Source: Escherichia coli
GTDB lineage: Bacteria; Pseudomonadota; Gammaproteobacteria; Enterobacterales; Enterobacteriaceae
NCBI RefSeq assembly: GCF_044324875.1
Contig: NZ_CP172185.1
Strand: one strand, 5' to 3'
Length of the DNA stretch: 64,000 nucleotides
The notes beneath the pieces were generated by a model. That model made no database searches, was not told where the DNA came from, and was given only the letters and a program-made list of their open reading frames with translations. Below, piece by piece: positions 1-64,000 of this stretch. Positions within the stretch are counted from its first letter, which is position 1. Every line of letters begins with the position of its first letter. The position numbers were made by a program, and so were the translations under genes.

Positions 1-14
1 ACGTTCAGACAGAG

Positions 15-281
15 ATGCCATCTAGGTACTGTCAGGCAGACGAAGAGTGGATTCAGCAGCAGTTACAGGGGCTACCACCGTCACTGAGACGGAAGGTCGC
101 CCTGAAATATGCGGAGGTATACGAAATCACTTTTGACGCTGAGCCTGTTTCATTCCGCAAGGAGAACAGAGCAAGGCACGAAGCAAACACAAGGCTCCGC
201 TTGTTTGTGAGAAATCAGGGCAGAGCTTTACAGGGGTATGCAACTCAGCCGCCCCTGGCAGGAACGCAATCGCGCTCCTGA
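15..281 (+). CDS. Hypothetical phage protein, possibly the 3' part of a gene starting upstream of the window
   Basis: ORF in frame with the window edge (no stop in the first codons); no recognisable motif. Confidence 0.3.
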   Translation: MPSRYCQADEEWIQQQLQGLPPSLRRKVALKYAEVYEITFDAEPVSFRKENRARHEANTRLRLFVRNQGRALQGYATQPPLAGTQSRS

Positions 282-539
282 TTGGTACCGGGCTTAAAGG
301 TGTCCGGTGGCTGATTGAAAATGGTAAAAATATTTAGACGTCTATATGTCTGGATGTATTTACCACCCCCTAAATGTTTATGGGGGAAAGGGGGCGGTGT
401 TGATCTTTTAGCGCGAAGCGCTGGAACAGGCTTTTCCAAGAAGACGGGTACATAGGTTAGGTAGATCTCTGTAAAGGGGAAATACCAGAAGATGTGCGGA
501 CGCCTAGACGTCCAGATGTAAATGTTCAGAGGTGATTTT

Positions 540-1142
540 ATGGTTAACAGTTTTGATGGTGAAAAATGGCTTCCGGTTCCTGTTGCTCCGTATGGTGATG
601 CTTACCTCGTTAGCTCGGCGGGACGCATCCGTGGGGTTAATCGAATTGCTGAATCGGAATTTTTTATTCGCCAAATTCGTGGCGTGTTCCTCAAGGGAAG
701 AGTGCGCCGGGATGGATATAAAACCGTTAACCTGAGCTACAAACGTAATCGCCAAACTTTTGCCGTACACCGTCTGGTAGCGCTGGCTTTTTGCAGCAAC
801 CCTTACAACCACCCTGAAGTGAACCATAAGGACGGCAACAAGCTGAATAACCATGCATCCAATCTGGAGTGGGTTAGCCATAGCGAAAACATTCAGCATT
901 CTATTCACACCGGGCTGAATAATTCTCAGGGGGCGAACAACAAACAATTTAAGGGCCTGATTGTCGCCACAAATATTGCGACCAGGGAAGAGCAAACCTT
1001 TTGCGGGAAAAAGGCGCTAATTAGTGCCGGGTTTGATCACGGTAGTGTTTATGCTGTTATTGCTGGAAGAACAAAGTCTCATCGCGGTCACCATTTCAGG
1101 CGCCTCCCGCTGAACCATGGGGAGGCAGCACAATGCAGCTGA
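540..1142 (+). CDS. HNH homing endonuclease (NUMOD4/HNH type)
   Basis: Motif HPEVNHKDGNKLNNHASNLEWVSHSEN; SD GAGGTGA upstream of ATG 540 (ORF track 522..1142). Confidence 0.8.
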   Translation: MVNSFDGEKWLPVPVAPYGDAYLVSSAGRIRGVNRIAESEFFIRQIRGVFLKGRVRRDGYKTVNLSYKRNRQTFAVHRLVALAFCSNPYNHPEVNHKDGNKLNNHASNLEWVSHSENIQHSIHTGLNNSQGANNKQFKGLIVATNIATREEQTFCGKKALISAGFDHGSVYAVIAGRTKSHRGHHFRRLPLNHGEAAQCS

Positions 1143-2791
1143 CAATCACGCCGAATTTTGCACAGGAGCGAGCGCTAAACATGTTGCGCCGTGACTGGAA
1201 GGCAAACGACACCTTCATGGTTTACTCGCCAACAGGTAGCGGTAAAACGGGTCTGGCAGCCTTCATAGTTGCTGGTTTTGTCAGCCGTGGTATGCGCGTT
1301 CTGTTCTGTGTTCCGTACACCATCCTGATTGGTCAGACGGCTAATCGGTTCGTGCAGTATGGTTTACCTGGAGATGAAATCGGTTATATCTGGGCGGATC
1401 ACCCTAACTACGATCCGGACCGGAAAATTCAGATTGCCAGCGCTGACACGCTTATTCGTCGTGTTTTTCCTGAAAATATCGATCTGCTGATTATCGACGA
1501 AGCGCACCTGCGTAAAAAACGCATCCTGAAGGATATCGAACGTCTGCGCGGCAAAGGCGTAAAGGTGATTGGCCTGTCGGGTACTCCGTTTTCTCCGTTC
1601 CTGGGCAAATACTATGACCGACTGATTAAGCCGACCACCATCGGCGAGTTAATCCAGCGTGGCGATCTGAGTAAATACGAATTTTACGCGCCAACTAAGC
1701 CGGATCTGAAAGGTGTTAAAACCACATCTTCGCTTGAGTACGGCCGCGATTACAACGAAACACAGCTGGCTGAAATCATGTGCGGCTCTACGCTGGTGGG
1801 CGACATCGTACAGAACTGGCTGGAGAATGGTCGGGATCTACCTACCATCGCTTTCTGCGTCAACGTAGCTCATGCCAATTATCTGACAATCCAGTTTAAC
1901 CTGGCGGGTGTTAACGCTGAGGTAATGACCGCCGACACTCCGGTAGATGAGCGCCAGACCATCATTCACCGCTTTGAAACCGGTGCAACGAAAATCATCG
2001 TTAGTGTGGGCGTTCTGGTAGCCGGATTCGATAGTGACGTTCGTTGCATCATCTACGCCAGACCAACAAAAAGCGAAATTCGCTGGTTGCAGGCACTCGG
2101 GCGTGGACTTCGCACCGCACCGGGTAAAGAGTCCTGCCTTATCTTCGATCACAGCGGCACCGTGCACCGTCTGGGTTATCCGGATTCAATCGAGTACGAC
2201 GATCTTCCCGGTAAGTCTGACGGCATGGAGGAAAGCACGCGCCGCGCAGTTGAGGAACGGGCCGAAAAATTGCCACATGAATGCCCTCAATGCCACTACA
2301 TGAAGCCAGCTGGCGTCTATGTTTGCCCGAAATGTGGACACAAGCCGCTGCGAGGTGAAGACGTTGATACTGACACTAGCCGCAAACTTAATAAGCTGGG
2401 TAAAAATCAGCATCAGTCCACGAAGGCAGAGAAACAGGCCTGGTGGAGTCAGATCAAATTTTATCAGCGCCAGCGTGCCTCACTGGGGCGTCCAGTCAGT
2501 GATGGATGGTGCGCTCACACTTTCAGGGAGAAATTCGGTGAATGGCCTGATGGGTTGAGTAGTTTCCCGATGGAAATAAGCCCAGAGGTAAGTAACTACA
2601 TCAGACACAAGCTGATCCGGTTTGCTAAAGGTCGTGAACGGACACGGAGGATGACGAAAAACTCATCCGAAGTGCTTTCTCTGCCACTGGTTGTTGGTGG
2701 CCGGTATGTTCCACCGGAAGAAAGTGAGGCTTGGCACATTATGCAGGCAAAGCAACAATTCCAGAAAAATATAAACAGTCTGAGTCAGTAA
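1133..2791 (+). CDS. SF2 DEAD/DEAH-box helicase with C-terminal zinc ribbon (phage replication helicase)
   Basis: Walker A SPTGSGKT, motif II IIDEAH, C-terminal CPQCHY...CPKCGH; RBS GGGGAGG before ATG. Confidence 0.85.
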   Translation: MQLTITPNFAQERALNMLRRDWKANDTFMVYSPTGSGKTGLAAFIVAGFVSRGMRVLFCVPYTILIGQTANRFVQYGLPGDEIGYIWADHPNYDPDRKIQIASADTLIRRVFPENIDLLIIDEAHLRKKRILKDIERLRGKGVKVIGLSGTPFSPFLGKYYDRLIKPTTIGELIQRGDLSKYEFYAPTKPDLKGVKTTSSLEYGRDYNETQLAEIMCGSTLVGDIVQNWLENGRDLPTIAFCVNVAHANYLTIQFNLAGVNAEVMTADTPVDERQTIIHRFETGATKIIVSVGVLVAGFDSDVRCIIYARPTKSEIRWLQALGRGLRTAPGKESCLIFDHSGTVHRLGYPDSIEYDDLPGKSDGMEESTRRAVEERAEKLPHECPQCHYMKPAGVYVCPKCGHKPLRGEDVDTDTSRKLNKLGKNQHQSTKAEKQAWWSQIKFYQRQRASLGRPVSDGWCAHTFREKFGEWPDGLSSFPMEISPEVSNYIRHKLIRFAKGRERTRRMTKNSSEVLSLPLVVGGRYVPPEESEAWHIMQAKQQFQKNINSLSQ

Positions 2792-2792
2792 G

Positions 2793-3761
2793 ATGAAAAC
2801 AGCAGATGCAGCGAAAGGCCGTTGGCCTGAAATATTAGAGCACTTCGGTCTGCCGCCGATAACCGGAAAAAATCACTTTAAGGGTGAATGCCCGGTATGC
2901 GGTGCACGTGGCAAGTTCCGAATTGACGACCGCGACGGTGCAGGAACGTGGATCTGTGTATGTGGTAGTGGCGATGGTATGAAACTTGTCACCCTGACAC
3001 AGGCGAAGCCATTTAACGAGATTTGTACCGAAATAGACCGCCTGATCGGTAATGATTACCAACGGGTTAAAATCCCGGTAACCAGCAGCGCCACCAGCTT
3101 ACGCAAACGGGTATTGAGCAAGTTTTCAAAACTGGAGGCACTGCGTGGTACATCCGGCGCCGCGTATCTTAATTCTCGTGGAATATTCAGTCTTCCTGCT
3201 GAGGCGATCAGGTTCAATGCCAGGCAGAGACACAACGGGAGTGTGTTCCAGTCTCTTTATTCACTTGCTACGGACGATAAAGGGGAGCTGTGCTATCTGC
3301 ATCAGACCCTGCTTGATGGTGATAAAAAAGCAGATATCGGTAGCAGTGCAAAGCGCCTCAAATCCCTGCAGGAAGATAACTATCTGGATCACGCTCGTTC
3401 TGTAGCTATCCGCATGTTTCCTGTCGCCAGCACTCTGGGTATCGCCGAAGGCATCGAAACAGCGCTGTCAGCGCACCAGATTTATAACGTGAACACCTGG
3501 GCAACCATTAACAGCGGCTTTATGAAAAAGTTCCGTGTACCAGCTGGTGTTCTGCATCTGATTATTTTTGCTGACCGTGACGAGAACAGCGCCACCGGGC
3601 TGGCTGCGGCTTGCGAATGTGCTCATGCCAATCTGATGGCAAAGAATGACCTGCAGCGCGTGAGCGTGTACTGGCCGGATCACGATGATTTCAACAATAT
3701 GCTCATGAACGGTGATCAGGTTCGGGAGCTGGTTTTCCATAAGAAAAAGGCGGTTGCGTAA
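2793..3761 (+). CDS. DNA primase-like protein (N-terminal zinc ribbon + Toprim region)
   Basis: CPVCGARGKFRIDDRDGAGTWICVCG zinc-binding motif; acidic Toprim-like FADRDEN; immediately follows helicase. Confidence 0.7.
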   Translation: MKTADAAKGRWPEILEHFGLPPITGKNHFKGECPVCGARGKFRIDDRDGAGTWICVCGSGDGMKLVTLTQAKPFNEICTEIDRLIGNDYQRVKIPVTSSATSLRKRVLSKFSKLEALRGTSGAAYLNSRGIFSLPAEAIRFNARQRHNGSVFQSLYSLATDDKGELCYLHQTLLDGDKKADIGSSAKRLKSLQEDNYLDHARSVAIRMFPVASTLGIAEGIETALSAHQIYNVNTWATINSGFMKKFRVPAGVLHLIIFADRDENSATGLAAACECAHANLMAKNDLQRVSVYWPDHDDFNNMLMNGDQVRELVFHKKKAVA

Positions 3762-4621
3762 TGCGTACTGATAACAACGAACATAAAGTACTATTCACCA
3801 TCCCGACGGCAGCGTACAGCTCCGCCCTCGCAAACATCAAGCCCCTGCCAGAGCAACGGAGAATCACCGGGCATAAGCAGACTGATGCTTATCTTTGGGT
3901 GCTGGAGGTTATCCGTCTGAACGAACCCGCACATCTGGATGCTGCTGAGGCTGCGCTGGTGAAAATTAAAATTTCCCCAAAAGAGGCTCAGGAACGCTAT
4001 TCGCGTTATCTGCTGGCGAATGGTTACGAACCTTTCCAGGTTGCGTTCGGCATCATCGGCATGGATAACCCGGCACAGGCAATCAGTATCGCCCGGGAGA
4101 ATATCAAAAAAGCAGCATCAGTCAGGGCTACGTTTGGTAGCTATGAAGCAGCACTCGAAGATGTGGAAGCCGAGCGAGTGATCAAGTCTTCCCAGAAATT
4201 TATCGACGATCATCTCTGGGGCTGGACTGCAGCCGAGAAGAAAGCGGGCAGAATTGACGGCATCCGTATGAATGAAATTGATGATCAGCGTCGTGCATAT
4301 GTTGATGGCTATCGTGATGTACTGCCAGAGCCTCATACATTGTCAGACGTAGTTCGTGAGTTTGTTTACTGGGACTGGCTCTACAGTGTTCGCCACACTG
4401 CAACTAAAGAACAGGGCGATGAGTTTGGTTACTTTGAGCATCACGAATCGGTATATGACCGCGAGCGCTACCTTGAAAAATTGCTGATGACCATCAAACC
4501 GGTGACACGGGCTGAAGCCGTGGAGGTGTGTCGTTGGTTTTTGGCAAGCGGAAAGGGCGAATATATGAAAGACAATAGCGCTGCGGTCATACTCAATCTG
4601 GTTGGGGAGTGTGAGCAATGA
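3761..4621 (+). CDS. Hypothetical protein (286 aa) in nin-like region
   Basis: Uninterrupted ORF, start overlaps primase stop; no motif recognised. Confidence 0.55.
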   Translation: MRTDNNEHKVLFTIPTAAYSSALANIKPLPEQRRITGHKQTDAYLWVLEVIRLNEPAHLDAAEAALVKIKISPKEAQERYSRYLLANGYEPFQVAFGIIGMDNPAQAISIARENIKKAASVRATFGSYEAALEDVEAERVIKSSQKFIDDHLWGWTAAEKKAGRIDGIRMNEIDDQRRAYVDGYRDVLPEPHTLSDVVREFVYWDWLYSVRHTATKEQGDEFGYFEHHESVYDRERYLEKLLMTIKPVTRAEAVEVCRWFLASGKGEYMKDNSAAVILNLVGECEQ

Positions 4622-4739
4622 AGCAGGGCTGGAAAGTTTGAAAAACTGGTGAAGGAGTTTACTGCGTGATGGCTGAATTTTTTCTCTATTCTGCCACGCT
4701 TTTTTGCAACAGGTGTGACTGGGTGGAAGGAGGGGACAG

Positions 4740-5111
4740 ATGCGTCTGGAATTTGTTTTGCCTTACCCGCCGCCGGTGAACACTTACTGGCACCGTCGTG
4801 GTGGTAAGTATTTTGTATCAAAAGCGGGGGAACGTTATCGTCGTGATGTCAGGCTTATTGTTCGCCAGCAGCAACTGAGATTAAGGCTGACCGGAAGACT
4901 GGGTATAAAAATCATCGCAGACCCGCCAGACAACCGCCGCCGTGACCTGGACAACATACTGAAAGTACCGCTGGATGCGCTGACCCATGCGGGGCTGCTT
5001 ATTGATGACGAACAGTTTGATGAAATTTATATCGTGCGTGGCGTGTCAGTACCTGACGGGCGTCTGGGAGTGAAGATTTACGAAATTACAGGTGGTAACA
5101 ATGGCGCGTGA
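4740..5111 (+). CDS. rusA: Holliday junction resolvase RusA
   Basis: 123 aa; RusA-like sequence with conserved acidic residues ([16 protein letters not shown]); RBS GGAAGGAGGGGA upstream. Confidence 0.85.
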
Positions 5112-5526
5112 TATTCAGCAGGTTATGGAGCGATGGGGGGCATGGGTGGCGAATAACCACGAAGACGTGGAATGGTCATCCATTGCCGCCGGATTCAAGG
5201 GGCTGATACCGTCAAAAGTAAAATCGCGACCGCAGTGTTCCGATGATGACGCGATGATTATCTGTGGTTGTATGGCTCAACTGAACCGGAACAACAGTGA
5301 TTTGCATGAATTGCTGGTTGATTACTACGTGTGTGGGATGACGCTGATGAAGTTAGCAAGGAAACATGGATGTTCTGATACGCATATTGGAAAGCGTTTG
5401 CAAAAAGCTGAAGGAGTGGTTGATGGCATGTTGATGATGCTGGGAGTAAGACTTGAGATGGATCGGTATGTGAGCGTAAATTATTCGATGTGCCGTAAAA
5501 CTCCGTCCTTCAGGGCAGGGATATAA
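5101..5526 (+). CDS. Late-gene antiterminator Q-like protein
   Basis: About 141 aa, directly upstream of the tRNA/lysis region; N-terminus [15 protein letters not shown] resembles the short Q type of Stx-family lambdoid phages as recalled; Cys-rich. Confidence 0.6.
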
Positions 5527-5536
5527 GGCGTACAGG

Positions 5537-5566
5537 ATAAATAAAAGAACGGGCGCAAAGCGCCCA
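5537..5566 (-). terminator. Rho-independent terminator for the opposite-strand porin gene
   Basis: Hairpin GGGCGCAAAGCGCCC followed on the minus strand by a T-rich run. Confidence 0.55.
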
Positions 5567-5709
5567 AGTATAAACAACAAAAAACGGTAATAAATAACAG
5601 AAAGTCCGTTGGAAAAGTTAAGTACTGTCCAACGTTTTGCAGTGGCATGAGGGCACCACTTTATATGTCAGAAAAGTTTCACTCTCCCGACATATTCTTA
5701 CAAAACAAA

Positions 5710-6813
5710 TCAGAACTGATAAGTCAAACCAACAGCGACAATATCATCGGTTAATACATCAGTTCTTTCAGTGAATTGATTCTTATCAAGCAGGTTGATT
5801 TTATAGTCTACGTATGTAGACATATTTTTGTTGAAGTAATAAGCAGCACCGACTTCAATGAATTTTTCAATGTATCCGTCATTATGTTTTTCAGGGATAC
5901 CAGTTTTGGTGGAAAGGTCTTTGGCTTTCGACTGGATATAAGCAAGAGACGGGCGCAAACCAAAGTCGAACTGATACTGTGCAACTACAGCGAAATCTTC
6001 AGTTTTATTGGCTACACCGTTGTAGCCGCCGGGCGAGTACTTGATTGCGCGGGTATTACGTGTTTCACCATAAGTGGCTGCCAGGTACAGATTATTCGCG
6101 TCATATTTTACGCTGGTAGCCCACTGTTCAGCTTTTTTACCTTTACCAAAAGTCGTCGCTTCCTGTGCATTGGTGCGATCGGCTGCACCATATGCAGCTA
6201 CAAAACCAAAGCCTTCATATTCATAACTGACAGAGCCGCCAACACCGTCGCCGTTTGAAGTGCCTGCATTGTCACGCTCATTTTTACCCAGATACTGAAC
6301 CGCAAAGTTCAGTCCATCAACCAGACCGAAGAAGTCGGTATTACGGTAAGTGGCAACACCACCTACACGACCCACGAAGAAGTTATCCCCGTTAACAGAA
6401 CCAGGCCCAAATTCAGGGAGGACATCAGTATAGCTTAATGCGTCATACACCACGCCATAGTTACGACCATAATCCAGAGAGCCAATATTTTCTAGTTTCA
6501 GGCCAGCGTATGCCAGACGGGTTTTGTCTCCTGCAGAGCCATCTTTTTCTGCCTTGTTGCCTTTGAATTCATATTCCCATTGACCAAAACCAGTTAACTG
6601 ATTGTTGATTTGGGTTTCACCTTTGAATCCAAGACGGGCATAAGTTCCATCACCTTCTTCTTTGGCGTTAGAAGAAAAGTAATGTTTACCCACTACTTTG
6701 CCATATAAATCCAGTTTATTACTGTTTTTATTATATATTTCTGCTGCATTTGCAGACATTGCCAGAAATACTGATGCTGCTACAGCAGAAAGTGCCACTG
6801 TTAAATTTTTCAT
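5710..6813 (-). CDS. Outer membrane porin (OmpC/NmpC family) moron
   Basis: Signal peptide [29 protein letters not shown], porin-type beta-strand composition, C-terminal aromatic residue; same position and orientation as nmpC in DLP12-type prophages. Confidence 0.85.
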
Positions 6814-7411
6814 TTTTTATCCTCTGGTGGGAGTTAATTGGACGACAAAATGCTATCAGGATGAAAATTTAATTTCTGTGTATAATGTATACAAGGAAAA
6901 TTAAGGAGTCCGATTCTTTATATGTGACCACCATCACAAAATAAGAAGTCATGCAAGCTAATAAATAGATGGCTATCTTTCACTCAAAAAATTAAGATCA
7001 ATCTTTTTTATTAGAAGTGCTAAATATATTTAATTATTTGGGGTTGTGAGTTATTTATATAACCTTAATAAAGACATTACTTTTGAAGAAAAATACGTGC
7101 ATAGAAGAATGCATAATCTTTAATTACATCTTGCCAAGCGTCGCAACAATCCAGAGATTGTATGTGGGGTGAATCATGCAGCATGCAGGGTATGAACAAA
7201 CACTTTACGATCGTAAAAGTATGCATATCATGGTAAGAGTGGTTCCTACGCCACACAACTTAAACCCGCAGCCAGGCGGTTTTTTACATCGAAAATCTGC
7301 ACCGGACATTAAGCTCTTTGGCGGACCAGATAAGAGGTGCGCTTAGTTGGGTTTGTCGGGCTTTCTCTGAGATTTGCGGTATTAATCCCGTAACGTTATT
7401 ATGCTGCTCGA

Positions 7412-7487
7412 GGCCCTTTAGCTCAGTGGTGAGAGCGAGCGACTCATAATCGCAAGGGCGCTGGTTCAAATTCAGCAAGGGCCACCA
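7412..7487 (+). tRNA. tRNA with anticodon CAU, ileX/ileZ-like (tRNA-Ile2 reading AUA, or Met)
   Basis: Cloverleaf folds by hand: acceptor GGCCCTT/AAGGGCC, D-arm GCTC..GAGC, anticodon loop CTCATAA, T-arm GCTGG-TTCAAAT-TCAGC, 3' CCA; close to recalled E. coli ileX. Confidence 0.85.
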
Positions 7488-7488
7488 A

Positions 7489-7565
7489 CCGCTACTAGCT
7501 CATCAGGAAAGAGCGTCAACCCTTTAAGTTGAGTGCGCTAGGTTCGATTCCCCGCTGGCGGTCCA
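7489..7565 (+). tRNA. tRNA-like element, probably degenerate (arg-tRNA-like architecture)
   Basis: Acceptor 6/7 bp, good D-arm and perfect anticodon stem, canonical T-loop TTCGATT, but T-stem has 2 mismatches and loop CCTTTAA lacks U33; ends CCA. Confidence 0.35.
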
Positions 7566-7980
7566 GCGCCGACTTACCTCAGTCGGCAGAACAGTTTAGT
7601 TGTAACCATCAGGCCACCACTTCAATTCCGGTAGTCGGCACTAAATTTCCAAGCTCGTGCTCACGGCCTGCTTCATATCCGCGCCAGGTCCGTCGCGATT
7701 AAACCACAGGGCTTTTCAGGAGGGGCCACAGAGAGCGTCACACTGACCATTCCCTGTGGCTTGTGCTGAGATCCGGTCAGTGAAATTGTGCAAAGGGAAT
7801 CTTCGGGAGCTTTGGGCAGAATGTCAGTTATTGATGTTGACATCCTCCACACCCTGAAGGTCGGGGTTTTACGGCGCACTGGATAAAATACCTGAACAAA
7901 CAGCCTCTTCGTGCGGCTTTTTTATAACGAGATTCTGACTTGCTGCCGTCCGTAATGTCGGATGGCGGAGGTGAGGGACT

Positions 7981-8253
7981 ATGAGAATGGACGAACGATA
8001 CAGTAACGCTGCATACGGCAGCGCAGGACTTGTTGCGTTCTTTGCCAGCCTGTCACTGCAGGATTGGGGATTTATTATCGGCGTGGCGTTCAGTATCATT
8101 CTTGGCGTTCTTACTTATCGCCTTAACAAACGGGAGCAGGAAAAACGAACCCGCATATTGCTCGAAATTCTGGAACGAACTAATGCCGGTAATGTTCCGG
8201 CTACGGCACATGCTGTGGCTGAGATTGCGAAAAAGGCACCAAAAGAAATATGA
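7981..8253 (+). CDS. Holin (two predicted transmembrane segments; dual-start MRM motif)
   Basis: 90 aa, hydrophobic stretches LVAFFASLSL and FIIGVAFSIILGVLTY, charged C-terminus; SD GGAGGTGAGGG; immediately upstream of lysis genes. Confidence 0.6.
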   Translation: MRMDERYSNAAYGSAGLVAFFASLSLQDWGFIIGVAFSIILGVLTYRLNKREQEKRTRILLEILERTNAGNVPATAHAVAEIAKKAPKEI

Positions 8254-8409
8254 CGAATATCCCGGGAGTGAGGGGATAATATACCTTTTAACAAAATCCG
8301 GGAACATGAAACGCCCGGAACGTTTCATGAGGCATGCCCCGTGGGGAGCAGGGCATAACTGTGCGGAATAGCTTTCATTGTGATATCAATAATCACGGTA
8401 TTCAAAATA

Positions 8410-8787
8410 TTACGGGCCTGTGGGATCAGGTTGTTTTTTGTCTGATTCCAGAGGGAAGGGACGCTGTTTCGGTTCTCTGAACTTTAGTGATAATGAATTG
8501 AAAATCCTCATTTTTTGCTGCCATGCATAATGTCTGTCCCATGAACAGGGGGGGCTCAATTCTTCATTCACCCATGCGTTAATATCTTGTTTCAGGTGTT
8601 GAAGCATACGGGGTGTTAATGCACTCATAATAATATCCAGCGTTTTATGCGAGAGTTTACCGTAAGGGTCTGCAAGGATGCTGCTCGTTGCTTCGTTATT
8701 ATCCACCATAAGTGGAAGTAGCGCTGATTTAACTTTTTCTGTCATTAGTTGCAAAAATCTACTGCGCAAATTTTCTTTACTGTTCAT
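8410..8787 (-). CDS. Hypothetical protein (125 aa) on opposite strand between holin and endolysin
   Basis: Clean ORF in an otherwise plus-strand late operon; no recognised domain. Confidence 0.45.
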   Translation of the reverse strand: MNSKENLRSRFLQLMTEKVKSALLPLMVDNNEATSSILADPYGKLSHKTLDIIMSALTPRMLQHLKQDINAWVNEELSPPCSWDRHYAWQQKMRIFNSLSLKFREPKQRPFPLESDKKQPDPTGP

Positions 8788-8910
8788 TTCTGAAGCCTCA
8801 TCTGTTGTCGTTTGGTTTTCCTGAACGGGTATGTTTATGAGACATGCTGGTACTGGATTATATACCTGATATATCCAGGATTATAAACCTTTAGATCCTG
8901 ATAAATATAC

Positions 8911-9444
8911 ATGAACGCAAAAATCAGATACGGCCTGTCGGCTGCCGTTCTGGCGCTGATTGGTGCTGGCGCATCTGCTCCTCAGATACTTGATCAGTTT
9001 CTGGACGAAAAAGAGGGTAACCACACAACGGCATACCGCGATGGGTCCGGCATCTGGACCATCTGTCGGGGTGCCACGATGGTGGATGGAAAACCCGTTT
9101 TTCCCGGAATGAAGCTGTCGAAGGAAAAATGCGACCAGGTTAACGCTATTGAACGTGATAAGGCACTGGCATGGGTGGAGCGCAATATTAAAGTACCTCT
9201 GACCGAACCACAGAAAGCGGGTATTGCGTCATTCTGTCCCTATAACATTGGCCCCGGTAAGTGTTTCCCGTCGACGTTTTATAAGCGGCTTAATGCCGGT
9301 GATCGAAAAGGCGCCTGCGAGGCGATTCGCTGGTGGATAAAGGATGGTGGGCGTGACTGCCGTATCCGTTCAAATAACTGCTATGGACAGGTTATTCGTC
9401 GTGACCAGGAAAGCGCATTAGCCTGTTGGGGGATAGATCAGTGA
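8911..9444 (+). CDS. Endolysin, lysozyme with N-terminal signal-anchor-release (SAR) domain
   Basis: 177 aa; N-terminal hydrophobic [16 protein letters not shown]-x8-D-x5-T catalytic spacing ([16 protein letters not shown]). Confidence 0.85.
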
Positions 9445-9908
9445 GCAGAGTCGCCGCGATTATTTATGCTCTGGTTATCTGCATCATCGTCTGCCTGTCG
9501 TTGGCGGTCAATCATTACCGTGATAACGCCATAGCCTACAAAGAACAACGTGATAAAAAAGTCAGTGAGCTGAAGCAGGCGACCGCCACCATCGCTGACA
9601 TGCAGCAGCGTCAGCGTGATGTTGCTGCGCTCGATGCAAAATACACGAAGGAGTTAGCTGATGCGAAAGCTGAAAATGATGCTCTTCGGCGCAAGCTTGA
9701 TAATGGTGGCAGGGTGCTCGTCAAAGGAAAATGCCCTGTGCCATCCTCAGCCGAAACCTCCAGCGCCTCCGGCATGGGCAATGATGCCACCGTCGAACTC
9801 TCTCCAGTTGCTGGACGAAACGTTCTCGGTATCCGGGACGGAATTATCCGCGACCAGACAGCACTGAGAACGCTTCAGGAATACATCAGGACGCAATGCC
9901 TTCGATGA
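9441..9908 (+). CDS. Rz-like inner-membrane spanin (i-spanin)
   Basis: N-terminal TM segment [19 protein letters not shown] then coiled-coil-like region; probable GTG start overlapping endolysin stop. Confidence 0.65.
9661..9867 (+). CDS. Rz1-like outer-membrane lipoprotein spanin (o-spanin), embedded in Rz in +1 frame
   Basis: Lipobox MVAGCSS, proline-rich [11 protein letters not shown]; fully nested within Rz. Confidence 0.6.
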
Positions 9909-10082
9909 TAGCGATAATTTTACTCATCATCCTTCACATCTGGCTCTGTAGACAGGGTGGTGATCACTTCTGGAGTGAATCCAGATTAAACATCTCATTG
10001 CTGATGCTTGATATTGAGCATCTGGCGCGCGGTAAGGGGCTGCGTTGAGATAAGAGCCAGTCATTAAAAATACCTGGATTTA

Positions 10083-10108
10083 GCCTCGCATTCGCGGGGC
10101 TTTTTTAT
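10083..10108 (+). terminator. Rho-independent terminator downstream of Rz
   Basis: GCCTCGCATTCGCGGGGC hairpin followed by TTTTTTATT. Confidence 0.5.
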
Positions 10109-10540
10109 TGCCATTACAAAAGCCACTCCCTACAGAGTGGCTTTGATAATGGCTTATACCCTACACGGGATAACTTAACTGATATCCCTTTTAACGGATA
10201 AAGGTATTCAAGCCTGACACATCATGCGCTGTATCGTCGCTGTATTCCCGCATTAACCATGACCGTAGCCCGACGGGGAACTCCTTCTGCGCGAGTGTGC
10301 GGGAATAATCAAAAACGATGCACACCGGGTTTTTACCGCGCTAATGATTCGCGGGTTTGTCCCTCATGCTCGCCAGTCCGGTGCGATGGTGGAAGAAACC
10401 GGAAGCTGTATTACAGAAAGTGCTACTACTGTATCCTGATGCGATGTATGTAATGTGAGTCAGATAATGGCACAGGATGTGGTGATGTGGCAGTCTGGAA
10501 CACAGGATATATTGTCAGAATAAGACCCGTAGGAATAAAA

Positions 10541-10867
10541 ATGAAAAGACGCCTTTCACTACTTTTTCTGTTATCTGCCCTGGCAGTGGGATGCTCGCAG
10601 CAAAAAGCTGATGAGCCCCGGCAATTAGTGACGGTGTATCCACGATATCCGGAATATGCTGCAGCAAATTATATCAAGGGGCTGGTTGAGGTTAAGTTCG
10701 ATATTGGTGCTGACGGGACTGTGACACGGATCGTTTTTCTCCGCTCAGAGCCTCATAATTTGTTTCGTGATGAAGTGGTGAAGGCCATGGCGAAATGGAG
10801 ATTTGAAAAGAATAGTCCCCGTCAGGGAGTGAAGAGACAATTTATCTTTACGCCATCACGTCCCTGA
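10541..10867 (+). CDS. Lipoprotein with TonB C-terminal-like domain (moron)
   Basis: Signal/lipobox MKRRLSLLFLLSALAVGC; C-terminal region GLVEVKFDIGADGTVTRIVFLRSEPHNLFRDEVVKAMAKWRFE matches the TonB C-terminal pattern (compare E. coli TonB GQVKVKFDVTPDGRVDNVQIL...FEREVKNAMRRWRYE). Confidence 0.6.
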   Translation: MKRRLSLLFLLSALAVGCSQQKADEPRQLVTVYPRYPEYAAANYIKGLVEVKFDIGADGTVTRIVFLRSEPHNLFRDEVVKAMAKWRFEKNSPRQGVKRQFIFTPSRP

Positions 10868-11231
10868 TGCTTCCAGGTAGAGAGGGGCTGGAAGCAGGAG
10901 AAAAATGAAAGAGCCAGCGGTTATATTTTTGTCATGGCTGACGAGAAATGATGGAAGAAGGCGTTGTATGCCACACAACGCCTCACTGTTCATTTCTTCT
11001 TTTTCTCTGGTGTAACCCGATGAATAAGAGTTGCACTGGTTTCCGATGAGATGGCGATATGCTCGGGCAAAGTATGCTGGCAGTTTTCCAACTGGTCAAA
11101 AATACCTGCTCTCGTCTGTTGCAATGCCTGCAGCATGCGGCGGCAATGCGCCTTTGCTTTTGCTAACCATCTTTCCTTACTCTATCAGTCGCTGCGTGAA
11201 CTCATCATGGAATACCAGGTAAATGCGGATG

Positions 11232-11483
11232 TTATCGGTTTTGGCTACGCAGCATAGTACAAAACGGACAGGTGCATCCCGGAATGGGGGAGGCGTCACA
11301 TGTCCCTGTGATGGTTGTTCCGGGTAATGCACTGTGTGGGGCATAAAAATGTCCGATAATTTTACTTTCTACCGCAGTTAGTTGATTCGTTGGTCCTGGT
11401 AGCACATTGGGCGAGGGTTTAAATGCCAGGCAACTGAAGGATGATGTTGCAAGGGAGATAGCGAGAATATTTCTGATTTTCAT
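11232..11483 (-). CDS. Small secreted Cys-rich protein (83 aa), opposite strand
   Basis: Signal peptide MKIRNILAISLATSSFSCLA; convergent with upstream lipoprotein gene; function unknown. Confidence 0.4.
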   Translation of the reverse strand: MKIRNILAISLATSSFSCLAFKPSPNVLPGPTNQLTAVESKIIGHFYAPHSALPGTTITGTCDASPIPGCTCPFCTMLRSQNR

Positions 11484-11634
11484 TTGATGATGCCTCTGTG
11501 TGAAATGACGGTAAACGACGCACTTGTGCCGGCACATAATAGCAAGCATCAGAATAGATCAGATTCGATTCTTGCTGTAAGTGATAATTATTCTCGTTTT
11601 TTTCGGGTCCTTTCCGGCGATCCAACAGGTTACG

Positions 11635-11646
11635 GGGCGTCGACCT
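11635..11646 (+). other. cosN-like cohesive-end site
   Basis: ACGGGGCGTCGACCTCGCG differs at one base from recalled lambda cos ACGGGGCGGCGACCTCGCG; about 190 bp upstream of Nu1. Confidence 0.5.
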
Positions 11647-11838
11647 CGCGCAAAACAACTCCTTATGAAATTTTTACGGGAAATTCAGATCCGTTCTTCT
11701 TTCTTGTAAGTCATTGTGTATATTGAATTTTATTTGTTCTGAGAAAGGATCTGATAAGGCTTCGTTTCGCCTGAAAAGGCAGTTTTAAGATCCTTTCTTA
11801 AAAAAACGGGTCATTTTCTTGCTGGAGGGGATGCTGGT

Positions 11839-12387
11839 GTGAGGGTTAACAAGAAAAAGCTGGCTGAGATTTTTGATGTTGATGTGCGGACTATATCCAC
11901 CTGGCAAAATCAGGGGCTGCCGCTGATATCAGGCGGCGGGAAAGGGAATGAAGCGATTTTTGATACGGGAAAAGCGATTGAGTGGTTCGCTCAGCGTGAG
12001 GCCGACATTGAAAATGAAAAACTTCGTAAGGAAGTCGACGATATGCGCGTGGCTGCTGAGTCGGATCTGCAGCCCGGTACGATTGATTACGAACGCTACC
12101 GTCTCACAAAAGCACAGGCAGATGCGCAGGAACTGAAAAATGCTCGTGAGGAAGGGCTGGTTCTTGAAACGGAATTATTTACCTACATTTTTCAGCGAGT
12201 TGCGCAGAATATATCCGGGATCCTTGTTCGTGTTCCGCAGACACTGCAGCGTAAATACCCTGATATATCACCAGCACATCTTGATGCTGTGAAAACTGAA
12301 ATCGCGAAAGCATCCGATGTGGCTTCTGAATCAGGTGAGAATGTGTGCAGGTGGATTGATGATTTCAGACGAGCTGAGGGCGGCTAA
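11839..12387 (+). CDS. nu1: Terminase small subunit (lambda Nu1-like)
   Basis: [41 protein letters not shown] closely parallels lambda Nu1 N-terminus; GTG start. Confidence 0.85.
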
Positions 12388-14287
12388 CTCTACAGGAGCG
12401 ATAACGACTGGTCTCCTTGCGCTAAAAATTCCTGTACCCCTGACGACAGTTCAGTGGGCAGATCAACATTATTACCTGCCGAAAGAGTCGTCTTACACAC
12501 CAGGGCGGTGGGAAACATTGCCGTTTCAGGTTGCCATAATGAACAGTATGGGTAATGACCTGATCCGCACTGTTAATCTGATTAAATCTGCCCGTGTTGG
12601 TTATACAAAAATGCTGTTGGGAGTGGAGGCTTATTTTATTGAGCATAAATCCCGCAACAGTCTGCTTTTTCAGCCCACGGACTCAGCTGCTGAAGATTTT
12701 ATGAAATCTCATGTTGAGCCAACGATAAGGGATGTTCCTGCATTGCTGGAGCTGGCTCCATGGTTCGGAAGAAAACACCGCGATAATACGCTCACCCTGA
12801 AGCGTTTTTCCTCCGGTGTGGGGTTCTGGTGTCTGGGTGGTGCGGCAGCAAAAAATTACCGTGAAAAATCCGTGGATGTGGTCTGTTATGACGAGCTTTC
12901 CTCGTTCGAACCGGATGTTGAAAAAGAGGGCTCGCCAACCCTGCTGGGGGATAAGCGTATTGAGGGCTCTGTATGGCCAAAATCCATTCGCGGCTCGACG
13001 CCTAAAATCAAAGGCTCCTGCCAGATCGAAAAAGCCGCTAACGAGTCGGCACATTTCATGCGTTTTTATGTGCCCTGCCCGCACTGTGGGGAGGAGCAGT
13101 ATCTGAAATTTGGTGATGATGCCTCGCCTTTCGGTCTTAAGTGGGAGAAGGACAGCCCCGAAAGCGTTTTCTACCTTTGTGAGCATCATGGCTGTGTGAT
13201 CCATCAGTCTGAGCTTGACCAGAGTAACGGGCGGTGGATCTGTGAAAACACGGGGATGTGGACCCGTGACGGCCTGATGTTTTTCAGCGCCCGGGGTGAT
13301 GAAATTCCGCCGCCGCGCTCCATCACTTTCCATATCTGGACGGCGTACAGTCCGTTCACCACCTGGGTACAGATAGTCTATGACTGGCTGGATGCACTGA
13401 AAGATCCCAACGGCCTGAAAACCTTTGTGAACACCACGCTGGGCGAGACCTGGGAAGAGGCCGTGGGCGAAAAACTCGATCACCAGGTACTGATGGATAA
13501 GGTTGTGCGTTACACGGCGGCGGTGCCTGCCCGGGTGGTTTATCTGACGGCGGGCATTGACTCGCAGCGAAACCGTTTTGAGATGTATGTCTGGGGATGG
13601 GCTCCGGGAGAGGAAGCCTTTCTGGTGGATAAAATCATTATTATGGGGCGTCCCGATGAGGAAGAGACGCTGTTACGTGTGGATGCAGCGATCAACAAAA
13701 AATACTGCCATGCAGACGGAACCGAAATGACCATTTCCCGTGTCTGCTGGGACATCGGGGGGATCGATGGAGAAATCGTTTATCAGAGGTCAAAAAAACA
13801 CGGTGTTTTCCGGGTGCTGCCGGTAAAAGGCGCATCTGTCTATGGCAAGCCGGTGATCACCATGCCAAAAACCCGCAATCAGCGGGGCGTGTATCTGTGT
13901 GAAGTGGGCACGGACACCGCAAAAGAAATTCTCTATGCCCGTATGAAAGCCGCTCCCACGCCTGCGGATGAATCCACGTCGTATGCCATCCGTTTTCCTG
14001 ATGATCCGGAGATTTTTTCGCAGACAGAGGCGCAGCAACTGGTCGCGGAAGAGCTTGTGGAGAAGTGGGAAAAAGGAAAGATGCGTCTGCTGTGGGATAA
14101 CAAAAAGCGGCGTAACGAAGCGCTGGACTGCCTGGTGTATGCCTACGCGGCATTACGTGTGTCCGTGCAACGCTGGCAGCTTGATCTGGCTGTACTGGCA
14201 AAATCCCGGGAAGAAGAGACGACCCGGCCAACCCTTAAAGAACTGGCAGCGAAGCTGTCCGGAGGAGTGAATGGTTACAGTCGCTGA
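12359..14287 (+). CDS. A: Terminase large subunit (lambda gpA-like)
   Basis: Collinear with lambda A ([39 protein letters not shown]); start chosen by alignment (ORF track begins 12317). Confidence 0.9.
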
Positions 14288-14477
14288 ACTGCAGGCGCTG
14301 CGTCAGGCGCGCCTTGATTTATTAACCGGTAAACGGGTGGTGTCTGTCCAGAAAGATGGTCGCAGAATTGAATATACGGCGGCTTCTCTGGATGAGCTTA
14401 ACCGGGCGATCAATGATGCGGAGTCGGTACTGGGGACAACCCGACGTCGCCGTCGTCCGCTGGGAGTGAGGTTATGA
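14271..14477 (+). CDS. W: Head-tail joining protein (lambda gpW-like)
   Basis: 68 aa; LTGKRVVSVQKDGRRIEYT resembles lambda W. Confidence 0.85.
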   Translation: MVTVAELQALRQARLDLLTGKRVVSVQKDGRRIEYTAASLDELNRAINDAESVLGTTRRRRRPLGVRL

Positions 14478-16066
14478 AAAGAACGCCTGTCCTGATTGAT
14501 GTGAACGGCGTTCCGCTTCGTGAGAGTCTCAGCTACAACGGGGGCGGCGCAGGATTTGGCGGGCAAATGGCGGAGTGGTTGCCACCGGCGCAGAGTGTCG
14601 ATGCGGCCCTGCTGCCCGCGTTGCGTCTGGGGAATGCCCGGGCAGATGATCTGGTGCGCAATAACGGAATAGCGGCTAATGCGGTGGCCCTGCATAAGGA
14701 TCACATAGTCGGGCATATGTTTCTGATCAGCTACCGTCCGAACTGGCGCTGGCTGGGGATGCGGGAGACCGCAGCAAAAAGCTTTGTCGATGAGGTGGAG
14801 GCGGCCTGGTCGGAATACGCCGAAGGGATGTCTGGCGAGATCGACGTGGAAGGAAAACGCACGTTCACGGAATTTATCCGGGAAGGCGTGGGCGTTCATG
14901 CGTTTAACGGCGAAATCTTTGTGCAGCCGGTCTGGGATGCGGAGACTACGCAGCTGTTTCGTACGCGTTTTAAAGCCGTGAGTCCGAAACGGGTGGACAC
15001 GCCTGGACACGGTATGGGGAACCGCTTTCTGCGGGCCGGGGTGGAGGTCGATCGGCATGGACGGGCCGTTGCGTACCATATCTGTGAGGATGATTTTCCG
15101 CTCTCTGGTAGTGGACGATGGGAACGGATCCCGCGTGAACTTCCCACCGGGCGTCCGGCCATGCTGCATATTTTCGAGCCGGTTGAGGACGGGCAGACCC
15201 GTGGGGCTAATCAGTTTTACAGCGTCATGGAACGGCTGAAAATGCTCGATTCCCTGCAGGCAACACAGCTTCAGTCAGCCATAGTGAAGGCGATGTATGC
15301 AGCGACGATTGAAAGTGAACTTGATACCGAAAAGGCCTTTGAATATATCGCCGGTGCGCCGGAGGGGCAGAAGGATAATCCGCTTATTAATATTCTGGAG
15401 AAGTTCTCCAGCTGGTATGACACGAATAACGTGACACTGGGCGGTGTCAAAATTCCGCACCTTTTCCCCGGTGATGATCTGAAACTACAGACTGCGCAGG
15501 ATTCAGACAATGGATTTTCTGCGCTTGAACAGGCGCTGCTGCGGTATATCGCCGCCGGTCTTGGCGTTTCCTACGAACAGTTGTCCCGTGATTACTCGAA
15601 GGTCAGTTATTCAAGTGCCCGCGCCTCCGCCAATGAGTCGTGGCGCTATTTTATGGGGCGGCGAAAATTTATTGCGGCCCGGCTGGCCACGCAGATGTTT
15701 TCCTGCTGGCTGGAAGAGGCTCTTCTGCGGGGGATTATTCGTCCGCCACGGGCGCGTTTTGATTTTTATCAGGCGCGTTCATCCTGGTCACGGGCAGAGT
15801 GGATTGGAGCCGGAAGAATGGCCATTGACGGGCTCAAGGAGGTCCAGGAATCGGTGATGCGCATTGAGGCCGGACTGAGCACGTATGAGAAAGAGCTGGC
15901 GCTGATGGGTGAGGATTATCAGGACATTTTCCGCCAGCAGGTCAGGGAATCTGCAGAGCGGGAAAAAGCCGGACTCTCACGTCCGGTGTGGATAGCGCAG
16001 GCGTATCAGCAGCAGATAGCGGCGAGTCGCAGGCCGGAAGAGGAGACAACACCACGTGAGACGTAA
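14474..16066 (+). CDS. B: Portal protein (lambda gpB-like)
   Basis: 530 aa; position and size as lambda B. Confidence 0.9.
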   Translation: MKRTPVLIDVNGVPLRESLSYNGGGAGFGGQMAEWLPPAQSVDAALLPALRLGNARADDLVRNNGIAANAVALHKDHIVGHMFLISYRPNWRWLGMRETAAKSFVDEVEAAWSEYAEGMSGEIDVEGKRTFTEFIREGVGVHAFNGEIFVQPVWDAETTQLFRTRFKAVSPKRVDTPGHGMGNRFLRAGVEVDRHGRAVAYHICEDDFPLSGSGRWERIPRELPTGRPAMLHIFEPVEDGQTRGANQFYSVMERLKMLDSLQATQLQSAIVKAMYAATIESELDTEKAFEYIAGAPEGQKDNPLINILEKFSSWYDTNNVTLGGVKIPHLFPGDDLKLQTAQDSDNGFSALEQALLRYIAAGLGVSYEQLSRDYSKVSYSSARASANESWRYFMGRRKFIAARLATQMFSCWLEEALLRGIIRPPRARFDFYQARSSWSRAEWIGAGRMAIDGLKEVQESVMRIEAGLSTYEKELALMGEDYQDIFRQQVRESAEREKAGLSRPVWIAQAYQQQIAASRRPEEETTPRET

Positions 16067-17561
16067 TCTTTCACACATTATTGCCGCAGCATTCAATGAA
16101 CCGCTGCTTCTGGAGCCCGCCTATGCGCGGGTTTTCTTTTGCGCGCTCGGGCGCGAGATGGGGGCAGCAAGTCTTTCGGTACCACAACAGCAGGTACAGC
16201 TTGATGCTCCCGGAATGCTGGCTGAAACGGACGAGTACATGGCCGGAGGTAAACGACCGGCCCGTGTTTACCGGGTGGTGAACGGTATTGCTGTACTGCC
16301 GGTGACCGGCATGCTGGTGCACCGGCTGGGTGGTATGCGGCCATTTTCCGGAATGACAGGCTATGACGGCATTGTCGCCTGTCTTCAGCAGGCAATGGCG
16401 GACACCGCTGTCCGGGGCGTACTGCTGGACATTGACAGTCCGGGCGGGCAGGCCGCAGGCGCGTTTGACTGTGCTGACATGATTTACCGCCTCCGTCAGC
16501 AGAAGCCGGTCTGGGCACTGTGCAATGACACGGCCTGTTCTGCAGCCATGCTGCTGGCGTCGGCCTGCTCCCGACGGCTGGTTACCCAGACATCCCGTAT
16601 CGGCTCCATTGGCGTGATGATGAGCCATCTCAGCTATGCCGGTCATCTGGCGCAGGCCGGTGTGGATATCACGCTGATTTATGCCGGGGCGCACAAGGTG
16701 GATGGCAATCAGTTTGAAGCCTTACCGGAAGAGGTGCGTCAGGACATGCAGCAGCGCATTGATGCGGCACACCGGATGTTTGCCGAAAAAGTGGCGATGT
16801 ATACCGGGCTGTCTGTGGATGTGGTCACGGGAACAGAGGCCGCCGTTTTTGAAGGTCAGTCCGGCATTGAGGCCGGGCTGGCGGATGAATTAGTCAATGC
16901 GTCGGATGCCATCAGTGTGATGACCACGGCGCTGTACACACATGATACAGGAGGCACTATGCCGCAATTAACTGCAACGGAAGCCGCCGTGCAGGAGAAC
17001 CAGCGAGTGATGGGGATCCTGACGAGTAAGGAAGCGAAAGGACGTGAACAGCTTGCCACGATGCTGGCGGGACAACAGGGCATGAGCGTTGAACAGGCCC
17101 GGGAGATCCTGGCCGCGGCGGCACCACAGCAGCCGGTGGCATCCGCGCAGAGTGAAGCCGATCGCATTATGGCGTGTGAAGAGGCGAAAGGTCGTGAACA
17201 ACTGGCGGCAACGCTGGCGGCGATGCCGGAGATGACGGTGGAAAAAGCCCGCCCGATCCTGGCAGCTTCACCGCAGGCGGATGCCGGACCATCACTCCGT
17301 GATCAGATCATGGCCCTGGATGAGGCAAAAGGGGCTGAGGCGCAGGCTGAACAGCTGGCTGCCTGCCCGGGAATGACCGTGGAGAACGCCCGGGCTGTGC
17401 TGGCTGCGGGGTCAGGTAAGGCAGAACCGGTCTCTGCATCCACAACCGCCATGTTTGAACATTTCATGGCGAACCATTCACCGGCAGCGGTACAGGGTGG
17501 CGTGCCACAGACGTCAGCAGACGGTGATGCGGACGTGAAAATGCTCATGGCCATGCCATGA
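16056..17561 (+). CDS. C: Head maturation protease/scaffold (lambda gpC/Nu3-like, S49 family) with C-terminal tandem repeats
   Basis: 501 aa; ClpP/S49-like N-terminal half; C-terminus has three repeats EAKGREQLA...ILAA. Confidence 0.85.
   Translation: MRRNLSHIIAAAFNEPLLLEPAYARVFFCALGREMGAASLSVPQQQVQLDAPGMLAETDEYMAGGKRPARVYRVVNGIAVLPVTGMLVHRLGGMRPFSGMTGYDGIVACLQQAMADTAVRGVLLDIDSPGGQAAGAFDCADMIYRLRQQKPVWALCNDTACSAAMLLASACSRRLVTQTSRIGSIGVMMSHLSYAGHLAQAGVDITLIYAGAHKVDGNQFEALPEEVRQDMQQRIDAAHRMFAEKVAMYTGLSVDVVTGTEAAVFEGQSGIEAGLADELVNASDAISVMTTALYTHDTGGTMPQLTATEAAVQENQRVMGILTSKEAKGREQLATMLAGQQGMSVEQAREILAAAAPQQPVASAQSEADRIMACEEAKGREQLAATLAAMPEMTVEKARPILAASPQADAGPSLRDQIMALDEAKGAEAQAEQLAACPGMTVENARAVLAAGSGKAEPVSASTTAMFEHFMANHSPAAVQGGVPQTSADGDADVKMLMAMP
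17031..17420 (+). repeat. Three in-frame tandem repeats (about 147 nt) in C/Nu3 C-terminus
   Basis: Repeated peptide units EAKGREQLATMLAGQQGMSVEQAREILAAAAP / EAKGREQLAATLAAMPEMTVEKARPILAASPQ / EAKGAEAQAEQLAACPGMTVENARAVLAAGSG. Confidence 0.7.
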
Positions 17562-17597
17562 AGTCAGTGCTGACCATCAATATGAGGTTTTGACAAT

Positions 17598-17945
17598 ATG
17601 GTGACGAAAACCATCACTGAACAGCGTGCGGAAGTACGTATTTTTGCCGGTAATGATCCGGCTCACACCGCCACAGGCAGCAGCGGGATTTCCTCGGCAA
17701 CACCGGCACTGACGCCCCTGATGCTGGATGAAGCCACCGGGAAACTGGTGGTCTGGGACGGACAGAAAGCCGGAGGTGCGGTTGGCATACTGGTACTGCC
17801 GCTTGAAGGCACAGAGACGGTGCTGACGTATTACAAGTCGGGGACTTTTGCGACGGAGGCAATCCGCTGGCCTGACAGTGTGGATGAACACAAAAAGGCC
17901 AACGCCTTTGCCGGGAGTGCCCTGAGTCACGCGGCGCTGCCGTAA
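17598..17945 (+). CDS. D: Head decoration protein (lambda gpD-like)
   Basis: 115 aa; NDPAHTATGSSGISSATPALTPLMLD parallels lambda D. Confidence 0.85.
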   Translation: MVTKTITEQRAEVRIFAGNDPAHTATGSSGISSATPALTPLMLDEATGKLVVWDGQKAGGAVGILVLPLEGTETVLTYYKSGTFATEAIRWPDSVDEHKKANAFAGSALSHAALP

Positions 17946-18002
17946 CACGTTATCAGGCCACCGCGGTGGCCTGACTGATTTCAGAATGAAAGGAACTGAT
18001 TT

Positions 18003-19031
18003 ATGGGATTGTTTACGACCCGCCAGTTACTCGGTTATACCGAACAAAAAGTGAAATTTCGTGCGCTGTTTCTGGAGCTGTTTTTCCGCCGTACGGTGAA
18101 TTTCCATACCGAAGAGGTGATGCTGGACAAAATTACCGGAAAAACGCCGGTGGCGGCCTATGTCTCCCCGGTTGTTGAAGGAAAAGTGCTGCGTCATCGT
18201 GGTGGTGAAACCCGCGTCTTGCGTCCGGGCTACGTCAAGCCGAAACACGAATTTAATTCCCGGCAGGCGGTTGAGCGCCTTCCTGGTGAAGATCCGGCTC
18301 AACTGAACGATCCGGCTTACCGCCGTCTGCGTATCATTACCGATAACCTCAAACAGGAAGAGCACGCGATTGTCCAGGTGGAAGAAATGCAGGCGGTAAA
18401 TGCCGTGCTGTATGGCAAATACACCATGGAAGGAGACCAGTTCGAGAAAATTGAGGTCGATTTTGGCAGATCGCCGGCGAATAACATTACGCAGGCCAGT
18501 GGTAAAAAATGGTCTGAGCACGATCGTGACACGTTCGATCCTGCGCATGATATTGACCTCTACTGCGACCAGGCCAGCGGCCTTGTGAATATTGCCATTA
18601 TGGACGGTACCGTCTGGCGTCTGCTGAATGGTTTTAAGCTGTTCCGCGAAAAACTGGATACCCGTCGCGGTTCAAATTCGCAACTCGAAACGGCAGTGAA
18701 AGACCTGGGGGCGGTGGTGTCTTTCAAAGGGTATTACGGTGATCTGGCCATTGTGGTGGCGAAAACGTCTTATGTGGCAGAGGACGGTACCGAAAAACGT
18801 TATCTGCCAGACGGCACGCTGGTCCTGGGGAATACTGCTGCAGATGGGATCCGTTGTTACGGTGCCATTCAGGATGCACAGGCGTTGTCTGAAGGAGTGG
18901 TGGCCTCTTCCCGTTATCCGAAACACTGGCTGACGGTGGGGGATCCCGGCCGTGAATTTACCATGACGCAGTCCGCGCCGCTGATGGTGTTGCCGGACCC
19001 GGATGAGTTTGTGGTGGTACAGGTGAAATAA
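18003..19031 (+). CDS. E: Major capsid protein (lambda gpE-like)
   Basis: 342 aa; position and size as lambda E. Confidence 0.9.
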   Translation: MGLFTTRQLLGYTEQKVKFRALFLELFFRRTVNFHTEEVMLDKITGKTPVAAYVSPVVEGKVLRHRGGETRVLRPGYVKPKHEFNSRQAVERLPGEDPAQLNDPAYRRLRIITDNLKQEEHAIVQVEEMQAVNAVLYGKYTMEGDQFEKIEVDFGRSPANNITQASGKKWSEHDRDTFDPAHDIDLYCDQASGLVNIAIMDGTVWRLLNGFKLFREKLDTRRGSNSQLETAVKDLGAVVSFKGYYGDLAIVVAKTSYVAEDGTEKRYLPDGTLVLGNTAADGIRCYGAIQDAQALSEGVVASSRYPKHWLTVGDPGREFTMTQSAPLMVLPDPDEFVVVQVK

Positions 19032-19082
19032 TCCGTGAGCGGGGGCGAAATGCCCCCGTGTCTTTTTTCACAGGGGGCTGAT

Positions 19083-19445
19083 ATGGCAACGAAAGAGCAA
19101 AATCTGAAACGGCTTGATGAACTGGCCCGGATTCTGGGGCGTGAGCCGGATATATCCGGGAGTGCCGCAGAGATAGCGCAGCGGGTGGCGGAATGGGAAG
19201 AGGAAGCAGAGGACAAAAACCAGGAGAGTGATGAGAACGAAAGGCATTTGATGACGTATAGCTACTCCACTGGCGGGGATGAAATGAGCACTGTTCGTGT
19301 ACTCAAAACCCTGCATGTGGCGGGAAAACATCCGCATGATGACAGTGATATGGAGATTGTTGTTACAGGTATGACTGTCAGAGTTGATCCAGTGAATGTT
19401 GCGGAACTTGTCCTGGAGGGGCTTGTTACAGATGAAAGTTATTAA
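19083..19445 (+). CDS. DNA-packaging protein FI-like
   Basis: Position between E and FII; acidic middle region; ATG 19083 chosen over upstream starts. Confidence 0.5.
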   Translation: MATKEQNLKRLDELARILGREPDISGSAAEIAQRVAEWEEEAEDKNQESDENERHLMTYSYSTGGDEMSTVRVLKTLHVAGKHPHDDSDMEIVVTGMTVRVDPVNVAELVLEGLVTDESY

Positions 19446-19794
19446 TATCAGGGATAACGGTTTTGATACAGCCATTGCCCGGGCTGATGAAACGATACGC
19501 GGGCATATGGGAACGTCAGCCACCATTACATCCGGTGAGCAGCCCGGCGCAGTAATACGTGGTGTTTTTGATGACCCTGAAAATATCAGCTATGCCGGAC
19601 AGGGCGTGCGCGTTGAAGGCTCCAGCCCGTCCCTGTTTGTCCGGACTGATGATGTGCGGCAACTGCGGCGTGGAGACACGCTGACCATCGGTGAGGAAAA
19701 CTTCTGGATAGACCGGGTTTCGCCGGATGATGGCGGAAGCTGTCATCTGTGGCTGGAGCGGGGAGCGCCGCCTGCCACGGCGCGCCGACGCTGA
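19432..19794 (+). CDS. FII: Head-tail connector (lambda gpFII-like)
   Basis: TAIARADETIRGHMGTSATITSGEQPGAVIRGVFDDPENISYAGQGVRVEGSSPSLFVRTDDVRQLRRGDTLTIGEENFW nearly identical to recalled lambda FII. Confidence 0.85.
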   Translation: MKVINIRDNGFDTAIARADETIRGHMGTSATITSGEQPGAVIRGVFDDPENISYAGQGVRVEGSSPSLFVRTDDVRQLRRGDTLTIGEENFWIDRVSPDDGGSCHLWLERGAPPATARRR

Positions 19795-20114
19795 GGGAGT
19801 GAGTATGTATATCCGGGGTATGGAAAATGCCATTGAAAACCTGAGCCGTATTAACCGCAGTGCGGTACCCGGTGCGGCGGCGATGGCCTTAAACCGGCTG
19901 GGTTCTGCAGTCACTGCGCAATCGGCATCACAGGTATCCCGTGAGGTCAAAATCCCACGGAAATTTGTCCGTGAAAGGATGAAGCTAAAAAAGGCCACAC
20001 CAAAAAATCAGTCTGTCCGGATCTAGACTGGCCCCCTGAATCTCCAGACAACCAGTATCACTTAAATAAGTGATAGTCTTAATACTAGTTTTTAGACTAG
20101 TCATTGGAGAACAG

Positions 20115-20480
20115 ATGATTGATGTCTTAGGGCCGGAGAAACGCAGACGGCGTACCACACAGGAAAAGATCGCAATTGTTCAGCAGAGCTTTGAACCGGG
20201 GATGACGGTCTCCCTCGTTGCCCGGCAACATGGTGTAGCAGCCAGCCAGTTATTTCTCTGGCGTAAGCAATACCAGGAAGGAAGTCTTACTGCTGTCGCC
20301 GCCGGAGAACAGGTTGTTCCTGCCTCTGAACTTGCTGCCGCCATGAAGCAGATTAAAGAACTCCAGCGCCTGCTCGGCAAGAAAACGATGGAAAATGAAC
20401 TCCTCAAAGAAGCCGTTGAATATGGACGGGCAAAAAAGTGGATAGCGCACGCGCCCTTATTGCCCGGGGATGGGGAGTAA
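20115..20480 (+). CDS. insC: IS2 transposase OrfA (InsC)
   Basis: [26 protein letters not shown]... recognised as IS2 InsC. Confidence 0.85.
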
Positions 20481-21343
20481 GCTTAGTCAGCCGTTGTCTC
20501 CGGGTGTCGCGTGCGCAGTTGCACGTCATTCTCAGACGAACCGATGACTGGATGGATGGCCGCCGCAGTCGTCACACTGATGATACGGATGTGCTTCTCC
20601 GTATACACCATGTTATCGGAGAGCTGCCAACGTATGGTTATCGTCGGGTATGGGCGCTGCTTCGCAGACAGGCAGAACTTGATGGTATGCCTGCGATCAA
20701 TGCCAAACGTGTTTACCGGATCATGCGCCAGAATGCGCTGTTGCTTGAGCGAAAACCTGCTGTACCGCCATCGAAACGGGCACATACAGGCAGAGTGGCT
20801 GTGAAAGAAAGTAATCAGCGATGGTGCTCTGACGGGTTCGAGTTCCGCTGTGATAACGGAGAAAAACTGCGAGTCACGTTCGCGCTGGACTGCTGTGACC
20901 GTGAGGCACTGCACTGGGCGGTCACTACGGGCGGCTTCAACAGTGAAACAGTACAGGACGTCATGCTGGGAGCGGTGGAACGCCGCTTCGGCAACGAGCT
21001 TCCGGCGTCTCCAGTAGAGTGGCTGACGGATAATGGTTCATGCTACCGGGCTAATGAAACACGGCAGTTTGCCCGGATGTTGGGGCTTGAACCGAAGAGC
21101 ACGGCGGTGCGGAGTCCGGAGAGTAACGGCATAGCAGAGAGCTTCGTGAAAACGATAAAGCGTGACTACATCAGTGTCATGCCCAAACCAGACGGGTTAA
21201 CGGCAGCAAAGAACCTTGCAGAGGCGTTCGAGCATTATAACGAATGGCATCCGCATAGTGCACTGGGTTATCGCTCGCCACGGGAATATCTACGGCAGCA
21301 AGCCAGTAATGGGTTAAGTGATAACAGGTGTCTGGAAATATAG
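20438..21343 (+). CDS. insD: IS2 transposase OrfB (InsD), expressed by -1 frameshift from OrfA
   Basis: 301-aa ORF with integrase-core-like region; overlaps insC in -1 frame. Confidence 0.85.
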
Positions 21344-21718
21344 GGGCAAATCCAGGATCGTGGTTAACCGGGGCGATTTTCCGGTGATCAAACTGGGTAA
21401 CGCCAGACTGCGACTGTCCAGGCGTAAACGTCGTCGAAAGGGCGAGCGTTCAGCCGAGAAAGGCGGAGGAAGTGTTCTTGTCGTGGGGAACCGCCGTATT
21501 CCGGGGGCTTTTATCCAGAGACTTAAAAACGGTCGCTGGCATGTTATGCAGCGGGAAGCAGGCCGAAATCGTTATCCTATTGATGTGGTGAAAATACCGA
21601 TGCAGGCTCCGCTGACGTCAGGGGTGCAGGAGAATATCACACGGTTGTACAGGGATAAGTTTCCCGCAGAACTGGCTGCCGCACTGAAACAGAAGATACG
21701 AATGGAGGTGAAAAAGCG

Positions 21719-22114
21719 ATGAAGCATACTGATATCCGCAATGCCGTGCTGAATGCGCTGGAGGAGACTACCGAGGGTGTGACGCTGTATGACGGACTGC
21801 CCGCCGTTATCGAAGACGGGGATTTTCCGGTTATTGCCGTTTATATCACGGATGCTGCATATACAGGTGAGGTGCTTGATGCGGATACGTGGGAGGCCAC
21901 TCTGCATATTAATCTGTTTCTTCCGGTCCAGGTTCCTGATGCTGAACTGGATGACTGGATGGAAAAACGCATTTATCCGGCGATTGAAAATATCCCCGCT
22001 CTGGCCGGACTGATAACCACCATGGTACCGCAGGGCTATGATTACCAGCGTGATCAGGACATGGGGTCATGGAGTGCGGCAGATCTGACTTATACCATTA
22101 CATACGATATGTGA
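21719..22114 (+). CDS. U: Minor tail protein U (lambda gpU-like)
   Basis: 131 aa; MKHTDIRNAVLNALEE...DLTYTITYDM parallels lambda U. Confidence 0.85.
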   Translation: MKHTDIRNAVLNALEETTEGVTLYDGLPAVIEDGDFPVIAVYITDAAYTGEVLDADTWEATLHINLFLPVQVPDAELDDWMEKRIYPAIENIPALAGLITTMVPQGYDYQRDQDMGSWSAADLTYTITYDM

Positions 22115-22123
22115 GGCTGAATA

Positions 22124-22861
22124 ATGACAACACCGAATCCGGCAGCACCGGTAAAAGGTGCAGGAACCACGCTCTGGGTATACACCGGAAAAGGGGATCC
22201 GTATGCGAATCCACTGTCCGATGTTGACTGGGAGCGTCTGGCAAAAGTGAAGGATCTGGCTCCCGGTGATATGACCGCTGAGTATTATGATGATAATTAT
22301 CTTGATGACGACGATGCGGACTGGGTTTCCACAGGGCAGGGGCAGAAGTCAGCAGGAGATACCAGTTTTACGCTGGCATGGAAACCCGGCGAAAACGGGC
22401 AGCGAGGGTTACTGGCATGGTTCGATCAGGGGGATGTTCGTGCCTATAAAATCCGCTTTCCGAACGGCACGGTGGATGTTTTTCGTGGCTGGGTGAGCAG
22501 TATTGGCAAAGCGATTACTGCAAAGGATGTTATCACGCGTACTGTAAAAGTGACCAATGTCGGACGTCCGTCTCTGGCGGAAGATCAGGGCAGTGTTACG
22601 GCGCTCACCGGTATTACCCTGACACCATCCACTCATACCTTGGCGAAGAACAGCACTGTGGATCTGACCGTGGCACTCCAGCCTGCGCGGGCTACCGATA
22701 AAACTTTCCGTGCCATTTCCACCGACACATCAAAAGCGACGATCAGCGTTAATGATATGACCATCACAGTGAAGGGCATCGCTGCGGGTAAATCGCAGAT
22801 CCTGGCCATCAGTGGTGACGGTCAGTTTGCGGCTGTCGCAGAAATCAATGTTACGGGCTGA
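22124..22861 (+). CDS. V: Major tail protein V with C-terminal Ig-like domain
   Basis: 245 aa; position and size as lambda V. Confidence 0.9.
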
Positions 22862-22896
22862 TATCAGGCCTTTCTGCTTTTTCCGGAGTTTTACCG

Positions 22897-23301
22897 ATGT
22901 TTCTCAAAAATGAACCGTTTGAATATAACGGGCAGTCCGTCACGCTCACGGAACTGTCAGCCCTGCAGCGTATCAGCCACCTTGCCTTCCTGAAAGCGCG
23001 TGAAGAGGCTGAGGGGGGTGATGATATACAGGTGGCACTGGATGACACTATCCGGGAGGGGGCATACCTTGTGGCTATGTCACTGTGGCATACCCATCCT
23101 GTAAAGGGGACGCTGGGATCGCCGGAAGACGAAGAACGACAACTGATGAATGAGGTATTGCAGAGATGGCCGGTGGAGGCCATCTCTGCAGCATTCAGTC
23201 GTGTCATTGTTCTGTCGGGAATGGTGACCCCGGTACGGACCGCGCCGGAAGAGGAGGAGACTGAAGCGGTGACGGCGGGAAAGCCTTCGACAGTGAACTG
23301 A
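22897..23301 (+). CDS. G: Tail assembly chaperone G
   Basis: MFLKNEPFEYNGQSVTLTELSALQRISHLAF parallels lambda G. Confidence 0.8.
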   Translation: MFLKNEPFEYNGQSVTLTELSALQRISHLAFLKAREEAEGGDDIQVALDDTIREGAYLVAMSLWHTHPVKGTLGSPEDEERQLMNEVLQRWPVEAISAAFSRVIVLSGMVTPVRTAPEEEETEAVTAGKPSTVN

Positions 23302-23729
23302 ATTTTGTCCTGAGACTGGCGCGTGAGATGGGAAGACCCGACTGGCGCGCCATGCTGGCGGATATGTCATCAACGGAATATGCCGACTGGCATCAGTTTT
23401 ACCGTACGCATTATTTTCATGATGTGCTGCTGGATCAGCATTTTGCTGGGCTGACGTATACCGTGCTCAGCCTGTTTTTCAGCGATCCGGATATGCATCC
23501 GCTGGATTTCAGTCTGCTGAACCGGCGTGAGGCTGACGAAGAGCCTGAAGATGACGTGCTGATGCAGAAAGCAGCAGGGCTTGCCGGAGGGGTTCGTTTT
23601 GACCCTGCGGGGAATAAAGTCATCTGCATTGCCTCTGATGTGGAGGATATGACGGGGGATGGTGTCATGCTGATGACGATATCGGAAGGTATAGCAGGAG
23701 GTAGACGGTATGGCTCAACCGGTCAGTGA
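22897..23729 (+). CDS. Tail assembly chaperone G-T fusion via programmed -1 frameshift
   Basis: Slippery heptamer G GGA AAG at 23277-23283 in G frame; the -1 frame is open from there to 23729. Confidence 0.6.
23277..23283 (+). promoter_or_regulatory. Programmed -1 ribosomal frameshift slippery site GGGAAAG
   Basis: Same heptamer and frame register as the lambda G/GT site. Confidence 0.6.
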
Positions 23730-25077
23730 TCTTGTCGTTGATATGACGCTGGATGCCACCCGGTTCAGCGAACAGATCAAAAAGGTCAGGCAGCATTTTC
23801 AGCAGGTGGACAGTGATGCAGGAAAAACGGCTGTTGCTGTTGAGCAATCCATGTCCCGGCAGGCGGAAGCTGCCCGCCGTGCCGGGATATCCATCGGTCA
23901 GTATAAGGCTGCGATGCGCACTCTGCCCGCGCAGTTTACTGATATCGCCACGCAACTGGCCGGTGGTCAGAGTCCATGGCTGATCCTGTTGCAGCAGGGC
24001 GGTCAGGTGAAGGACTCCTTCGGCGGACTGATCCCCATGTTCCGGGGACTTGCGGGGGCCGTTTCGTTACCAGCTGTCGGGGTGGGGGCTTTGGCTGCAG
24101 CGACAGGAGCGCTGGCGTATGCCTGGTACCAGGGTGACTCAATCCTGTCTGATTTCAGTAAAACGCTCGTATTGTCCGGTAATCAGGCAGGACTGACGGC
24201 AGATCGTATGCTGGCCCTGTCCAGAGCCGGGCAGGCAGCAGGGCTGACGTTTAACCAGACCAGCGAATCACTCAGTGCACTGGTTAAGGCGGGGGTACGC
24301 GGTGAGGCTCAGATTGCATCCATCAGCCAGAGTGTGGCGCGTTTCTCCTCTGCATCCGGCGTGGAGGTGGACAGGGTCGCTGAAGCCTTCGGGAAGCTGA
24401 CCTCTGACCCGACATCGGGGCTGACGGCGATGGCGCGCCAGTTCCATAACGTGACGGCGGAGCAGATTGCGTATGTTGCTCAGTTGCAGCGTTCCGGCGA
24501 TGAAGCAGGGGCATTGCAGGCGGCAAACGAGGCCGCAACGAAAGGGTTTGATGACCAGACCCGTCGACTGAAAGAGAACATGGGCACACTGGAGACCTGG
24601 GCAGACAAAACTGCCGGAGCGTTCAGAAGCATGTGGGACGCTATTCTGGATATTGGTCGCCCGGAGTCCTCTGCTGACATACTGGATAAGGCGCAGAAAG
24701 CCTTTGATGAAGCAGATAAAAAATGGCAGTGGTATCAGAGCCGCAGTCACCGACGGGGTAAAACATCTTCATTTCGTGCGAATCTTCAGGGCGCGTGGGA
24801 TGACAGAGTAAATGCGCAACTGGGGCTTTCAGCGGCCACACTGCAGGCTGATCTTGAAAAAGCCAGTGAGATGGCTGCAAAATGGCATCTGAATCGATCG
24901 CAGTTTGGCATTCGAATCGATCATGATTTGGCATCCATCTCCGATCACAGTTTGGCATCACAATCGATCACGATTTGGCATGCTTCCGATCATTGATTGG
25001 CATCCTGCCAGTCACTCCGGGAATTAACTCTTTTCACCACAGTCTCCATTGCCGTGTTTAAACCAGTGGAGACGTCA

Positions 25078-26643
25078 ATGTCCAGAAAGAGAAAATCCAG
25101 GAGCACTATGGAAACCTGTTTTAAGATCCTTCAGCTCAAGTTCGACAAGAAGCTGACTAACCGTTGTATCGGACTGACGTTACACATCAGCGCCTCAACC
25201 GTTTTTGAGGTTCTTGCCCGCTTCAAAGCCTCTTCTCTGTCATGGCCATTACCTGCTGATATATCCCATGACACGCTGGAGAAACTCATTTTTCCGCCCA
25301 AAGACACCTTTGCATCAGAGCTTGTAATGCCTGACATGTTGTACTTCGATACGGAAATGAGAAAACCAGGTGTGACGCGGCAACTGTTGTGGATGGAATA
25401 CAAGGCACAGGCGGGTAACAAAGCGATGGGATACTCGCACTTCTGCCGTTGCTACCGGGAGTGGAAAAAAACGCGACGTCTCTCCATGCGCCAGGAGCAT
25501 CGTGCCGGCGAAAAGCTTTTTATCGACTTCTGTGGTCCTACGGTTCCTGTTATTAATCCGGACACCGGTGAGATACGCCGCGTGGCAATCTTCGTGGCCG
25601 TAATGGGGGCGTCCAACTATACCTACGTTGAAGCGTGCGAAGGTCAGGACATGATGTCATGGTTAAATGCCCACAGCCGTTGCCTGACCTTCCTGGGCGG
25701 CGTACCGAAGCTGCTCATCCCCGATAACCTCAGAAGCGCAGTGAAAAAGGCCGATCGATATGAGCCTGTCATCAACGACAGTTATCAGGCACTGGCTGAG
25801 CACTATGGCACGGTTATCATCCCGGCCCGACCACGCAAACCTAAAGATAAACCAAAAGCAGAAAACGGCGTCCTCATCGTTGAACGATGGCTTCTTGCCC
25901 GCATCCGTAATGAAACCTTCCACACGCTCAGGGCGCTGAATGCGCGCCTTAGGGAGTTACTGACAGACATGAATAACCGGCCAATGAAGGGGTACGGCAA
26001 TCAAACCCGTGCAGAACGCTTCCGCATACTGGATGCGCCAGCACTCTCTCCGCTGCCTCTGGCACCTTATGAATACACGGAATACAAAGCTGTGAAGGTT
26101 GGCCCTGACTACCACGTTGAATATGCCCGTCACTGGTACTCCGTTCCACACGAACTGGTCGGTCAGCGTCTGTCACTGAAGGCGGGGCAGTCGGTGGTAC
26201 AGCTCTGGCACAAGGGGCAGTGTGTGGCGCAACATCCGCGCAGCACACATGAATATAAACACACAACCAATCCGCTTCACATGCCAGAGCGCCACCGGCA
26301 GCACGGGACATGGACACCGGAACGCCTGATCGAGCAGGGAAAACGTACGGGCCCGTCCACAGGCCGGGTGGTTGAATCCATGCTGAAGGCAAAACCCCAT
26401 CCGGAACTGGCTTATCGTGCAGTTCTGGGGCTGCTGGCACTTCAGAAAAAATACGGCCCGGAACGGCTGGAAAAGGCCTGTTACGTTGCCCTGCACTATA
26501 ACGCCCCTGACAGACGCTTTATCGACAATCTGCTGCGTCACCATCGGGAGAACCTGGAGCTTCCATTATCCCGCCAGGGCGAACAACATCCGGCATATGC
26601 TTCAGAGCATGAAAACCTGCGTGGTCCGGGCTACTACCACTGA
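25078..26643 (+). CDS. istA: IS21-family transposase IstA
   Basis: N-terminal HTH-like region then integrase-core-like region; start uncertain (25078 or 25108). Confidence 0.8.
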   Translation: MSRKRKSRSTMETCFKILQLKFDKKLTNRCIGLTLHISASTVFEVLARFKASSLSWPLPADISHDTLEKLIFPPKDTFASELVMPDMLYFDTEMRKPGVTRQLLWMEYKAQAGNKAMGYSHFCRCYREWKKTRRLSMRQEHRAGEKLFIDFCGPTVPVINPDTGEIRRVAIFVAVMGASNYTYVEACEGQDMMSWLNAHSRCLTFLGGVPKLLIPDNLRSAVKKADRYEPVINDSYQALAEHYGTVIIPARPRKPKDKPKAENGVLIVERWLLARIRNETFHTLRALNARLRELLTDMNNRPMKGYGNQTRAERFRILDAPALSPLPLAPYEYTEYKAVKVGPDYHVEYARHWYSVPHELVGQRLSLKAGQSVVQLWHKGQCVAQHPRSTHEYKHTTNPLHMPERHRQHGTWTPERLIEQGKRTGPSTGRVVESMLKAKPHPELAYRAVLGLLALQKKYGPERLEKACYVALHYNAPDRRFIDNLLRHHRENLELPLSRQGEQHPAYASEHENLRGPGYYH

Positions 26644-26659
26644 CAGAAGGAACAACAGT

Positions 26660-27415
26660 ATGAGTGATAACCTGTTAAACAAACTGACCCAACTGAAACT
26701 CCCGGCGATGGCCGGGAGCCTGATACGGCAGCGGGAAACGCCTCAGACCTACGACGAACTGTCGTTCGAGGAAAGGCTGACGCTGCTGGTTGATGACGAG
26801 CTTCTGAGCAGGGAAAACAGCCGTGTGGCACGGTTGAGAAAAAATGCCGGCCTGAAATACCAGGCAACACCGGAAGGGCTGCGCTATCCGGCCTCAAGAG
26901 GTCTGCGGGCTGAACAGATGAGAGAACTGCTGAACGGCCACTACATAACCCACAGGAAAAACCTGCTGATAACCGGTCCGACAGGATGTGGCAAGAGCTG
27001 GATAGCCAATGCGCTGGGCGAACAGGCATGTCGACAGAAACACAGCGTCCGGTACTGTAGAACCGGGCGATTACTGGAACAACTGGCTCAGGGACGTGTT
27101 GATGGCAGCTGGCTGAAATATCTGAAACAGTTGCAAAAAATACAGGTTCTAATCCTGGACGATCTGGGGCTGGAACAGTTAAGTAACGCCCAGTGTAATG
27201 ACCTTCTGGAGCTCATAGAGGATCGTTACGGACAAAGCAGCACGATAGTGGTAAGCCAGTTCCCGGTAGATAAATGGCATGGTCTGATGGAGAACCCAAC
27301 AACAGCAGATGCCATCCTGGACAGACTGGTACATAACTCACACCGAGTGGTCCTTCAGGGAGAGTCACTGAGGAAAAATCCCCCGGTAGTGGAAAGCAGC
27401 GAAAAAACGCGTTAA
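26660..27415 (+). CDS. istB: IS21-family helper ATPase IstB
   Basis: Walker A GPTGCGKS, Walker B LILDDLG; 251 aa. Confidence 0.85.
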   Translation: MSDNLLNKLTQLKLPAMAGSLIRQRETPQTYDELSFEERLTLLVDDELLSRENSRVARLRKNAGLKYQATPEGLRYPASRGLRAEQMRELLNGHYITHRKNLLITGPTGCGKSWIANALGEQACRQKHSVRYCRTGRLLEQLAQGRVDGSWLKYLKQLQKIQVLILDDLGLEQLSNAQCNDLLELIEDRYGQSSTIVVSQFPVDKWHGLMENPTTADAILDRLVHNSHRVVLQGESLRKNPPVVESSEKTR

Positions 27416-28931
27416 AAAGCGGTAGAAAAAGTTAAGTTCCCGGTTGATCGAATGGATGCGAATCGCTGATCGGACTTCGATGCCAATCCGTGATCGAATA
27501 GAGCGGAATACGCAAGATGGCTGCAAAAGATCGTGCCGAATCAGAGGCTTCACGACTCAGGTACACTGAAGAGGCGCAGAAGGCTTACGAACGGCTGCAG
27601 ACACCGCTGGAAAAATATACCGCCCGTCAGGAAGAACTGAACAAGGCACTGAAAGACGGGAAAATCCTGCAGGCAGATTACAACACGCTGATGGCGGCGG
27701 CGAAAAAGGATTATGAAGCGACGCTGAAAAAGCCGAAACAGTCCGGCGTGAAGGTGTCTGCGGGCGATCGTCAGGAAGACAGTGCTCATGCTGCCCTGCT
27801 GACGCTTCAGGCTGAACTCCGGACGCTGGAGAAGCATGCCGGAGCAAATGAGAAAATCAGCCAGCAGCGCCGGGATTTGTGGAAGGCGGAGAGTCAGTTC
27901 GCGGTACTGGAGGAGGCGGCGCAACGTCGCCAGCTGTCTGCACAGGAGAAATCCCTGCTGGCGCATAAAGATGAGACGCTGGAGTACAAACGCCAGCTGG
28001 CGGAACTTGGCGATAAGATTGAACACCAGAAACGGCTGAACGAACTGGTACAGCAGGCGGAGAAATTCGCACAGCAGCAACGGGCAAAACGGGCCGCCAT
28101 TGATGCGAAAAGCCGGGGACTGACTGACCGGCAGGCAGCGCGGGAAGCCACGGAACAGCGCCTGAAGGAACAGTATGGCGATAATCCGCTGGCGCTGAAT
28201 AACGTCATGTCAGAGCAGAAAAAGACCTGGGCGGCTGAAGACCTGCTTCGCGGGAGCTGGATGGCAGGCCTGAAGTCCGGCTGGAGTGAGTGGGAAGAGA
28301 GCGCCACGGACAGTATGTCGCAGGTTAAAAGTGCTGCCACGCAGACCTTTGATGGTATTGCGCAGAATATGGCGGCGATGCTGACCGGCAGTGAACAGAA
28401 CTGGCGCAGCTTCACCCGCTCCGTGCTGTCCATGATGACAGAAATTCTGGTTAAGCAGGCAATGGTGGGGATTGTCGGGAGTATCGGCAGCGTCATTGGC
28501 GGTGCTGCCGGTGGTGGCGCATCAGTGTCAGGCGGTACAGCCATTCAGGCCGCTGCGGCAAAATTCCATTTTGCGACCGGGGGATTTACGGGAACCGGCG
28601 GCAAATATGAGCCAGCGGGGATTGTTCACCGTGGTGAATTTGTCTTCACGAAGGAGGCAACCAGCCGGATTGGTGTCGGCAACCTGTACCGCCTGATGCG
28701 GGGCTATGCGGAAGGTGGTTATGTGGGCGGTGCCGGAAGTCCGGCGCAGATGCGGCGGGCTGAAGGCATTAATTTTAATCAGAACAATCACGTGGTGATT
28801 CAGAACGACGGTACGAATGGTCTGCCAGGTCCACAGATGATGAAGGCAGTGTATGACATGGCCCGCAAGGGTGCCCGTGATGAAATTCAGGCACAGATGC
28901 GCGATGGTGGTCTGTTCTCCGGAGGTGGACG

Positions 28932-29261
28932 ATGAAAACCTTCCGCTGGAAAGTGAAACCCGGTATGGATGTGGCTTCGGCCCCTTCTGTAAGAAAGGTG
29001 CGCTTTGGTGATGGCTATTCCCAGCGAGCGCCTGCCGGGCTGAATGCCAACCTGAAAACGTACAGCGTGACGCTTTCTGTTCCCCGTTGGGAGGCCACGG
29101 CGCTGGAGTCGTTTCTGGCTGAGCACGGGGGCTGGAAGGCCTTTCTGTGGACGCCGCCTTATGAGTGGCGGCAGATAAAGGTGACCTGCGCAAAATGGTC
29201 GTCGCGGGTCAGTATGCTGCGTGTTGAGTTCAGCGCAGAGTTTGAACAGGTGGTGAACTGA
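28932..29261 (+). CDS. M: Minor tail protein M
   Basis: 109 aa; MKTFRWKVKPGMDVASAPSVRKVRFGDGYSQRAPAGLNANLKTYSVTL nearly identical to recalled lambda M. Confidence 0.9.
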   Translation: MKTFRWKVKPGMDVASAPSVRKVRFGDGYSQRAPAGLNANLKTYSVTLSVPRWEATALESFLAEHGGWKAFLWTPPYEWRQIKVTCAKWSSRVSMLRVEFSAEFEQVVN

Positions 29262-29959
29262 TGCAGGATATCCGGCAGGAAACACTGAATGAATGCACCC
29301 GTGCGGAGCAGTCGGCCAGCGTGGTGCTCTGGGAAATCGATCTGACAGAGGTCGGTGGCGAACGTTATTTTTTCTGTAATGAGCAGAACGAAAAAGGTGA
29401 GCCGGTCACCTGGCAGGAGCGGCAGTATCAGCCGTATCCCATTCAGGGGAGTGGTTTTGAACTGAATGGCAAAGGTACCAGTACGCGCCCCACGCTGACG
29501 GTTTCTAACCTGTACGGTATGGTCACCGGTATGGTGGAAGATATGCAGAGTCTGGTCGGCGGAACGGTGGTCCGGCGTAAAGTTTATGCCCGTTTTCTGG
29601 ATGCGGTGAACTTCGTCAACGGAAACCGTGACGCCGATCCGGAGCAGGAGGTGATCAGCCGCTGGCGCATCGAGCAGTGCAGTGATTTGACAGCGGTCAG
29701 CGCGACCTTTGTACTGGCCACGCCGACGGAAACGGACGGCGCTGTTTTTCCGGGACGTATTATGCTGGCCAACACCTGCACCTGGACCTATCGCGGCGAT
29801 GAGTGCGGTTATAGCGGTCCGGCGGTCGCGGATGAATATGACCAGCCGACGTCCGATATCACGAAGGATAAATGCAGCAAATGCCTGAGTGGCTGTAAGT
29901 TCCGCAATAACGTCGGCAACTTTGGCGGTTTTCTTTCCATTCACAAACTTTCGCAGTAA
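29261..29959 (+). CDS. L: Minor tail protein L
   Basis: 232 aa, same size as lambda L; Cys cluster CTWTYRGDECGYSG. Confidence 0.9.
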   Translation: MQDIRQETLNECTRAEQSASVVLWEIDLTEVGGERYFFCNEQNEKGEPVTWQERQYQPYPIQGSGFELNGKGTSTRPTLTVSNLYGMVTGMVEDMQSLVGGTVVRRKVYARFLDAVNFVNGNRDADPEQEVISRWRIEQCSDLTAVSATFVLATPTETDGAVFPGRIMLANTCTWTYRGDECGYSGPAVADEYDQPTSDITKDKCSKCLSGCKFRNNVGNFGGFLSIHKLSQ

Positions 29960-29963
29960 TTCC

Positions 29964-30707
29964 ATGACAGAGACAGAATCAGCGATTCTGGCGCACGCCC
30001 GGCGATGTGCGCCAGCGGAGTCGTGCGGCTTCGTGGTGAGAGCGCCGGAGGGGGAAAGATATTTCCCCTGCGTGAATATCTCCGGTGAGCCGGAGGCGTA
30101 TTTCCGGATGTCGCCGGAGGACTGGCTGCAGGCAGAGATGCAGGGTGAGATTGTGGCACTGGTCCACAGTCACCCCGGTGGTCTGCCCTGGCTGAGTTAG
30201 GCCGACCGGCGGCTGCAGGTGCAGAGTGATTTGCCGTGGTGGCTGGTCTGCCGGGGGGCGATTCACAAGTTCCGCTGTGTGCCGCATCTCACCGGGCGGT
30301 GCTTTGAGCACGGGGTGACGGACTGTTACACGCTGTTCCGGGATGCTTACCATCTGGCGGGAATTGAGATGCCGGATTTTCATCGCGGGGATGACTGGTG
30401 GCGTAACGGTCAGAATCTCTATCTTGACAATATGGAGGCGACTGGTTTTTACCGTGTCGCACTGACAGAGGCGCAGCCCGGCGACGTGCTGCTGTGCTGT
30501 TTTGGTTCATCGGTGCCGAATCATGCCGCCATTTACTGCGGCGACGGCGGGCTGCTGCACCATATTCCTGAACAACTGAGCAAACGAGAGAGGTATACCG
30601 ACAAATGGCAGCGACGCACACACTCCCTCTGGCGTCACCGGGCATGGCACGCATCTGCCTTTACGGGGATTTGCAACGATTTGGCCGCCGCATCGACCTT
30701 CGTGTGA
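29964..30707 (+). pseudogene. K: Tail tip assembly protein K with in-frame amber codon
   Basis: Aligns to lambda K throughout; TAG at 30198-30200 replaces the Glu codon in ...HPGGLPWLS*ADRRLQVQ...; frame continues unchanged after the stop. Confidence 0.8.
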
Positions 30708-31252
30708 AAACGGGAGCCGAAGCCATCCGGGCGCTGGCCACGCAGCTCCCTGCGTTTCGTCAGAAACTGAGCGACGGCTGGTATCAGGTGCGTATTGCCG
30801 GGCGTGATACAGGCGAAAACGAATTATCAGCCCGTCTTAATGAACCGCTGGCAAATGGTGCCGTGATCCACATCGTGCCGCGTCTGGCGGGAGCCAAACG
30901 TGGTGGTGTGTTTCAGGCAGTGCTGGGCGCGGCGCTGATTGCGGTGGCATGGTGGAACCCTGCAGGCTGGCTGGGGGCTGCGGCTTTATCGGGCATGTAT
31001 GCGGCAGGGGCCAGTATGGTGCTCGGTGGTGTGGCGCAGATGCTGGCACCGAAAGCCAAAACCCCCCGCACACAGACAACGGATAACGGCAAACAGAACA
31101 CCTATTTTTCTTCACTGGATAACATGGTTGCCCAGGGGAATGCTCTGCCCGTTCTGTACGGTGAAATGCGCGTGGGGTCACGGGTAATTTCGCAGGAGAT
31201 CAGCACAGCGGATGAGGGGGATGGCGTCCGGGTTGTGGTGATTGGTCGCTGA
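30605..31252 (+). CDS. I: Tail assembly protein I
   Basis: MAATHTLPLASPGMARICLYGDLQRFGRRIDLRVKTGAEAIRALATQ nearly identical to recalled lambda I N-terminus. Confidence 0.85.
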   Translation: MAATHTLPLASPGMARICLYGDLQRFGRRIDLRVKTGAEAIRALATQLPAFRQKLSDGWYQVRIAGRDTGENELSARLNEPLANGAVIHIVPRLAGAKRGGVFQAVLGAALIAVAWWNPAGWLGAAALSGMYAAGASMVLGGVAQMLAPKAKTPRTQTTDNGKQNTYFSSLDNMVAQGNALPVLYGEMRVGSRVISQEISTADEGDGVRVVVIGR

Positions 31253-31312
31253 TGCAAAATGTTTTATGTGAAACCGCCTCCGGGCGGTTTTGTCGTTTAT
31301 GGAGCGTGAGGA

Positions 31313-52989: not shown

Positions 52990-54078
52990 TCACGGCAGGC
53001 GGTGGCGAGCTTGATAATAAGCCTGCCAGTGAGCTTCTTTATGTGTAGCGACACGTTGTTCGAAGTAACGGCGCAGACGTGCGCGATCTTCTTCGTTATC
53101 TTTGACGATGGTTCCGGCAATACAGTCCACCAGGTCGGCAGGCTCCCCCGCGCGATTCGCTAAAAACCAGGCGCGGACACCCACAGCATGGGCCACGTTA
53201 ACGGCTTCAGCGGTGGACATAATCGCTGTCAGTGTATCCATTGACGTTTTCTTTTCGCCGTTGGCACGCAGATCGCGGAACGTGCGCACCAGTAATTCCA
53301 GTACCGCGTCAGGCACTTTATGCGGAATACCGCTATGGGCCAGCAAACGCGCCGAAGCACTGGCAACCAGTTCCAGCTCCTGGGCGAAATCCATAATCGG
53401 AAAGACAGTTTCAAAATCGAAGCGACGCTTTAGCGCAGCACTCATTTCATTGACGCCGCGATCGCGGGTATTGGCAGTGGCAATAATATTAAAGCCTTCC
53501 CGCGCATAGAGCTGACTGGCTTCACCAGTGAGTTCCGGCACCGTCATTACCCTGTCAGAAAGCATACCTAACAGACAGTCTTGTACTTCCAGCGGTGTAC
53601 GCGTTATCTCTTCAAAACGGACGATTTTGCCGTCGCGCATTCCCTGGTAAAGCGGGGCAGGGACCAGCGCTTCCGTTGATGGACCATGATTGATAAGCAG
53701 AGCGTAGTTCCAGCCGTACTTGATTTGATCTTCGGTGGTAGATGCGCCGCCCTGGATGGTTAACCCGGCATCGCCGCTAATAGCGGTTGCCAGTAATTCA
53801 GACAGGAGAGATTTTGCGGTGCCAGGTTCCCCCACCAACATCAAACCGCGCCCGGTAGCGAGAGTGACTAACATGCGTTCGACAGCGGAGGGACTGATCA
53901 CGACTTTACGGCTAATATTTTGCGCTTCGTCGCCAAGGATAAAAGCACGGGCCGCAGGCAAACTTAACTGCCAACCGGGCGGGCAAGGTGCGTTATCATT
54001 TTGTTTTAATTTTGCCAGTTCATCGGCGTATAACACAGCAGCAGGTGGACGCTGCAGATGATTATTCTGCGGTGACAT
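52990..54078 (-). CDS. yehL: YehL, MoxR-like AAA+ ATPase
   Basis: 362 aa from MSPQNNHLQ; Walker A GEPGTAKS, Walker B-like region. Confidence 0.85.
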   Translation of the reverse strand: MSPQNNHLQRPPAAVLYADELAKLKQNDNAPCPPGWQLSLPAARAFILGDEAQNISRKVVISPSAVERMLVTLATGRGLMLVGEPGTAKSLLSELLATAISGDAGLTIQGGASTTEDQIKYGWNYALLINHGPSTEALVPAPLYQGMRDGKIVRFEEITRTPLEVQDCLLGMLSDRVMTVPELTGEASQLYAREGFNIIATANTRDRGVNEMSAALKRRFDFETVFPIMDFAQELELVASASARLLAHSGIPHKVPDAVLELLVRTFRDLRANGEKKTSMDTLTAIMSTAEAVNVAHAVGVRAWFLANRAGEPADLVDCIAGTIVKDNEEDRARLRRYFEQRVATHKEAHWQAYYQARHRLP

Positions 54079-54510
54079 ATATTCATCCCTGAAATGTATT
54101 AATGAAATAAACGATATTTTACGCGCAATAAATGTTTGCCGCATTAGTTGTTTGAGCGAAAAATATCTGGAAAGCAGATCACAGTACATAAAAAAACCTG
54201 CTGGTGAGGCAGGTTCTTTTATTTACTATTTTCAGGCCCAACACCGCAGCCTGTGCAACATCGTGTTCCAACGAACGAATTATAACCATCGGTGGACCCC
54301 GTTGCAATTAAGATAATGAGATTTATAATCCAGACGGTTGGGACGTTGCGCCGGATCGGACCAATTTTAAGTCCTGGCTACCGGACGGGTGGTGCTGCAG
54401 GTGGTGCCCTGATCCGGAGTGCAACATCGTGGTCCAACATACGTAAACCAGTATCGACAGGCAGTGTAAGGGTAAGGTGCTGGTGTTGCGCTCCTTAATA
54501 AGGAGAGCGA

Positions 54511-54600
54511 ATGGACACGCTGACACAAAAGTTAACCGTGCTCATTGCTGTACTGGAGCTATTAGTGGCTCTGTTACGGTTGATTGATTTGTTGAAGTAA
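54511..54600 (+). CDS. zorO: 29-aa hydrophobic peptide, ZorO-like type I toxin (copy 1)
   Basis: ATG preceded by SD AAGGAGAG; encodes MDTLTQKLTVLIAVLELLVALLRLIDLLK; followed by 9-bp-stem hairpin AAGGGGGAA...TTCCCCCTT; too short for the ORF track; matches recalled ZorO of E. coli O157. Confidence 0.55.
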   Translation: MDTLTQKLTVLIAVLELLVALLRLIDLLK

Positions 54601-55118
54601 CGGGCAAATTGAAACGCATCTAAGGGGGAAAACCGCTTCCCCCTTTAATAAAATGATTACTGTTTTTATTAATTCATCATATAACTCATTTTTATTTATA
54701 AATTCATCGATTTTATATTCAACGTACCGTTTAACCGGGATGTGAATATTTATGGTGGGCTATTGGCAAAAAATATCTGGAAAGTAGATCGCAGAAAATA
54801 AAAAAACCTGCTGGTGAGGCAGGTTCTTTTATTTACTACTTTGATGTTAAGTTACTGATAGTGCAACATGGCATCTCAACGAACGAATTATAACCACCTC
54901 TGGACAGTGTTGCAATTAAGATAATGAGATTTATAATCCTGACTGTTGGGAAGTTGCGCCGGATCGAACCCATTTCAAGTCCTGGCTACCGGACGGGTGG
55001 TGCCGCAGGTAGTGCTCTGATCCGGAGTGCAACATGGCGACTCAACATACGTAAACCAGTATCGACAGGCAGCGTAAGGGTAAGGTGCTGGTGTTGCGCT
55101 CCTTAATAAGGAGAGCGG

Positions 55119-55208
55119 ATGGACACGCTGACACAAAAGTTAACCGTGCTCATTGCCGTACTGGAGTTATTAGTGGCTCTGTTACGGTTGATTGATTTGT
55201 TGAAGTAA
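55119..55208 (+). CDS. zorP: 29-aa hydrophobic peptide, ZorO/ZorP-like type I toxin (copy 2)
   Basis: Identical 29-aa product with synonymous substitutions; same SD and downstream hairpin; which copy is zorO versus zorP is arbitrary here. Confidence 0.5.
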   Translation: MDTLTQKLTVLIAVLELLVALLRLIDLLK

Positions 55209-55261
55209 CGGGCAAAGTGAAACGCATCTAAGGGGGAATACCGTTTCCCCCTTTAATAAAG

Positions 55262-55567
55262 CTATTTTTCTATTTCTTGGTTGAATATATTCTGTAGTTC
55301 GCGATTAAAAATTGCTATTACCGTTTCAGGTGATTCACCTCGTAATTTCCGCTCATCAATAAACTCATCTCTTATATAAATCAACGCATCATTTATTAGC
55401 GGGTCGGCATCATTAAATGTTGGATGTAGCTGGAACCGTTCCAGTCGGTAGACGGAACCTGTAAATAATTCAGAGCATTTATGGATCTCAAGTCTGAAGG
55501 AAAACGGATCTTCAGGTACAGGGACCTCATAATTGTAAATAGCGACCAGCTCTTTTTGCACGCTCAT
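55262..55567 (-). CDS. yehK: YehK-like small protein
   Basis: 101 aa at the position of yehK between yehL and yehI; name assigned mainly by synteny. Confidence 0.6.
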   Translation of the reverse strand: MSVQKELVAIYNYEVPVPEDPFSFRLEIHKCSELFTGSVYRLERFQLHPTFNDADPLINDALIYIRDEFIDERKLRGESPETVIAIFNRELQNIFNQEIEK

Positions 55568-55627
55568 CGCTTTTCCCGATGGTAAGTCGTGTTGATAACG
55601 GGCAGTCGCATCACTGCCCGTTGTGTT

Positions 55628-58600
55628 TTAATGGAAAATGACGTCGGGTGCGCTTAACGCCTCACTCAAATCAAACACATCAAGTTCGGCAAAAGTGACA
55701 GATTTATTGTCACGGTATACATGAAGAGAACGGAAGCTCATTAGCGCTTTGCTATCAACATTGTAGTGGTTAAAACCGGGTGAAAACTTAAGGACCAGCC
55801 GGTACGCACCCAGGTCATAGACAAATGCGTCCTCATAGCCTGACTCCCAGCCTTTGTATCGCATTCCCATCAGTTGCCCAACGGTAGCGGATTTACCTTC
55901 CCAGCGATTCAAACTATTACTGGCTGACTCGTCAGGTGTGAGCAGCACCGTACGCCGTGCCAACTGGCGAAAAGGCGGCATAATTTCGTAATCGTCAAAA
56001 AGCTGTGCAAATTCACTGCGCATTTCTGCTGCCATTTCTAACGGGTGGGCAATGCCAATCAGAGCATCGGCAGGCAAGTCAATTGGCTCATCTTGCGCAT
56101 TGCAGAACTCCCCCTCAGCGGCCACACGAAAGGCGTTGAGTAAACGACGCGGTTCATTTGCCGGATAAACACCCCATATCAATCGCTGAGTAACCAGGCG
56201 GGTAAAGGGATGATTAACAAACAGAGAATGAAAATCTGCCAGCGACCAGCGTCGGGTGGTGCGCAGGGCAGTTTCAAGACGCGGGAGCAGGTTTTTGCTC
56301 ACCTGAGTGGCATCTTTTTTTAGCCCTTTTAGTCGGGCCAGTGCCTCGGGTGCTTTCAGTTGATCGTCATCGGCGCGCAACCGGGGAACGCTTTTCTGGC
56401 GAACGTTTTGCTGATCAAAGATAACCGGGTTAAGGTTTTCATCGAAGCGAACGGTAAATTGCCGTGGACCAAAATCAAAAATCAACGCCTGCGGATCATC
56501 AAGACCCAGTGTTGGGACTAATCTGTCCGCTAACTGTTCCTGGCTTAGCCCGCGATTTTCTGCGACCACCTGAAGAAATTCCGCCGCGTTATCACGTAAG
56601 GGGCGGGATTTCGCCCGTTGCGATATATGATGCAGCTGTATCAGTGCCATATCATTATTCATCTGAGTAAGGATGTTCAGGCCGCTGACGGCACGGGCAG
56701 ATTTGCCTTCCTGTGGCCAGGCAAGGATCTGTGTCGTCAGATCCCGTGCCGTGCTTTCGTCGCCAAAGAGACTTAACGCCAGAAATGCCCAGTTGTCTTT
56801 TGCGGGAGCACCAGCTTGTTGCCACGCGGTGAAAAGATCCCAGGCAAAGGCTGCCAGCGTTTGCGGCTGGCAAAACGTTTTCAGCTGTTCCAGTCCGCTA
56901 TAAAAACGTCCGCCCTGGGTAAAGCGCAGCATTTCGCCGATAATTTCCAGAGCGTCATCAGTAACTGGTTGATTATTCGTGATAAGGCGCGGCCTGGACC
57001 ACATTGCCGGCTGCCAGAAATCAGGGGCTTTTGGAATGCGTGTCGGGTAAATCTCTATTGGACTCTGTTTAAGTAATTGCTCCAGGGCAGGCCATACATC
57101 TGTACGCTGCCAGCGGTTTGCCACGGTTTGCAGTAACTCGCCATGTCCCTGTTCGTAAAGTAAACGCAGGGCAAGTAATGCAGCTTCGCTATTATCGCTG
57201 GATTTGGTGAAGACAAGAGGGATAAGTGCAGTAGCCGTATGTTCCGGCCACTGTAAAATCCACTGGCGGGCCAGATCACGCTGCGCCGCGAAACGTCGCC
57301 AGACGCGGGCAACGGGCAGGGCCAGTTCGGTTGCGCCGAAATGAATTAGCAGCGGAAATATCTCTTTTGGATGTCGGGCAAAGGCGGTGTTTAATCCAGG
57401 CAAAGCATCAGTGCCCAGCACACTTAACAGATATTCCACCCCGGTGTAATGAAAATCAGCCGCAACAATTTGTTGCCAGCACGATACCGCCATTTCGCGC
57501 GGCATTTGCGCGATAAGGTACAGATTCCATATCCCCCAACGCTTTTCATTACCATAGTAAAATCCGTGCTGAAAAGTTCGCCACCCTTCCATCAACGCAA
57601 TGCTATCTTGTACCAATAATGCTTTGGTGGCTTCTTCCCGGTACTGTTTAGATTTGGCCTGATGCGCGTAATAAGTACGCAATAGTCCTATTGATGTGTA
57701 TTCTTGCAGTTGCTGAGCATCAAAGGCATCCAACTGTCCATTAAGAAGACGCTTATTAAATTCCAGGCTATGAACGTCAAAGCCTAATTCCCGCAAGAAT
57801 GTATCCGCTCCTCTCTTAGCAAGACGTTCGTCAAAAGACATGGCGCTAAAATGGTCAATTGCAGTTTGCTGTTCCGGCGTCCAGTGTTCCTGGGACGACC
57901 TGCACGCTTGCGTTGCAAGTGTAAGTTCAGGCAGCGAAAAGTGAGGTATGGAAGTCTTTTTCCTGCCACGCCACGGTGGTGAAACGAGGATTTCAGGCAG
58001 ACTGCTGTTATCGGTGCAATCTATAACCGGTTTTGACGATGCCGATAAATAACTCTTCACCACTGCCCGGGCTTGAGTACTTAACCACGGCATCACCTCT
58101 TCTGCCAGTTGTGGCTGCGATGCCATCAGCGTTTGTAACAGCGTACGCCAGTATTCATCACGTGCTTTTTGCTGTGCAGGCAGCTTTTTGTCTTCGATGA
58201 TTGGATAACCAGGGCGTGCAGGCGGTTCTTTTAACGCCAGAAGCTCTGCCAGTGCGGCAAGCGTCGCATGGGGGAAATTTTTACTGTATTTAGCTACACG
58301 TTGCAGGCTGGGTTTGTTTTTATCAGCAACTAACAGCAGGGTGCGGATGACCTGCGGATGGTTAATTTGTACCAGCAGACTGCCGCAATCTTCTTTATGG
58401 GCATACATTGCCAGGCGTGGAACGGCTGCCAGTCCTTGTTCGCGCAAAAGGGCGGCGCAGGCCGCGTAGCCGAAGTGGTTTTCATGCGACATGTAGCTGG
58501 CTTCCCGATCGCTAAATATATCCTGGCTCCAGTAGCGTTCGAGTTTTTTCACCGCTCTGGGGTCATTAGCAACAACTTTTAACCACTCCTTAGAATGAAA

Positions 58601-59272
58601 ATGAGTCCGCGGGCATTCAAGGCCTACCAACTCATTGGCGATTTCTGGTTTTTCCGGGAGGATCAGCGCAATAAAAGGGCGGCGAACTTTGGTTATTCCT
58701 GGCAGTGCGGCAATGAGTTTGTCGGCGCAACGCTGCCAGCTGCTTTCCTCTGCCAGAGAGAGATGCTTACGCAGTCGGAGATCGAATTCGTTATAGGTTT
58801 CTGATCGATAACCATAGCCATAATCCTCGTTCTGATACTGCAATGTCACTAGCAGAGGATCACTCTCATAACACCGTGCAATAAACTGGCGTGCAATCAC
58901 CACCTCAGTCGCATATTCCAGTCCCTCTTGTTGGACGATTTCGTCGAGCAACTGTTGGCTATCATTTTGCGCGATACAGGCTAGCGCCGCCATTGTCCGG
59001 GCCGGAACTGAGGGTTTGTGTTCTCCGATCAAGTTGATGGCCTGCGTAATGGCCGACTGCCACTCCAGTGAAAAATTTTCATAACGCCAGACAATGTTTT
59101 TTTTCTTCTCAGCTTTTTGTAGCAATTCATCACCCAGTGTCTGGATGAGGCTTTCAGTGATAACAGGCACCGGTTCGCCCGGCCAACTGCGATGGCTGAG
59201 CGGCGTTTTGCCTTTTTTATATTTCAGTTCCACTTGGGCGTTATCCGCCAGCCACGGTAATTCCTTGTCCAT
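55628..59272 (-). CDS. yehI: YehI-like large protein (DUF4132 family)
   Basis: 1214 aa; C-terminal region shares DFGPRQFTV.FDE...LKKD...RRW...HP..R.L.RRLIWGVY with the two adjacent paralogues. Confidence 0.8.
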   Translation of the reverse strand: MDKELPWLADNAQVELKYKKGKTPLSHRSWPGEPVPVITESLIQTLGDELLQKAEKKKNIVWRYENFSLEWQSAITQAINLIGEHKPSVPARTMAALACIAQNDSQQLLDEIVQQEGLEYATEVVIARQFIARCYESDPLLVTLQYQNEDYGYGYRSETYNEFDLRLRKHLSLAEESSWQRCADKLIAALPGITKVRRPFIALILPEKPEIANELVGLECPRTHFHSKEWLKVVANDPRAVKKLERYWSQDIFSDREASYMSHENHFGYAACAALLREQGLAAVPRLAMYAHKEDCGSLLVQINHPQVIRTLLLVADKNKPSLQRVAKYSKNFPHATLAALAELLALKEPPARPGYPIIEDKKLPAQQKARDEYWRTLLQTLMASQPQLAEEVMPWLSTQARAVVKSYLSASSKPVIDCTDNSSLPEILVSPPWRGRKKTSIPHFSLPELTLATQACRSSQEHWTPEQQTAIDHFSAMSFDERLAKRGADTFLRELGFDVHSLEFNKRLLNGQLDAFDAQQLQEYTSIGLLRTYYAHQAKSKQYREEATKALLVQDSIALMEGWRTFQHGFYYGNEKRWGIWNLYLIAQMPREMAVSCWQQIVAADFHYTGVEYLLSVLGTDALPGLNTAFARHPKEIFPLLIHFGATELALPVARVWRRFAAQRDLARQWILQWPEHTATALIPLVFTKSSDNSEAALLALRLLYEQGHGELLQTVANRWQRTDVWPALEQLLKQSPIEIYPTRIPKAPDFWQPAMWSRPRLITNNQPVTDDALEIIGEMLRFTQGGRFYSGLEQLKTFCQPQTLAAFAWDLFTAWQQAGAPAKDNWAFLALSLFGDESTARDLTTQILAWPQEGKSARAVSGLNILTQMNNDMALIQLHHISQRAKSRPLRDNAAEFLQVVAENRGLSQEQLADRLVPTLGLDDPQALIFDFGPRQFTVRFDENLNPVIFDQQNVRQKSVPRLRADDDQLKAPEALARLKGLKKDATQVSKNLLPRLETALRTTRRWSLADFHSLFVNHPFTRLVTQRLIWGVYPANEPRRLLNAFRVAAEGEFCNAQDEPIDLPADALIGIAHPLEMAAEMRSEFAQLFDDYEIMPPFRQLARRTVLLTPDESASNSLNRWEGKSATVGQLMGMRYKGWESGYEDAFVYDLGAYRLVLKFSPGFNHYNVDSKALMSFRSLHVYRDNKSVTFAELDVFDLSEALSAPDVIFH

Positions 59273-59281
59273 GCTCTTTCC

Positions 59282-62200
59282 TTATTCAAACAGGGCTTCA
59301 ATATCGTTAATGAGTTCGCTGGCGGTGATGGCATCGAGTACGGAGAACTGCGCTTCCTGTGTTGAATTACTCCCCCAGCCATAGCTTTCCGCTTTGCCTT
59401 CCCATAGCCACAGCTTGCTTAAGAGTTGCTCGGCACTGAGTTCGGCTGGCGACATGCCGACCGCAAAACCTTCATCGATTTCCATGATTAACGACCAGCG
59501 GCCCAGAGGTTTGATCATCCAGCCGATCCAGCCACCGTCCTGCGGTTCACCACGCATCCAGCCTTTATTCGCCAGCCCCATTACCCGACCGCTCGGGCAT
59601 TTTCTGCCTGCCCAGCGGATCAATTCGCTGGCATTGCGCTCGGTTTCTGTCAGGGCGTAACTGTTACGGTCGAGCTGGCGGAACGGCGGTAACAGTTCGT
59701 AGTCGGCAAAAAGCTGACCAAAGGCAGCGGCATCCGTGGGTGATATTTCCAGAACGTGAGGAATGCCAACAGAGATATCGCCTTCTGGCAGGGTGAAAAG
59801 ATCATCGTCAGCGGTGCTGTAGCTGTTATCTTCCGCCACCCGAAAGCAAGCCAGTAGCTTGTTTTCGGCGCTATAAACGCCCCAAATCAGACGGCGGGTT
59901 AAGTGGCGAACCAGCGGGTGTTCAACCAGGAAGAGCTGAAAGTTTTCCGGCGACCAGCGGCGGCGCAGGCACATGGCGGATTCAAGCCTTGTCACCTGCT
60001 GGGCGGCGACGGTACGCGTATCTTTTTTCAGGAGTTTGTAGCGGTTTACCGCCTCATCAGCCCGCGATTCATCATCGCTTTTGTTTGGTTTGGGCAGGTC
60101 TTTCAGGCGGCTGCCGGAAGCATCGCGCACAAACGGTTTTAAGGTTTCATCAAAGCTGACGGTGAACTGACGTGGGCCAAAATCCAGCAGCAGCGAACCG
60201 TTATCATCCAGTCCCAGATCCGGGGCCAGGCGATCTTCAAGCTCCGCTACCGTGAGTTCGCGGCTTTCGGCAATGTCGGCAATTTTCTCTTTCGCCCGCT
60301 CCTGTAAGGCTTTGAATTTCAGTTTCTGGGCGATGCCGTTAAGCTGCATCAGGGCGATATCGCTGCTGATAGCGGCGAGGATATCAAGCCCGACGGTGGC
60401 GCGTTTATGCTGGGATTCGCCAGGCCAGGCGCGAATCAAAGGCGTCAGTTTGCGGGCGGTGTCATCGTTGCCGAGAACACCTAACGCAGTGAATGCCCAG
60501 CTTTCTTTAGACGGTGCGCCAGCGGTCTGCCAGGCGGTAAACAGATCCCAGGCAAATTCAGCCAGTGAGTCGGCGGTACAGGCGGCTTTCACCTGCAATA
60601 ATCCCGGATACAGTGCCTCTTCCTGAGGGAAGCGGAGCATTTCACCGAGGCGTAGGAGGGCGCTATCTGGCAGTGATTGGGCATTTGCTTTTAATACCGG
60701 GCGGGTCCAGAGCGATGGCTGATAAAAGGCCGGAAGAGTGGGGATTTTTGTCGGGTGATTATCTAAGGCATCGAGCGCAAGCAGAGCGTTCACCGCATCG
60801 GTTACTTCCGGCTGGTTATAACGCCGGGCGATTTCTTGCAGTAATGGCTGATGACCGTTTTCGGTAAGCATACGCAAGGCAGCGCGGGCGTTATCCTGGG
60901 CTTCACCGGCTTTGCCGAGCGCCGCGGGCAGCAGGCCGGTAATGGCGTGTTCCGGGTATTTCAGCAGCCAGCTACGGGCGTCTTGTCGTAGGGTTTTGAG
61001 TTTGTTGAAGGCGCGGGCGATCAGTGGCGCTAATTCGATAGCCGCAAAATATTGTGCTACAGGCAGAGCTTCTTGTGGATAGCGTGAAAAGGAGTGAATA
61101 AAACCCTGTAACCCAGCGAGTTGCAGGTGCGTCATGACAAACTCGACACCGACGTGTGGCTCTTTACTGAGGACATTCCACGCCTGCGCTGTTTTTTCGA
61201 TAGGCAGGGCGGCTAACATGTAAAGTTGCCATTCCCGTTGATAGGAGTGCCAGAAGGTTTTAAATTCGCTGATTAGCGCAGAATAATCTCCCCTCTGCCA
61301 GAGTTCTACAACAGCATCAGACGCTTTCATATACTGGCCATTATTCCAGCGATTGAAACCCAGACGTGTCAGGTAGTTCTGAATATCCTCTTTTTGGCCG
61401 ATGTCTATTTGATGTGCGTGCCAGCGATGCCTTGCATGAATCTCTTTTTCTGCCGTCTCGGTCAATGTGCAGCATGACTCCAGCGGTAATGGCGTTAAAT
61501 CCAATACCGGCATTACAGATTTTTTCTTTTTCGAAAGCCAGGGCGGTGAGACTAATATGGCTGGCAGCATATCGGCGCTGGCATGGTTTGAGGGCTGTTT
61601 CAGTTGTTGCTGGCATGATTTCAGTACGGCAACTGCGGGTGTCGAGAGCCAGGGAATGACCTGTTCTGCTAGTATCGGTTGCGAGATAAGCATCGTCATT
61701 AGCATCATGCGCCAGCGCTTTTCATCTTTTTGTGCCAGAAGTTCTGCTAATGCCGCCAGCGCTGCGTGTGGGAAGCGAACGAAAGCCTTTGTCATGCGAT
61801 CGTGGCAACGCTTTCCTTGCTCGCTTGCATGGATAAGTAGTGTAAGTGCCTGCGGGTGGTTGATATGCATCAACACTTCACCACATGTGTCACCAGTAGC
61901 GTAATGGGCAAAACGGGCCAGCGCAGTGACTCCTTGCTCCTGGAGTGCTGTCGCACACCAGATGTTACCGCCATAGTAATCATCAAATACCTGCCCAGGC
62001 TGTCCTGGATAGTATTTTTCCAGGTCTGCTAATACCTGAGCATCGGTGACCGTCAGTTTTAGCCATTCCAGCGCATATAACCCTTTTTGCCCGCAAAAAT
62101 GTCTGGCAATCTCATGAGCTACTTCTGGTTTTTCCGGCAACAATAGTGCAACCAGCGGCTGGTGCCAGGCGGGCATGTTTCCGAGAGCGGCAATCAGTTT

Positions 62201-63043
62201 GTCGGCGCAGCGCTGCCATACATCGTCATTTGCAAGTGAGAAATGCTTACGCAGGCGCATTTCAACCGAGGCAAAGCGCAACAGATAGCCAGGCTGCCTG
62301 TCATCCGGGGTGAACGTAATAAGATGGGCATCATAATCCCAGTCGAAGCGGATGAATTGCAGTGCAATGACAACCTCAGTGGCATATTCCAGACCACCTT
62401 CCTGGACAATTTGATCCATTAACTCTTCGTGATCGTTACGATTGAAGCCTTGTTCCAGCGCAACCAGTACCGCCAGAACCATCGGTGGTAGCGTGGTGCT
62501 AATCGGCGAGTCGATAAGGCCCACTGCTTGTGTTATCGCCTGCTGCCAGTCCAGTGAACAGGTGCTGTAATCGAAGGTGATCACCTTTTTAAAACGTCGG
62601 TGAGTATTCGCGGCGACGGAGCGTAGCAGAGTTAATTCATTCTCCTGTGGCACAGGATCGCCAGGCCAGCGTCGATGACTTAGTGTGGTTGGCGCAACCT
62701 CTGTCGGTAAAATGATTTGGGCGTCGTCTGCCAGCCAGGGGAGGTTGTCTCCAACAAATACTGGTTTGTCTTGTGGCAAAGGGGCTATTTCGGGGCATTC
62801 GATAACCTGGACGGGGACAGATGTCGGTGTTATCACGGATACTTCTTCTACGTAGCCCTTTTTTGTTTTCTCCGCAATCAACTTCAGTTCCGCTTTTTCC
62901 GCCGCCGCAGCATCAGCAAAGCTTTTTACCTGACTTTGCCCGTTGGTGCTGACTTTACCCCAGCTAATATGCAGCTCGTTTCCCTGCTGCTCCACCGCCC
63001 AGAATTTATGTGATTTTTCGTCCTGATAAATATAGGTTTTCAT
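59282..63043 (-). CDS. molR: MolR-like large protein, N-terminal WGR domain plus DUF4132-type C-terminus (intact)
   Basis: 1253 aa; N-terminus MKTYIYQDEKSHKFWAVEQQGNELHISWGKV is a WGR motif; paralogous to yehI-like neighbour. Confidence 0.8.
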   Translation of the reverse strand: MKTYIYQDEKSHKFWAVEQQGNELHISWGKVSTNGQSQVKSFADAAAAEKAELKLIAEKTKKGYVEEVSVITPTSVPVQVIECPEIAPLPQDKPVFVGDNLPWLADDAQIILPTEVAPTTLSHRRWPGDPVPQENELTLLRSVAANTHRRFKKVITFDYSTCSLDWQQAITQAVGLIDSPISTTLPPMVLAVLVALEQGFNRNDHEELMDQIVQEGGLEYATEVVIALQFIRFDWDYDAHLITFTPDDRQPGYLLRFASVEMRLRKHFSLANDDVWQRCADKLIAALGNMPAWHQPLVALLLPEKPEVAHEIARHFCGQKGLYALEWLKLTVTDAQVLADLEKYYPGQPGQVFDDYYGGNIWCATALQEQGVTALARFAHYATGDTCGEVLMHINHPQALTLLIHASEQGKRCHDRMTKAFVRFPHAALAALAELLAQKDEKRWRMMLMTMLISQPILAEQVIPWLSTPAVAVLKSCQQQLKQPSNHASADMLPAILVSPPWLSKKKKSVMPVLDLTPLPLESCCTLTETAEKEIHARHRWHAHQIDIGQKEDIQNYLTRLGFNRWNNGQYMKASDAVVELWQRGDYSALISEFKTFWHSYQREWQLYMLAALPIEKTAQAWNVLSKEPHVGVEFVMTHLQLAGLQGFIHSFSRYPQEALPVAQYFAAIELAPLIARAFNKLKTLRQDARSWLLKYPEHAITGLLPAALGKAGEAQDNARAALRMLTENGHQPLLQEIARRYNQPEVTDAVNALLALDALDNHPTKIPTLPAFYQPSLWTRPVLKANAQSLPDSALLRLGEMLRFPQEEALYPGLLQVKAACTADSLAEFAWDLFTAWQTAGAPSKESWAFTALGVLGNDDTARKLTPLIRAWPGESQHKRATVGLDILAAISSDIALMQLNGIAQKLKFKALQERAKEKIADIAESRELTVAELEDRLAPDLGLDDNGSLLLDFGPRQFTVSFDETLKPFVRDASGSRLKDLPKPNKSDDESRADEAVNRYKLLKKDTRTVAAQQVTRLESAMCLRRRWSPENFQLFLVEHPLVRHLTRRLIWGVYSAENKLLACFRVAEDNSYSTADDDLFTLPEGDISVGIPHVLEISPTDAAAFGQLFADYELLPPFRQLDRNSYALTETERNASELIRWAGRKCPSGRVMGLANKGWMRGEPQDGGWIGWMIKPLGRWSLIMEIDEGFAVGMSPAELSAEQLLSKLWLWEGKAESYGWGSNSTQEAQFSVLDAITASELINDIEALFE

Positions 63044-63055
63044 TGCTAAATCCTT

Positions 63056-64000: not shown

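Follow-up and report, generated by a model that had tools for sequence, protein, structure and literature searches.

The first 4621 positions (1-4621) of the 64-kb stretch of Escherichia coli DNA analyzed here (the window) very probably belong to the early right (pR) operon of a lambda-like E. coli prophage and make up its replication block. The module is of a Fels-1/Eru1-like type, in which a helicase-primase gene pair stands in place of lambda O and P; gene blocks of this type, which are mechanistically uncharacterized, are already known from Salmonella Fels-1 and Shiga-toxin phages. Gene content, orthology, presence/absence patterns and conservation were observed directly by comparison of the window with related loci. 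The HNH, helicase, primase and 286-aa open reading frames, which a sequence-only reading had placed on the plus strand with much the same coordinates and domain content as found here, are genuine and form one tightly coupled operon.

Coordinates of the replication block and its upstream region in the window
Feature	Positions	Strand	Remark
3' part of 97-aa gene (ORF88/97, phrog_852)	15..281	+	cut by window edge
Site 1: 44-bp imperfect palindrome with TAGACGTCTA (335-344)	322..365		DNA fold z=-3.6
Short G-rich tract GGGGGAAAGGGGGCGGTG, then TGATC	382..405	+	sequence
GCGCGAAGCGC mini-hairpin	411..421	+	sequence, fold
Conserved non-coding core CTTTTCCAAGAAGACGGGTACATAGGTTAGGTAGATCTCTGT with AGATCT/GATC; candidate origin or control element	431..472	+	conservation
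Site 2: GCGGACGCCTAGACGTCCAGATG, second TAGACGTC copy (505-512)	496..518	+	21 nt upstream of HNH start
Predicted HNH homing endonuclease, free-standing, NUMOD4 + HNH_3 + I-HmuI-like C-terminal region, 200 aa	540..1142	+	
SF2 DEAH-box helicase, 552 aa	1133..2791	+	phrog_16, E=4e-104
Predicted DnaG/T7-gp4-type primase, 322 aa, zinc ribbon + DUF7146 + Toprim	2793..3761	+	phrog_510, E=2e-130
286-aa putative accessory protein, phrog_6204, 'Fels-1 prophage protein' STM0902 family	3761..4621	+	
rusA (4740-5111) and antiterminator Q (5092-5526)	4740..5526	+	close the early right operon

The window begins just 3' of cro, and the replication block thus lies directly downstream of cI/cro, where lambda has O and P. 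No match to O/P-like proteins was obtained in PHROGs, NCBIfam or Pfam, and an iteron array was likewise not found; in a lambda O/P-type module, ori iterons lie within the gene for the origin-binding O protein, and P recruits DnaB. When related prophages were compared, the order cI, cro, ORF97, slot, helicase, primase, 286-aa gene and Q was shared by E. coli LH50-c, phi467 and Fels-1; in LH50-c, which is 97.5% identical to window 1-5600, the slot between ORF97 and the helicase holds the HNH gene. ORF88/97 encodes a small basic protein with no match in Pfam or the PDB and, next to the helicase and primase, is a third conserved component of the module; a homologue (40-99% identity) was detected 5' of the helicase in nearly all 124 unique module loci. 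Its inheritance is split, with the 3' half traveling with the helicase and the 5' half being mosaic.

HMM searches confirmed the domains of the helicase and primase. The helicase was found to match ResIII/DEAD and Helicase_C profiles and to carry a CxxC..CxxC ribbon; its sequence includes GSGKT, DEAH, SGT and QALGRGLR motifs, a zinc ribbon at about 379-404 and a C-terminal domain, and its matches in the structural database include RadD (6jde, E=3e-20), indicative of a RadD/UvsW-like protein. The primase matched Zn_Ribbon_Prim (E=7e-14), DUF7146 and Toprim_3 (E=5e-14), and its translation shows CPVC..CVC, AEGIETA and ADRDE. This combination of a zinc ribbon with a Toprim domain bearing the acidic E and DxD residues predicts an enzyme of the DnaG/T7-gp4 type. 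The catalytic motifs of both proteins are intact. The Zn_Ribbon_Prim plus Toprim organization is shared with T7 gp4 and P4 alpha, but the window primase is a separate polypeptide and its partner helicase is of SF2, not hexameric SF4 or SF3. The annotators of Fels-1 had already recorded the similarity to P4 primase.

The helicase is 67% identical over 502 aa to Eru1A, and the primase 58% identical over 320 aa to Eru1B, of the Stx phage TL-2011c, which were named as a replication unit replacing O/P (Llarena et al. 2021, PMC8044961); relatives of the unit are treated in the same work and by Fagerlund et al. 2022 (PMC8951638). The window module is Eru1-like rather than strictly Eru1, since its identity falls below the >80% DNA identity by which the authors delimit 'Eru1 phages' (PMC8044961). 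Similarly to the window, TL-2011c has its SF2 DEAH helicase, followed by a Toprim primase (322/323 aa), downstream of a LexA-family cI and cro, has no O/P, and carries an unannotated ORF88 homologue (54% identity) as well as the GGTTAGGTAGATC core and G-tract upstream. By contrast, the third gene of Eru1 (Eru1C) encodes NinB/DUF1367, whereas the window has an unrelated 286-aa orphan, and no match to TL-2011c NinB was found by tblastn in window 1-9000. The slot of TL-2011c holds gp29 (125 aa) instead of HNH, its helicase is without the last ~46 residues and its site repeats are of the TTAGTTGC type. Closer relatives are Fels-1 (STM0899-STM0902), with 84% identity for the helicase, 95% for the primase and 82% for the 286-aa protein, and the Stx2f phage phi467, with 95%, 100% and 96%, respectively. 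These two differ from the window in that a 122-aa gene (phrog_1347) and not HNH occupies the slot, the sites are TGTACTAG/CTAGTACA and not TAGACGTC, the leader ORF and hairpin are retained, and Q directly follows the 286-aa gene with no rusA between.

Yersinia phage YP3 (complete, 37 kb) has the helicase and primase as its sole annotated replication genes. In YP3 and Fostie, deposits labeled as complete phage genomes that came from waste water and inlet-water sediment, the order is helicase-primase-Q, and the slot gene and 286-aa gene are both absent. Taken together, synteny, Eru1A/Eru1B orthology and YP3 bear out the earlier proposal that a helicase-primase pair replaces lambda O/P, with the replication role resting on position, domain content and the absence of alternatives. 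The helicase and primase are orthologous to phage replication proteins in a weak sense, their orthologues having been named rather than characterized; for the 286-aa protein no such orthologue was detected. Proteins of this module type have not been studied biochemically (PMC8951638), and no experiments on them were found in the literature searched. An SF2 enzyme would be unusual as a replicative helicase, and neither an initiator nor an origin has been mapped; both points count against the replication reading.

The HNH, helicase and Toprim proteins had also been considered as a nuclease-helicase defence pair, and it is, in our assessment, extremely improbable that they form an anti-phage system akin to Gabija, Hachiman or Nhi which the prophage would carry as cargo. 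In PADLOC, the helicase weakly matched PbeA, type IV restriction enzymes, DpdF and Cas3; these matches spanned ~100 residues of generic Helicase_C only (16-52 bits), and no full-length component match to the PADLOC-DB v2 systems (Gabija, Hachiman, Dpd, Pbe, type IV restriction etc.) was obtained. The primase had no PADLOC match, and HNH matched just 'homing endonuclease' models. Although 7clg (SauUSI-like) and ResIII domains of the restriction type are also among the matches of the helicase, and the label chosen for it by the depositors of phi467 was 'type I restriction enzyme EcoKI subunit R', the genes are translationally coupled and occupy the place of O/P in the pR operon, and YP3 has no other annotated replication genes. 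Unlike GajA, the primase has no ATPase domain, and its zinc ribbon is of the primase type. HNH is missing from ~94% of modules and thus is not an obligate partner. By these partial PADLOC matches, operon position, YP3 content and HNH rarity, the defence reading is largely refuted; replication is supported instead by the orthology to Eru1A/Eru1B, the 84-95% identity to Fels-1 and the gene content of YP3.

The endonuclease gene drawn at 522-1142 was found to be real, but ATG 540 (200 aa) is a more likely start than 522 (206 aa), as it is preceded by a GAGGTG Shine-Dalgarno sequence and PGAP gives a 200-aa product in a genome with identical DNA across the HNH segment (window 314-1132). Its description as a free-standing homing endonuclease is upheld by matches to NUMOD4 (E=9e-9), HNH_3 (E=2e-8) and the I-HmuI NUMOD-like region (E=0.03) and by alignment of the HKDGNKxNN..NLxW catalytic motif, flanked by NUMOD-type modules, to I-HmuI of SPO1 (1u3e, E=1e-17). 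I-HmuI is intron-encoded, whereas the window HNH gene is free-standing and is translationally coupled to the downstream helicase by a 10-nt overlap of its stop with the helicase start. Among 5426 complete E. coli genomes, about 94-101 were found to have the helicase-primase module and six of these ~100 to have HNH, every time in the slot 5' of the helicase. The same slot is empty in L018 and in L012, a near-identical phage (helicase 99%, rusA 99%, Q 100%). The HNH arrangement also occurs in three IMG/VR contigs, as two alleles that are 88% identical in DNA, and HNH relatives (37-51% identity) occupy the same position in four other lineages, each overlapping the helicase start. Such presence/absence at one locus of near-identical genomes, with flanks replaced, resembles the polymorphism of free-standing phage homing endonucleases beside highly conserved essential genes and marks HNH, by prediction, as a mobile, selfish I-HmuI-like homing endonuclease. 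Most likely, it would nick or cut HNH-less alleles near the invariant helicase 5' end and spread by repair; such spread would account for the imported look of the whole segment 314-1130, TAGACGTC-type sites among it, as if from another module clade. The HNH gene would have taken the place of ~230 bp of ancestral spacer, in which a hairpin and a 19-codon leader ORF were located, and have become fused to the last codons of the leader, so that translational coupling to the helicase was kept. A conserved hairpin and leader ORF were thereby lost, which counts against the replication reading.

Structured intergenic regions of about 240-430 bp are found in this module. The TAGACGTC imperfect repeats that had been pointed out upstream are real and non-random: the two sites (the first a palindrome, counted on both strands) are the only copies in the entire window, and a pair within 170 bp is notable since shuffles give an expectation of just 0.85 per window. 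The CCCCC (366-370)...GGGGG (382-386) hairpin reported with them is likewise present, but its stability was no better than that of shuffles (z=+0.57). Neither promoter-like nor terminator-like sites were in excess, and GC skew reached its maximum (0.33) over 301-500. In a three-clade alignment the G-runs, which are longer in relatives at the G-tract position, form invariant columns, and the core and GGC-N4-SCCAA are conserved. The mini-hairpin is missing from empty-slot relatives; in phi467 and Fels-1 it reads GTGCGAAGCAC, with both sides changed and the stem kept. In most module loci GGTTARGTAGATC lies at a fixed distance 5' of the helicase; TL-2011c is one of these, although its proteins are only 54-67% identical to those of the window. 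The site pair, G-tract and GATC core are proposed as a candidate origin; this assignment is weak, as neither an AT-rich tract nor multi-copy iterons were found in the intergenic region.

The sites also bear on whether HNH could be a working part of replication, an I-HmuI-like nickase that nicks the TAGACGTC sites by the origin and provides an entry point for the SF2 helicase. I-HmuI is indeed a strand-specific nicking enzyme, the conserved core lies between the two sites, the left patch that includes site 1 occurs in E. coli genomes solely alongside HNH, and the slot protein of relatives (S122/gp29) has a D..E-x-D-K motif, which may be of a nuclease kind. However, seven modules of another clade that have no HNH carry native TAGACGTCCA-type sites at these positions, and the site 2 element was found at its position in such modules (L181, L216, L218, L226 and L239). 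Most modules have an empty slot, yet complete deposited phage genomes are among them; the near-palindromic sites suit a dimeric binder and not a monomeric I-HmuI-like enzyme; and the locus of the closest HNH relative (L106, 51% identity) is without GACGTC anywhere. A nickase of this kind is therefore very unlikely, and HNH is best read as a selfish element.

In the window, type-B (TAGACGTC) sites stand beside clade-1 proteins, while relatives have a different palindrome, TGTACTAG..AGTAC, at the site 1 position. Should these TAGACGTC-type sites determine specificity, impairment of the prophage is possible. A damaged module, in which HNH replacement removed spacer elements and left a mismatched site type so that autonomous replication is lost, would account for this site type unlike that of all close relatives and for the ~230 bp of highly conserved spacer missing compared to L012 and phi467, which held a site 2, the hairpin GGCTGGCAGCC..GGCCACCAGCC and the leader ORF; in 47 unique empty-slot loci the spacer is constant (~431 bp). 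Damage is nonetheless improbable. The HNH arrangement has persisted and diverged, as seen from its two alleles in six genomes and three contigs, and HNH is at the same place in other lineages. Every ORF is intact, helicase coupling is kept, and the lambda-like structural module of a related prophage, in ECCNB12-2, is complete.

From these observations we infer an origin position, an HNH target and activities as follows. The core consists of ORF88/97, an SF2 DEAH helicase of monomeric type that bears a zinc ribbon, a separately encoded primase with zinc ribbon and Toprim domain, and the intergenic region. Upon loss of repressor, rightward transcription would allow expression of the translationally coupled genes, and the helicase and primase would open and prime phage DNA at an origin, placed in the intergenic element comprising the site pair, G-rich tract and GATC-containing core GGTTAGGTAGATCTCTGT. 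DNA synthesis would then be carried out by host Pol III. The HNH and 286-aa genes are additions to this core.

The 286-aa protein, between the replication genes and Q, had been described as an unknown that precedes rusA and Q, and it was found to have no Pfam, NCBIfam or PADLOC match. Its confidently predicted model is all-alpha, and fold and family searches gave no structural or family match. That it is an essential replication factor of this module filling the role of lambda O or P, such as a helicase loader or an initiator that binds the origin, is unlikely. A 1-nt overlap couples the gene translationally to the primase, most clade-1 modules have it, and a 52%-identical relative directly follows a P4-alpha-type primase-helicase and SSB. 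By contrast, nearly all clade-2 modules are without the gene, and so are YP3, Fostie, TL-2011c and ~10 clade-1 loci, in which Q or nin genes come directly after the primase; no likeness to any initiator or loader was seen in sequence and fold searches. Since functional relatives are without it, the 286-aa gene is classed, from this distribution, as a putatively dispensable accessory gene. No DNA-binding domain was found in the window's own copy, but distant relatives have N-terminal HTH, ParB-like or Bro-N DNA-binding domains, and thus the 286-aa protein is probably a DNA-associated factor.

Four open reading frames (ORFs) were found on the + strand with ends that overlap or abut, just as the sequence-only reading had described, and domain scans of all four bore out its domain guesses. 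The first ORF was found to carry NUMOD4 and HNH_3 domains and to align to I-HmuI of SPO1 (1u3e, E=1e-17) with the HKDGNKxNN..NLxW motif conserved. This HNH protein probably starts at the ATG at 540, which is preceded by a GAGGTG Shine-Dalgarno sequence; a 200-aa form was called by PGAP in a genome with a DNA-identical HNH segment (window 314-1132). The second ORF encodes an SF2 helicase (ResIII/DEAD, Helicase_C and a CxxC..CxxC ribbon), of which RadD was the best solved-structure relative, and the third contains Zn_Ribbon_Prim, DUF7146 and Toprim_3. The 286-aa protein had no match in Pfam, NCBIfam, PADLOC or PDB.

Coordinates of the ORFs of the module and of the two genes that follow it
Feature	Window position	Strand	Basis	Location
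HNH ORF	522/540-1142	+	ORF call	
Helicase ORF	1133-2791	+	ORF call	
Primase ORF	2793-3761	+	ORF call	
286-aa ORF	3761-4621	+	ORF call	
rusA	4740-5111			downstream of 286-aa ORF
Q	5092-5526			downstream of 286-aa ORF, with rusA

A prophage of E. coli LH50-c showed 97.5% DNA identity over the full length of the region (window 1-5600) and has the order integrase ... cI (LexA family), cro, 97-aa ORF, HNH, helicase, primase, 286-aa gene, rusA, Q, porin, tRNAs, lysis and terminase. Stx2f phage phi467 and Salmonella Fels-1 share the same block but carry a 122-aa gene where the window has the HNH. 'EHEC phage replication units' are known to take the place of lambda O/P, and Eru1 of phage TL-2011c is made up of a 506-aa SF2 DEAH helicase, a 323-aa Toprim protein and DUF1367 (PMC8044961). 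The helicase and primase of the window were 67% and 58% identical, respectively, to their Eru1 counterparts. Highly virulent EHEC, O103:H25 and O104:H4 among them, have Stx phages with helicase-primase (Eru1-like) units (PMC8044961), and Fels-1 also bears one. Yersinia phage YP3 (waste water) and Escherichia phage Fostie (inlet-water sediment), both deposited as complete genomes, have helicase-primase-Q and are missing both the 286-aa gene and any gene in the slot, that is, the place upstream of the helicase that the HNH occupies in the window. In the complete 37-kb genome of YP3, helicase and primase are the sole annotated replication genes. Of 5426 complete E. coli genomes, 94-101 contained close DNA relatives of the helicase-primase pair. 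Because of the orthologous Eru1 unit and of YP3 with no other annotated replication genes, we infer that replication, also favored by the sequence-only reading and supported here by synteny as well, is by far the best reading of the module.

The same early reading had considered a nuclease-helicase defence pair, given the combination of helicase, Toprim and HNH. PADLOC run on all seven proteins returned generic matches only: those of the helicase were confined to its generic C-terminal helicase domain (~100 residues, 16-52 bits), the HNH matched 'homing endonuclease' models, and the primase and 286-aa protein had no match. The HNH is, moreover, missing from most modules, which counts against a defence role, and this alternative was rejected. 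Helicase/Toprim/HNH clusters of this kind should not be labelled defence systems or restriction subunits in annotation. The locus is a member of an already known, mechanistically uncharacterised type of replication module, set apart by a rare homing-endonuclease insertion. The authors of an earlier study state that nothing is known of the proteins responsible for Eru phage replication (PMC8951638), and our literature search found no paper on the origin or biochemistry of Eru-type modules, nor later origin work.

To place the HNH, 160 IMG/VR loci were retrieved via the helicase and 124 unique modules were tabulated. Within the first set of 75 loci, the slot was empty in 51, with a very constant spacer of ~431 bp, occupied by the 122-aa gene (S122; 40% identity to gp29 of TL-2011c) in 20, and occupied by the HNH of the window in four. 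Locus L012, a near-identical phage with helicase, rusA and Q at 99%, 99% and 100% identity, has an empty slot. Alignment A3 revealed that ~230 bp of spacer downstream of a conserved core had been replaced by the HNH segment. The lost stretch held a hairpin (GGCTGGCAGCC..GGCCACCAGCC) and a 19-codon leader ORF (MKTTSQNYYLIS...) with a stop that overlaps the helicase ATG. The last codons of this leader (..AQCS*) now close the HNH ORF, and translational coupling to the helicase is therefore kept. Leader (12-19 codons, MKTTSQNYYLI...) and hairpin, located in the ~110 bp upstream of L012:3501 and removed from the window by the HNH insertion, are highly conserved in empty-slot and S122-type relatives and may form a translational-coupling or attenuation device.

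Six complete E. coli genomes carry the HNH, every time at this position and as two alleles of 88% DNA identity. Four further lineages, with helicases only ~68% identical to that of the window, have HNH relatives (51, 43, 38 and 37% identity) at this junction, each overlapping the helicase start. Recurrent insertion at the edge of a highly conserved gene part is the usual signature of free-standing homing endonucleases. Since the insertion recurs at the border of the best-conserved stretch of the helicase gene, which encodes ITPNFAQ (the pattern chosen for the database scan), the HNH is a mobile insertion of this class, and we infer that its target site lies at that border. The upstream slot can now be recognised as a hot-spot that takes up homing endonucleases as well as other cargo.

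S122 (phrog_1347; 122-125 aa at L002:5531-5899, L003:5388-5756 and L008:2664-3041) shares 40% identity between phi467 and TL-2011c and had no NCBIfam match; its D...E-[VI]-D-[KR] pattern reads like a putative PD-(D/E)xK or Vsr-type nuclease core. More distant modules (L119, L122, L149, L158; L107, L112, L146) have other genes in the slot, one for a 276-291-aa protein (MRMIINKEKAE..HRAFVNWKPARAV...) and one for a 144-152-aa protein (..TELYGLITDSCDWKYGRYVATRAE..) that could be an initiator-like DNA-binding protein.

Upstream of the HNH, the repeats reported by the sequence-only reading were present as two copies of octamer TAGACGTC, located in the 64-kb window at 335-344 and 505-512 only, the first inside a 44-bp imperfect palindrome. 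The CCCCC...GGGGG hairpin described with them was also there but folded no better than shuffled sequence. Compared to phi467, the window displayed two divergent patches (314-405 and 476-1130) flanking a conserved island, with ~6% divergence in the core and ~1% in the left flank. Where the window has TAGACGTC, Fels-1, phi467, YP3, Fostie and L012 have TGTACTAG and CTAGTACA; the sites are spaced 170 bp apart in the window and phi467 and 163-166 bp in the other compared phages (Fels-1, YP3, Fostie and L012). One explanation, that site type is tied to the slot gene such that S122 binds TGTACTAG and the HNH binds TAGACGTC, was rejected because YP3, Fostie and L012, all with empty slots, also carry TGTACTAG (GTAC-type) sites and because seven HNH-less modules carry TAGACGTCCA sites. 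An IMG/VR scan for GACGNNTAGACGTCCA detected 77 DNA stretches, 11 of them in ORF88-helicase spacers; seven of these 11 were without an HNH, and thus TAGACGTC-type sites are native to another module clade. Mixed phages with a GTAC-type first site and a GACGTC-type second site also exist. The simplest account of these sequences is import by homing co-conversion: the whole 314-1130 segment would have come from an HNH-bearing donor of the TAGACGTC-site clade, with the flanks co-converted during homing and the universally conserved core left visible as an island. A role of the sites as cI/Cro operators was rejected, as the cI-cro regions of LH50-c and phi467 do not contain the motif. In Fostie, TAGTAC/GTACTA occurs 11 times in 10.6 kb and clusters at repressor-region genes (2168-2226 and 3042-3057), unlike in phi467 and LH50-c; this may reflect a regulatory link or coincidence.

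The 97-aa ORF upstream of the spacer (ORF88/97) was present in nearly all modules, with its 3' half co-inherited with the helicase and its 5' half mosaic, and had no match in Pfam, PDB or NCBIfam. We propose that it is a third module component, which defines a conserved minimal unit of ORF88, structured spacer, helicase and primase. The spacer has an architecture common to three clades, namely site 1, a G-rich tract (on the transcribed-sense strand), TGATC, GGC-N4-SCCAA, the core and site 2. The core follows the pattern CA..T..TAGATCWCTRT, contains GATC or AGATCT, and in most loci (GGTTARGTAGATC) keeps a constant distance to the helicase start. Promoter-like or terminator-like sites were not in excess, an Rfam scan returned tRNAs only, and reading the core and the TGGCAG element by eye gave no convincing sigma-54/sigma-70 promoter. 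Based on this conservation, we propose the spacer as a candidate origin or control region, a concrete candidate now available for Eru1-like units. Neither an AT-rich tract in the spacer nor iteron arrays upstream were found, which counts against a classical origin; action of the G-tract via an R-loop is speculation. A joint reading, which we consider rather unlikely, is that the conserved spacer is the initiator-less origin of a class of temperate-phage replicons that includes Fels-1, Eru1 Stx phages and this prophage. An R-loop adjoining the GATC-containing core would arise as rightward transcription crosses the G-rich non-template tract, and the SF2 helicase, Toprim primase and small basic ORF88 protein would assemble there; the flanking site pairs would be clade-specific determinants and the 286-aa protein a new-fold accessory factor.

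The 286-aa (STM0902-like) protein belongs to a widespread, confidently folded orphan family (~130 clusters at 50% identity) whose only names are 'Fels-1 prophage protein' and 'HTH domain-containing'. An additional sigma-70-region-4/HTH_23 domain lies at the N terminus of many distant members, and three sequences read by eye as having a ParB-like or Bro-N domain; the copy in the window is without any of these. A 52%-identical member sits after a P4-alpha-type primase-helicase and SSB and before Q, and YP3, Fostie, TL-2011c and several closely related modules lack the gene. We conclude from its distribution that this gene at the replication/nin boundary is accessory and dispensable, with a product that is probably DNA-associated.

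Beyond the module, rusA is intact in the window, but the LH50-c prophage, 97.5% identical otherwise, has a frameshifted copy (L001 12735-13107); the ECCNB12-2 relative has no rusA and an IS5-family insertion near the porin gene. This OmpC/NmpC-like gene (367 aa, window 5710-6813, - strand; 'porin' in PGAP calls of relatives) lies between Q and the tRNA/lysis region, a position typical of lambdoid morons (compare Lc/NmpC). ARAGORN called two phage tRNAs, Met(CAT) and Lys(TTT), at window 7412-7565 (+), the second scored weakly by Rfam (31 bits). Relatives have PGAP tRNA-Ile and tRNA-Arg at this place, plus tRNA-Thr in LH50-c; the second tRNA differs between relatives and the CAT tRNA may be of Ile2 type. 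Within the spacer between the 286-aa gene and rusA, a 52-bp piece (window 4635-4686) was 94-98% identical to many Stx2a phages and to ~900 E. coli genomes otherwise without the module, and resembles a short, conserved linker or a recombination joint in lambdoid mosaics.

Follow-up and report, generated by a model that had tools for sequence, protein, structure and literature searches.

A probable lambdoid mosaic late region in Escherichia coli, with a DLP12/PA-2-type porin cassette and a Stx-phage-type tRNA island without toxin

Does a porin gene that lies among prophage late genes stand in for a Shiga toxin, or does it occupy a place of its own? [quoted passage not shown] Every element of the gene order then proposed is found: the antiterminator gene Q (5101-5526, plus strand), a porin gene on the opposite strand (5710-6813), a tRNA with anticodon CAU (7412-7487), and a holin gene (7981-8253). 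The late promoter pR', at 7204-7231, had been missed in that map. We read the region, with high confidence, as the late-gene control region of a lambda-like (lambdoid) mosaic prophage in the E. coli chromosome, composed of four modules: Q, a porin cassette, a tRNA island, and a toxin-less slot followed by unrelated lysis genes. Judged by homology, the mosaic combines a porin cassette of the DLP12/PA-2 type with a tRNA island of the Stx-phage type that lacks the toxin. Every module is well known, and the mosaic is ordinary and unsurprising to a specialist; the main value of the analysis lies in correct annotation. The gene identities, homologies, and positions given below are read directly from the DNA and its alignments.

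The Q gene encodes 141 amino acids from the ATG at 5101, in an open reading frame (ORF) that opens at a GTG at 5092. The product belongs to the Q21/QuuD/Q933W family: it carries the Phage_antitermQ domain of Q-dependent lambdoid late control (Pfam PF06530, 7e-52, residues 6-122), matches phrog_79 at 6e-52 and the Q21 structures 6p18/6jnx at E = 2.5e-8, and shares 74% amino acid identity with Q of the Stx2a phage WGPS8 (Stx2a_WGPS8, AP012540), our Stx2 comparison phage, which stands for the 933W/Sakai type. At the DNA level, the match to Q of the Stx2 phage stops at 5482, where a 50-nt plus-strand repeat (5481-5530) resembling the ends of IS200/IS605-family elements begins; this copy supplies the final codons of Q together with its stop and is 86% identical to sequence just upstream of the TnpB gene of plasmid pTB422. 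A plus-strand hairpin at 5607-5634, considered as a Q terminator, is better read as the third hairpin of the minus-strand porin 3'UTR.

Between Q and pR' there are 32 nt in the Stx2 phage and 1.7 kb here (5483-7193), occupied by the porin cassette, with pR' downstream of the porin. A predicted cognate late promoter (TTTACG-16-TATCAT in the promoter scan) is present upstream of the lysis genes at 7204-7231 on the plus strand, and the 14-bp palindrome TTTACGATCGTAAA overlaps its -35 hexamer. Its homology to pR' of the Stx2 phage is 77%, it is homologous to DLP12 sequence as well, and the -35 and -10 hexamers are conserved in the alignment. The matching stretch is 7194-7285 for the Stx2 phage, where the counterpart overlaps the stop codon of Q, and 7204-7289 for DLP12, where the counterpart precedes essD. 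What these promoters, Q, the porin, and its 3'UTR do in the cell, and the resulting phenotype, we infer from such likenesses. By analogy, Q would load onto RNA polymerase at pR', and the modified polymerase would pass downstream terminators to reach the tRNAs, lysis genes, and structural genes. The candidate first terminator for Q override, placed by alignment to homologues, is a plus-strand leader hairpin with a U6 tract (7266-7285), whose -6.1 kcal/mol compares with -12.7 for the Stx2 phage hairpin and -12.0 for that of DLP12; a terminator scan found no strong plus-strand terminator between pR' and the holin gene. On account of both observations, control of the late genes by Q could be leaky, or the prophage may be in decay. 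The StxS_S part of the Stx2 leader has no homologue here, where 88 nt rather than 335 nt separate the hairpin from the tRNA promoter.

The general porin gene itself (5710-6813, minus strand) encodes 367 amino acids at 43% GC, against ~50-57% in the phage genes. Its product scores 520, 461, and 437 bits against the OmpF, OmpC, and PhoE models, all under the NCBIfam cut-offs; the best PDB match is OmpF (482 bits), and NCBI already has an entry, 'porin [Escherichia coli]', with 100% identity. The protein is a mosaic of three thirds: an NmpC-type phage signal peptide and N-terminal part, an OmpF-like middle, and a divergent C-terminal part, with segment identities of ~80%, 80%, and 65%. Overall it is 63% identical to phage porins of the Lc/NmpC type and is not their orthologue, only the N-terminal third (~80%) being NmpC-type.

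The signals around the gene indicate how it is likely to be expressed. The original prediction gave the porin its own minus-strand ribosome-binding site (RBS) and terminator, and both are there: AGAGGA at 6825-6820, 6 nt upstream of the ATG, and an intrinsic terminator hairpin at 5566-5550 (-11.9 kcal/mol, z = -3.1). The upstream region (6814-7190, minus strand) is AT-rich, at 27-32% GC, and contains a perfect CRP core palindrome, TGTGA-N6-TCACA, at 6923-6938; this is the sole match in the 64-kb window, where 0.07 are expected, and the annotated CRP sites of PA-2 lc occupy the corresponding upstream region. A convincing porin promoter was not located by the promoter scan, in which the only minus-strand candidate is a weak 9/12 consensus match at 7050-7023.

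Downstream of the porin lies a 3'UTR of ~165 nt (5545-5709, minus strand), homologous to the nmpC/lc 3'UTR and ending in the terminator hairpin. Aligned with DLP12, PA-2, PhiR49_1, and AF10, it retains two conserved hairpins in which 3 pairs are changed on both sides; homology to DLP12/PA-2, compensatory changes in two hairpins, and an adjoining terminator together mark it as an IpeX-type 3'UTR. In DLP12 the corresponding region encodes the 167-nt small RNA IpeX, which derives from the transcript of the phage porin and reduces OmpC/OmpF (reviews: PMC12197685, PMC3617542). Here the porin shares just 63% identity with Lc/NmpC and the third hairpin of the 3'UTR differs; IpeX-like activity is not assured. 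An Rfam scan of 5400-9000 at E <= 1 returned two tRNAs and noise, with no match to IpeX or StxS.

The cassette is thus put together, as far as its signals can be read, as a self-contained unit of CRP core site, RBS, porin ORF, IpeX-like 3'UTR, and terminator. It has the makings of a moron, namely a promoter and terminator of its own and a deviant composition, the promoter hexamers themselves being a weak match. It lies outside the late operon, because pR' is downstream of the porin; as an autonomous transcription unit, the porin would therefore be expressed in the lysogen and not on induction, and its independence of prophage induction is predicted from this anatomy. A place between Q and the lysis genes, such as stx has, could be taken to mean that the porin is late-operon cargo, expressed on induction like stx and a functional stand-in for the toxin. 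We consider this highly improbable: the gene is on the opposite strand and upstream of a conserved pR', an RBS, a terminator, and a CRP site of its own accompany it, and its DLP12/PA-2 homologues are part of the transcription unit of the porin itself (PMC12197685). Expressed autonomously, the cassette would add a variant porin, while its 3'UTR RNA would lower host OmpC/OmpF; if both are active, the altered porin repertoire would change the permeability of the E. coli outer membrane and its display of phage receptors. The receptor of PA-2 is OmpC, and the cassette may follow a logic of superinfection exclusion.

Downstream of pR' the resemblance is to Stx phages. DNA comparison with the Stx2 phage late region found both pR' and the tRNA island homologous. 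The island would have its own promoter in addition to lying downstream of pR': a sigma-70-like sequence, TTGCGG-17-TATTAT (7374-7402, plus strand), directly precedes the tRNAs and is conserved with the Stx2 phage, and in a Stx phage a primary transcription start site driving the tRNAs has been mapped at the equivalent promoter (PMC7547250). Three plus-strand slots follow. The tRNA with anticodon CAU (7412-7487), recognized by ARAGORN and by Rfam at 67.8 bits, aligns to ileZ (tRNA-Ile2), and its counterpart in relatives is called tRNA-Ile by PGAP. This was the one tRNA noted originally; two further slots had been missed. A tRNA-Lys (UUU) fills the argN slot (7489-7565), called by ARAGORN and scoring 31.2 bits in Rfam against a gathering score of 29, with two mismatches in its T-stem. 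A decayed tRNA-Thr (UGU) pseudogene fills the argO slot (7568-7643); it aligns to argO and to tRNA-Thr of E. coli ESBL15, which is intact, and it yields no ARAGORN call, no Rfam hit at E <= 1, and no cloverleaf fold. By alignment the island is homologous to ileZ-argN-argO of the Stx2 phages and is well preserved only in its ileZ-like slot. The second anticodon is UUU here and UCG in the Stx2 phage, where the third tRNA is not decayed. A literature search on ileZ/argN/argO gave nothing relevant. A link through codon usage between the tRNAs (codons AUA, AAA, ACA) and the porin or late genes was considered and set aside, there being no clear enrichment relative to host genes in the window.

Stx2-converting phages have the order Q, pR'/StxS, ileZ argN argO, stx2AB, nanS-p, S R Rz. 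On the island side, the match to the Stx2 phage runs to 7701, 27 nt before the start of stx2A. Holin-side homology, which is not to that phage, starts at 7968. The stx position between these points is taken up by 266 nt of non-coding filler (7702-7967), and neither stxAB nor nanS-p with Stx-type lysis genes, as found in the Stx2 phage, is present. That 7641-7980 holds no toxin ORF, as originally proposed, is borne out: no plus-strand ORF in 7642-7980 exceeds 33 amino acids, those present all start with GTG, and the best tblastn match of Stx2A/B in the whole window has E = 0.25 and lies outside the slot. A blastn search of the window with Stx2 phage cargo DNA (segment L002, 5358-10202: stx2AB, nanS-p, and the start of the holin gene) gave no match. 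The further claim that the porin replaces the toxin does not hold, since the porin sits upstream of pR' in a separate, classical moron slot and the toxin slot contains the filler. In lambdoid late regions, the gap between Q and pR' and the gap between tRNAs and holin are two separate cargo slots.

Was the toxin slot ever occupied? Within the filler lie a dispersed repeat resembling an IS200/IS605 end (7835-7888) and, at 7902-7924, a weak hairpin with a U6 tract. One reading takes it as the scar of a deletion that removed stx or other cargo from between tRNAs and holin; the abrupt end of Stx2 phage homology so close to stx2A, the transposon-end-like repeat within the filler, and the tolA-like gene and nanS-p in the same slot of the relative AF10 are in keeping with it. 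Against it, tblastn and sensitive blastn of the window turned up nothing left of stxA, stxB, nanS-p, or their flanks, the same filler is present in 19 of the 19 genomes with this junction, and an exchange of modules among phages accounts for the breakpoints just as well. These comparisons do not distinguish loss from original absence; we hold such a deletion to be quite improbable. Of 5426 genomes, 4825 have the repeat and just 19 have the filler in full. A 24-nt inverted pair (5492-5515/7852-7875) was considered as the ends of a mobile porin-tRNA cassette; both members are copies of the same dispersed repeat, and the idea was dropped because IS200/IS605 ends require direct rather than inverted orientation. 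Neither tnpA nor tnpB is found in the window. Copies of this repeat, one at the junction with Q and one in the vacant toxin slot, may be traces of the way in which cargo sites are remodelled.

The lysis genes depart from the Stx-phage pattern. The first of the cassette, the holin gene (7981-8253, plus strand), matches phrog_1350 at 3e-29, and its product shares 77-78% identity with its counterparts in Salmonella phage UPF_BP1 and Escherichia phage PhiR46_1; the nearest relatives in the phage collection are the holins of the Salmonella phages UPF_BP1 (genus Lederbergvirus) and 29485 and of the Escherichia phages PhiR46_1 and YDC107_1. Stx2 phage DNA gave no match in 7601-8900, and the lysis genes are unrelated to those of the Stx2 phage. 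The likeness to DLP12-type and Stx phages claimed at the outset thus stands for Q, pR', and the porin module, in part for the tRNA island, and fails for the lysis genes.

Signs of wear raise the possibility that the late region is a decaying remnant, in which the Q/pR' switch and the tRNAs are dead and only the porin cassette is maintained. The weakened leader hairpin, the marginal tRNA-Lys, and the dead tRNA-Thr are compatible with this, as are the splitting of holin and endolysin by an extra minus-strand ORF, the frameshifting of the terminase or of this extra ORF in relatives, and the precedent of DLP12, a defective prophage that keeps this module. Yet the reading frames for Q, holin, endolysin, Rz/Rz1, and the large structural proteins are unbroken in the window, both pR' hexamers are conserved, and the ileZ-like tRNA scores well; we judge a dead switch unlikely and retain the reading of a mosaic late-gene control region.

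For the porin cassette, the closest known systems are DLP12 (qsr') of E. coli K-12, with the order quuD, nmpC/ipeX (opposite strand), pR', essD rrrD rzpD, and lc of PA-2. Gene order, orientation, and Q family are shared with both, as is the mark of this cassette type, an opposite-strand general porin between Q and a conserved pR' (and the holin); so are the 3'UTR (IpeX region), the N-terminal third of the porin, and the ~380-nt AT-rich upstream region. DLP12 matches Q, porin, and pR' (5106-6813 and 7204-7289), and its porin upstream region gives no significant match to 6814-7203. Phage PhiR49_1 aligns over its Q-porin-pR' span across the whole of 5106-7289. Differences from DLP12/PA-2 lie in the porin (~63% identity overall, with an OmpF-like middle and a divergent C-terminal third here), in the stretch from pR' to holin (almost direct there; interrupted by tRNA island and filler here), and in the holin family (class II in DLP12; phrog_1350 here).

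The composite porin invites a wider reading: it may be an old hybrid of an NmpC-type phage porin and the chromosomal OmpF, and porin genes may serve as bridges across which the late regions of prophages recombine with the core ompF locus. We put this forward tentatively, at somewhat less than even odds. In other E. coli genomes, the chromosomal ompF is an exact chimera, whose first ~535 nt are ~95% identical to phage DNA; the encoded N-terminal ~120 residues are identical to the phage porin, the remainder is OmpF, and a lambdoid lysis cassette lies on the 5' side. If the hybrid reading is true, the CRP-controlled cassette of porin and IpeX-like RNA would be a vehicle for swapping and reshuffling the major porins of the host. 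The hybrid porin and the exact chimeras together suggest that prophages contribute to porin allele diversity, which bears on antibiotic uptake and phage therapy.

The arrangement as a whole recurs at 91-93% DNA identity in 3 complete E. coli genomes (Ch1, LH50-c, CP033635). In the Ch1 type, identity exceeds 99% from the tRNAs to the endolysin, and the porin gene is a diverged allele (~91% identity over the region); a Logan contig with the same flanks (L014) encodes a porin (P0002) that is 79% identical. E. coli AF10, with the order QuuD, porin, tRNAs, tolA-like gene, nanS-p, holin, shares the replication module and has porin and tRNA island together, with cargo in the stx slot. E. coli ESBL15 has Q, three unknown minus-strand ORFs, four tRNAs, and holin; its porin slot carries other cargo, and its Thr and Gly tRNAs are intact. 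The closest relatives among complete genomes are chicken isolates.

The late region is built from, and would work like, two known modules: the Q-porin-pR' module of the cryptic prophage DLP12 and phage PA-2, and the pR'-tRNA module of Stx phages. It is a new allele and a mosaic of a well-known type, and public genomes already carry it in annotated form. The elements named in the original prediction (Q, porin, tRNA(CAU), and holin) were all recovered by ORF calls, profile matches, and tRNA detection; the prediction was largely right, with corrections to the porin slot, induction dependence, and the type of lysis cassette. The likeness to Stx phages and DLP12 stands for the Q, porin, pR', and tRNA modules. 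It does not extend to a porin in place of the toxin, as the porin slot lies upstream of pR' and the toxin slot holds filler, nor to an Stx-like lysis cassette.

A RusA gene precedes the region, and the Q antiterminator lies at 5092/5101-5526 on the plus strand (PF06530 at 7e-52; phrog_79). The proposed comparison with an Stx phage late region, here Stx2a phage AP012540 (locus L002), yielded three homology blocks: Q (window 5106-5482, L002 4169-4546; 78% DNA and 74% protein identity), promoter (7194-7285, L002 4579-4669), and tRNA (7374-7701, L002 5005-5357). The promoter block, homologous to the Stx phage pR' that overlaps the Q stop codon in that phage, locates pR' at 7204-7231 on the plus strand (TTTACG-16-TATCAT), with a hairpin and U tract just downstream. 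Between Q and pR', 1.7 kb (5483-7193) in the window replaces 32 nt of the Stx phage; the porin cassette, oriented opposite to the late operon, is therefore outside it. The same pR' block occurs upstream of essD in DLP12, and between lc and the lysis genes in PA-2. Phage PhiR49_1 aligns across the entire window 5106-7289 with its Q-porin-pR' span, whereas DLP12 matches in Q, porin, and pR' but not in the porin upstream region. The gene order is the classical one of DLP12/PA-2 and does not reflect a recent insertion.

The porin gene (5710-6813, minus strand; 367 aa, general porin by profile matches) has the minus-strand signals expected of it: an RBS, AGAGGA, 6 nt upstream of the ATG, and an intrinsic terminator at 5566-5550, supported by terminator and folding predictions. 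A perfect CRP core, TGTGACCACCATCACA, lies within its upstream region (6814-7190; 27-32% GC), at 6923-6938, and is the sole such match in the 64-kb window (0.07 expected); the corresponding region of PA-2 lc has annotated CRP sites. The 3'UTR, ~165 nt from stop codon to terminator, is homologous to that of nmpC/lc, and two hairpins are kept and backed by compensatory changes; a third is analogous but differs in sequence, and the terminator follows. In DLP12, the nmpC 3'UTR gives rise to the 167-nt IpeX RNA (PMC12197685, PMC3617542). The upstream region with its CRP core, the lc parallel, and the IpeX-type 3'UTR mark the cassette as a putative autonomous unit, and porin expression should not be induction-dependent.

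The porin scores below the NCBIfam cut-offs of OmpF, OmpC, and PhoE, and OmpF is its best match among solved structures. At ~63% identity to Lc/NmpC-type phage porins, it is not their orthologue. Compared segment by segment, it is a mosaic: residues 1-110, signal peptide included, match NmpC-type phage porins at ~80% identity, residues 111-260 match E. coli OmpF at ~80%, and residues 261-367 reach ~65% identity to anything but the nearest cluster (P0002; 79% overall identity). NCBI already lists the identical protein, on 203 contigs, as 'porin [Escherichia coli]'. Phage records with a porin homologue included no Stx phage.

A chimeric porin gene also occupies the chromosomal ompF locus of two E. 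coli genomes, GCA_002416955.1 and GCA_902848325.1 (L010 3209-5074; L012/L013 3000-5077), beside aspC, ycbL, ycbK, and ldtD. PhiR49_1 DNA matches its first ~535 nt, and the pR'/holin/lysozyme/Rz DNA upstream of it, at ~95% identity; in the encoded protein, the N-terminal ~120 residues are those of the PhiR49_1 porin, and the remainder matches OmpF at ~88-100% in 40-residue windows. A phage-type start joined to an OmpF-type remainder implies, from sequence comparison, recombination, possibly an inversion, of ompF with the porin gene of a prophage.

Downstream of pR', the tRNA island has its own promoter (TTGCGG-17-TATTAT; 7374-7402, plus strand), conserved with the Stx2 phage; a primary TSS of the tRNAs has been mapped at this promoter (PMC7547250). 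Slot 1 is the ileZ homologue (anticodon CAU; 7412-7487, plus strand; 67.8 bits), and slot 2 the argN homologue (UUU; 7489-7565, plus strand; 31.2 bits), with two T-stem mismatches. Slot 3 aligns with argO and with tRNA-Thr(UGU) of strain ESBL15, which is intact; slot 3 itself has lost the D, anticodon, and T stems and the CCA end, and was detected by neither ARAGORN nor Rfam. Slot 2 tRNAs are clearly homologous across prophages (window 7489-7565, L002 5126-5202, L006 4078-4154, L005 4078-4154) and differ in anticodon: the Stx2 phage has UCG (Arg), strain 135 has UCU (Arg), and both the window and ESBL15 have UUU (Lys), with matching changes in the anticodon stem.

The toxin slot, predicted to be empty at 7641-7980, indeed lacks a toxin gene: we found no plus-strand ORF >33 aa in 7642-7980, and tblastn with Stx2A/B found nothing. 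The Stx phage is homologous as far as 7701, a point 27 nt short of where stx2A starts, and phages sharing the holin are homologous from 7968 on. The intervening 266-nt filler is non-coding, and only 19 of the 5426 complete E. coli genomes have it in full. A dispersed repeat, present in 4825 of the 5426 and often adjoining IS200/IS605 tnpA or tnpB genes, makes up its segment 7835-7888. A second, inverted copy at 5481-5530 starts exactly where Stx Q homology ends, and encodes the last Q codons. The two inverted copies resemble IS200/IS605-family ends; the window contains no transposase gene. With stxAB, nanS-p, and Stx-type lysis genes all absent from the window, the prophage is not an Stx phage.

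The holin (7981-8253, plus strand; 90 aa, phrog_1350) is followed by an endolysin with a hydrophobic N-terminus (lysozyme family, phrog_7), Rz/Rz1, and a TonB_C lipoprotein gene. In phages with the same holin, the holin and endolysin genes abut; here, 657 nt intervene, comprising a 125-aa ORF (8410-8787, minus strand; phrog_1853, unknown function), which the annotations of strains Ch1 and 135 list as a pseudogene, and its flanks. The TonB C-terminal domain protein (10487-10867, plus strand; 126 aa, TIGR01352, 1e-12), also present in relatives, is encoded downstream of Rz/Rz1, roughly at the bor position of other lambdoid phages; the PHROGs label 'Rz-like spanin' for its family looks like a mis-annotation.

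In the lysogen, the porin unit would probably be transcribed from its own CRP-influenced promoter, and its products would be a porin variant and an IpeX-like RNA, which may lower OmpC/OmpF; a separate promoter would serve the tRNAs. Upon induction, Q would modify RNA polymerase at pR', and transcription would proceed through the leader hairpin, tRNAs, and filler into the holin and late genes. Weak points of this proposed mechanism are the leader hairpin with U tract (7266-7285), at -6.1 kcal/mol vs about -12 for its DLP12 and Stx2 phage counterparts, and the absence of a strong plus-strand terminator between pR' and holin in a terminator scan. The hairpin has one G-C pair fewer than in DLP12 and Stx2 phages, a change common to strain Ch1.

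The Q-porin-tRNA-holin arrangement recurs in three complete genomes, each from a chicken isolate; identity is about 91%, rising to >99% from the tRNAs through endolysin. Other prophages differ: ESBL15 has four tRNAs, and its porin slot is taken by three uncharacterised minus-strand ORFs; strain 135 has a different Q and tRNA-Arg(UCU) in slot 2, with filler and holin as in the window; and AF10 has QuuD, an NmpC-type porin, and tRNAs, and its toxin slot is filled by a tolA-like gene and nanS-p. The AF10 gene (142 aa, annotated 'TolA'; L009 8818-9246) sits at the exact stx position between tRNA-Arg and nanS-p; the QuuD-porin module upstream is broken by IS1.

Towards the prophage's right end, three consecutive minus-strand ORFs (38287-40620; 512, 115, and 133 aa) resemble an IS66-family element, going by ORF sizes only. 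The host is E. coli; the right part of the window matches the yeh region of many strains at 99% identity, and two OrzO-P antitoxin sRNA genes in the chromosomal part (54190-54265 and 54800-54873, minus strand; Rfam RF02083, 101 and 92 bits) indicate a tandem zor-orz type I toxin-antitoxin locus.

Follow-up and report, generated by a model that had tools for sequence, protein, structure and literature searches.

Introduction

In phage lambda, the late promoter PR' is always on, its transcript (6S RNA) terminates early at tR', and Q-dependent read-through carries transcription into the lysis genes, the same logic as that proposed here for a prophage of Escherichia coli. The lambda leader is 194 nt long, compared with about 48 nt in the present locus, and Q-lambda belongs to a different protein family from the Q21-type Q proteins.

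The latter family includes Q of phage 21 (curated record OL657228; structures 6P18 and 6JNX) and the Q studied here. The phage 21 record gives, in order, the -35, QBE, -10, start, SDPE and a terminator at +3 to +50, followed by tRNAs and the holin gene; its Q-binding element consists of two directly repeated 8-bp sites located between -35 and -10, and its pause element, TAAGCT, occupies +2 to +7. Q21 forms a ring that constricts the channel through which RNA leaves the polymerase and thereby prevents terminator hairpins from forming (bioRxiv 10.1101/651190).

In Shiga toxin (Stx) phages, the late promoter overlaps the 3' end of the Q gene. In strain Sakai, the PR' start was mapped by dRNA-seq and Term-seq 258 nt upstream of the tR' 3' end, and the mapped terminated RNA of 258 nt ends at a second terminator, at +258, giving StxS (PMC7547250). 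The lysis operon of the K-12 prophage DLP12 is also reported to be under a Q-type antiterminator (PMC7918800), and there the order of genes is Q (quuD), an opposite-strand porin gene (nmpC), the PR' module in the nmpC-essD spacer, and the lysis genes.

Here we analysed a 64,000-nt stretch of the E. coli contig NZ_CP172185.1 (hereafter, the window), and in particular the interval between its porin gene and its tRNA cluster. We conclude that a lambdoid prophage of the H-19B/DLP12 type very probably has its late-gene switch (PR' and tR') at 7204-7285, and that this switch is an ordinary further member of the well-known Q-dependent late cassettes.

Results

The interval lies between Q and the lysis genes of a lambdoid prophage

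The window carries a lambdoid E. coli prophage in which a RusA gene (4740-5111) and the gene of the Q antiterminator (5092-5526, plus strand, 144 aa) are followed by an OmpF/OmpC-like porin gene on the minus strand (5710-6813), a tRNA cluster (7412-7644, plus strand) and, on the same strand as Q, a putative holin gene (7981-8253, sub-threshold Pfam holin matches only), which would be the first lysis gene of the late operon, a lysozyme gene (8911-9444) and an Rz gene (9426-9908). The interval under study (6814-7411) is bounded on the left by the porin start codon and on the right by the first tRNA (7412-7487). Its 598 nt match the LH50-c chromosome at 100% identity, only 4 of the 5426 complete E. 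coli genomes have it, and the NCBI annotation of the matching genomes has no feature under it. Identity to LH50-c falls after about 7476; for the corresponding region of that strain, the NCBI annotation lists genes for a holin, lysozyme and lysis protein, with a terminase further downstream.

The late-gene switch is confined to about 7194-7411, the left part of the interval (6814-7193) being the upstream region of the porin gene. Of the elements of a Q-dependent cassette, the window has an upstream Q gene on the same strand, a sigma-70 promoter, an intrinsic terminator and downstream lysis genes.

A predicted late promoter homologous to PR' of Stx phages

The preliminary description of this DNA had anticipated, upstream of the lysis genes, a late promoter followed by a short leader and terminator, had been unable to place the promoter by eye, and had proposed promoter prediction and a comparison with the late promoter/qut regions of related phages. 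Both approaches bore out this expectation. Promoter scanning and homology placed PR' at 7204-7231 on the plus strand, with a -35 hexamer TTTACG (7204-7209), a 16-bp spacer and a -10 hexamer TATCAT (7226-7231), and the two hexamers are the same as those of VT1-Sakai, H-19B and Sakai Sp5 (Stx1 and Stx2a phages). By blastn against phage records, 7194-7285 (to 7289) was 77-78% identical over 92 nt to VT1-Sakai and H-19B, and 346 records, mostly of Stx phages, matched at 78% identity; megablast against the same records gave no match, the 92-nt module being detected only by the more sensitive blastn. In the VT1-Sakai record (AP000400), the matched segment is labelled 'putative late promoter', 'putative Q-utilization' and 'putative rho-independent terminator for pR' transcript'. 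The alignment of the window with H-19B and VT1-Sakai has in common TTTACG, TATCAT, an invariant TAAGAGTGGTT...CAC and a GC hairpin with a T-run, and the palindrome over the -35 hexamer and the distance to the hairpin and T-run are also the same, as they are in Stx2a phages of the Sp5/933W type.

The module is widespread: the query 7190-7411 matched 3446 of 5426 complete E. coli genomes, almost all matches being to the PR' module. In all loci compared, its orientation is fixed towards the lysis genes. In K-12, the DLP12 module is 76.7% identical over 86 nt; it differs in the centre of its palindrome (TA, AT in the window), in its -10 hexamer (TATGCT) and in its stronger hairpin, and there are no tRNAs between module and holin, unlike in the window. 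The layout of the window (promoter, very short leader with a terminator, tRNAs, holin) is also that of phage 21, although we found no DNA homology between the PR' cassettes of the two.

On the strength of this homology, PR' is predicted to be active in the window. Its start was placed by using only the published 258-nt distance, counted back from the U-run of the Sakai terminator, and the published absolute coordinates were not transferred, the Sakai genome compared here being a later version. Transcription would thus start at about 7238 (7238-7239), at the A or G of TAAG-AG. This position lies in the invariant core (TAAGAGTGGTT.C...G.CAC, 7234-7254, plus strand), the most conserved stretch in every comparison, which probably contains the signals for pausing and loading that RNA polymerase reads. 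The look-alike of the phage 21 pause element, the invariant TAAGAG, lies here at -4 to +2 (TAAGAG(T) at -4 to +3) and not downstream of the start. A search for a -10-like pause element downstream of the start gave no convincing candidate, the H-19B candidate TACATT corresponding here to TCCTAC or TACGCC and being poorly conserved.

A conserved and covarying hairpin follows the promoter

The hairpin reported in the preliminary description is exactly where it had been placed, with arms CCGC (7266-7269) and GCGG (7276-7279), a loop AGCCAG (7270-7275) and a run of six T (7280-7285). Taken alone, it is unremarkable: its folding energy is -6.1 kcal/mol (z = -1.0), 33 of 200 shuffles folded as well, and it was not listed by the terminator scan because the scan requires at least 5 pairs. 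It goes beyond chance only when compared with its relatives, and it is by homology that we regard it as real. Using 120 IMG/VR contigs with the invariant core as the homologue set, we found that 60 of 69 distinct homologous leaders have a GC-rich hairpin and T-run at the corresponding position, compared with 9% of 3450 dinucleotide shuffles. The arms varied widely, with 31 different pairs including CCCGC/GCGGG, CCCGT/ACGGG, CCTCGC/GCGAGG, CCCTGCCA/TGGCGGGG and CCGCCA/TGGTGG. We then built a covariance model from 12 sequences; searching 72 sources with it yielded an alignment of 57 distinct homologues, which, being fitted to the model, leans towards structure; in this alignment, five of the nine pairs of the terminator helix had changes on both sides that were compensatory, 90% of terminator cells were paired, compared with 40-54% when the partner was slid, and none of 500 shuffles matched the observed covariation score.

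Within this family, the window has GCGGT where the consensus is GCGGG, and hence four G-C pairs instead of five, one pair fewer than the H-19B/VT1-Sakai hairpin, with a T-run one base longer; the homologous hairpins have folding energies of -11.2 kcal/mol (H-19B) and -12.0 kcal/mol (DLP12). The hairpin with its T6 (7266-7285, plus strand) is thus, as judged from its homologues, a weakened intrinsic terminator (tR') of the PR' leader, and because of this weakness (four G-C pairs, -6.1 kcal/mol, z -1.0) termination may be leaky. Elsewhere in the window, another hairpin with a T-run (CCCGCCTATGCGCGGGTTTTCTTTT, 16115-16140) resembles that of H-19B PR'; it gave a weak blast match and presumably lies in the structural gene region.

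This weakness lends itself to another explanation, in which the hairpin has decayed or merely attenuates, so that PR' transcripts mostly always reach the tRNAs, and lysis is held back elsewhere (beyond the tRNAs or by low promoter strength) or late control has been lost. The gap between -6.1 kcal/mol and the -11 to -12 kcal/mol of the H-19B and DLP12 homologues and the failure of the scanner to list the hairpin speak for it, as do the degenerate-looking second and third tRNAs, which suggest some decay of the locus. So does the behaviour of the Stx phages: since their mapped terminated RNA is 258 nt long (PMC7547250), their first hairpin is not the main stop and lets transcripts pass on to the +258 terminator, and the window lacks both this second terminator and the extra 200 nt that lead to it. 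Nevertheless, several phage contigs that otherwise look intact (L011, L026, L057, L115 and L129) share this four-pair variant and its longer T-run, as expected of a tolerated functional form, and the DLP12 sequences that we read from the promoter to essD contain no terminator-like hairpin other than the homologous one. Moreover, terminator scanning and folding found no strong terminator between 7286 and the holin gene of the window, the candidates for a second terminator before the tRNAs or the holin being weak (7374-7393; and 7902-7924, at -5.3 kcal/mol, z -0.4). With the second terminator absent and no strong one before the holin, the first hairpin is the only candidate for tR' in both the window and DLP12. 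We therefore consider a decayed or merely attenuating hairpin unlikely, and retain the reading of a weakened terminator in an otherwise ordinary Q-dependent switch.

The predicted terminated RNA and the leader beyond it

The RNA from about 7238 to the T-run would be about 48 nt long and is predicted to fold into two small hairpins. The first of these, a 5' stem-loop (GUGGU-UCCUAC-GCCAC, 7239-7254), has a folding energy of -6.3 kcal/mol (z -3.2); its pairs are invariant in the collected set, and covariation is therefore uninformative for it. The whole 174-nt leader, taken as a structured RNA, was indistinguishable from shuffles (z -0.74). In Rfam, only tRNAs matched within 5000-9000 (E up to 1); as the PR' region of an Stx1 phage has no meaningful Rfam match either, this silence is uninformative.

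The precedent of StxS, an Hfq-binding sRNA derived from PR' (PMC7547250), raises the question of whether the RNA of about 48 nt acts in trans as a regulator, besides being a by-product of antitermination. Its architecture is sRNA-like, with a 5' hairpin, a single-stranded ACAACUUAAAC and a 3' hairpin with a U-tail, and the linker is conserved beyond the needs of a spacer. StxS is transcribed from PR' of a phage with the 144-aa Q (PMC7547250), and a homologous PR' and a 144-aa Q are both present in the window. Yet the functional form of StxS comprises the last 74 nt of the 258-nt RNA, which hold the rpoS-activating seed, and a blastn comparison of this short form from VT1-Sakai with the whole window gave only chance words of 10-12 nt. 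The homology of the window to the 258-nt Stx RNA stops just after the first hairpin, and the element was thus ruled out as an stxS gene, its functional 74-nt part being absent. Conservation of the linker is equally explained by pausing and Q-loading signals acting at the DNA level, and Rfam has no such family. A trans-acting role of this RNA is accordingly improbable, more so than decay of the hairpin, and we continue to treat it as the terminated leader of PR'.

Beyond the terminator, the leader continues on the plus strand to a candidate tRNA promoter (7286-7373). Its first ~45 nt (GAAAATCTGCACCGGACATTAAGCTCTTTGGCGG.., about 7286-7334) are conserved in many related phages, and 7335-7372 is an insertion relative to two IMG/VR contigs, L111 and L114. 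The candidate tRNA promoter itself is a promoter-like TTGCGG-17-TATTAT (7374-7402, plus strand) that ends 9 nt before the first tRNA; it lies under the threshold of the scanner (3/6 in the -35 hexamer), and L111 and L114 have TTGCAG-17-TATTAT in its place. A start site driving the tRNAs was reported for an Stx2a phage (PMC7547250). An inverted repeat between the leader (7245-7264) and the second tRNA (7523-7542) was rejected as due to chance, about 10 of 20 positions being kept in L111 and L114 by our own count.

The first tRNA (7412-7487) has a CAT anticodon and is annotated by NCBI as tRNA-Ile in LH50-c, and the second and third (7489-7644) are degenerate-looking tRNA-like copies. The second was called Lys(ttt) by ARAGORN and scored only 31 bits in Rfam, and the third was missed by ARAGORN. 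At these two positions, LH50-c, L111 and L114 have intact Arg(tct) and Thr(tgt) genes; by our reading of the alignment, the copies in the window carry many substitutions, including some in the anticodon and T-loop.

A porin gene is inserted between Q and its promoter

The Q gene lies 1.7 kb upstream of PR', with the porin gene in between on the opposite strand. In every comparison, Q ceases to be homologous to H-19B Q at about 5482, and the promoter block becomes homologous at 7194-7204; in the window, 1.7 kb take the place of about 55 nt of the H-19B arrangement. The Q gene and promoter, which overlap in the Stx phages, are thus separated here by a porin gene inserted in the opposite direction. 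This architecture is a known one, since K-12 DLP12 has the same order, and a separation of Q from its promoter was also found in many IMG/VR loci.

The porin ORF (5710-6813, minus strand) matches Pfam Porin_1 (E 2.7e-127) and scores under the NCBIfam cut-offs for OmpF, OmpC and PhoE; it is transcribed away from PR' and occupies the same position as nmpC in DLP12. The two porins are about 64% identical as proteins, and their upstream regions are unrelated, 6814-7193 giving no alignment with the region upstream of nmpC. On the 3' side, homology to the DLP12 porin locus extends 69 nt beyond the porin stop codon, and a strong terminator of seven pairs, six of them G-C, followed by a T-run, was observed at 5566-5550 on the minus strand. 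In DLP12, a small RNA, IpeX, is encoded just downstream of nmpC.

The AT-rich upstream region (6814-7193, minus strand) has a GC content of 31.6%, compared with 51.9% for the window. It has no match in phage records, and only 4 of the 5426 complete E. coli genomes contain it, with no more distant relatives in that set. In two IMG/VR contigs (L128 and L129), the ~400 nt upstream of the porin are 97% identical to those of the window, with porin proteins only 79% identical; this contrast suggests that the porin gene itself has undergone recombination or diversifying change, as opposed to uniform divergence of a single block. The 5' UTR and promoter of the porin must lie in 6814-7193, where our search for the promoter gave only weak minus-strand candidates, TTGTAT(6894-6889)-17-TAAATT(6871-6866), read by eye, and CTCACA(7050-7045)-16-TATATT(7028-7023), from the promoter scan; because the relatives are either 97% identical (L128 and L129) or unalignable (DLP12), they leave no comparative footprint of it. 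A perfect TATAAT on the plus strand (6880-6888, in ctgtgTATAATg) points towards PR' and is probably a chance promoter-like site of AT-rich DNA.

Given that the porin start codon abuts the interval, that the left 380 nt are AT-rich, as is common upstream of horizontally acquired genes, and that the hairpin alone is no better than shuffles, the whole interval might be read as the regulatory region of the porin only, with a hairpin arising by chance. We regard this as very improbable, because 7194-7289 is homologous to late promoter modules of phages that have no porin, the hairpin covaries, and the module points towards the lysis genes in all loci. A protein-coding role is less credible still: the preliminary description had seen no credible ORF, and rightly so, since ORFs touching the interval do not exceed 68 aa and the ATG-initiated ORF of 56 codons at 7176-7346 has no Pfam family, begins upstream of the homology block, and crosses the promoter, the RNA start and the terminator. 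In H-19B, this DNA encodes the end of Q in a different frame, up to a stop.

An imperfect inverted repeat of 40 nt (core CCGTAAAACnCCGnCCTTCAGGG), of which none would be expected by chance, was observed at 5476-5515 on the plus strand and 7852-7891 on the minus strand; it brackets the porin, PR' and tRNA segment. Its left copy codes for the altered C terminus of Q, and the repeat sequence also occurs upstream of stx1A in VT1-Sakai and H-19B. It looks like a junction for the exchange of phage modules.

The Q antiterminator and the palindrome over the -35 hexamer

The Q ORF (5092-5526) gave a full-length match to PF06530 (Phage_antitermQ, E 5.8e-52) and matched the solved Q21 structures 6P18 and 6JNX (E 2.5e-8). 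It is 78% identical to Q of H-19B up to about residue 127 and divergent beyond, its last ~17 codons (5482-5526) being replaced by residues wholly unlike those of H-19B. This loss of the ancestral C-terminal tail is a counter-point to the reading of the locus as a Q switch, and the last six residues of Q21 contact the polymerase (bioRxiv 10.1101/651190). QuuD of DLP12 (127 aa) is shorter than H-19B Q and is likewise without an H-19B-type tail.

At the left edge of the conserved module, TTTACGATCGTAAA (7204-7217, plus strand), a perfect 14-bp palindrome followed by an A, spans the -35 hexamer and is a candidate Q-binding element. Other phages have other palindromes at the same position (TTTACGTACGTAAA, GCGTACGC, GCGGNCCGC, TTCGTTACGAA, TGTTATAACA, TGTAATTACA, TGTCATGACA or GGAATTCC). 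In about 95 loci, we identified the upstream Q ORF and grouped the Q proteins into clusters at about 65% identity or more. This gave 11 Q clusters, each with one palindrome type, in a one-to-one relation across these loci (about 95). Within the cluster to which the Q of the window belongs, the palindrome differs by its centre or by single-base variants only, and in the window an H-19B-like Q goes together with the palindrome of H-19B. The association was independent of the distance from the end of Q to the core (13 bp to 2.9 kb), and it held with Q 1.4-3.3 kb away. In contrast, the palindrome reassorts freely with the type of leader 60-100 bp downstream, GCGTACGC and GCGGNCCGC each being found with at least four different downstream leader types. 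Since the palindrome tracks a distant Q but reassorts with the nearby leader, linkage alone would not yield this pattern. The simplest reading of this co-variation is that the palindrome would be a Q-specific recognition site and the invariant core a site read by the host polymerase.

This arrangement differs from the direct repeat of phage 21. A similar repeat was sought in the window, and GTAAAAGT (7213-7220) and GTAAGAGT (7233-7240) match at 7 of 8 positions; this candidate was rejected because the resemblance is not conserved in DLP12 or in the GCGTACGC types. The literature that we searched contains no description of a palindrome over the -35 hexamer, which does not prove it undescribed, and the Q-linked palindrome may be new.

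Discussion

The comparison with Stx phages, DLP12 and phage 21 suggests how the switch would work. Host sigma-70 RNA polymerase would start at about 7238 from TTTACG-16-TATCAT, the related Stx promoter being always on, and, as long as Q is lacking, many transcripts would end at the hairpin and U-run (7266-7285), giving the short RNA with its two hairpins. After induction, Q (5092-5526) would recognize the promoter region, most likely at the palindrome TTTACGATCGTAAA over the -35 hexamer, and would load onto polymerase held just past the start on the invariant TAAGAGTGGTT..., to travel along with it. By analogy with Q21, it would narrow the RNA exit channel and block terminator hairpins, and read-through would then proceed via the tRNAs into the holin, lysozyme and Rz genes.

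The pairing of Q types with palindrome types leads to a broader proposal for the H-19B/933W/DLP12 branch of the Q21 family, to which we give an even chance of being correct. The palindrome over the -35 hexamer (TTTACGATCGTAAA here and GCGTACGC, GCGGNCCGC, TTCGTTACGAA, TGTTATAACA or others elsewhere) would set the promoter specificity of each Q, which would imply a two-fold symmetric Q dimer on DNA, unlike the head-to-tail arrangement of Q21 on its direct repeat. The invariant core would be read by RNA polymerase, and recombination in this core would let phages swap their late regions, with each Q keeping its own site. The Q of the window retains its matching target despite the intervening porin gene.

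For the prophage itself, the late operon can now be annotated with a promoter, a transcript start, a terminator and a candidate tRNA promoter. More generally, the 11 Q clusters, each with its own palindrome upstream of a common core, constitute a natural experiment on the specificity of Q and could inform the design of binding and swap experiments, and the pairing of palindrome and Q could help to predict, in strains with multiple prophages, which prophage Q activates which late operon, including those with Shiga toxin genes.

Follow-up and report, generated by a model that had tools for sequence, protein, structure and literature searches.

What kind of genes fill the stretch between the antiterminator gene and the holin gene of a lambdoid prophage in Escherichia coli, and which of them could still act as tRNAs? 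The locus was analysed within a 64-kb stretch of E. coli DNA (hereafter the window). A sequence-only reading had described three elements there, an intact ileZ-like tRNA followed by two degenerate tRNA-like elements, and had proposed that the latter two might be decayed rare-codon Arg tRNAs of the kind carried by related phages. The reading that we favour, with a probability of about 0.8, is that the window holds a degraded late-operon copy of a widespread lambdoid module with the order Ile2(CAU)-[argN scaffold]-Thr(UGU)-Gly(UCC). The module type is already known, and the window presents a new, decayed member of it.

Prophage setting of the tRNA module

The features of the locus are collected in Table 1. 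The tRNA module follows Q in the late region and precedes the holin gene, the classical position of the ileZ-argN-argO cluster in Stx phages. The same region is present in E. coli LH50-c, which was 99.7% identical to the window over 7380-7680 and carried all three elements without a change. The porin open reading frame upstream of the module is intact in the window, whereas PGAP annotated the 'porin' of LH50-c as a pseudogene. One end of the counterpart prophage in LH50-c is a truncated ompW beside yciE and the trp operon, and the element is therefore a PPompW-type lambdoid prophage. A promoter and terminator scan of 5400-8300 found promoter-like sites to be no commoner than in shuffled sequences and detected no convincing pR' or tR'. 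An origin of the elements as tRNA fragments of an att site was rejected, since no integrase is encoded nearby and the homology of the elements is collinear and full length from position 1.

Table 1. Features of the tRNA module and its surroundings in the window
Feature	Position	Strand	Basis and remarks
RusA	4740-5111	+	PHROGs; the window's own open reading frames
Q antiterminator, upstream boundary of the late region	5101-5526	+	PHROG 79, E 1.4e-51; Q annotated in relatives
Porin-like moron, lying between Q and the tRNA genes and read in the opposite direction	5710-6813	-	PHROG 410, E 5e-164
tRNA module	7412-7643	+	Between Q and holin
Element 1, tRNA-Ile2(CAU), ileZ-like, apparently functional	7412-7487	+	ARAGORN, Rfam, PGAP; anticodon 7445-7447
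Element 2, argN-scaffold tRNA-like gene, 'tRNA-Lys(UUU)', degraded	7489-7565	+	Anticodon 7523-7525; C33 at 7522
Recombination patch in element 2 (anticodon arm, variable loop, T arm)	7509-7555	+	Window compared with L002
Element 3, putative pseudogene of host thrU (tRNA-Thr UGU)	7568-7643	+	Alignment, blastn; anticodon TGT 7601-7603
TTCCAAGCT, 9-mer equal to glyT positions 33-41, at the slot of tRNA-Gly(UCC) in intact clusters	7647-7655	+	MAFFT
Lysis cassette, downstream of the tRNA module	7981-9908	+	PHROGs 1350, 7 and 13
Holin	7981-8253	+	PHROGs
Endolysin	8911-9444	+	PHROGs
Rz spanin	9426-9908	+	PHROGs

The three elements lie where the sequence-only reading had placed them and have the properties that it described, with the third better delimited as in Table 1. 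That reading had staked its case on the three not being called alike, and two of the three were called as tRNAs by ARAGORN, by Rfam (RF00005, gathering score 29 bits) and by PGAP, the last on the identical sequence of LH50-c. Across the whole window ARAGORN predicted only elements 1 (CAT) and 2 (TTT). Rfam also reported reverse-strand 'Plastid-ycf2' matches on the tRNAs; these scored well below threshold and were set aside as artefacts of tRNA-like complementarity.

A tRNA-Ile2 gene at the first position

Element 1 proved to be the canonical ileZ-like tRNA that had been proposed. It matched the Rfam tRNA model over its full length with 67.8 bits (E 1e-12), well formed in 20 of the 21 pairs of the cloverleaf, and was identical to ileZ of a Stx2a phage at 73 of 76 positions. 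PGAP typed the identical LH50-c sequence as tRNA-Ile. The anticodon CAU stands on an Ile2-type body and not on a Met-type body, which is the combination expected of tRNA-Ile2, and the gene carries C4-G69 and C5-G68, which we take to be determinants for TilS. A T at 7472 (C61 to U) replaces the G53-C61 pair of ileZ and the other relatives with a G53.U61 wobble, at a cost of about 5 bits (67.8 against 72.5 for the C61 allele of the relatives). From its sequence, it is plausible that element 1 still works as a tRNA-Ile2.

By analogy with ileZ, Q antitermination would carry transcription of the late genes through element 1, and the tRNA-processing enzymes of the host would excise it from the transcript. 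Host TilS would then convert C34 to lysidine, after which the tRNA would decode AUA. Codon usage within the window gives no support to a supply of AUA-decoding tRNA, as ATA made up 7.6 per 1000 codons in prophage and non-prophage open reading frames alike. The late open reading frames of the prophage were richer in AGA, AGG, GGA and ACA than the window's other open reading frames, a comparison set that is not the core genome.

A recombined argN-scaffold gene at the second position

Element 2 was called tRNA-Lys(TTT) by ARAGORN and 'tRNA-Lys' by PGAP in LH50-c, and its Rfam score of 31.2 bits lay only 2.2 bits above the gathering score. The D stem (4/4) and the anticodon stem (5/5) are complete, the T stem retains three of five pairs (U50.C64 and A51.C63 are mismatched) and the acceptor stem contains a C7.C66 mismatch, much as the sequence-only reading had pictured it with its good D and anticodon arms, mismatched T stem and odd anticodon loop. 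That loop reads CCUUUAA, with C in place of the near-universal U33, and the Rfam alignment showed four non-standard pairs as well as C33. A functional tRNA-Lys(UUU) should have U33 and intact T and acceptor stems, and element 2 has none of these. Because element 2 passes three detection methods, the case against its function is built on the stem damage and C33.

Comparison with other occupants of the second position placed element 2 at the lower end. Rfam scores were 44.4 bits for the UUU allele of the relative L003 and 54.5 and 56.7 bits for the Arg(UCU) alleles of L002 and L004. The cloverleaf energies followed the same order, with -13.4 kcal/mol for element 2, -22.3 kcal/mol for the UUU allele of L003 and -31.5 kcal/mol for the Arg allele, and the overall folding energy of element 2 was no better than that of shuffled sequence (z = +0.32). 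Among 35 distinct alleles of the scaffold, element 2 was the most damaged and the only one with defects in two stems. Its private changes (C47, U50, U59 and C66) were found in a single viral contig in a search with the T arm, and the mutations that break its stems were absent from every other UUU/C33 allele.

Element 2 shares its acceptor, D and T scaffold with argN (61/77 identical). Its anticodon arm has a different source. L002, which carries the Arg(UCU) allele on an otherwise near-identical backbone, served as the reference and differed from the window at 14 positions over 1.8 kb (7080-8880), 12 of them inside the 47-bp patch listed in Table 1. With 12 of the 14 differences packed into 47 bp, the anticodon and T arm were therefore swapped by recombination and not changed by point decay in place. 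The UUU/C33 anticodon arm is itself a discrete allele, present in at least 120 viral contigs. The proposal of a decayed Arg tRNA accordingly holds in part: element 2 is a member of the argN scaffold family and its slot is filled by an intact Arg(UCU) gene in close relatives, but the UUU/C33 arm arrived with the recombination patch. Element 2 would then combine a common, recombined arm with private damage to the T and acceptor stems, and it is probably marginally functional at best.

A thrU copy at the third position

Element 3 derives from the host tRNA-Thr gene thrU. The two align without indels, with 61 of 76 positions identical and 15 substituted, and blastn with element 3 matched thrU in 5420 of 5426 E. 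coli genomes (81%, E 1e-9). In L003 and in phage PhiR47_1, the gene that follows position 2 is a Thr(UGU) gene identical to thrU, and element 3 aligns to it without gaps, so that significant collinear homology and an orthologous slot coincide. Identity to argO (49/77) was at background level. The suggestion that this element, too, was an Arg tRNA was given up, given the closer match to thrU and the thrU-identical gene at the same slot in intact relatives.

The acceptor stem of element 3 is a perfect 7 bp (7568-7574 with 7633-7639), and the poor internal arms that had been remarked on from the letters were confirmed, with 2/4 pairs in the D stem, 2/5 in the anticodon stem and 3/5 in the T stem, for a total of 14/21. 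The substitutions spare the acceptor stem. Nine of them affect the remaining stems, and eight of these nine are uncompensated, pair 27-43 being the only one restored. The anticodon was kept, G53 became C and the encoded CCA became CTA. In a 461-nt search, Rfam aligned element 3 end to end over 7568-7640 with a score of just 19.8 bits (E 0.15), below threshold; thrU scored 73.8 bits. ARAGORN called no tRNA at element 3, and the RefSeq/PGAP annotation of the relatives has none at this site. A cloverleaf was predicted at -5.6 kcal/mol and the minimum-energy fold, which is not that of a tRNA, at -19.2 kcal/mol, a gap of about 14 kcal/mol. Element 3 thus appears to be a dead copy of thrU that would not adopt the cloverleaf fold. 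Elements 2 and 3 are both degenerate and tRNA-derived, as the sequence-only reading had held.

It is very unlikely that the cluster encodes three functional, if structurally unusual, tRNAs (Ile2, Lys and Thr) whose mismatches are tolerated and whose CCA ends are added by the host. The anticodons CAU, UUU and UGU are intact, the acceptor stems are intact apart from the one mismatch in element 2, and PGAP did label element 2 tRNA-Lys. Yet in element 2 position 33 is a C, three stem pairs are broken and the fold is no more stable than shuffled sequence, and element 3 has lost most of its parent's score and a third of its pairs, has a strongly disfavoured cloverleaf and is annotated nowhere.

The allele of element 3 was found in 19 of the 5426 complete E. 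coli genomes and in two viral contigs and was monomorphic. Searches with the anticodon, T and D arms for partly decayed precursors returned the identical allele only, in two contigs. The 14 acceptor-stem positions were all unchanged (p = 0.033 under random placement), and G1-C72, C2-G71, G35 and U36, presumably the identity positions for ThrRS, were retained. With acceptor stem, anticodon and ThrRS positions kept, element 3 is slightly more ordered than plain neutral decay predicts.

Such order might also be expected if element 3 were kept as a structured RNA signal, with a 5' hairpin or the acceptor helix guiding RNase P/E processing or stabilising the late transcript. Two substitutions, A17C and T20C, make the D loop equal to the 3' acceptor strand and so create a perfect 7-bp hairpin, GCCGACU-UACCUC-AGUCGGC, which dominates the predicted fold (z = -2.27; 4 of 200 shuffles were as good), and the unchanged acceptor stem fits the same idea. 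T20C is, however, a common polymorphism of phage-borne Thr genes (at least 25 of 117), so only one of the hairpin-making changes is new. The hairpin is not followed by a run of T and is therefore not a terminator. The statistics behind a structured RNA are weak and the allele is monomorphic, and we find this explanation scarcely credible.

A possible trace of the fourth gene

The tRNA-Gly gene is absent from the window's cluster. At the slot that it occupies in intact clusters, the 9-mer listed in Table 1 may be the last trace of the deleted gene. Past the 9-mer seed, the similarity was not significant, since it was equalled by 901 of 5000 shuffles and by 6.7% of the controls taken from real sequence. 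A longer fourth remnant after element 3, corresponding to the 3' half of glyT and suggested by MAFFT, was rejected because only the 9-mer was solid and 126 of 2000 shuffles equalled it under strict scoring.

The cluster as a probable decayed lambdoid module

Along the cluster, Rfam scores in the window fell from 67.8 to 31.2 to 19.8 bits, with none at the fourth position, compared with 72.5, 44.4, 73.8 and 64.9 bits in L003, where the Thr gene matches host thrU and the Gly gene matches host glyT at every position. With the invariant 3' end of thrU as the sampling key for viral contigs, Ile2-[scaffold]-Thr-Gly was the commonest architecture (49 of 111 contigs), followed by Thr-Gly alone (37). 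As this is the commonest arrangement, we conclude that what the window holds is probably a common lambdoid module in a worn state. The four-gene architecture is annotated in phages PhiR47_1 and vB_EcoM-606R7. A literature search on ileZ/argN/argO and on lambdoid Thr/Gly tRNA clusters returned nothing relevant.

The 35 alleles of the position-2 scaffold contained 19 loop sequences of variable length, many of them 5 or 6 nt, and all four stems were kept, with compensated changes. This pattern is not that of uniform pseudogene decay. Structures were taken from a parse of each allele, and RNAalifold on 23 scaffold alleles did not recover the cloverleaf, owing to length variation in the D loop and central loop.

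Comparison with known tRNA clusters

The ileZ-argN-argO cluster was first described for phage 933W. In Stx-converting lambdoid phages (Stx2a_WGPS8, AP012540.1) it has the same position as the window's module, downstream of Q and before the late and lysis genes, and the likeness extends to the first gene (73/76) and the scaffold of the second (61/77). The second gene of the window is a damaged UUU gene with C33, whereas argN-type genes have UCG or UCU, and the third is a decayed thrU (TGT) and not argO (49/77); in addition, stx genes do not follow in the window.

The likeness is closer to the Ile2-'Lys'(UUU)-Thr-Gly module of Escherichia phages PhiR47_1, vB_EcoM-606R7 and vB_EcoS-689R5 and of a prophage in E. 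coli AR_0089, which shares the gene order, the spacing of 1-3 nt, the types of flanking genes and the UUU/C33 allele at position 2. Set against that module, the window shows three changes in gene 1 and five in gene 2, three of the five weakening or disrupting a stem pair; gene 3 has 15 changes and gene 4 is missing. The PPompW prophages of STEC (LC567822.1; tRNA-Met/Ile2, tRNA-Lys, tRNA-Arg) belong to the same ompW site family and carry the UUU/C33 allele, but their third gene is argO-like and their position-2 gene has a 1-nt deletion in the D arm. In the host, the thrU-tyrU-glyT-thrT operon of E. coli contains thrU, the parent of element 3, and glyT, from which the Gly gene of intact clusters descends. 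The phage copies differ in that thrU and glyT are adjacent, separated by a 3-nt spacer with no tyrU between them, and lie in a late phage operon.

Possible links to anticodon-stem nucleases

The alleles of the module invite comparison with tRNA-cutting defence systems. P2 Old kills by cutting thrU at the paired CNG motifs C28-U29-G30 and C40-A41-G42; resistance takes both an altered CNG and an unpaired 27-43, and supplying additional thrU gives no protection (PMC12445682). AriB of PARIS cuts Lys(UUU) and Thr(UGU) at U36-A-A-U39-C40/A41, with the cut at the slash, and a change of U39 abolishes cleavage (PMC12409363). Nuclease-resistant phage tRNAs, namely the Thr(UGU) variants of coliphages that rescue from P2 Old and the Lys(UUU)/Thr(UGU) of T5 that bypass AriB, have the same anticodons as elements 2 and 3, and the changes concern the same places (28-30 and 40-42 of the CNG motifs, the 27-43 pair and U39). 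The published resistant variants are intact, functional tRNAs, while the window's copies have lost other stems, and the lambdoid alleles were compared by sequence alone.

An arms race, and not only neglect, could have shaped the module. Lys(UUU)-type and Thr(UGU) genes would replace host tRNAs destroyed by nucleases and would lose the cleavage motifs, and the window's copies would be an over-mutated end point, by now either dead or serving as decoys or as RNAs that cannot be cleaved. Several prophage Thr alleles are thrU with G42T/T43C, on several backgrounds (L012, L013, L052, L065, L080 and L081), a double change that alters CNG and removes the 27-43 and 28-42 pairs and so supplies both requirements for Old resistance; G42C/T43C occurs in L094 and G30T in L014. 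Element 3 carries G42T, T43C and G30T together with C28T and U39C, and the Old and AriB motifs are therefore both gone, in keeping with escape from both nucleases. The UUU/C33 arm, the commonest allele at position 2, reads U36-A-A-G-U-U and has no AriB site, and a thrU-like Thr gene comes next after it in 107 of 118 sampled contigs, although such counts are not independent because near-identical E. coli prophages make up most of the viral sample.

Against this stands the extent of the damage. Element 3 is altered well beyond the nuclease motifs, with 2/4 pairs in the D stem, 3/5 in the T stem (C53 having broken G53-C61), 2/5 in the anticodon stem and a CTA end in place of the encoded CCA, and its cloverleaf is predicted to lie about 14 kcal/mol above a fold that is not a tRNA, so it would hardly serve as a functional, chargeable replacement tRNA. 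The excess of its substitutions in the anticodon arm (7/15) is only marginal. The private mutations that break stems in element 2 are missing from all other UUU/C33 alleles. A decoy should retain the motif that the nuclease recognises, and the window's copies have lost it. Phage-borne Thr copies, moreover, are identical to thrU in 66 of 117 cases, and such copies are unprotective (PMC12445682). We therefore regard an arms race as an unlikely account of the window's own copies.

For the module family as a whole, the allele patterns suggest a history of counter-defence, and the copies in the window look dead. The broader idea that lambdoid late-operon tRNA modules are counter-defence cassettes against Toprim nucleases (P2 Old and PARIS AriB), with codon supply secondary and elements 2 and 3 as burnt-out relics, is possible but doubtful. 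In such a cassette, the acceptor, D and T arms of the position-2 scaffold and its 5-bp central stem would be under selection, and the hypervariable loop would be exchanged by short recombination patches. The 5- and 6-nt loops among the scaffold alleles cannot decode.

P2 Old is the classical enemy of lambda-like phages, and recent work showed that it acts by destroying thrU. Many natural lambdoid prophages carry copies of thrU, some with anticodon-stem changes of the Old-resistance type and beside a UUU element that lacks a PARIS site. If the connection were confirmed, a 50-year-old phenomenon of phage interference would be tied to a feature that is common in E. coli prophages but has drawn little attention. 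The wider value of the locus is accordingly comparative, and lambdoid tRNA modules set against Toprim nucleases are a lead worth following.

Taken at face value, the locus makes a routine annotation point, with one good tRNA gene, one marginal gene to which pipelines give the label 'tRNA-Lys' and a pseudogene that goes unannotated. Element 2, despite that label, should be left out when working tRNAs are counted in genome annotation. The thrU relic accounts for an otherwise empty intergenic stretch.

Transfer RNA-like genes at position 2 of the cluster

Among the related loci from other prophages and viral contigs, the argN-type scaffold at position 2 varied mainly at its center, where the loop had 5, 6 or 7 nt and 19 different sequences (for example, L031, L059, L080, L030, L035, L092, L113, L061, and L106). 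In these alleles all four stems (acceptor, D, central, and T) were still paired and compensated changes were present. ARAGORN reported many of the alleles as "tRNA-???" with 2-base anticodons. The scaffold alleles appear to be tRNA-like RNAs that do not decode and whose structure is under selection.

A UUU anticodon preceded by a base other than U33 was found on two distinct anticodon stems when L043, L086, and L101 were compared with alleles of the type present in the intact relative L003. The two arms are TCAAC[CCTTTAA]GTTGA and ACCAT[CATTTAA]GTGGT. Because the combination of UUU and non-U33 recurs on two different stems, selection, and not damage, may account for the non-U33.

Prophage copies of thrU

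Prophage tRNA-Thr(UGU) genes that were otherwise identical to host thrU recurrently carried G42T/T43C (L012, L013, L052, L065, L080, and L081); variant changes were G42C/T43C (L094) and G30T (L014). These changes alter the CNG cleavage motif of the P2 Old nuclease and remove the 27-43 pair. A CNG change together with loss of the 27-43 pair is the two-factor combination that reportedly makes tRNA-Thr resistant to Old (PMC12445682). The Thr allele of L013, from a prophage of E. coli M19, differed from thrU by three changes only (G24A, G42T, and T43C). PGAP left both this allele and the adjoining UUU allele with A32 unannotated; therefore, pipelines miss mildly changed members of this tRNA module.

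The 3' part of thrU alone, starting near position 32 and ending with the CCA, was fused to unrelated sequence in some viral contigs (L018, L021, L024, L067, and L091), as expected for attachment sites of thrU-integrating phages.

Local features of the tRNA elements in the window

The otherwise intact tRNA-Ile2 of the window has U61 (position 7472), by which a G53.U61 wobble replaces the nearly universal G53-C61 pair. The variant is common to the window, LH50-c (an E. coli with a near-identical prophage) and ECCNB12-2 and is absent from ileZ and most relatives. The D loop of element 3, the thrU-derived pseudogene, now reads AGTCGGCA; it matches the 3' acceptor strand and discriminator exactly and creates an 8-nt direct repeat. 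This D loop also pairs with the 5' acceptor strand in a perfect 7-bp hairpin, which is dominant in the predicted fold (segments involved, 7568-7587 and 7633-7640). Further downstream, at the site of the Gly gene in intact clusters, TTCCAAGCT (7647-7655) matches glyT positions 33-41. This 9-mer is a possible deletion scar; similarity to glyT in the sequence flanking it was not significant.

Other loci in the window

Three further loci are listed in the table below. The annotation of LH50-c gives the porin-like moron an internal stop and calls it a pseudogene, whereas the ORF of the window is intact. The ORF trio is missing from the corresponding place in LH50-c and resembles an IS66-type element in its layout, which makes it a candidate for such an element. 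The two OrzO-P RNAs mark a tandem zor-orz type I toxin-antitoxin locus.

Coordinates of additional features in the window
Feature	Position	Strand	Description
Porin-like moron, between Q and tRNA module	5710-6813	-	Intact 367-aa ORF
Three consecutive ORFs	38287-40599	-	512, 115, and 126 aa; just past the prophage tail genes
OrzO-P antitoxin RNAs, two, full-length	54190-54265, 54800-54873	-	Rfam RF02083, 101 and 92 bits

Follow-up and report, generated by a model that had tools for sequence, protein, structure and literature searches.

The closest described systems are the holins of phages lambda, 21 and HP1. In lambda, a stem-loop termed sdi reportedly overlaps the Shine-Dalgarno (SD) sequence of the holin gene S and partitions initiation between two starts, from which S107 and S105 arise. 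The phage 21 record likewise annotates dual-start products, the antiholin S21-71 and the holin S21-68. In S107 and S21-71, the extra N-terminal positive charge hinders movement of the N-terminus and the first transmembrane domain (TMD1) across the energised membrane (PMC9636201, PMC6116005). The holin of the Haemophilus phage HP1, which is the nearest experimentally studied Pfam relative of the protein described here, has neither a dual-start motif nor a known antiholin, and a C-out topology was reported for it upon over-expression (PMC7312051). Here we analyze a gene in a 64,000-nt stretch of Escherichia coli DNA (the window) which, judging by its sequence and that of its relatives, is one of the common phage genes for the timing of lysis and, through two starts, very probably gives rise to a hole-forming protein as well as to the inhibitor of that protein.

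The initial annotation had described an open reading frame (ORF) that opens with Met-Arg-Met, and its coordinates, the 90-aa translation and the ATG-AGA-ATG start all match the sequence (Table 1). An in-frame TGA at 7972-7974, 9 nt 5' of ATG1, excludes a start upstream of 7981. The purine tract that precedes the gene contains GGAGGTGA, which can pair with the 16S 3' end over 8 nt and has its GGAGG core 9 nt before ATG1. The offset between this core and the second, GAGGG, is 6 nt and equals that of ATG1 and ATG2. The same tandem layout of SD cores is found in leaders of holin homologues, e.g. GGAGGTGGAGAT. Taken by itself, an M-[KR]-M start is uncommon without being rare: in six frames over the whole window, 2 of 173 ATG ORFs of at least 60 aa begin with it. 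The second of these, 58595-58804, was rejected as spurious; it lacks an SD and is contained in a long gene on the opposite strand. What raises the motif above chance is its conservation in the family, not its presence in the window. The exact protein sequence is present in 19 of 5,426 complete E. coli genomes, and its PGAP entry, WP_029400649.1, is named either "phage holin family protein" or "hypothetical protein". We consider it probable, on the comparisons set out below, that both starts are used and yield a holin/antiholin pair.

Table 1. Features of the holin gene, its leader and the surrounding late region, with positions in the window.
Feature	Position	Strand	Description
Late antiterminator Q	5092-5526	+	Pfam Phage_antitermQ 5.8e-52; upstream regulator of the lysis transcript
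General porin, full length	5710-6813	-	Pfam Porin_1 2.7e-127; between Q and the lysis genes
Two phage tRNAs	7412-7565		Upstream of the holin gene
Leader RNA hairpin (predicted), pairing the SD tract	7934-7976	+	Core a perfect 10-bp stem, 7943-7952/7959-7968
Weaker outer helices of the leader hairpin	7938-7941/7969-7972; 7934-7936/7974-7976	+	
Purine tract with two SD-like cores 6 nt apart	7967-7977	+	GGAGGTGA 7967-7974; GAGGG 7973-7977; read from the sequence
Holin gene	7981-8253	+	273 nt including stop; 90-aa long form from Met1, N-terminus MRMDERY; ORF listing and PHROG 1350
ATG1 (Met1)	7981-7983	+	Putative 90-aa antiholin start; read from the sequence
Arg2 codon AGA (rare)	7984-7986	+	Between ATG1 and ATG2
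ATG2 (Met3)	7987-7989	+	Putative 88-aa holin start; aligns with S21 Met4 and the sole start of the P2-like relative P0117
TMD1 (predicted)	8008-8058	+	Residues ~10-26, AAYGSAGLVAFFASLSL; weakly hydrophobic, Ala/Gly/Ser-rich; mean Kyte-Doolittle 1.5 over 17 residues
TMD2 (predicted)	8065-8118	+	Residues ~29-46, WGFIIGVAFSIILGVLTY; strongly hydrophobic; Kyte-Doolittle 2.2
C-terminal tail	8119-8250	+	Residues 47-90; 10 K/R, 6 D/E, net +4; predicted cytoplasmic
Reverse-strand ORF remnant, 125 aa	8410-8787	-	PHROG 1853 (unknown function) from profile position 57 on; PGAP: incomplete pseudogene
SAR endolysin	8911-9444	+	Pfam Phage_lysozyme 1.4e-24; SAR-like N-terminal segment; E-x8-D-x5-T catalytic motif
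Rz, inner-membrane spanin	9441-9908	+	Pfam Phage_lysis 4.5e-31; GTG start from PGAP, verified in the sequence
Rz1, outer-membrane lipoprotein spanin	9661-9867	+	Nested in Rz, other frame; Pfam Rz1 3.9e-21, PHROG 3198
Small protein with TonB C-terminal domain	10487-10867	+	3.8e-13; signal-peptide/lipoprotein-like N-terminus; downstream of Rz/Rz1

The protein matches the PHROG 1350 profile over its full length (E 3.1e-29, residues 1-89 on profile positions 1-96 of 97); the "holin" label of this profile is an annotation with no assayed function behind it. Its Pfam matches, all of them sub-threshold, are solely to two class II holin families: the HP1 holin (PF16080, Phage_holin_2_3), which is the top match with 22.4 bits against a gathering cut-off of 28.8, and the phage 21 holin S (PF04971), with 19.6 bits against a cut-off of 26. 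In precomputed data PF16080 is assigned to many relatives ~77% identical to the window protein, and by these scores the family as a whole is at the edge of the PF16080 model. A search of NCBIfam gave no match, a sequence search of solved structures gave no relative, and a literature search gave no experimental paper on this holin family. Among 1.84 billion protein cluster representatives, the family comprises 49 at E <=1e-3, mostly enterobacterial.

Topology prediction, a check that the initial annotation had proposed, returned two adjacent hydrophobic helices and a basic tail, both by hydropathy and in an AlphaFold2 model. The model has low confidence (pLDDT 64), rising to ~80 in the TMD2 block with its helix from residue 26, and was used for helix boundaries alone; it places helices at residues 4-22, 26-67 and 74-85. 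The features of a class II holin, namely two TMDs, a weakly hydrophobic TMD1 and a charged tail, are present by prediction. To relate the family to S21, we compared an 18-member family profile with the S21 sequence by hhalign, using a query that is 100% identical to the phage 21 record. The alignment (probability 71%, E 3.6e-5, 43% identity over 46 columns) spans both TMDs and starts with Met3-Asp of the window protein on Met4-Asp of S21, i.e. the S21-68 start. The TMD2 segments of the two proteins have the pattern ..LG.LTY..N in common. The holin call made initially holds up on four grounds: the full-length PHROG 1350 match, the two hydrophobic helices with a basic tail, the slot behind Q and the tRNAs and before a SAR lysozyme and Rz/Rz1, and a SAR endolysin gene directly next to the holin gene in more than 70 related loci. 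Together they identify the gene as a predicted class II, two-transmembrane-helix holin gene of a lambdoid prophage.

The size of the hole is not readable from sequence. In the related viral loci, of which there are more than 70, an endolysin with a Gly/Ala-rich SAR N-terminus starts -4 to +3 nt from the holin gene, and this N-terminus is often R21-like. The endolysin of the window is 34% identical to the phage 21 SAR endolysin (E 2e-22), and its gene has 94% DNA identity to the "lysozyme R" of coliphages such as mEp460. Because the architecture is S21-like, with an Ala/Gly/Ser-rich TMD1 and the shared TMD2 pattern, and because the partners of the family are almost exclusively SAR endolysins, a pinhole would be the most likely lesion and a pinholin the more likely hole type. 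It is unlikely that the dual-start holin opens large, non-specific holes, as lambda S does, with the SAR endolysin released by depolarisation. Such a holin would fit the weakness of the S21 similarity and a 44-residue C-terminal tail that is much longer than that of S21, and holins other than pinholins are paired with SAR endolysins elsewhere, for example P1 LydA with Lyz (PMC9025707). The two TMDs of S21 type and the many R21-like endolysin N-termini argue against it.

Comparison of homologues supports a dual start. The N-terminus is covered by 99 homologue clusters from Escherichia, Salmonella, Serratia, Hafnia, Yersinia, Providencia, Rahnella and others, with identities down to ~57%. M-[K/R]-M is found in about 90 of them, and 87 begin with MKM or MRM as called. 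Three clusters that had been called from Met3 were inspected: L090 has ATG-AGA-ATG and L091 GTG-AGG-ATG, and L092, whose contig ends 4 nt upstream, is consistent with ATG-AAA-ATG. Divergent members that begin with MRIM or M[RK]WIGGMM retain two Met residues and a basic residue; the motif is lost only in MKI and MKK, two variants that each come from a single contig. At codon 2, the basic residue is encoded by AAG, AAA, AGA, AGG or CGA. In most of these variants one purine replaces another, and such exchanges would yield K or R in 6 of 8 combinations anyway. In P2-like relatives (e.g. P0117) the Met3 position is the only start, with no start upstream, and is thus competent for initiation. From this distribution it looks like the short form is the ancestral holin, to which Met-Lys/Arg was added as an extension.

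Could only one of the two starts work? The gene would then encode a holin whose Met-Arg-Met was inherited along with an N-terminus that is conserved or a leader module that recombines, and either Met1 would be the sole start or Met1 would be silent and the 88-aa form made alone. The N-terminal half is highly conserved as a whole and Met3 does not stand out in it, so conservation of Met3 is by itself not specific evidence for a start. Gene callers disagree within the family, predicting 88-aa or 90-aa products, a very stable hairpin in the window buries the SD for Met1, and the HP1 holin functions without a dual start (PMC7312051). Nevertheless, we regard a single start as unlikely. The shifted variants MRIM, GTG-AGG-ATG and MRWIGGMM keep two starts and a basic residue, the Met3 position is competent, and a dual start of the same geometry is annotated for S21. 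Moreover, some members of the family carry the same leader and ATGAAGATG as lambda S, whose dual start is established by experiment.

If both starts are used, the leader upstream of them would be the place where their use is set. The segment 7930-7992 (63 nt), which includes the predicted hairpin, has a folding energy of -26.8 kcal/mol (z -5.1), and 0 of 200 shuffles were as stable. Each of the 26-29 distinct homologous leaders has a hairpin in the corresponding place, with its 3' arm ending 7-8 nt before ATG1; these leaders are largely unrelated in sequence and their stems differ. This layout recurs in the leaders of lambda S and phage 21 S. The hairpin does not exceed the controls in stability in many homologous leaders, but the validated lambda sdi itself scores z -0.85 in this test, and the shuffle test is therefore of little power either way. 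We also computed SD pairing with the SD kept fixed and the upstream sequence shuffled or swapped for random window sequence. Mean pairing is 0.74 in the homologous leaders, against 0.63 for shuffled upstream sequence and 0.52 for random window sequence; we do not lean on this excess because a G-rich SD pairs with almost anything.

Covariation was assessed in two alignments. RNAalifold, run on a MAFFT alignment of ten leaders, recovered the helix with few compensatory changes. In an alignment fitted to a covariance model, which is biased towards the structure to which it was fitted, 6 of 7 pairs have double changes and 72.9% of the cells pair, as compared with 63.7% in shuffles; its covariation score of 0.125 (shuffled, 0.074) was reached by 0 of 500 shuffles. 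Covariation lends the predicted hairpin modest support. Rfam holds no family for the holin leader, and a search of the phage collection with the window leader (7860-7992) returned nothing relevant and traced no other holin type.

The hairpin changes how the SD is to be read. The initial annotation called the SD strong, and the 8 nt of 16S complementarity bear this out; the hairpin was overlooked, and because it pairs the SD tract, the SD is probably mostly masked. The outer helices of the window hairpin pair the second SD core as well, so the hairpin may damp both starts and not choose between them.

Two observations concern the surroundings of these leaders. The covariance model gave weak extra matches (E 0.005-0.4) in L022 and L023 at 511-552 and in L076 at 453-490, ~2 kb upstream of the holin gene; another gene may start there, with hairpin and SD arranged in a similar way. 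Many homologous loci (e.g. L070, L022, L053) have a terminator, composed of a GC stem and a T-run, 30-60 nt 5' of the holin start. The window version (7902-7925, + strand) is weak, with a 4-bp stem followed by TTTTTT, and at -5.3 kcal/mol is no better than shuffles. Terminators in this place are presumably read through by Q-modified polymerase.

Part of the family has its leader in common with lambda. In three loci (L028 2401-2509, L054 1942-2050 and L026 2401-2509), ~100 nt of leader are homologous at the DNA level to the lambda S leader (L083 87-195). The homology covers the CCCC/GGGG stem of sdi and ATGAAGATG and stops directly after the second ATG; beyond the leader, the holins of these loci are unrelated to lambda S. 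By this homology, part of the family has a mosaic joint at the dual start, immediately 3' of its second ATG. Three other holin families, which start with MKM or MYRM and come from Klebsiella and Serratia phages, are preceded by leaders of this type. The window's own leader has no homology to that of lambda. Taken together, the M-[K/R]-M conservation, the alignment of S21 and P2-like proteins at Met3, the sdi-like hairpin and the lambda leader homology support the lambda S-like dual-start arrangement that had been proposed from the window alone.

A further reading starts from the end of the lambda S homology after the second ATG in L028 and L054 and from the occurrence of this leader type before three other families. 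The hairpin, the in-register SD cores and Met-basic-Met might constitute a portable timing cassette that is swapped between unrelated lambdoid holin genes with its joint after the second ATG, and that in this prophage acts as a near-complete translational lock, opened by a further input such as temperature, an RNA helicase, a nuclease or upstream translation. The idea of a lock is based on the unusually stable window hairpin (-26.8 kcal/mol), in which both SD cores are paired. We consider this combined reading improbable.

The gene is embedded in a lambdoid late region (Table 1). The stop codon of the lysozyme gene is overlapped by the GTG start of Rz, and terminase and structural genes are located downstream of the lysis genes. 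An insert of 657 nt between holin and endolysin genes occurs only in window-type loci, where the SAR lysozyme is of a different, Stx-phage-like type; the reverse-strand ORF in the insert is probably what is left of a cargo gene that had inserted there. A very improbable alternative is that the gene has no role in lysis and encodes a small membrane cargo protein, such as an exclusion factor or an accessory one, while another gene supplies the holin: the Pfam scores stay below threshold and NCBIfam has no match, 657 nt with a reverse-strand ORF remnant separate the gene from the endolysin in this prophage, and a porin and a TonB_C protein are nearby as other cargo, but the ORF listing has no alternative holin candidate between Q and Rz1, the gene occupies the canonical holin slot in more than 70 related loci, where it overlaps or abuts the endolysin start, and it matches PHROG 1350 and resembles S21.

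The porin slot between Q and the lysis genes carries cargo genes in many lambdoid prophages, and next to the porin of one sister genome there is an IS5-family element. Phage 21 has a TonB C-terminal-domain protein at a similar place, downstream of bor. The first tRNA has the anticodon CAT and is assigned to Met by ARAGORN and to Ile by PGAP. The second is a Lys(TTT) tRNA, which scores just 31.2 bits against the Rfam tRNA model (gathering score 29). A sister prophage (L002 2013-2166) with an identical holin region has an Arg(TCT) tRNA in this second slot that differs at ~11 of 77 positions, which points to a switch of anticodon among paralogous phage tRNAs. We considered a link between the rare AGA codon 2 and the neighboring phage tRNA and rejected it, as identical holin regions occur with either Lys(UUU) or Arg(UCU) tRNA.

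We infer the use of both starts, inhibition by the long form, hairpin control of the ratio and the size of the hole from these comparisons, and the following sequence of events would accommodate them. The holin gene would be transcribed from the Q-dependent late promoter, and the transcript would carry the leader hairpin. Initiation at Met3 would yield the 88-aa hole-forming holin, and initiation at Met1 a 90-aa form with one additional basic residue, Arg2. While the hairpin is closed, the upstream SD core would be hidden and Met3 favored via the downstream purine tract, which is ~9-10 nt away and weakly paired. Once the hairpin opens, the GGAGGTGA core would be exposed 9 nt from Met1 and the 90-aa form made, so that the leader hairpin would set the ratio of the 90-aa to the 88-aa form. 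By analogy to S107/S105 of lambda and S21-71/S21-68, the charge of Arg2 may hold the N-terminus and TMD1 in an inactive topology across the energised membrane. The long form would thus be a weak antiholin, delaying triggering and turning active when the membrane potential collapses. A small, depolarising pinhole would then free the membrane-tethered endolysin, after which Rz/Rz1 would breach the outer membrane.

Together with lambda and phage 21, this would be the third lambdoid holin lineage that appears to encode a lysis effector and its inhibitor in one gene. The control region, comprising hairpin, SD tract and two starts, appears to be common to otherwise unrelated holin genes, partly by direct DNA homology, and the family offers a natural, compact test set for the influence of hairpin stability on the timing of lysis. 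For annotation, both products should be recorded; gene callers now pick either start. The current understanding of phage lysis is unchanged by this gene.

Among known systems, phage 21 S21 (PF04971) occupies the same lambdoid late-region slot upstream of a SAR endolysin and Rz/Rz1, has two TMDs with an Ala/Gly/Ser-rich TMD1 and an SD-sequestering hairpin upstream, and can be aligned with the window protein from the holin start through both TMDs. Both short forms begin with Met-Asp, and both long forms add a basic residue (MKSM in S21, MRM in the window). Sequence similarity is weak, however (hhalign 71%; Pfam below gathering), and the two genes differ in detail: the starts are one codon apart in the window and two in S21, the inter-helix turn has 2 residues (Gln-Asp) as compared with an S21 loop of ~7, the tail has 44 residues as compared with ~13, and the window hairpin is far more stable (-26.8 against -12.3 kcal/mol).

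In lambda S, the start geometry, Met-basic-Met, is identical, a hairpin just 5' of the starts masks the upstream SD, and some members of the window's holin family carry a lambda-homologous leader up to and including ATGAAGATG. In contrast, lambda S is a class I holin with three TMDs, has no sequence similarity to the window protein past Met3 and works with a soluble endolysin. The window leader is not homologous to that of lambda, and codon 2 is the rare AGA (Arg) in the window but AAG (Lys) in lambda. The HP1 holin (PF16080), the best Pfam match, is a small class II holin that is also paired with a SAR endolysin, yet the window protein stays below its gathering threshold (22.4 against 28.8). 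Functionally, the window gene would correspond to the arrangement of lambda S and phage 21 S, and by membership it belongs, on its profile scores, to PHROG 1350, outside the thresholds of both class II Pfam families.

Follow-up and report, generated by a model that had tools for sequence, protein, structure and literature searches.

A conserved opposite-strand gene between the holin and endolysin genes of an Escherichia coli lambdoid prophage, possibly a moron-like cassette

The stretch of Escherichia coli DNA analysed here (the window; 64,000 nucleotides of contig NZ_CP172185.1, assembly GCF_044324875.1) is, at this locus, the late region of a lambdoid prophage. Between the holin and endolysin genes lies a minus-strand open reading frame (ORF) of 125 aa, which the initial annotation had singled out and which is borne out by both the ORF listing and the raw sequence, running from 8410 to 8787 with an ATG start. 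The features of the lysis region are the following.

7981-8253, plus strand: holin gene (phrog_1350, E 3e-29; NCBI's PGAP annotation pipeline gives 'phage holin family protein' for a genome with 99.9% identity)
8305-8356, minus strand: two adjacent hairpins downstream of the ORF, candidate weak terminator (repeat search and folding)
8410-8475, minus strand: read-through tail EPKQRPFPLESDKKQPDPTGP of 21 codons, lineage-specific, with the TAA stop at 8412-8410 (alignments)
8476-8787, minus strand: core coding region, codons 1-104, a phrog_1853 member and predicted five-helix soluble protein (profile match, homologue lengths, dN/dS, AlphaFold)
8548-8554, minus strand: C7 run (G7 on the plus strand), coding Ser-Pro-Pro, a frameshift site (variants in other genomes)
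8787-8785, minus strand: ATG start of the ORF (raw sequence)
8788-8910, minus strand: AT-rich spacer of 123 bp, shared by the ORF and the divergently oriented endolysin gene; putative leader and promoter region (belongs to the 448-bp cassette described below; conserved blocks)
8796-8799, minus strand: GAGG resembling a Shine-Dalgarno sequence, 8 nt ahead of the start codon at 8787 (raw sequence)
8857-8862, minus strand: TATAAT, resembling a -10 element, about 70 nt upstream of the ATG and within the conserved block GGTATATAATCC (raw sequence)
8911-9444, plus strand: lysozyme-type endolysin gene, product with a hydrophobic N-terminus (phrog_7, E 7e-64; PGAP 'lysozyme')
9426-9908, plus strand: Rz-like i-spanin gene (phrog_13, E 4e-73)
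9661-9867, plus strand: Rz1-like ORF embedded in the spanin gene, lipobox VAGC (translation only; no NCBIfam match)

The surroundings are those of a mosaic prophage late region. To the left of the ORF are a RusA-like gene and an ORF at 5092-5526, which returned no NCBIfam match and occupies the place of the antiterminator Q gene in the near-identical locus L001 (L numbers denote fetched loci). An OmpF/OmpC-type porin gene (5710-6813, minus strand) separates the antiterminator region from the tRNA genes; it matched the NCBIfam OmpF model with E 4.5e-156, under the curated cut-off, and is similar to the lc/nmpC porins known from other lambdoid prophages. Two tRNA genes (7412-7565, plus strand) stand just upstream of the holin gene and were called by ARAGORN as tRNA-Met (CAT) and tRNA-Lys (TTT), while PGAP gives the first as tRNA-Ile in a near-identical genome and the second is tRNA-Arg in sister genomes. 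The holin module (7968-8253) has about 74% DNA identity to holins on 45-75-kb E. coli plasmids, on which a lysozyme gene comes directly after the holin, and is rare in chromosomes (19 genomes), a pattern that suggests exchange between prophages and plasmid-borne phages. The endolysin gene is 93% identical at the DNA level to the R genes of many E. coli phages. Downstream of the spanin genes, a gene for a small protein with a TonB C-terminal domain (10487-10867, plus strand; TIGR01352, 48 bits with the cut-off at 27) is likely another late-region accessory gene.

The ORF had been described as carrying no known motif, and this held throughout, with no Pfam match even at E ≤ 10, no NCBIfam match and no PADLOC match. 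Its sole PHROG match is phrog_1853 (E 4.8e-41; residues 1-102 align with positions 57-158 of the 159-position profile), a family in the category 'unknown function'. Positions 1-56 of this profile are an artefact, in which partial ORF calls (P0069, P0047) run in frame through the leader and represent no real protein. Homologue searches covering 5.8 billion and 1.8 billion proteins returned 63 clusters at 90% identity, all named 'hypothetical protein' and found in Escherichia, Shigella and Salmonella only. An intact frame of 104-106 aa was present in 93 of the 100 fetched loci, and homologues of this length finish ...LSLKFR at codon 104. The family is present in 674 of 5,426 complete E. coli genomes. 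Its O157-type 451-bp cassette was at least 99% identical in 621 records (631 of the 5,426 complete genomes match), and the backgrounds of this near-identical cassette include O157:H7, O26, O121 and others, among them non-STEC, commensal and animal isolates. In EHEC strain 86-24 it is located at 3,463,063-3,463,513 of NZ_CP017251.1.

Selection on the frame was estimated across nine lineages, down to 36% identity, and dN/dS ranged from 0.11 to 0.34 (Nei-Gojobori, where dS was unsaturated), which indicates that the ORF is under purifying selection. Relative to the O157-type copy (L005) there are 8, 13 and 29 differences at codon positions 1, 2 and 3, respectively. In a six-frame control only the ORF frame combined the lowest pN/pS (0.24-0.33) with zero stop codons, and the late-strand frames across the region were packed with stop codons. 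The initial annotation had taken a lack of conservation and of any transcript as the sign of a spurious ORF; conservation is not lacking, as the frame is conserved in about 100 loci, and in related prophages the family keeps its orientation opposite to the lysis genes. A frame left open by chance in a non-coding spacer, or conservation owed to the late strand, might be suspected from the AT-rich region, the many antisense ORFs of at least 120 aa elsewhere in the window and the missing Pfam or NCBIfam family. Both are very improbable against a length held at 104-106 aa down to 29-36% identity, a dN/dS well under 1 in the ORF frame only, changes clustered at third positions (29/50 against L005), a fold predicted confidently from just 16 sequences and the abundant stops of the late-strand frames. 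The dN/dS estimates and the six-frame control together reject a spurious ORF as far as sequence evidence reaches, and the ORF is almost certainly a genuine conserved protein-coding gene.

Alignment of the homologues also corrects the gene model. The upstream ATG (M1) is indicated as a better start than the internal Met used by PGAP because the N-terminal 14 residues are conserved across lineages, giving a product of 104 aa compared to the 90 aa annotated. In the window copy the frame runs on beyond this length. Codon 105 (8475-8473) is GAA here, while in every other lineage the alignments show a stop after codon 104, and DNA similarity to the other lineages starts at 8477, exactly at the lost stop codon. 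Since the homology begins at this point and the holin module has another origin, the alignments indicate that the stop codon was replaced at a recombination joint and that the 125-aa length is a by-product of the mosaic joint. The 125-aa form is thus the product of stop-codon loss, a point of which annotators should be warned. The window-type arrangement was found in 19 of the 5,426 complete E. coli genomes, many of them from poultry.

Loss of the stop codon raises the question of whether the window copy is a decaying relic of a real family, a pseudogene in the making that has lost both its stop codon and the convergent partner gene described below. In L001, L101 and L102 the PGAP annotation of the copy is that of a pseudogene ('incomplete; missing C-terminus'), with 'frameshifted' added in L102; the GAA in place of the stop adds 21 residues, and the lineage is rare. 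A 1-base deletion in the C7 run (G7 to G6) yields a truncated protein of 92 aa in the complete genome NZ_OY754357.1 (L102), making one frameshifted copy among the three other complete genomes of the window lineage that were compared, and further frameshifted variants are P0002, P0004 and P0005, the last two of them noted for the C7 run. The 104-residue core is, however, unbroken in the window, L001, L015 and L101, the tail is predicted to be disordered and need not upset the fold, and the PGAP label follows mechanically from the absent stop and a 90-aa reference that starts at the internal Met (M15). Substitutions within the lineage are too few for a selection estimate. We consider decay of this copy doubtful, and the 125-aa protein with its disordered 21-residue tail is predicted to be probably still functional.

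Across the family, frameshifts recur at two homopolymers, the C7 run (window 8548-8554) and an A-run close to the C-terminus, at the QQKK codons (L070, L071, P0017). They produce variant C-termini in several genomes, for which decay, sequencing error and switching are all possible.

The profile and structure checks that the initial annotation had proposed returned, besides the phrog_1853 match, a confident AlphaFold2 model (16 sequences) with pLDDT 82 overall and 83-92 over residues 1-100. It consists of five helices (residues 3-26, 31-39, 47-56, 59-76 and 85-100), and the core refolded alike in a second AlphaFold run as part of a linker fusion. Tail residues 105-125 have a pLDDT of about 55 and are disordered in the model. 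Foldseek searches with the model returned family members only from AFDB50 and none from BFVD, with no annotated fold resembled, and a PDB sequence search gave no informative match, the top one being a designed helical protein (E 8e-4). Three ORF homologues and three partner proteins matched no PADLOC-DB v2 family at E ≤ 1, placing neither protein in a known anti-phage defence or toxin-antitoxin family. Rfam detected no RNA family inside or near the ORF.

The protein is hydrophilic, with a GRAVY of -0.7 in the window and -0.4 to -0.7 across the family members computed. A role as a lysis protein (holin, antiholin, endolysin or spanin) was ruled out by this hydrophilicity, by the lack of any hydrophobic or membrane segment and by the lack of a lysis-category PHROG match. 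A DNA mimic or DNA-binding protein is disfavoured, as net charge swings from -7 to +4 between lineages. The conserved residues of the family alignment (P41, G43, W72, E76, S78, W83, D84, Q91, K92 and F96) would fit a binding surface better than a catalytic site.

The gene behaves as a unit of insertion. In a comparison of the Stx2a phage Stx2_95 with Stx2_12E129, a clean 448-bp piece present in the latter and absent from the former corresponds to the ORF together with its 121-nt leader, spanning from the stop codon of the partner gene to a point 6 nt short of the endolysin start codon; in Stx2_95 the partner stop and the endolysin start are separated by about 31-36 nt. In the Qin prophage of K-12, essQ, ydfR and rrrQ are contiguous with no such gene, and it was not found in the prophages Sp11 and Sp17 of O157:H7 Sakai. 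The gene is therefore inserted between genes that are adjacent in relatives. Its base composition is also unlike that of its neighbours, with a G+C of 0.40-0.41 over 8350-8950 compared to 0.48-0.54 in the holin, endolysin and Rz genes. The census of fetched loci showed the gene oriented against the lysis genes throughout the prophage loci.

Distant homologues (29-33% identity) were also found outside prophages (L098 980-1297; L099 4001-4300; L100 980-1279), downstream of a gene for a multi-pass membrane protein and in surroundings with TraG_N, an integrase and a ribosomal L31 paralogue, which look like conjugative-element DNA. The distant homologues of 99 aa have an internal deletion. The initial annotation had held that genes on the opposite strand inside late operons are usually independently expressed cargo. 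The cargo half of this statement agrees with a real conserved gene on the opposite strand, its low G+C, the 448-bp indel, its absence in Qin and its non-phage relatives, and the comparative sequence data show cassette behaviour; the half concerning independent expression fared less well.

A minus-strand sigma-70 promoter was sought by consensus scan and none passed, and the TATAAT has no good -35 nearby. The block GGTATATAATCC containing it is conserved in four lineages (the window, O157-type, L004 and L006), and the upstream alignment places GAGG, GAAG or AAGGA in other lineages at the same site as the GAGG of the window. Downstream, hairpin 1 (CATGAAACG-N7-CGTTTCATG; 8305-8329) and hairpin 2 (ATGCCCC...GGGCAT; 8334-8356) are candidate weak terminators, the minus-strand fold of 8280-8412 having -36.7 kcal/mol (z = -2.6) and an interrupted U-tract (UUCCCGGAUUUUGUU). 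In canonical loci the ORF stop lies about 11 nt from the partner stop or overlaps the partner gene, and because only about 11 nt separate the two stops, the canonical arrangement contains no terminator belonging to the cassette itself. The literature held nothing on this gene, and no transcript, ribosome-profiling or protein evidence was found. Independent transcription of the gene is plausible from these signals.

In other lineages (L003 3400-3500, plus strand; L002, L007, L008, L073 and L096) a structured element replaces the leader upstream of the ORF. It consists of CGCCAGTG-loop-CACTGGCG within a longer stem (-36 kcal/mol, z = -4.0), with near-invariant stem arms, variable loops and, in some lineages, a T-run after it. 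The window lacks this element, for which Rfam gave no match.

A newly found feature of the family is its linkage to a partner gene. In most divergent lineages the ORF is convergent with a late-strand gene encoding 185-268 aa, and the 3' ends of the two abut or overlap by up to 33 nt. Partner genes in the fetched loci, all on the late strand, are located as follows.

L002, 3792-4598, late strand: partner gene
L003, 3827-4468, late strand: partner gene
L006, 3355-4023, late strand: partner gene
L007, 4338-4895, late strand: partner gene
L008, 1710-2264, late strand: partner gene
L096, 4318-5100, late strand: partner gene

At its C-terminus the partner has a conserved domain, about 95 aa long (...RIGRCMGYLQVAAEIE...DNPPFKK.P..W..PG..YLKGR), which matches the C-terminal part of phrog_1085 and also phrog_26186 (both PHROG 'unknown function'). 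Its N-terminal parts are variable, the version from Stx2 phage 86 having a DUF1327 (YdfR) domain there. In Stx-type phages of E. coli the two genes occupy the holin-endolysin gap; in L007-L010 they stand upstream of the holin gene, and Salmonella (L096) has the pair too. The partner domain is confined to E. coli, Shigella and Salmonella, the same range as the ORF. In the O157-type loci the ORF is intact and the partner is reduced to its first 38 nt and a tblastx trace; the gap from holin to ORF (L005 3742-3999; L004 3242-3499) opens with the first 10 codons of a DUF1327 gene and then a stop, and contains further faint partner remnants, which shows that the partner was lost through an internal deletion. 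The window holds no partner trace. By this comparison of lineages, the ancestral state is an ORF convergent with the partner gene, which is missing in the window.

This linkage brings in a possible, though clearly less probable, account and the main rival to a moron-like cassette, namely that the ORF is half of a two-gene module. Its product would regulate or neutralise the convergent partner, or antisense transcription would damp late read-through into the endolysin gene, so that the pair would serve to control lysis or the action of the partner, leaving in the window an orphaned half. Consistent with a module, every divergent lineage has the convergent 3' ends abutting or overlapping by as much as 33 nt, the pair travels jointly between sites (the holin-endolysin gap, upstream of holin in L007-L010, and Salmonella L096), the two families have an identical narrow taxonomic range, four of the five GenBank phage records with the partner domain also carry the ORF, and partner remnants persist in partner-less loci of the O157 type. 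On the other hand, Stx2_95 has only the partner, while the window, the O157-type loci and the conjugative-element-like loci have only the ORF and purifying selection persists, with a dN/dS of 0.14 between two partner-less lineages. Folding the ORF linker-fused to the partner domain gave no confident complex (AlphaFold pTM 0.45, partner pLDDT 50-75; from a paired alignment of only 10 rows and with no contact map or PAE), and no toxin-antitoxin or defence family was matched. An obligate toxin-antitoxin pair was rejected, as each gene occurs alone (Stx2_95; O157-type loci).

A more specific form of the two-gene reading is that of an undescribed module, in lysis cassettes of lambdoid prophages of the Shiga-toxin type and others, in which the five-helix protein, made in the lysogen, blocks partner-type proteins in cis or from co-resident or superinfecting phages, with an effect on lysis timing or on the exclusion of rivals. 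We consider this unlikely. If true, it would account for intact orphan copies in bacteria with several prophages.

The reading we prefer is that of a moron-like cassette coding a small soluble binding protein that is probably made in the lysogen, and we give this whole chain about an even chance of being right; the two-gene module is ranked as its main rival and the decaying copy as the second. The cassette, of about 440 bp, would be a self-contained moron among the late lysis genes of lambdoid prophages in E. coli, Shigella and Salmonella. Transcription would run leftwards from the 123-bp AT-rich spacer (TATAAT, 8862-8857), and translation would start from GAGG-N8-ATG. Such expression would not depend on the Q-antiterminated late transcript and would therefore most likely take place in the lysogen. 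The protein would most likely act through binding another protein, because neither enzyme-like nor membrane features are seen in it and its net charge differs between lineages; candidate targets are a host or incoming-phage factor, or proteins with the partner C-terminal domain.

We counted in favour of the moron-like cassette that the gene is kept intact in lineages without the partner and is found outside prophages. Counted against it were the weak expression signals, the lack of any search result hinting at a target or activity, and the PGAP pseudogene label together with the frameshift in one of three other genomes of the window lineage. For the present the gene is one further conserved hypothetical accessory gene. 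The family is, however, present in about 12% of complete E. coli genomes, within the lysis cassette through which phage and Shiga toxin are released, and either a protein made in the lysogen or antisense transcription at this place could affect lysis timing, toxin release or prophage competition.

A moron is an inserted accessory gene carrying its own expression signals, a concept said to go back to Juhala and colleagues in 2000, and the classical examples from lambdoid late regions are bor of phage lambda and the prophage porin lc/nmpC. Like these, the ORF is a small opposite-strand gene between late genes that are adjacent in relatives, and its base composition differs from that of these late genes. 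The window also holds the opposite-strand porin and, after Rz, the TonB-C-terminal-like gene as accessory late-region genes. The ORF has, however, no similarity in sequence or structure to Bor, Lom or the porins, and its product is neither a lipoprotein nor a membrane protein. In contrast to the classical morons, its own promoter and terminator are only candidates, and the canonical arrangement leaves no room for a terminator.

The holin-endolysin gap is filled in the K-12 Qin prophage by YdfR (DUF1327, PF07041), encoded between essQ and rrrQ. YdfR is on the late strand and unrelated in sequence to the ORF, which does not belong to DUF1327 as it has no match to PF07041. A functional analogy can be drawn with paired phage inhibitor or immunity proteins, which are likewise small, soluble and helical and often closely linked to one particular neighbouring gene. 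Compared to toxin-antitoxin-like or anti-defence pairs, the ORF differs in having no PADLOC match, in that it and the partner are each found alone, and in the unconfident co-fold. The closest known relatives are members of its own family (46-80% identity), WP_000138558.1 from O157:H7, WP_001063217.1 and YP_794053.1 (orf6 of Stx2-converting phage 86), which resemble the window ORF in position and orientation beside the endolysin gene. Other phrog_1853 members have 104-106 aa, whereas the window copy has 125 aa and is without the usual convergent partner. The window ORF adds an atypical member to a family that is catalogued but uncharacterised, and it fits the familiar architecture of lambdoid genomes.

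Follow-up and report, generated by a model that had tools for sequence, protein, structure and literature searches.

A conserved and predicted strand-specific RNA fold at the junction of lysis and packaging modules in lambdoid late operons

Introduction

What occupies the gap between the lysis genes of a lambdoid prophage and the lipoprotein gene that follows them? The question is raised by a window of 64,000 nucleotides from Escherichia coli (NCBI RefSeq assembly GCF_044324875.1, contig NZ_CP172185.1), which is the whole stretch of DNA analysed here. A preliminary description of this window had found two hairpins and no convincing ORF between Rz and the lipoprotein gene, and had suggested that the interval could hold a small RNA or an element regulating the lipoprotein gene as a "moron". 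The corresponding Rz-cos region of lambda is not known to be essential. Hfq-bound sRNAs are abundant in lambdoid prophages (PMC4104026), and the late operon of lambda is itself a source of sRNAs, namely LPR2 and 6S (bioRxiv 10.1101/2024.10.31.621285). Conserved linker sequences have also been placed at the module junctions of lambdoid genomes (Juhala et al. 2000, as cited in PMC4104026). Here, we report the arrangement of this junction and relate its conserved parts to their distribution among phages and to the patterns of substitution within their stems.

Results

Layout of the junction

The interval is no featureless gap, as 10110-10405 is a strongly conserved block. The gap between Rz and the lipoprotein gene (9909-10540) is made up of several loci and constitutes a lysis/packaging mosaic junction of a lambdoid late operon, in which a small ORF (orf50), a terminator (T1), a stem-loop (SL2) and an element of ~185 nt (E) follow each other in this order (Table 1). 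Mosaic breakpoints clustered at the block edges (9909, 10082, 10110, 10202, 10225, 10332 and 10403), and Q, holin, lysozyme, Rz, Nu1 and terminase are all located on the + strand. Rz is the final gene of the lysis cassette and anchors the junction on its left side. On the right side, 10406-10540 form part of a module common to phage 21, whose homologue of the TonB_C lipoprotein gene is CPT_21_73.

Table 1. Positions of genes, RNA structures and helices at the junction, numbered from the first nucleotide of the window.
Feature	Position	Strand	Evidence or remark
Rz (i-spanin)	9441..9908	+	Pfam Phage_lysis 4e-31; PGAP 'lysis protein' in near-identical genomes
Rz1	9661-9867		inside Rz
orf50 (50 codons, hydrophobic N-terminus)	9896..10048	+	phrog_11822 3.9e-38; PGAP WP_001139680.1; phage records
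T1, predicted intrinsic (Rho-independent) terminator	10082..10109	+	8-bp stem (6 G-C), 4-nt loop, U6AUU tail
SL2, stem-loop	10110..10153	+	7 bp + 2x2 internal loop (CA/GA) + 10 bp + hexaloop
SL3, weak 6-bp hairpin (GGGAUA/UAUCCC) then UUUU	10167..10192	+	sequence; MFE and centroid folds; within conserved 10110-10224
E, discrete ~185-nt structured RNA element	10225..10405	+	sharp conservation edges, covariation, strand test
E, helix P1	10231-10237 / 10315-10321
E, helix P2	10243-10253 / 10297-10307		encloses ~43-nt internal domain
E, A-rich linker AUCAAAA	between 3' arms of P2 and P1
E, invariant ACACCGGG	3' of P1
E, hairpin with variable sequence	10336-10354
E, helix P6	10377-10382 / 10398-10403		conserved GGAAGAAA loop
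Upstream region and Shine-Dalgarno of TonB_C lipoprotein gene	10406..10540	+	96% identity to phage 21 across 10225-11634
TonB C-terminal-domain lipoprotein gene ('moron'; lipobox LAVGC)	10541..10867	+	Pfam TonB_C 2.6e-13; PGAP 'TonB family protein'

Coding capacity

The absence of a convincing ORF, as initially described, does not extend to orf50, which is recognised by PGAP and by phrog_11822 and whose ATG precedes the end of Rz by 13 nt, so that the ORF overlaps the Rz stop codon. Its frame was open in all 84 copies and its variable sites fell 9/6/15 on the three codon positions, a third-position excess, while the changes were 10 synonymous and 22 non-synonymous at a synonymous expectation of 22%. 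Homologues of orf50 came only from E. coli, with identities that were in nearly all cases at least 80% and with no distant homologues, and in some phages the ORF is missing and Rz is directly followed by the terminator. The evidence that orf50 is coding is weak, and its product is possibly a small membrane protein. For the remaining ORFs of the interval, conservation was looked for across variants and none was found, and for these the initial view holds.

A coding function has also been assigned to the conserved block itself, by a 58-aa minus-strand ORF in PGAP, by CPT_21_72, by gp76 of ST2-8624 (labelled 'Rz-like spanin') and by phrog_6954, which matched at 6e-8. Among 85 variants of E, no coding frame was conserved in any of the six frames; the best + frame was open in 35, stops occurred at several positions in the other 50, no start was conserved, and the indels were of 1, 11 and 17 nt, none of these lengths being divisible by three. 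The minus-strand ORF of PGAP is broken in the window, and the annotated ORFs disagree in frame and strand among records. Despite the existing annotations and the one partly open frame, we regard it as extremely improbable that the block encodes a protein, and several of the database ORFs and 'Rz-like spanin' labels across it are probably misannotations. PGAP annotates E as 'none' or as 'hypothetical protein', with no RNA annotation.

The two hairpins

The first of the hairpins, originally placed with its T-run at 10083-10108, was recovered as the stem AGCCUCGC/GCGGGGCU (10082-10089 / 10094-10101) with the loop AUUC, followed by UUUUUUAUU (10101-10109). Its fold of -14.1 kcal/mol (z = -3.1) was equalled in 4 of 200 shuffles, and it agrees with the features by which intrinsic terminators are predicted: a G+C-rich stem of 5-14 bp, a short loop and an adjoining 3' U-tract. 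Terminator-like sites are at chance frequency in 9400-11900 (3 against 2.4 +/- 1.5 expected), and the credibility of T1 therefore stems from its position, 33 nt past an ORF stop, and from its conservation, and not from the pattern as such. T1 and SL2 are retained together in phages that do not have orf50, and one locus (L017) carries another stem with an identical T-run at the place of T1. By its predicted structure, hairpin 1 is a textbook example of an intrinsic terminator and marks the end of the lysis cassette.

The second hairpin, first seen as a 9-bp stem at 10119-10145, was also confirmed, its core pairs being 10120-10128 / 10135-10143, and was found to be the inner part of a larger structure. 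SL2 is an inverted repeat with 19-nt arms (10110-10128 / 10135-10153) around the loop CCUACA, and the 17 bp of its helix add up, with the 2x2 internal loop, to 19 stacked positions, a length compatible with the roughly two helical turns of irregular dsRNA at RNase III sites and not diagnostic of them. The fold of -20.2 kcal/mol (z = -7.1) was not reached in any of 200 shuffles. The conserved non-coding block begins on its left with SL2, where a mosaic breakpoint falls exactly at 10110, and SL2 often starts 0-10 nt past the stop codon of whichever gene precedes, which fits the expectation for a hairpin at the end of a segment. On the + strand it has no U-tract, being followed by UUAUACCC after the full stem and by GAUAAUGG after the inner stem, and the terminator scan was silent at this site. 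Farther into the block, SL3 is conserved and varies too little for covariation testing.

Covariation and strand specificity

E has sharp conservation borders, and mosaic breakpoints fall at the same places. Among 48 representatives, base pairing was kept in 97.8% of cells as compared to 30-61% in slid controls, and 9 pairs showed double changes, although most copies of E and SL2 are 80-99% identical and the covariation depends on a handful of lineages. The arms of P2 in lambda are UAUUCCCGG/CCGGGAAUA. For SL2, pairing was kept in 98% of cells over 15 distinct variants, with 5 pairs altered on both sides and at least four stem alleles (those of the window, Stx1717, 2B8 and F1022); the cell counts of both SL2 and E may be inflated by recombinational exchange of whole hairpin alleles. 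The structure of E was derived from sequences of the same kind as those counted, with the exception of the Salmonella phage S135, a held-out sequence that kept 24 of 25 pairs at 27% divergence; six of its pairs were altered on both sides, all still Watson-Crick, and two had a one-sided change. The evidence used thus consists of helix-level counts, slid controls, this held-out Salmonella sequence and a comparison of strands. An all-against-all covariation scan of alignment columns was dropped because clade structure alone produced many spuriously covarying column pairs.

The two strands differ clearly in how they tolerate these changes. One-sided changes in the stems of SL2 and E are almost all G-U on a single strand, with 271 G-U cells against 10 A-C cells in E and 25 against 2 in SL2, and on the minus strand, where G-U becomes A-C, pairing was 82% in E and 89% in SL2. 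The RNAalifold consensus was -30.2 on the + strand against -13.2 on the minus strand, -31.0 against -20.4, and -25.9 against -10.0, the last pair of values being that of SL2. These comparisons show that SL2 and E are under selection to keep their base pairs on the + strand, the sense of the Q-dependent late mRNA.

This pattern bears on the idea that termination at T1 is the only working function of the interval, SL2 and E being linkers that persist through homologous recombination among lambdoid phages. The clustering of mosaic breakpoints at the block edges, the narrow range and the high identity would all suit linkers. However, linkers require identity and not pairing, whereas the stems here change on both sides and yet pair, their one-sided changes are confined nearly entirely to G-U on one strand, and S135 retains its fold at considerable divergence. 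We consider linkers of this kind unlikely to account for both structures.

The strand comparison also concerns a reading in which SL2 terminates leftward transcripts, and in which leftward morons such as ybcV, ylcI and bor have their 3' region or terminator zone in E. SL2 folds on the minus strand at -22.2 kcal/mol and is there followed by UUUUGUAAU, with UUUUGU after its inner stem; the record of phage Ayreon labels it a terminator; E is flanked in lambda and DLP12 by the leftward genes p78/ybcV and bor; and a sigma-70-like minus-strand site was seen at 10695-10668. A conserved minus-strand terminator at SL2 was not supported: UUUUGU is found only in the allele of the window, the 25 G-U cells turn into A-C mismatches, and the consensus fold is much weaker on this strand. 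There, the Stx-type allele contains a mismatch and is followed by no more than a U3 tract. In addition, leftward transcription stops short of E in the Sakai prophages Sp9, Sp10 and Sp12, where the leftward gene has its own terminator just outside E, and many contexts of E are without any leftward gene. A function on the opposite strand is accordingly held to be quite improbable.

Distribution and neighbours

E was found in lambda (46868-~47055, between bor and lambdap78), in 434 and 21, in Stx1 and Stx2 phages and in DLP12 of K-12. Altogether, 432 phage records contain it, and so do 4591 of the 5426 complete E. coli genomes (~85%), often several times and with up to 11 copies per genome, for a total of ~11,000 copies in E. 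coli. Its range is narrow and covers Escherichia, Shigella and a few Salmonella phages; a pattern search over single genomes of each species gave only 5 matches, which came from Escherichia, from two MAGs and from a Thiomicrorhabdus contig, contamination being possible for the last three. In all 182 loci examined, E had the orientation of Rz.

The genes 3' of E vary. The TonB_C gene occupies this position in about 25 of the 182 loci, and in the others it is YbcV, YlcI, HNH, Nu1, terminase or others. Lambda, 434, mEp460 and Stx phages have E and no TonB_C gene, and phage 21 has the TonB_C gene and E with neither T1 nor SL2. In the window the hairpins lie directly upstream of the TonB_C gene, and the last 135 nt of the interval (10406-10540) travel with this gene in phage 21, which would be in keeping with a 5' UTR or regulatory element dedicated to the lipoprotein moron. 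As T1, SL2 and E mostly reside in loci that do not have the gene, and as phage 21 has it without both hairpins, this part of the preliminary suggestion is highly improbable and was not borne out. Lambda carries E without SL2 and without T1, so that the parts need not act jointly. The distribution shows that SL2 and E are separable modules, which lambda, 434, 21, the Stx phages and many further E. coli phages keep at this site regardless of the flanks.

The small-RNA question

The other part of the suggestion, that a functional RNA resides here, is in agreement with the conserved, covarying and strand-specific structure of SL2 and E, while a dedicated sRNA gene is not. No sigma-70 consensus was found on the + strand in 9400-11900, and the sequence 5' of E differs among phages, leaving no conserved promoter. 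A U-tailed 3' hairpin on E is absent in most variants, P6 having a 15-nt loop and then variable, mostly non-U sequence. The search with covariance models for known sRNA families that had been proposed returned nothing in the interval or in the Sakai copies at the Rfam gathering thresholds, the whole window yielding only OrzO-P and tRNAs elsewhere, and AgvB, AsxR and Esr41 of Rfam had no match in the window. In a permissive cmscan of 8500-12500 (Rfam 15), STnc560 (RF01407) reached 22.7 bits against a gathering threshold of 55 (E = 0.09) and AbsR28 (RF02606) 21.3 bits against 50 (E = 0.12). Membership in either family was rejected, as the weak alignments run over T1 and SL2 and only a generic terminator hairpin aligns. 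AgvB/AsxR, the Pas sRNAs and LPR1/PreS, LPR2 and 6S of lambda were likewise rejected as the RNA of the interval, since each of them is encoded elsewhere, close to pR'/Q or within the early left operon.

Among the Hfq-bound RNAs reported from EHEC are AgvB, AsxR and EcOnc10-12 (Tree et al. 2014, PMC4104026). The published EcOnc coordinates are offset by about 140 nt from the current Sakai assembly, in which AgvB was located by Rfam, and after this correction of about +140 nt EcOnc10-12 correspond to the opposite-strand terminator of a ylcI-like gene beside E. EcOnc11, which lies inside E at face-value coordinates, was for this reason rejected as evidence that E is expressed. No Hfq CRAC peaks of EHEC Sakai were left on E after the correction, in uninduced cultures in which the late operons are silent, and the sRNAs known from lambda RIL-seq do not include E. 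The literature searched on a borD-ybcV sRNA, on RNase III processing of late transcripts and on surveys of structured phage RNAs contained no description of E.

These observations weigh on the possibility of a stable trans-acting ncRNA that consists of E alone or of E and SL2 and is either cut out of the late transcript or transcribed from its own promoter, be it an sRNA, a sponge for host sRNAs or a protein-binding RNA. E is discrete, sharp-bordered and independent of its neighbours; its conserved unpaired stretches include ACACCGGG, the GGAAGAAA loop and an A-rich linker that would fit Hfq A-R-N motifs; and Hfq-bound sRNAs abound in lambdoid prophages while late-operon sRNAs exist in lambda, as cited above. 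Against this stand the lack of a conserved promoter and, in most variants, of a U-tail, the absence of E from the corrected CRAC peaks and from the RIL-seq set, and a complementarity of its conserved loops to the rest of the window that is at chance level, with 9-mers only at best. A role in trans is in our view rather doubtful.

Discussion

The junction behind the lysis genes was found to hold a conserved pair of RNA structures, and we estimate at about 0.5 the probability that SL2 and E are cis-acting structures in the late transcript that act on its processing or stability, a mechanism inferred from their anatomy. In such a scheme orf50, translationally overlapping Rz, would open the junction. 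T1 would stop transcription that is not antiterminated in the lysogen, while Q-modified RNA polymerase would read through it in lytic growth. SL2 may then be a hairpin of the RNase III type, or one blocking 3' exonucleases, that closes the lysis segment, and E may be a folded domain that protects or punctuates the untranslated spacer before the packaging and head genes. Together, SL2 and E could uncouple the fate of the lysis mRNA from that of the morphogenetic mRNA.

More tentatively, E may represent an undescribed family of structured phage RNAs with a specific job, SL2 being an associated processing hairpin. Possible jobs would be a domain that binds a protein or ligand, a processing signal for the ratio or timing of lysis and head genes, or a processed ncRNA acting on the host in lytic growth. 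The extent of such a family would include lambda itself and nearly every Stx phage.

The two hairpins alone are ordinary, and beyond them lies a discrete, strand-specific and covarying fold of the late operon. If functional, it would add a new layer of regulation to a phage that is among the best studied, testable by lambda genetics, and would bear on how a late transcript of about 25 kb is partitioned between lysis and morphogenesis and, in Stx phages, on events downstream of the expression of toxin and lysis genes.

With terminators of the tR' type, which are read through under Q, T1 shares the G+C-rich 8-bp stem, the short loop, the U-tract and a late-strand location after an ORF. In contrast to tR', it is situated in the middle of the late operon behind the lysis genes and not in the pR' leader, and both termination at T1 and its read-through under Q are predicted.

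RNase III hairpins are known in polycistronic phage mRNAs, such as the R1.1-type sites of T7, sib of lambda and the sites of the N leader, and the prediction of RNase III sites from sequence is unreliable. SL2 resembles these processing hairpins in anatomy only, as an irregular helix equivalent to ~19 bp with an internal loop that is positioned between segments and after a stop codon. The T7 sites have larger asymmetric loops as opposed to the symmetric 2x2 loop of SL2, no sequence similarity to the known sites exists, and SL2 is a candidate site.

The put RNAs of HK022 are two stem-loops of ~30 nt just downstream of the early promoters, acting in cis on the nascent transcript. With these and other cis-acting RNAs, SL2 and E have in common that they are conserved stem-loops in a nascent phage transcript. 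E differs from put in belonging to the late operon, in its ~185 nt with long-range stems and in its occurrence in phages using Q, and no similarity between the two was seen.

The likeness to STnc560 and AbsR28 extends only to the weak, sub-threshold alignment over T1 and SL2. The Hfq-bound sRNAs of EHEC are found in the same prophages and in the late region, EcOnc10/11/12 in the gap between Rz and terminase directly beside E, whereas AgvB and AsxR are located near pR', upstream of the lysis genes. Like the boundary linkers of lambdoid phages, SL2 and E are short stretches of conserved non-coding sequence placed exactly where mosaic breakpoints separate gene modules. What defines a linker is identity of sequence, whereas SL2 and E also keep base pairing on one strand by compensatory change.

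Results

The window holds a lambdoid prophage of E. coli in which replication genes, RusA, the antiterminator Q, two tRNA genes, a holin, lysozyme and Rz follow one another on the + strand and lead into an interval of about 630 bp (9909-10540; see table). Since Q, the lysis genes and the packaging genes are all on the + strand, this is the sense of Q-dependent late transcription, and it is in the interval that the lysis cassette gives way to the packaging genes. ARAGORN reads the tRNA genes as tRNA-Met(CAT) and tRNA-Lys(TTT), the second with only 31 bits in Rfam, and in the annotation of a close relative the tRNAs found here are those for Ile, Arg and Thr. Two OrzO-P type I antitoxin RNAs in tandem (Rfam RF02083, 101 and 92 bits), situated in the window's distal part, point to a putative zor-orz toxin-antitoxin pair.

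Genes, RNA features and shared segments around the junction of lysis and packaging genes
Feature	Position	Strand	Remark
tRNA genes	7412-7487; 7489-7565	+	between leftward porin gene and holin
Lysozyme	8911-9444	+	
Rz	9441-9908	+	with embedded Rz1
orf50	9896-10048		50 codons, overlaps Rz stop; module missing from some phages, Rz then directly followed by T1
T1 (hairpin 1)	10082-10109		module
SL2 (hairpin 2)	10110-10153		module with about 70 further nt
Element E	10225-10405		discrete module
TonB_C lipoprotein gene	10541-10867	+	3' of interval; 135-nt module travels with it
Nu1	11839-12387	+	then large terminase subunit, head and tail genes
OrzO-P RNAs	54190-54265; 54800-54873	-	
Sigma-70-like match	10695-10668	-	inside TonB_C gene
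Inverted repeat	10204-10224; 10483-10503		flanks E
Common to mEp460, Ayreon, relatives	9909-10403		
Common to phage 21	10225-11634		
Common to Stx phages, 2B8, JLK-2012	10110-~10410		
Common to lambda, K-12 DLP12	10225-10332 (BLAST)		all of 10225-10405 by alignment
Recurrent breakpoints	9909, 10082, 10110, 10202, 10225, 10332, 10403		

The interval is mosaic in make-up, with less than 80% of it covered by any one phage record, and both edges of E are sharp in conservation, with a steep rise at one and a steep fall at the other. In E. coli F1022 (locus L005, 1228-1515) a 95-codon ORF separates T1 from a divergent SL2 allele, inserted precisely at their boundary (window 10109/10110), which is thereby marked as an insertion point for morons. 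SL2 and E are demonstrably modular and position-specific, and a role as pure recombination linkers is improbable. The arms of the 21-nt inverted repeat flanking E (81% complementary) belong to different mosaic modules, the left of Stx/mEp460 type and the right of phage 21 type, so that this repeat is probably due to chance.

The first of the two hairpins previously reported here, described as terminator-like, was confirmed, with stem AGCCUCGC/GCGGGGCU, loop AUUC and tail UUUUUUAUU (-14.1 kcal/mol, z = -3.1). The pattern by itself is not rare (3 such sites seen vs 2.4 expected in 2.5 kb), and T1 is credible because of its place, 33 nt past an ORF stop, and its conservation; every sequence feature of an intrinsic terminator is demonstrably present in this candidate. 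The statement that the interval has no convincing ORF has to be limited in view of orf50, for which the coding evidence is weak. This frame is annotated by PGAP and in phage records (phrog_11822) and is intact in all 84 alignable copies, where variable sites are modestly enriched at third positions (15 vs 9 and 6). Of 32 changes, however, 22 are non-synonymous, and E. coli is the only source of homologues, nearly all of them at least 80% identical. A genuine small membrane protein may be encoded here.

The second hairpin is real and larger than described, the 9-bp stem being the core of an inverted repeat with 19-nt arms; an outer stem of 7 bp and an inner one of 10 bp are separated by a symmetric 2x2 internal loop (CA/GA) and capped by a hexaloop. 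Its fold energy is -20.2 kcal/mol (z = -7.1), a value that none of 200 shuffles reached. Standard pairs make up 98% of cells in 15 distinct variants; sliding the 3' partner by 1-3 columns lowers this to 30-49%. Double-sided changes occur in 5 of 17 pairs (22 cells). There are at least four stem alleles, for example AAAGCCACUC/GAGUGGCUUU, AAGCCCAUC/GGUGGGCUU and GAGACCAUUC/GAGUGGUCUC; the outer stem covaries (GCCAUUA/UAAUGGC vs GUUAUUG/CAAUGGC), and the CA/GA loop is present in all alleles except one. These substitutions mark SL2 as a hairpin conserved at the RNA level. Stx-type and other phages have it starting 0-10 nt past the stop codon of the preceding gene, whichever that is, without an intervening terminator. 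The GenBank record of phage Ayreon (L001 1701-1746, window ~10109-10154) has its 'terminator' label on SL2 and not on hairpin 1; on the labelled strand SL2 is without a U-tract.

For E, a consensus was predicted with RNAalifold from 48 representatives (clustered at <96% identity, then de-duplicated). A long-range stem P1 (GUAUCGU/ACGAUGC; 10231-10237/10315-10321) carries, stacked on it, P2 (UAUUCCCGCAU/GUGCGGGAAUA; 10243-10253/10297-10307), which encloses an internal domain of about 43 nt. An A-rich linker and an invariant ACACCGGG follow, then a hairpin whose sequence varies among phage types while its form is constant, and P6 (GUCCGGU/ACCGGAC; 10377-10382/10398-10403), with GGAAGAAA in its conserved loop. 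Pairing on this alignment reached 97.8% of cells vs 30-61% in slid controls, raw counts to which, as to all cell counts here, a caveat of clade structure applies; an all-against-all column scan was hopelessly noisy for that reason and was disregarded. Double changes affected 9 pairs vs 2-5 in slid controls. Because the structure was derived from the aligned sequences, it was tested on Salmonella phage S135, which had no part in the derivation. In this phage, whose overall divergence is 27%, P1, P2 and P6 keep standard pairing at 24 of their 25 pairs, all six pairs with two-sided changes are still Watson-Crick, and only two pairs have one-sided changes vs about 10 predicted under independence. 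On this comparative evidence E is a conserved structured RNA.

E is in all likelihood not coding. Even its most open frame is interrupted in all but 35 of 85 variants, by stops whose positions vary; the start is not conserved, indels measure 1, 11 and 17 nt, and annotated ORFs over E disagree in frame and strand among records; a protein-coding block is the least probable of the readings considered. 'Rz-like spanin' labels (L242 1835-2038 of ST2-8624, a 933W-like phage; phrog_6954; phrog_1267) sit on an ORF within E and on the TonB_C lipoprotein family, and look like propagation from the position beside Rz and not spanin homology.

One-sided changes on the + strand gave 271 G-U cells vs 10 A-C in E and 25 vs 2 in SL2; at three pairs, G-U occurs in at least 90% of sequences. 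Read on the - strand, standard pairs fall to 82% (E) and 89% (SL2) of cells. When reverse-complemented alignments were folded afresh, the + strand was more stable in every comparison (E -30.2 vs -13.2 and -31.0 vs -20.4; SL2 -25.9 vs -10.0). In Sakai Sp10 the leftward ylcI-like gene has its own terminator, and this terminator abuts E without entering it (Sp9 and Sp12 by position). Taken together, the G-U bias, the stronger + strand folds and the separate terminator indicate that the functional molecule is late-sense RNA, and they leave an opposite-strand function very unlikely. The best sigma-70-like match of the region (TTAACC-16-TATAAT, upstream TG, 10/12) is on the - strand and, as a consensus match only, would drive antisense RNA leftward over E towards SL2.

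E was found in 432 of 50,697 phage records, among them lambda, 434, 21, mEp460, Stx1, Stx2 and Stx2c converting phages, Shigella phages and a few Salmonella phages, and at 11,769 places in 4591 of 5426 complete E. coli genomes (median 2, maximum 11 per genome); a scan of bacteria with a single genome for each species yielded only 5 matches. Plasmids account for 696 of the 11,769, which may be phage-plasmids or fragments; both plasmid matches among those listed are partial. E is co-oriented with Rz in 182 of 182 loci. To its left are Rz, orf50, Bor (leftward), Rha or KilA-N genes, and to its right mEp460_059-like genes, YbcV or YlcI (leftward), TonB_C, HNH or Nu1; in ST2-8624 about 110 nt separate E from the start of the terminase gene downstream. 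TonB_C follows in only about 25 of the 182, so that E is a constant landmark of the late operon. The proposal that the interval regulates the lipoprotein moron is thus not supported, and a TonB_C-specific regulator is hardly plausible.

Covariance models of Rfam 15 gave nothing above 23 bits in the interval, PGAP, which uses Rfam, gives 'none' or 'hypothetical protein' over E, and no description of E was found in the searchable literature. Known prophage and lambda sRNAs map elsewhere. EcOnc10, EcOnc11 and EcOnc12 are Hfq crosslinking peaks between the Rz and terminase genes of, respectively, Sakai Sp12, Sp10 and Sp9 (Tree et al. 2014, PMC4104026, Table S2), and at face value EcOnc11 falls inside E in current RefSeq coordinates. 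Locating AgvB with Rfam showed the published coordinates to be about 140 nt lower than the current ones. After correction EcOnc11 lies just right of E (L251, Sakai Sp10, ~5948-6008), where the ylcI-like gene has its opposite-strand terminator ACUGCUGUG...CACGGCAGU-U7. The strand listed for the peak, antisense to the late operon, agrees with this, and EcOnc11 was rejected as expression evidence for E. By that offset EcOnc10 in Sp12 comes to lie immediately after the ylcI-like gene, and all three peaks correspond to - strand terminators or 3' ends of ylcI-like genes (ECs_1967, ECs_1788, ECs_2255; L251, L252, L253) that abut E. These Hfq peaks, from uninduced cells with silent late operons, thus give no evidence for expression of E. 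A processed trans-acting RNA, the main rival, is unlikely, if less so than the other alternatives.

Discussion

We consider SL2 and E to be selected RNA structures of the + strand, with a probability of roughly 85%. The preliminary description was correct but modest in what it observed, and its specific interpretation mostly lacks support; E, behind hairpin 2, is of more interest than the hairpins. E seems to be a structured RNA element not described before, with a very wide spread among lambdoid late operons, that of lambda itself included.

In the lysogen, T1 would halt stray rightward transcription before the downstream genes. During lytic growth, Q-modified polymerase would pass T1, placing SL2 and E within a late mRNA of about 25 kb. 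E's stretch is untranslated on the + strand because local morons often point leftward, and would otherwise be exposed to RNase E; as a compact domain closed by long-range stems, E could protect or punctuate the spacer. This specific processing or stability mechanism is proposed tentatively and is somewhat doubtful.

Cis-acting structured RNA in a phage polycistronic transcript is a known kind of element; E itself is absent from Rfam and the searchable literature. SL2, which would form a long irregular helix right past the last stop codon of the lysis segment, may be likened to T7 early mRNA and lambda sib, which exemplify the anatomy of an RNase III site or 3'-exonuclease barrier.

Follow-up and report, generated by a model that had tools for sequence, protein, structure and literature searches.

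A temperate-phage gene for a predicted lipoprotein with a lone TonB C-terminal domain

The locus among the late genes of a lambdoid prophage

We analysed a stretch of 64,000 nucleotides of the Escherichia coli contig NZ_CP172185.1 (RefSeq assembly GCF_044324875.1), referred to below as the window. The late region of a lambdoid prophage in this window carries, between the lysis genes and the terminase genes, a plus-strand coding sequence for a 108-aa lipoprotein with a TonB C-terminal (TonB_C) domain (10541..10867, stop included), as indicated by the reading frame, profile matches and an alignment to PDB structures. The lysis genes, all on the plus strand, comprise an endolysin (8911-9444), Rz1 (9661-9867, embedded in Rz) and Rz (9426-9908), which is homologous to Rz of phage 21 and JLK-2012. 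Downstream lie the plus-strand genes for the terminase small subunit (terS, 11839-12387) and large subunit (12317-14287), named from the RefSeq annotation of a 99.6%-identical locus. Between Rz and the TonB_C gene lies a terminator-like hairpin followed by a T-run (10082..10101, + strand), detected by pattern scan alone. Pattern scans revealed no promoter-like site on the plus strand of 9800-11900 and no canonical terminator after the TonB_C stop codon, and a search by eye for a Fur box in 10440-10540 gave nothing convincing.

Positions 10225-11634 match the right end of the phage 21 genome, as far as cos, with 96.5% identity. The bor region of lambda and phage 21 is the Rz-to-cos interval that houses the TonB_C gene; in phage 21, bor is the immediate upstream neighbour of the gene and is encoded on the opposite strand. 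This window has no bor. Lambda Bor (Iss-like), a lipoprotein moron of this interval, is not homologous to the TonB_C lipoprotein. An earlier note on this DNA had placed the gene where lambdoid phages carry exclusion lipoproteins such as bor or cor. The position stands, as the interval from Rz to terS is the bor region, but the comparison does not: Bor is known as a serum-resistance lipoprotein, not an exclusion protein, and cor is presumably not carried at this position of lambdoid phages. Upstream of the lysis region, the same prophage also encodes a 367-aa porin resembling OmpF, OmpC and NmpC (5710-6813, minus strand).

A block of about 180 nt (approximately 10225-10410) that precedes the gene is conserved at about 90% identity in phages with TonB_C alleles that have diverged to a dS of about 1.5 and are saturated at synonymous sites. 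Within it lies a non-coding element (10231..10403, + strand) for which RNA hairpins are predicted at positions 10231-10321 and 10377-10403. In these hairpins 97% of cells are paired, and compensatory changes affect seven pairs against 1.1 expected; for the middle hairpin, covariation was judged by eye. The element occurs in 432 phage records, including lambdoid phages, Stx1 and Stx2 phages and a Salmonella phage, and partly in lambda. Most of these records lack the TonB_C gene, and the element usually lies directly before the terminase genes. Comparison of 9800-11900 with Rfam returned sub-threshold chance matches only. We considered a 64-aa open reading frame at 10259-10453 as a gene and rejected it, as its frame is not maintained from one phage to another and 17 nt inside it are deleted in phage 21. 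We regard the element as a candidate for a structured RNA within the late transcript of lambdoid phages.

Signal peptide and TonB C-terminal domain

The reading frame starts with ATG at 10541 and ends with TGA at 10865-10867. A Shine-Dalgarno sequence, AGGA, can be read 6 nt 5' of the ATG (10531..10534, + strand), and GGAAT together with the ATG is invariant when the two main allele types, A and B (described below), are compared. A longer frame beginning with GTG at 10487 was rejected because that start is not conserved in type-B alleles, which carry a 13-nt insertion at this point.

The protein begins with MKRRLSLLFLLSALAVGC followed by SQQKADE. A PROSITE-style pattern, {DERK}(6)-[LIVMFWSTAG](2)-[LIVMFYSTAGCQ]-[AGS]-C, identifies a signal peptide (10541..10594, + strand) with the lipobox L-A-V-G-C, in which a positive n-region and a hydrophobic h-region precede the invariant Cys of the lipobox. 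Lipidation is predicted at Cys18 (10592-10594), which would be the first residue of a mature protein of 91 aa, with Ser at position +2. The same pattern is matched by 15 of the 22 small relatives checked, and the lipobox is kept despite a diverged h-region, as VMGC in type B, LMGC in Salmonella and LLGC in a Klebsiella phage. Throughout the relatives with 32-96% identity the lipobox is conserved, and none has Asp at +2. Under the Lol sorting rule, the +2 residue governs whether a lipoprotein is destined for the inner or the outer membrane. Because this residue is Ser and not Asp, sorting to the outer membrane is predicted, and we infer that the 108-aa lipoprotein is probably anchored there.

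A tether of just seven residues (S19-E25; 10595..10615, + strand), modeled with pLDDT of 50-80, connects Cys18 to the TonB_C domain (P26-P108; 10616..10864, + strand). Pfam, the PDB alignment, AlphaFold2 (AF2) and Foldseek together assign this domain to residues 153-235 of E. coli TonB; the last four residues of TonB, past position 235, are absent, and the confident part of the alignment stops at TonB 230. Specifically, Pfam PF03544 matches residues 33-102 with E=3.2e-13, and NCBIfam TIGR01352 scores 48.6 bits against a cut-off of 27.1. A phmmer search of the PDB retrieved chains of the E. coli TonB C-terminal domain (E of about 2e-14), with residues 22-103 aligning without gaps to TonB 149-230 at about 40% identity. 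The AF2 model, built from an alignment of 27 sequences, has pLDDT of at least 96 across the domain, and its best Foldseek matches are 1u07, 2gsk_B and 2grx_C (target-normalised TM 0.90-0.92, rmsd 1.0-1.3 Å). The predicted fold is that seen in TonB's C-terminal domain, a three-stranded sheet on two helices. The phage lipoprotein is homologous to the domain known from the structures 1U07 and 1XX3 and from the complexes with BtuB (2GSK) and FhuA (2GRX), at an rmsd of about 1 Å.

The residues that characterise the TonB_C family are present. P161, Y163 and P164 of TonB, including the YP motif, correspond to P34, Y36 and P37, and all positions of the aromatic core are conserved, with F180, F202, W213, Y215 and F230 of TonB aligned to F53, F75, W86, F88 and F103. 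The beta3 strand is formed by residues 94-103. Across 27 relatives, P26, P34, Y36, G59, P71, F75 and W86 are invariant, and P37 is nearly so. On the other hand, Q160, R158 and R166 of TonB, which we take to be tied genetically or structurally to receptor contacts, are replaced by Y33, T31 and Y39. The family also conserves residues of its own that differ from TonB, namely Y39, N43 and the motif S69-E70-P71.

The similarity to TonB is confined to this domain. Models for full-length TonB (NCBIfam PRK10819 among these equivalogs) give 46-67 bits, against cut-offs of 265-448. The seven residues that separate Cys18 from the domain contain no proline-rich, periplasm-spanning spacer, and the N-terminus carries a cleavable lipoprotein signal peptide in place of the transmembrane helix that links TonB to ExbB/ExbD in the inner membrane. 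The earlier note had described a lipobox signal peptide followed by a TonB C-terminal-like domain only, with neither spacer nor N-terminal anchor, and had proposed profile and structure searches for the fold; its observation is confirmed in every structural detail. Scans with Pfam, NCBIfam and PHROG found TonB_C-type families only, and no homology to the phage lipoproteins Llp or Cor.

Alleles, relatives and selection

The protein is already annotated in public records, as a "TonB C-terminal domain protein" in phage 21 and as a "TonB fragment" in phage Perceval, and it is also found in ev017. A search of a literature collection of 8 million full texts identified no functional study of this protein or of any relative, and the genome announcement of phage 21 does not discuss the gene. 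The earlier note's remark that no characterised example was known therefore holds for function, but the gene itself was known as an annotation.

Two allele types can be distinguished in E. coli phages. Type A (94-100% amino acid identity to the window protein) includes phage 21, ev017, Perceval and several ECOR-derived phages, and type B (about 70% identity) includes Stx1a-converting phages, JLK-2012 and Lys8385Vzw. Between the two types dN is 0.18 and dS about 1.5, a dN/dS of about 0.12, and the gene is under strong purifying selection. The signal peptide diverges between type A and type B, while its lipobox is kept.

The gene is common. At least 22% of complete E. coli genomes (1,220 of 5,426) carry it, when carriage is defined as the presence of at least 80% of window positions 10300-11000, and the exact protein occurs on about 999 contigs of a public collection. 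In IMG/VR a relative is encoded on 171 contigs. Among the best 80 of these 171 loci, the 108-codon reading frame is intact in all 80, and Rz or endolysin homologues lie upstream on the same strand in 76. In phages with unrelated backbones, too, relatives are found in this slot between the lysis genes and the terminase: a Salmonella prophage (44% identity), the Klebsiella phage ST13-OXA48phi12.4 (41%) and a Rahnella prophage (about 32%). All three retain the lipobox.

Expression data are available for one close homolog. LF82_160, the copy of the gene in Perceval, is 96% identical to the window protein, and in lysogens of strain LF82 it is transcribed 8-fold above the prophage background, alongside other envelope morons, the NmpC porin and Sit (PMC9928086). 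This gives outside support to the label of phage moron that the earlier note had applied, and our verdict is that the TonB_C gene is real and probably an ordinary-looking phage moron.

Chromosomes, too, harbour small relatives that have a lipobox or signal peptide (Gibbsiella, Erwinia/Pantoea and Klebsiella michiganensis), and one is on a plasmid. Among the distant chromosomal relatives checked, none has a gene for a TonB-dependent transporter, exbBD or iron genes beside it. The plasmid relative (37% identity, with a lipobox), on the plasmid-like contig L012 at 5348-5737, adjoins ParM/StbA partition genes and lies upstream of KAP NTPase and QatB-type defence genes. On the chromosome of Klebsiella michiganensis/grimontii, between der and yfgJ/xseA, a 125-aa TonB_C protein with 41% identity to the window protein (locus L101, 6001-6378) is immediately followed by a gene for a 130-aa lipoprotein (6437-6829; lipobox LASSC) with a TolA C-terminal domain. 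In this tandem pair each of the two envelope energy transducers is represented by its C-terminal domain alone, which suggests a broader class of proteins with such a composition.

Interpretation and further observations

We consider that the gene is best explained as encoding a tethered, dominant-negative mimic of TonB that lowers TonB-dependent import, and we give this reading a probability of roughly 45%. The tethered domain would be held at the periplasmic face of TonB-dependent transporters and would dock on their Ton boxes by beta-strand augmentation, the mode used by TonB itself. Lacking both a membrane anchor at the ExbB/ExbD motor and a spacer that spans the periplasm, the lipoprotein could not transmit force, and it would block TonB coupling by competition, in a dominant-negative manner. 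Alternatively, it may act by forming non-productive heterodimers with TonB. The block would reduce the TonB-dependent entry of phages of the T1/phi80 type, group B colicins and microcins, at the price of some loss of siderophore and vitamin B12 uptake. The gene would be expressed as a moron in the lysogen and, because it is located in the late operon, would also be transcribed late.

The retained docking elements, the purifying selection, a modeled Ton-box strand and the precedent of engineered TonB fragments make a decoy plausible, with Ton-box binding and any phenotype of the lipoprotein remaining putative. To model the strand, we appended residues 1-20 of FhuA to the mature protein by way of a GGS linker of 24 residues. 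In this AF2 prediction, residues 8-12 of FhuA (TITVT, the Ton box) form a beta strand with a block mean pLDDT of about 80 and the linker falls below 50, in the best of five models from a single run that had no negative control and with a program that has seen TonB complexes. This outcome is weakly suggestive of beta augmentation, with beta3 as the putative partner strand. Together, these points give partial support to the interpretation in the earlier note that a periplasmic TonB mimic could compete for the TonB boxes of outer-membrane receptors.

Howard, Herrmann, Stratilo and Braun are said to have found in 2001 that periplasmic TonB fragments also inhibited infection by phi80 and killing by colicin M. 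According to the citation of that work in PMC9841981, overexpression of a periplasmic TonB domain inhibits iron import by the TonB-dependent transporters of E. coli (Howard et al. 2001, J Bacteriol 183:5885). As far as that account describes them, the engineered fragments are likewise exported periplasmic or C-terminal parts of TonB that lack the anchor, but they are laboratory-made, soluble, overexpressed and identical to TonB, whereas the phage protein is natural, diverged and predicted to be lipid-anchored in the outer membrane. A second precedent comes from phage T5 (bioRxiv 10.64898/2026.03.26.714494): its lipoprotein Llp, located in the inner leaflet of the outer membrane, acts from the periplasm to silence FhuA. 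Llp and the lambdoid Cor are also small phage lipoproteins, and by acting on FhuA from the periplasmic inner leaflet they block phages, colicin M and ferrichrome. They are, however, specific for FhuA and unrelated to the TonB_C protein in sequence and fold. Llp remodels the plug and loops of FhuA without mimicking TonB, whereas the TonB_C protein would target the Ton box, which is common to all such transporters.

Several observations count against a decoy. The receptor-contact positions Q160, R158 and R166 differ from TonB, as judged by alignment. Distant small relatives sit in ordinary chromosomal settings without Ton-related neighbours. The pattern scan revealed no plus-strand promoter-like site upstream, and no defence-system model of PADLOC matches the protein or three of its relatives. 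Moreover, a constitutive block of TonB should be costly to the host; given that the gene is present in at least 22% of complete E. coli genomes, any inhibition is probably weak or partial, regulated or selective. Exclusion of superinfecting phages of the carrier's own kind is disfavoured for phage 21, which carries the gene, because its receptor is LamB (PMC11336670).

Of the other explanations, an envelope or virulence lipoprotein survives best, and we regard it as unlikely. The TonB_C fold could serve as a generic binder, for example of peptidoglycan or abundant outer-membrane proteins, and change the lysogen's envelope much as Bor/Iss or Lom do, with no action on TonB-dependent import. Such a role would fit the adjoining bor gene of phage 21, the co-expression with the envelope morons NmpC and Sit in lysogens, the NmpC/OmpF-like porin of the prophage studied here, the loss of R158, Q160 and R166, and the chromosomal relatives that lack Ton-linked neighbours. 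The residues that shape the docking site for the Ton box are nevertheless the most conserved of the family, the nearest relatives in sequence and structure are enterobacterial TonB proteins themselves, and nothing points to another ligand.

A selective modulator is rather less probable still. The lipoprotein would in this case act on a single transporter or a small number of them, on their signalling domains, or on TonB/ExbD, for instance to alter one receptor used by competing phages or to tune iron signalling, with little global effect. The high prevalence of the gene argues against a costly global block, the family conserves the residues Y39, N43 and S69-E70-P71, in which it differs from TonB, and receptor-specific lipoproteins have precedents in Llp and Cor. 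Against this, recognition of the Ton box by beta augmentation is largely mediated by the backbone and hence generic, and the sequence names no partner.

An outer-membrane lipoprotein that assists lysis or phage release at the end of the lytic cycle is improbable. The gene lies on the strand of the late operon right after the lysis cassette, in 76 of the best 80 IMG/VR loci and in the Salmonella, Klebsiella and Rahnella phages, and its family, PHROG 1267, is labelled 'Rz-like spanin'. That label looks like a transfer by position, because PHROG 6954, which comprises non-conserved reading frames called over the neighbouring non-coding element, carries the same one; both appear to be annotation errors spread by Pharokka-type pipelines. 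Rz1, the o-spanin, is an outer-membrane lipoprotein, as the TonB_C protein is predicted to be, and is also encoded beside the lysis genes, but Rz1 is short, rich in proline and paired with or embedded in the i-spanin gene, whereas the TonB_C protein has a globular fold. Since the window has a complete Rz/Rz1 pair of its own, the TonB_C gene is not the spanin, and we rejected that identity. Transcription of the Perceval copy in lysogens also speaks against a role restricted to lysis.

Finally, a dead remnant of a captured tonB gene, as hinted by historical labels ('TonB fragment', 'partial tonB-like') and by frameshifted C-terminal variants in some genomes, is strongly disfavoured and very improbable, given the dN/dS of about 0.12, a lipoprotein signal peptide that was acquired and is conserved at 32-96% identity, the intact frame in all of the best 80 IMG/VR loci, and the same position kept in unrelated phage backbones. 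The gene is not a decaying fragment, and the labels "fragment", "partial" and "Rz-like spanin" are misleading.

If the lipoprotein is a TonB decoy, a gene of the classical phage 21 and of more than one fifth of sequenced E. coli would encode a general inhibitor of TonB coupling. We tentatively extend this to a wider proposal, that a natural dominant-negative form of TonB is carried by temperate phages of Enterobacterales and might give lysogens broad protection against TonB-dependent phages, group B colicins and microcins. As an exclusion system it would be the first to act on the energy-coupling step in place of a single receptor and, with the TonB_C/TolA_C pair of Klebsiella, would define a class of 'energy-transducer decoy' lipoproteins. 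A decoy would bear on phage host range and on the design of therapeutic cocktails, as many therapeutic phages use TonB-dependent receptors. It would also bear on susceptibility to colicins, microcins and siderophore-antibiotic conjugates (albomycin, cefiderocol-type uptake), and on iron acquisition in pathogens with Stx1 and other lambdoid prophages. A natural, evolved ligand of the Ton box could in addition serve as a tool for studies of TonB-transporter interaction. Should the lipoprotein have another role, it would still be a very common and conserved prophage lipoprotein that has been mislabelled as a 'fragment' and a 'spanin'.

Two further features of the window deserve mention. A J-like tail-tip protein of 1,180 aa (31313-34855, plus strand) ends, unlike lambda J, in long, near-perfect, coiled-coil-like repeats. 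Downstream of the tail-fibre genes, three consecutive minus-strand reading frames of 512, 115 and 133 aa (38287-40620) resemble an IS66-family element in size and order, a comparison based on the sizes of the reading frames.
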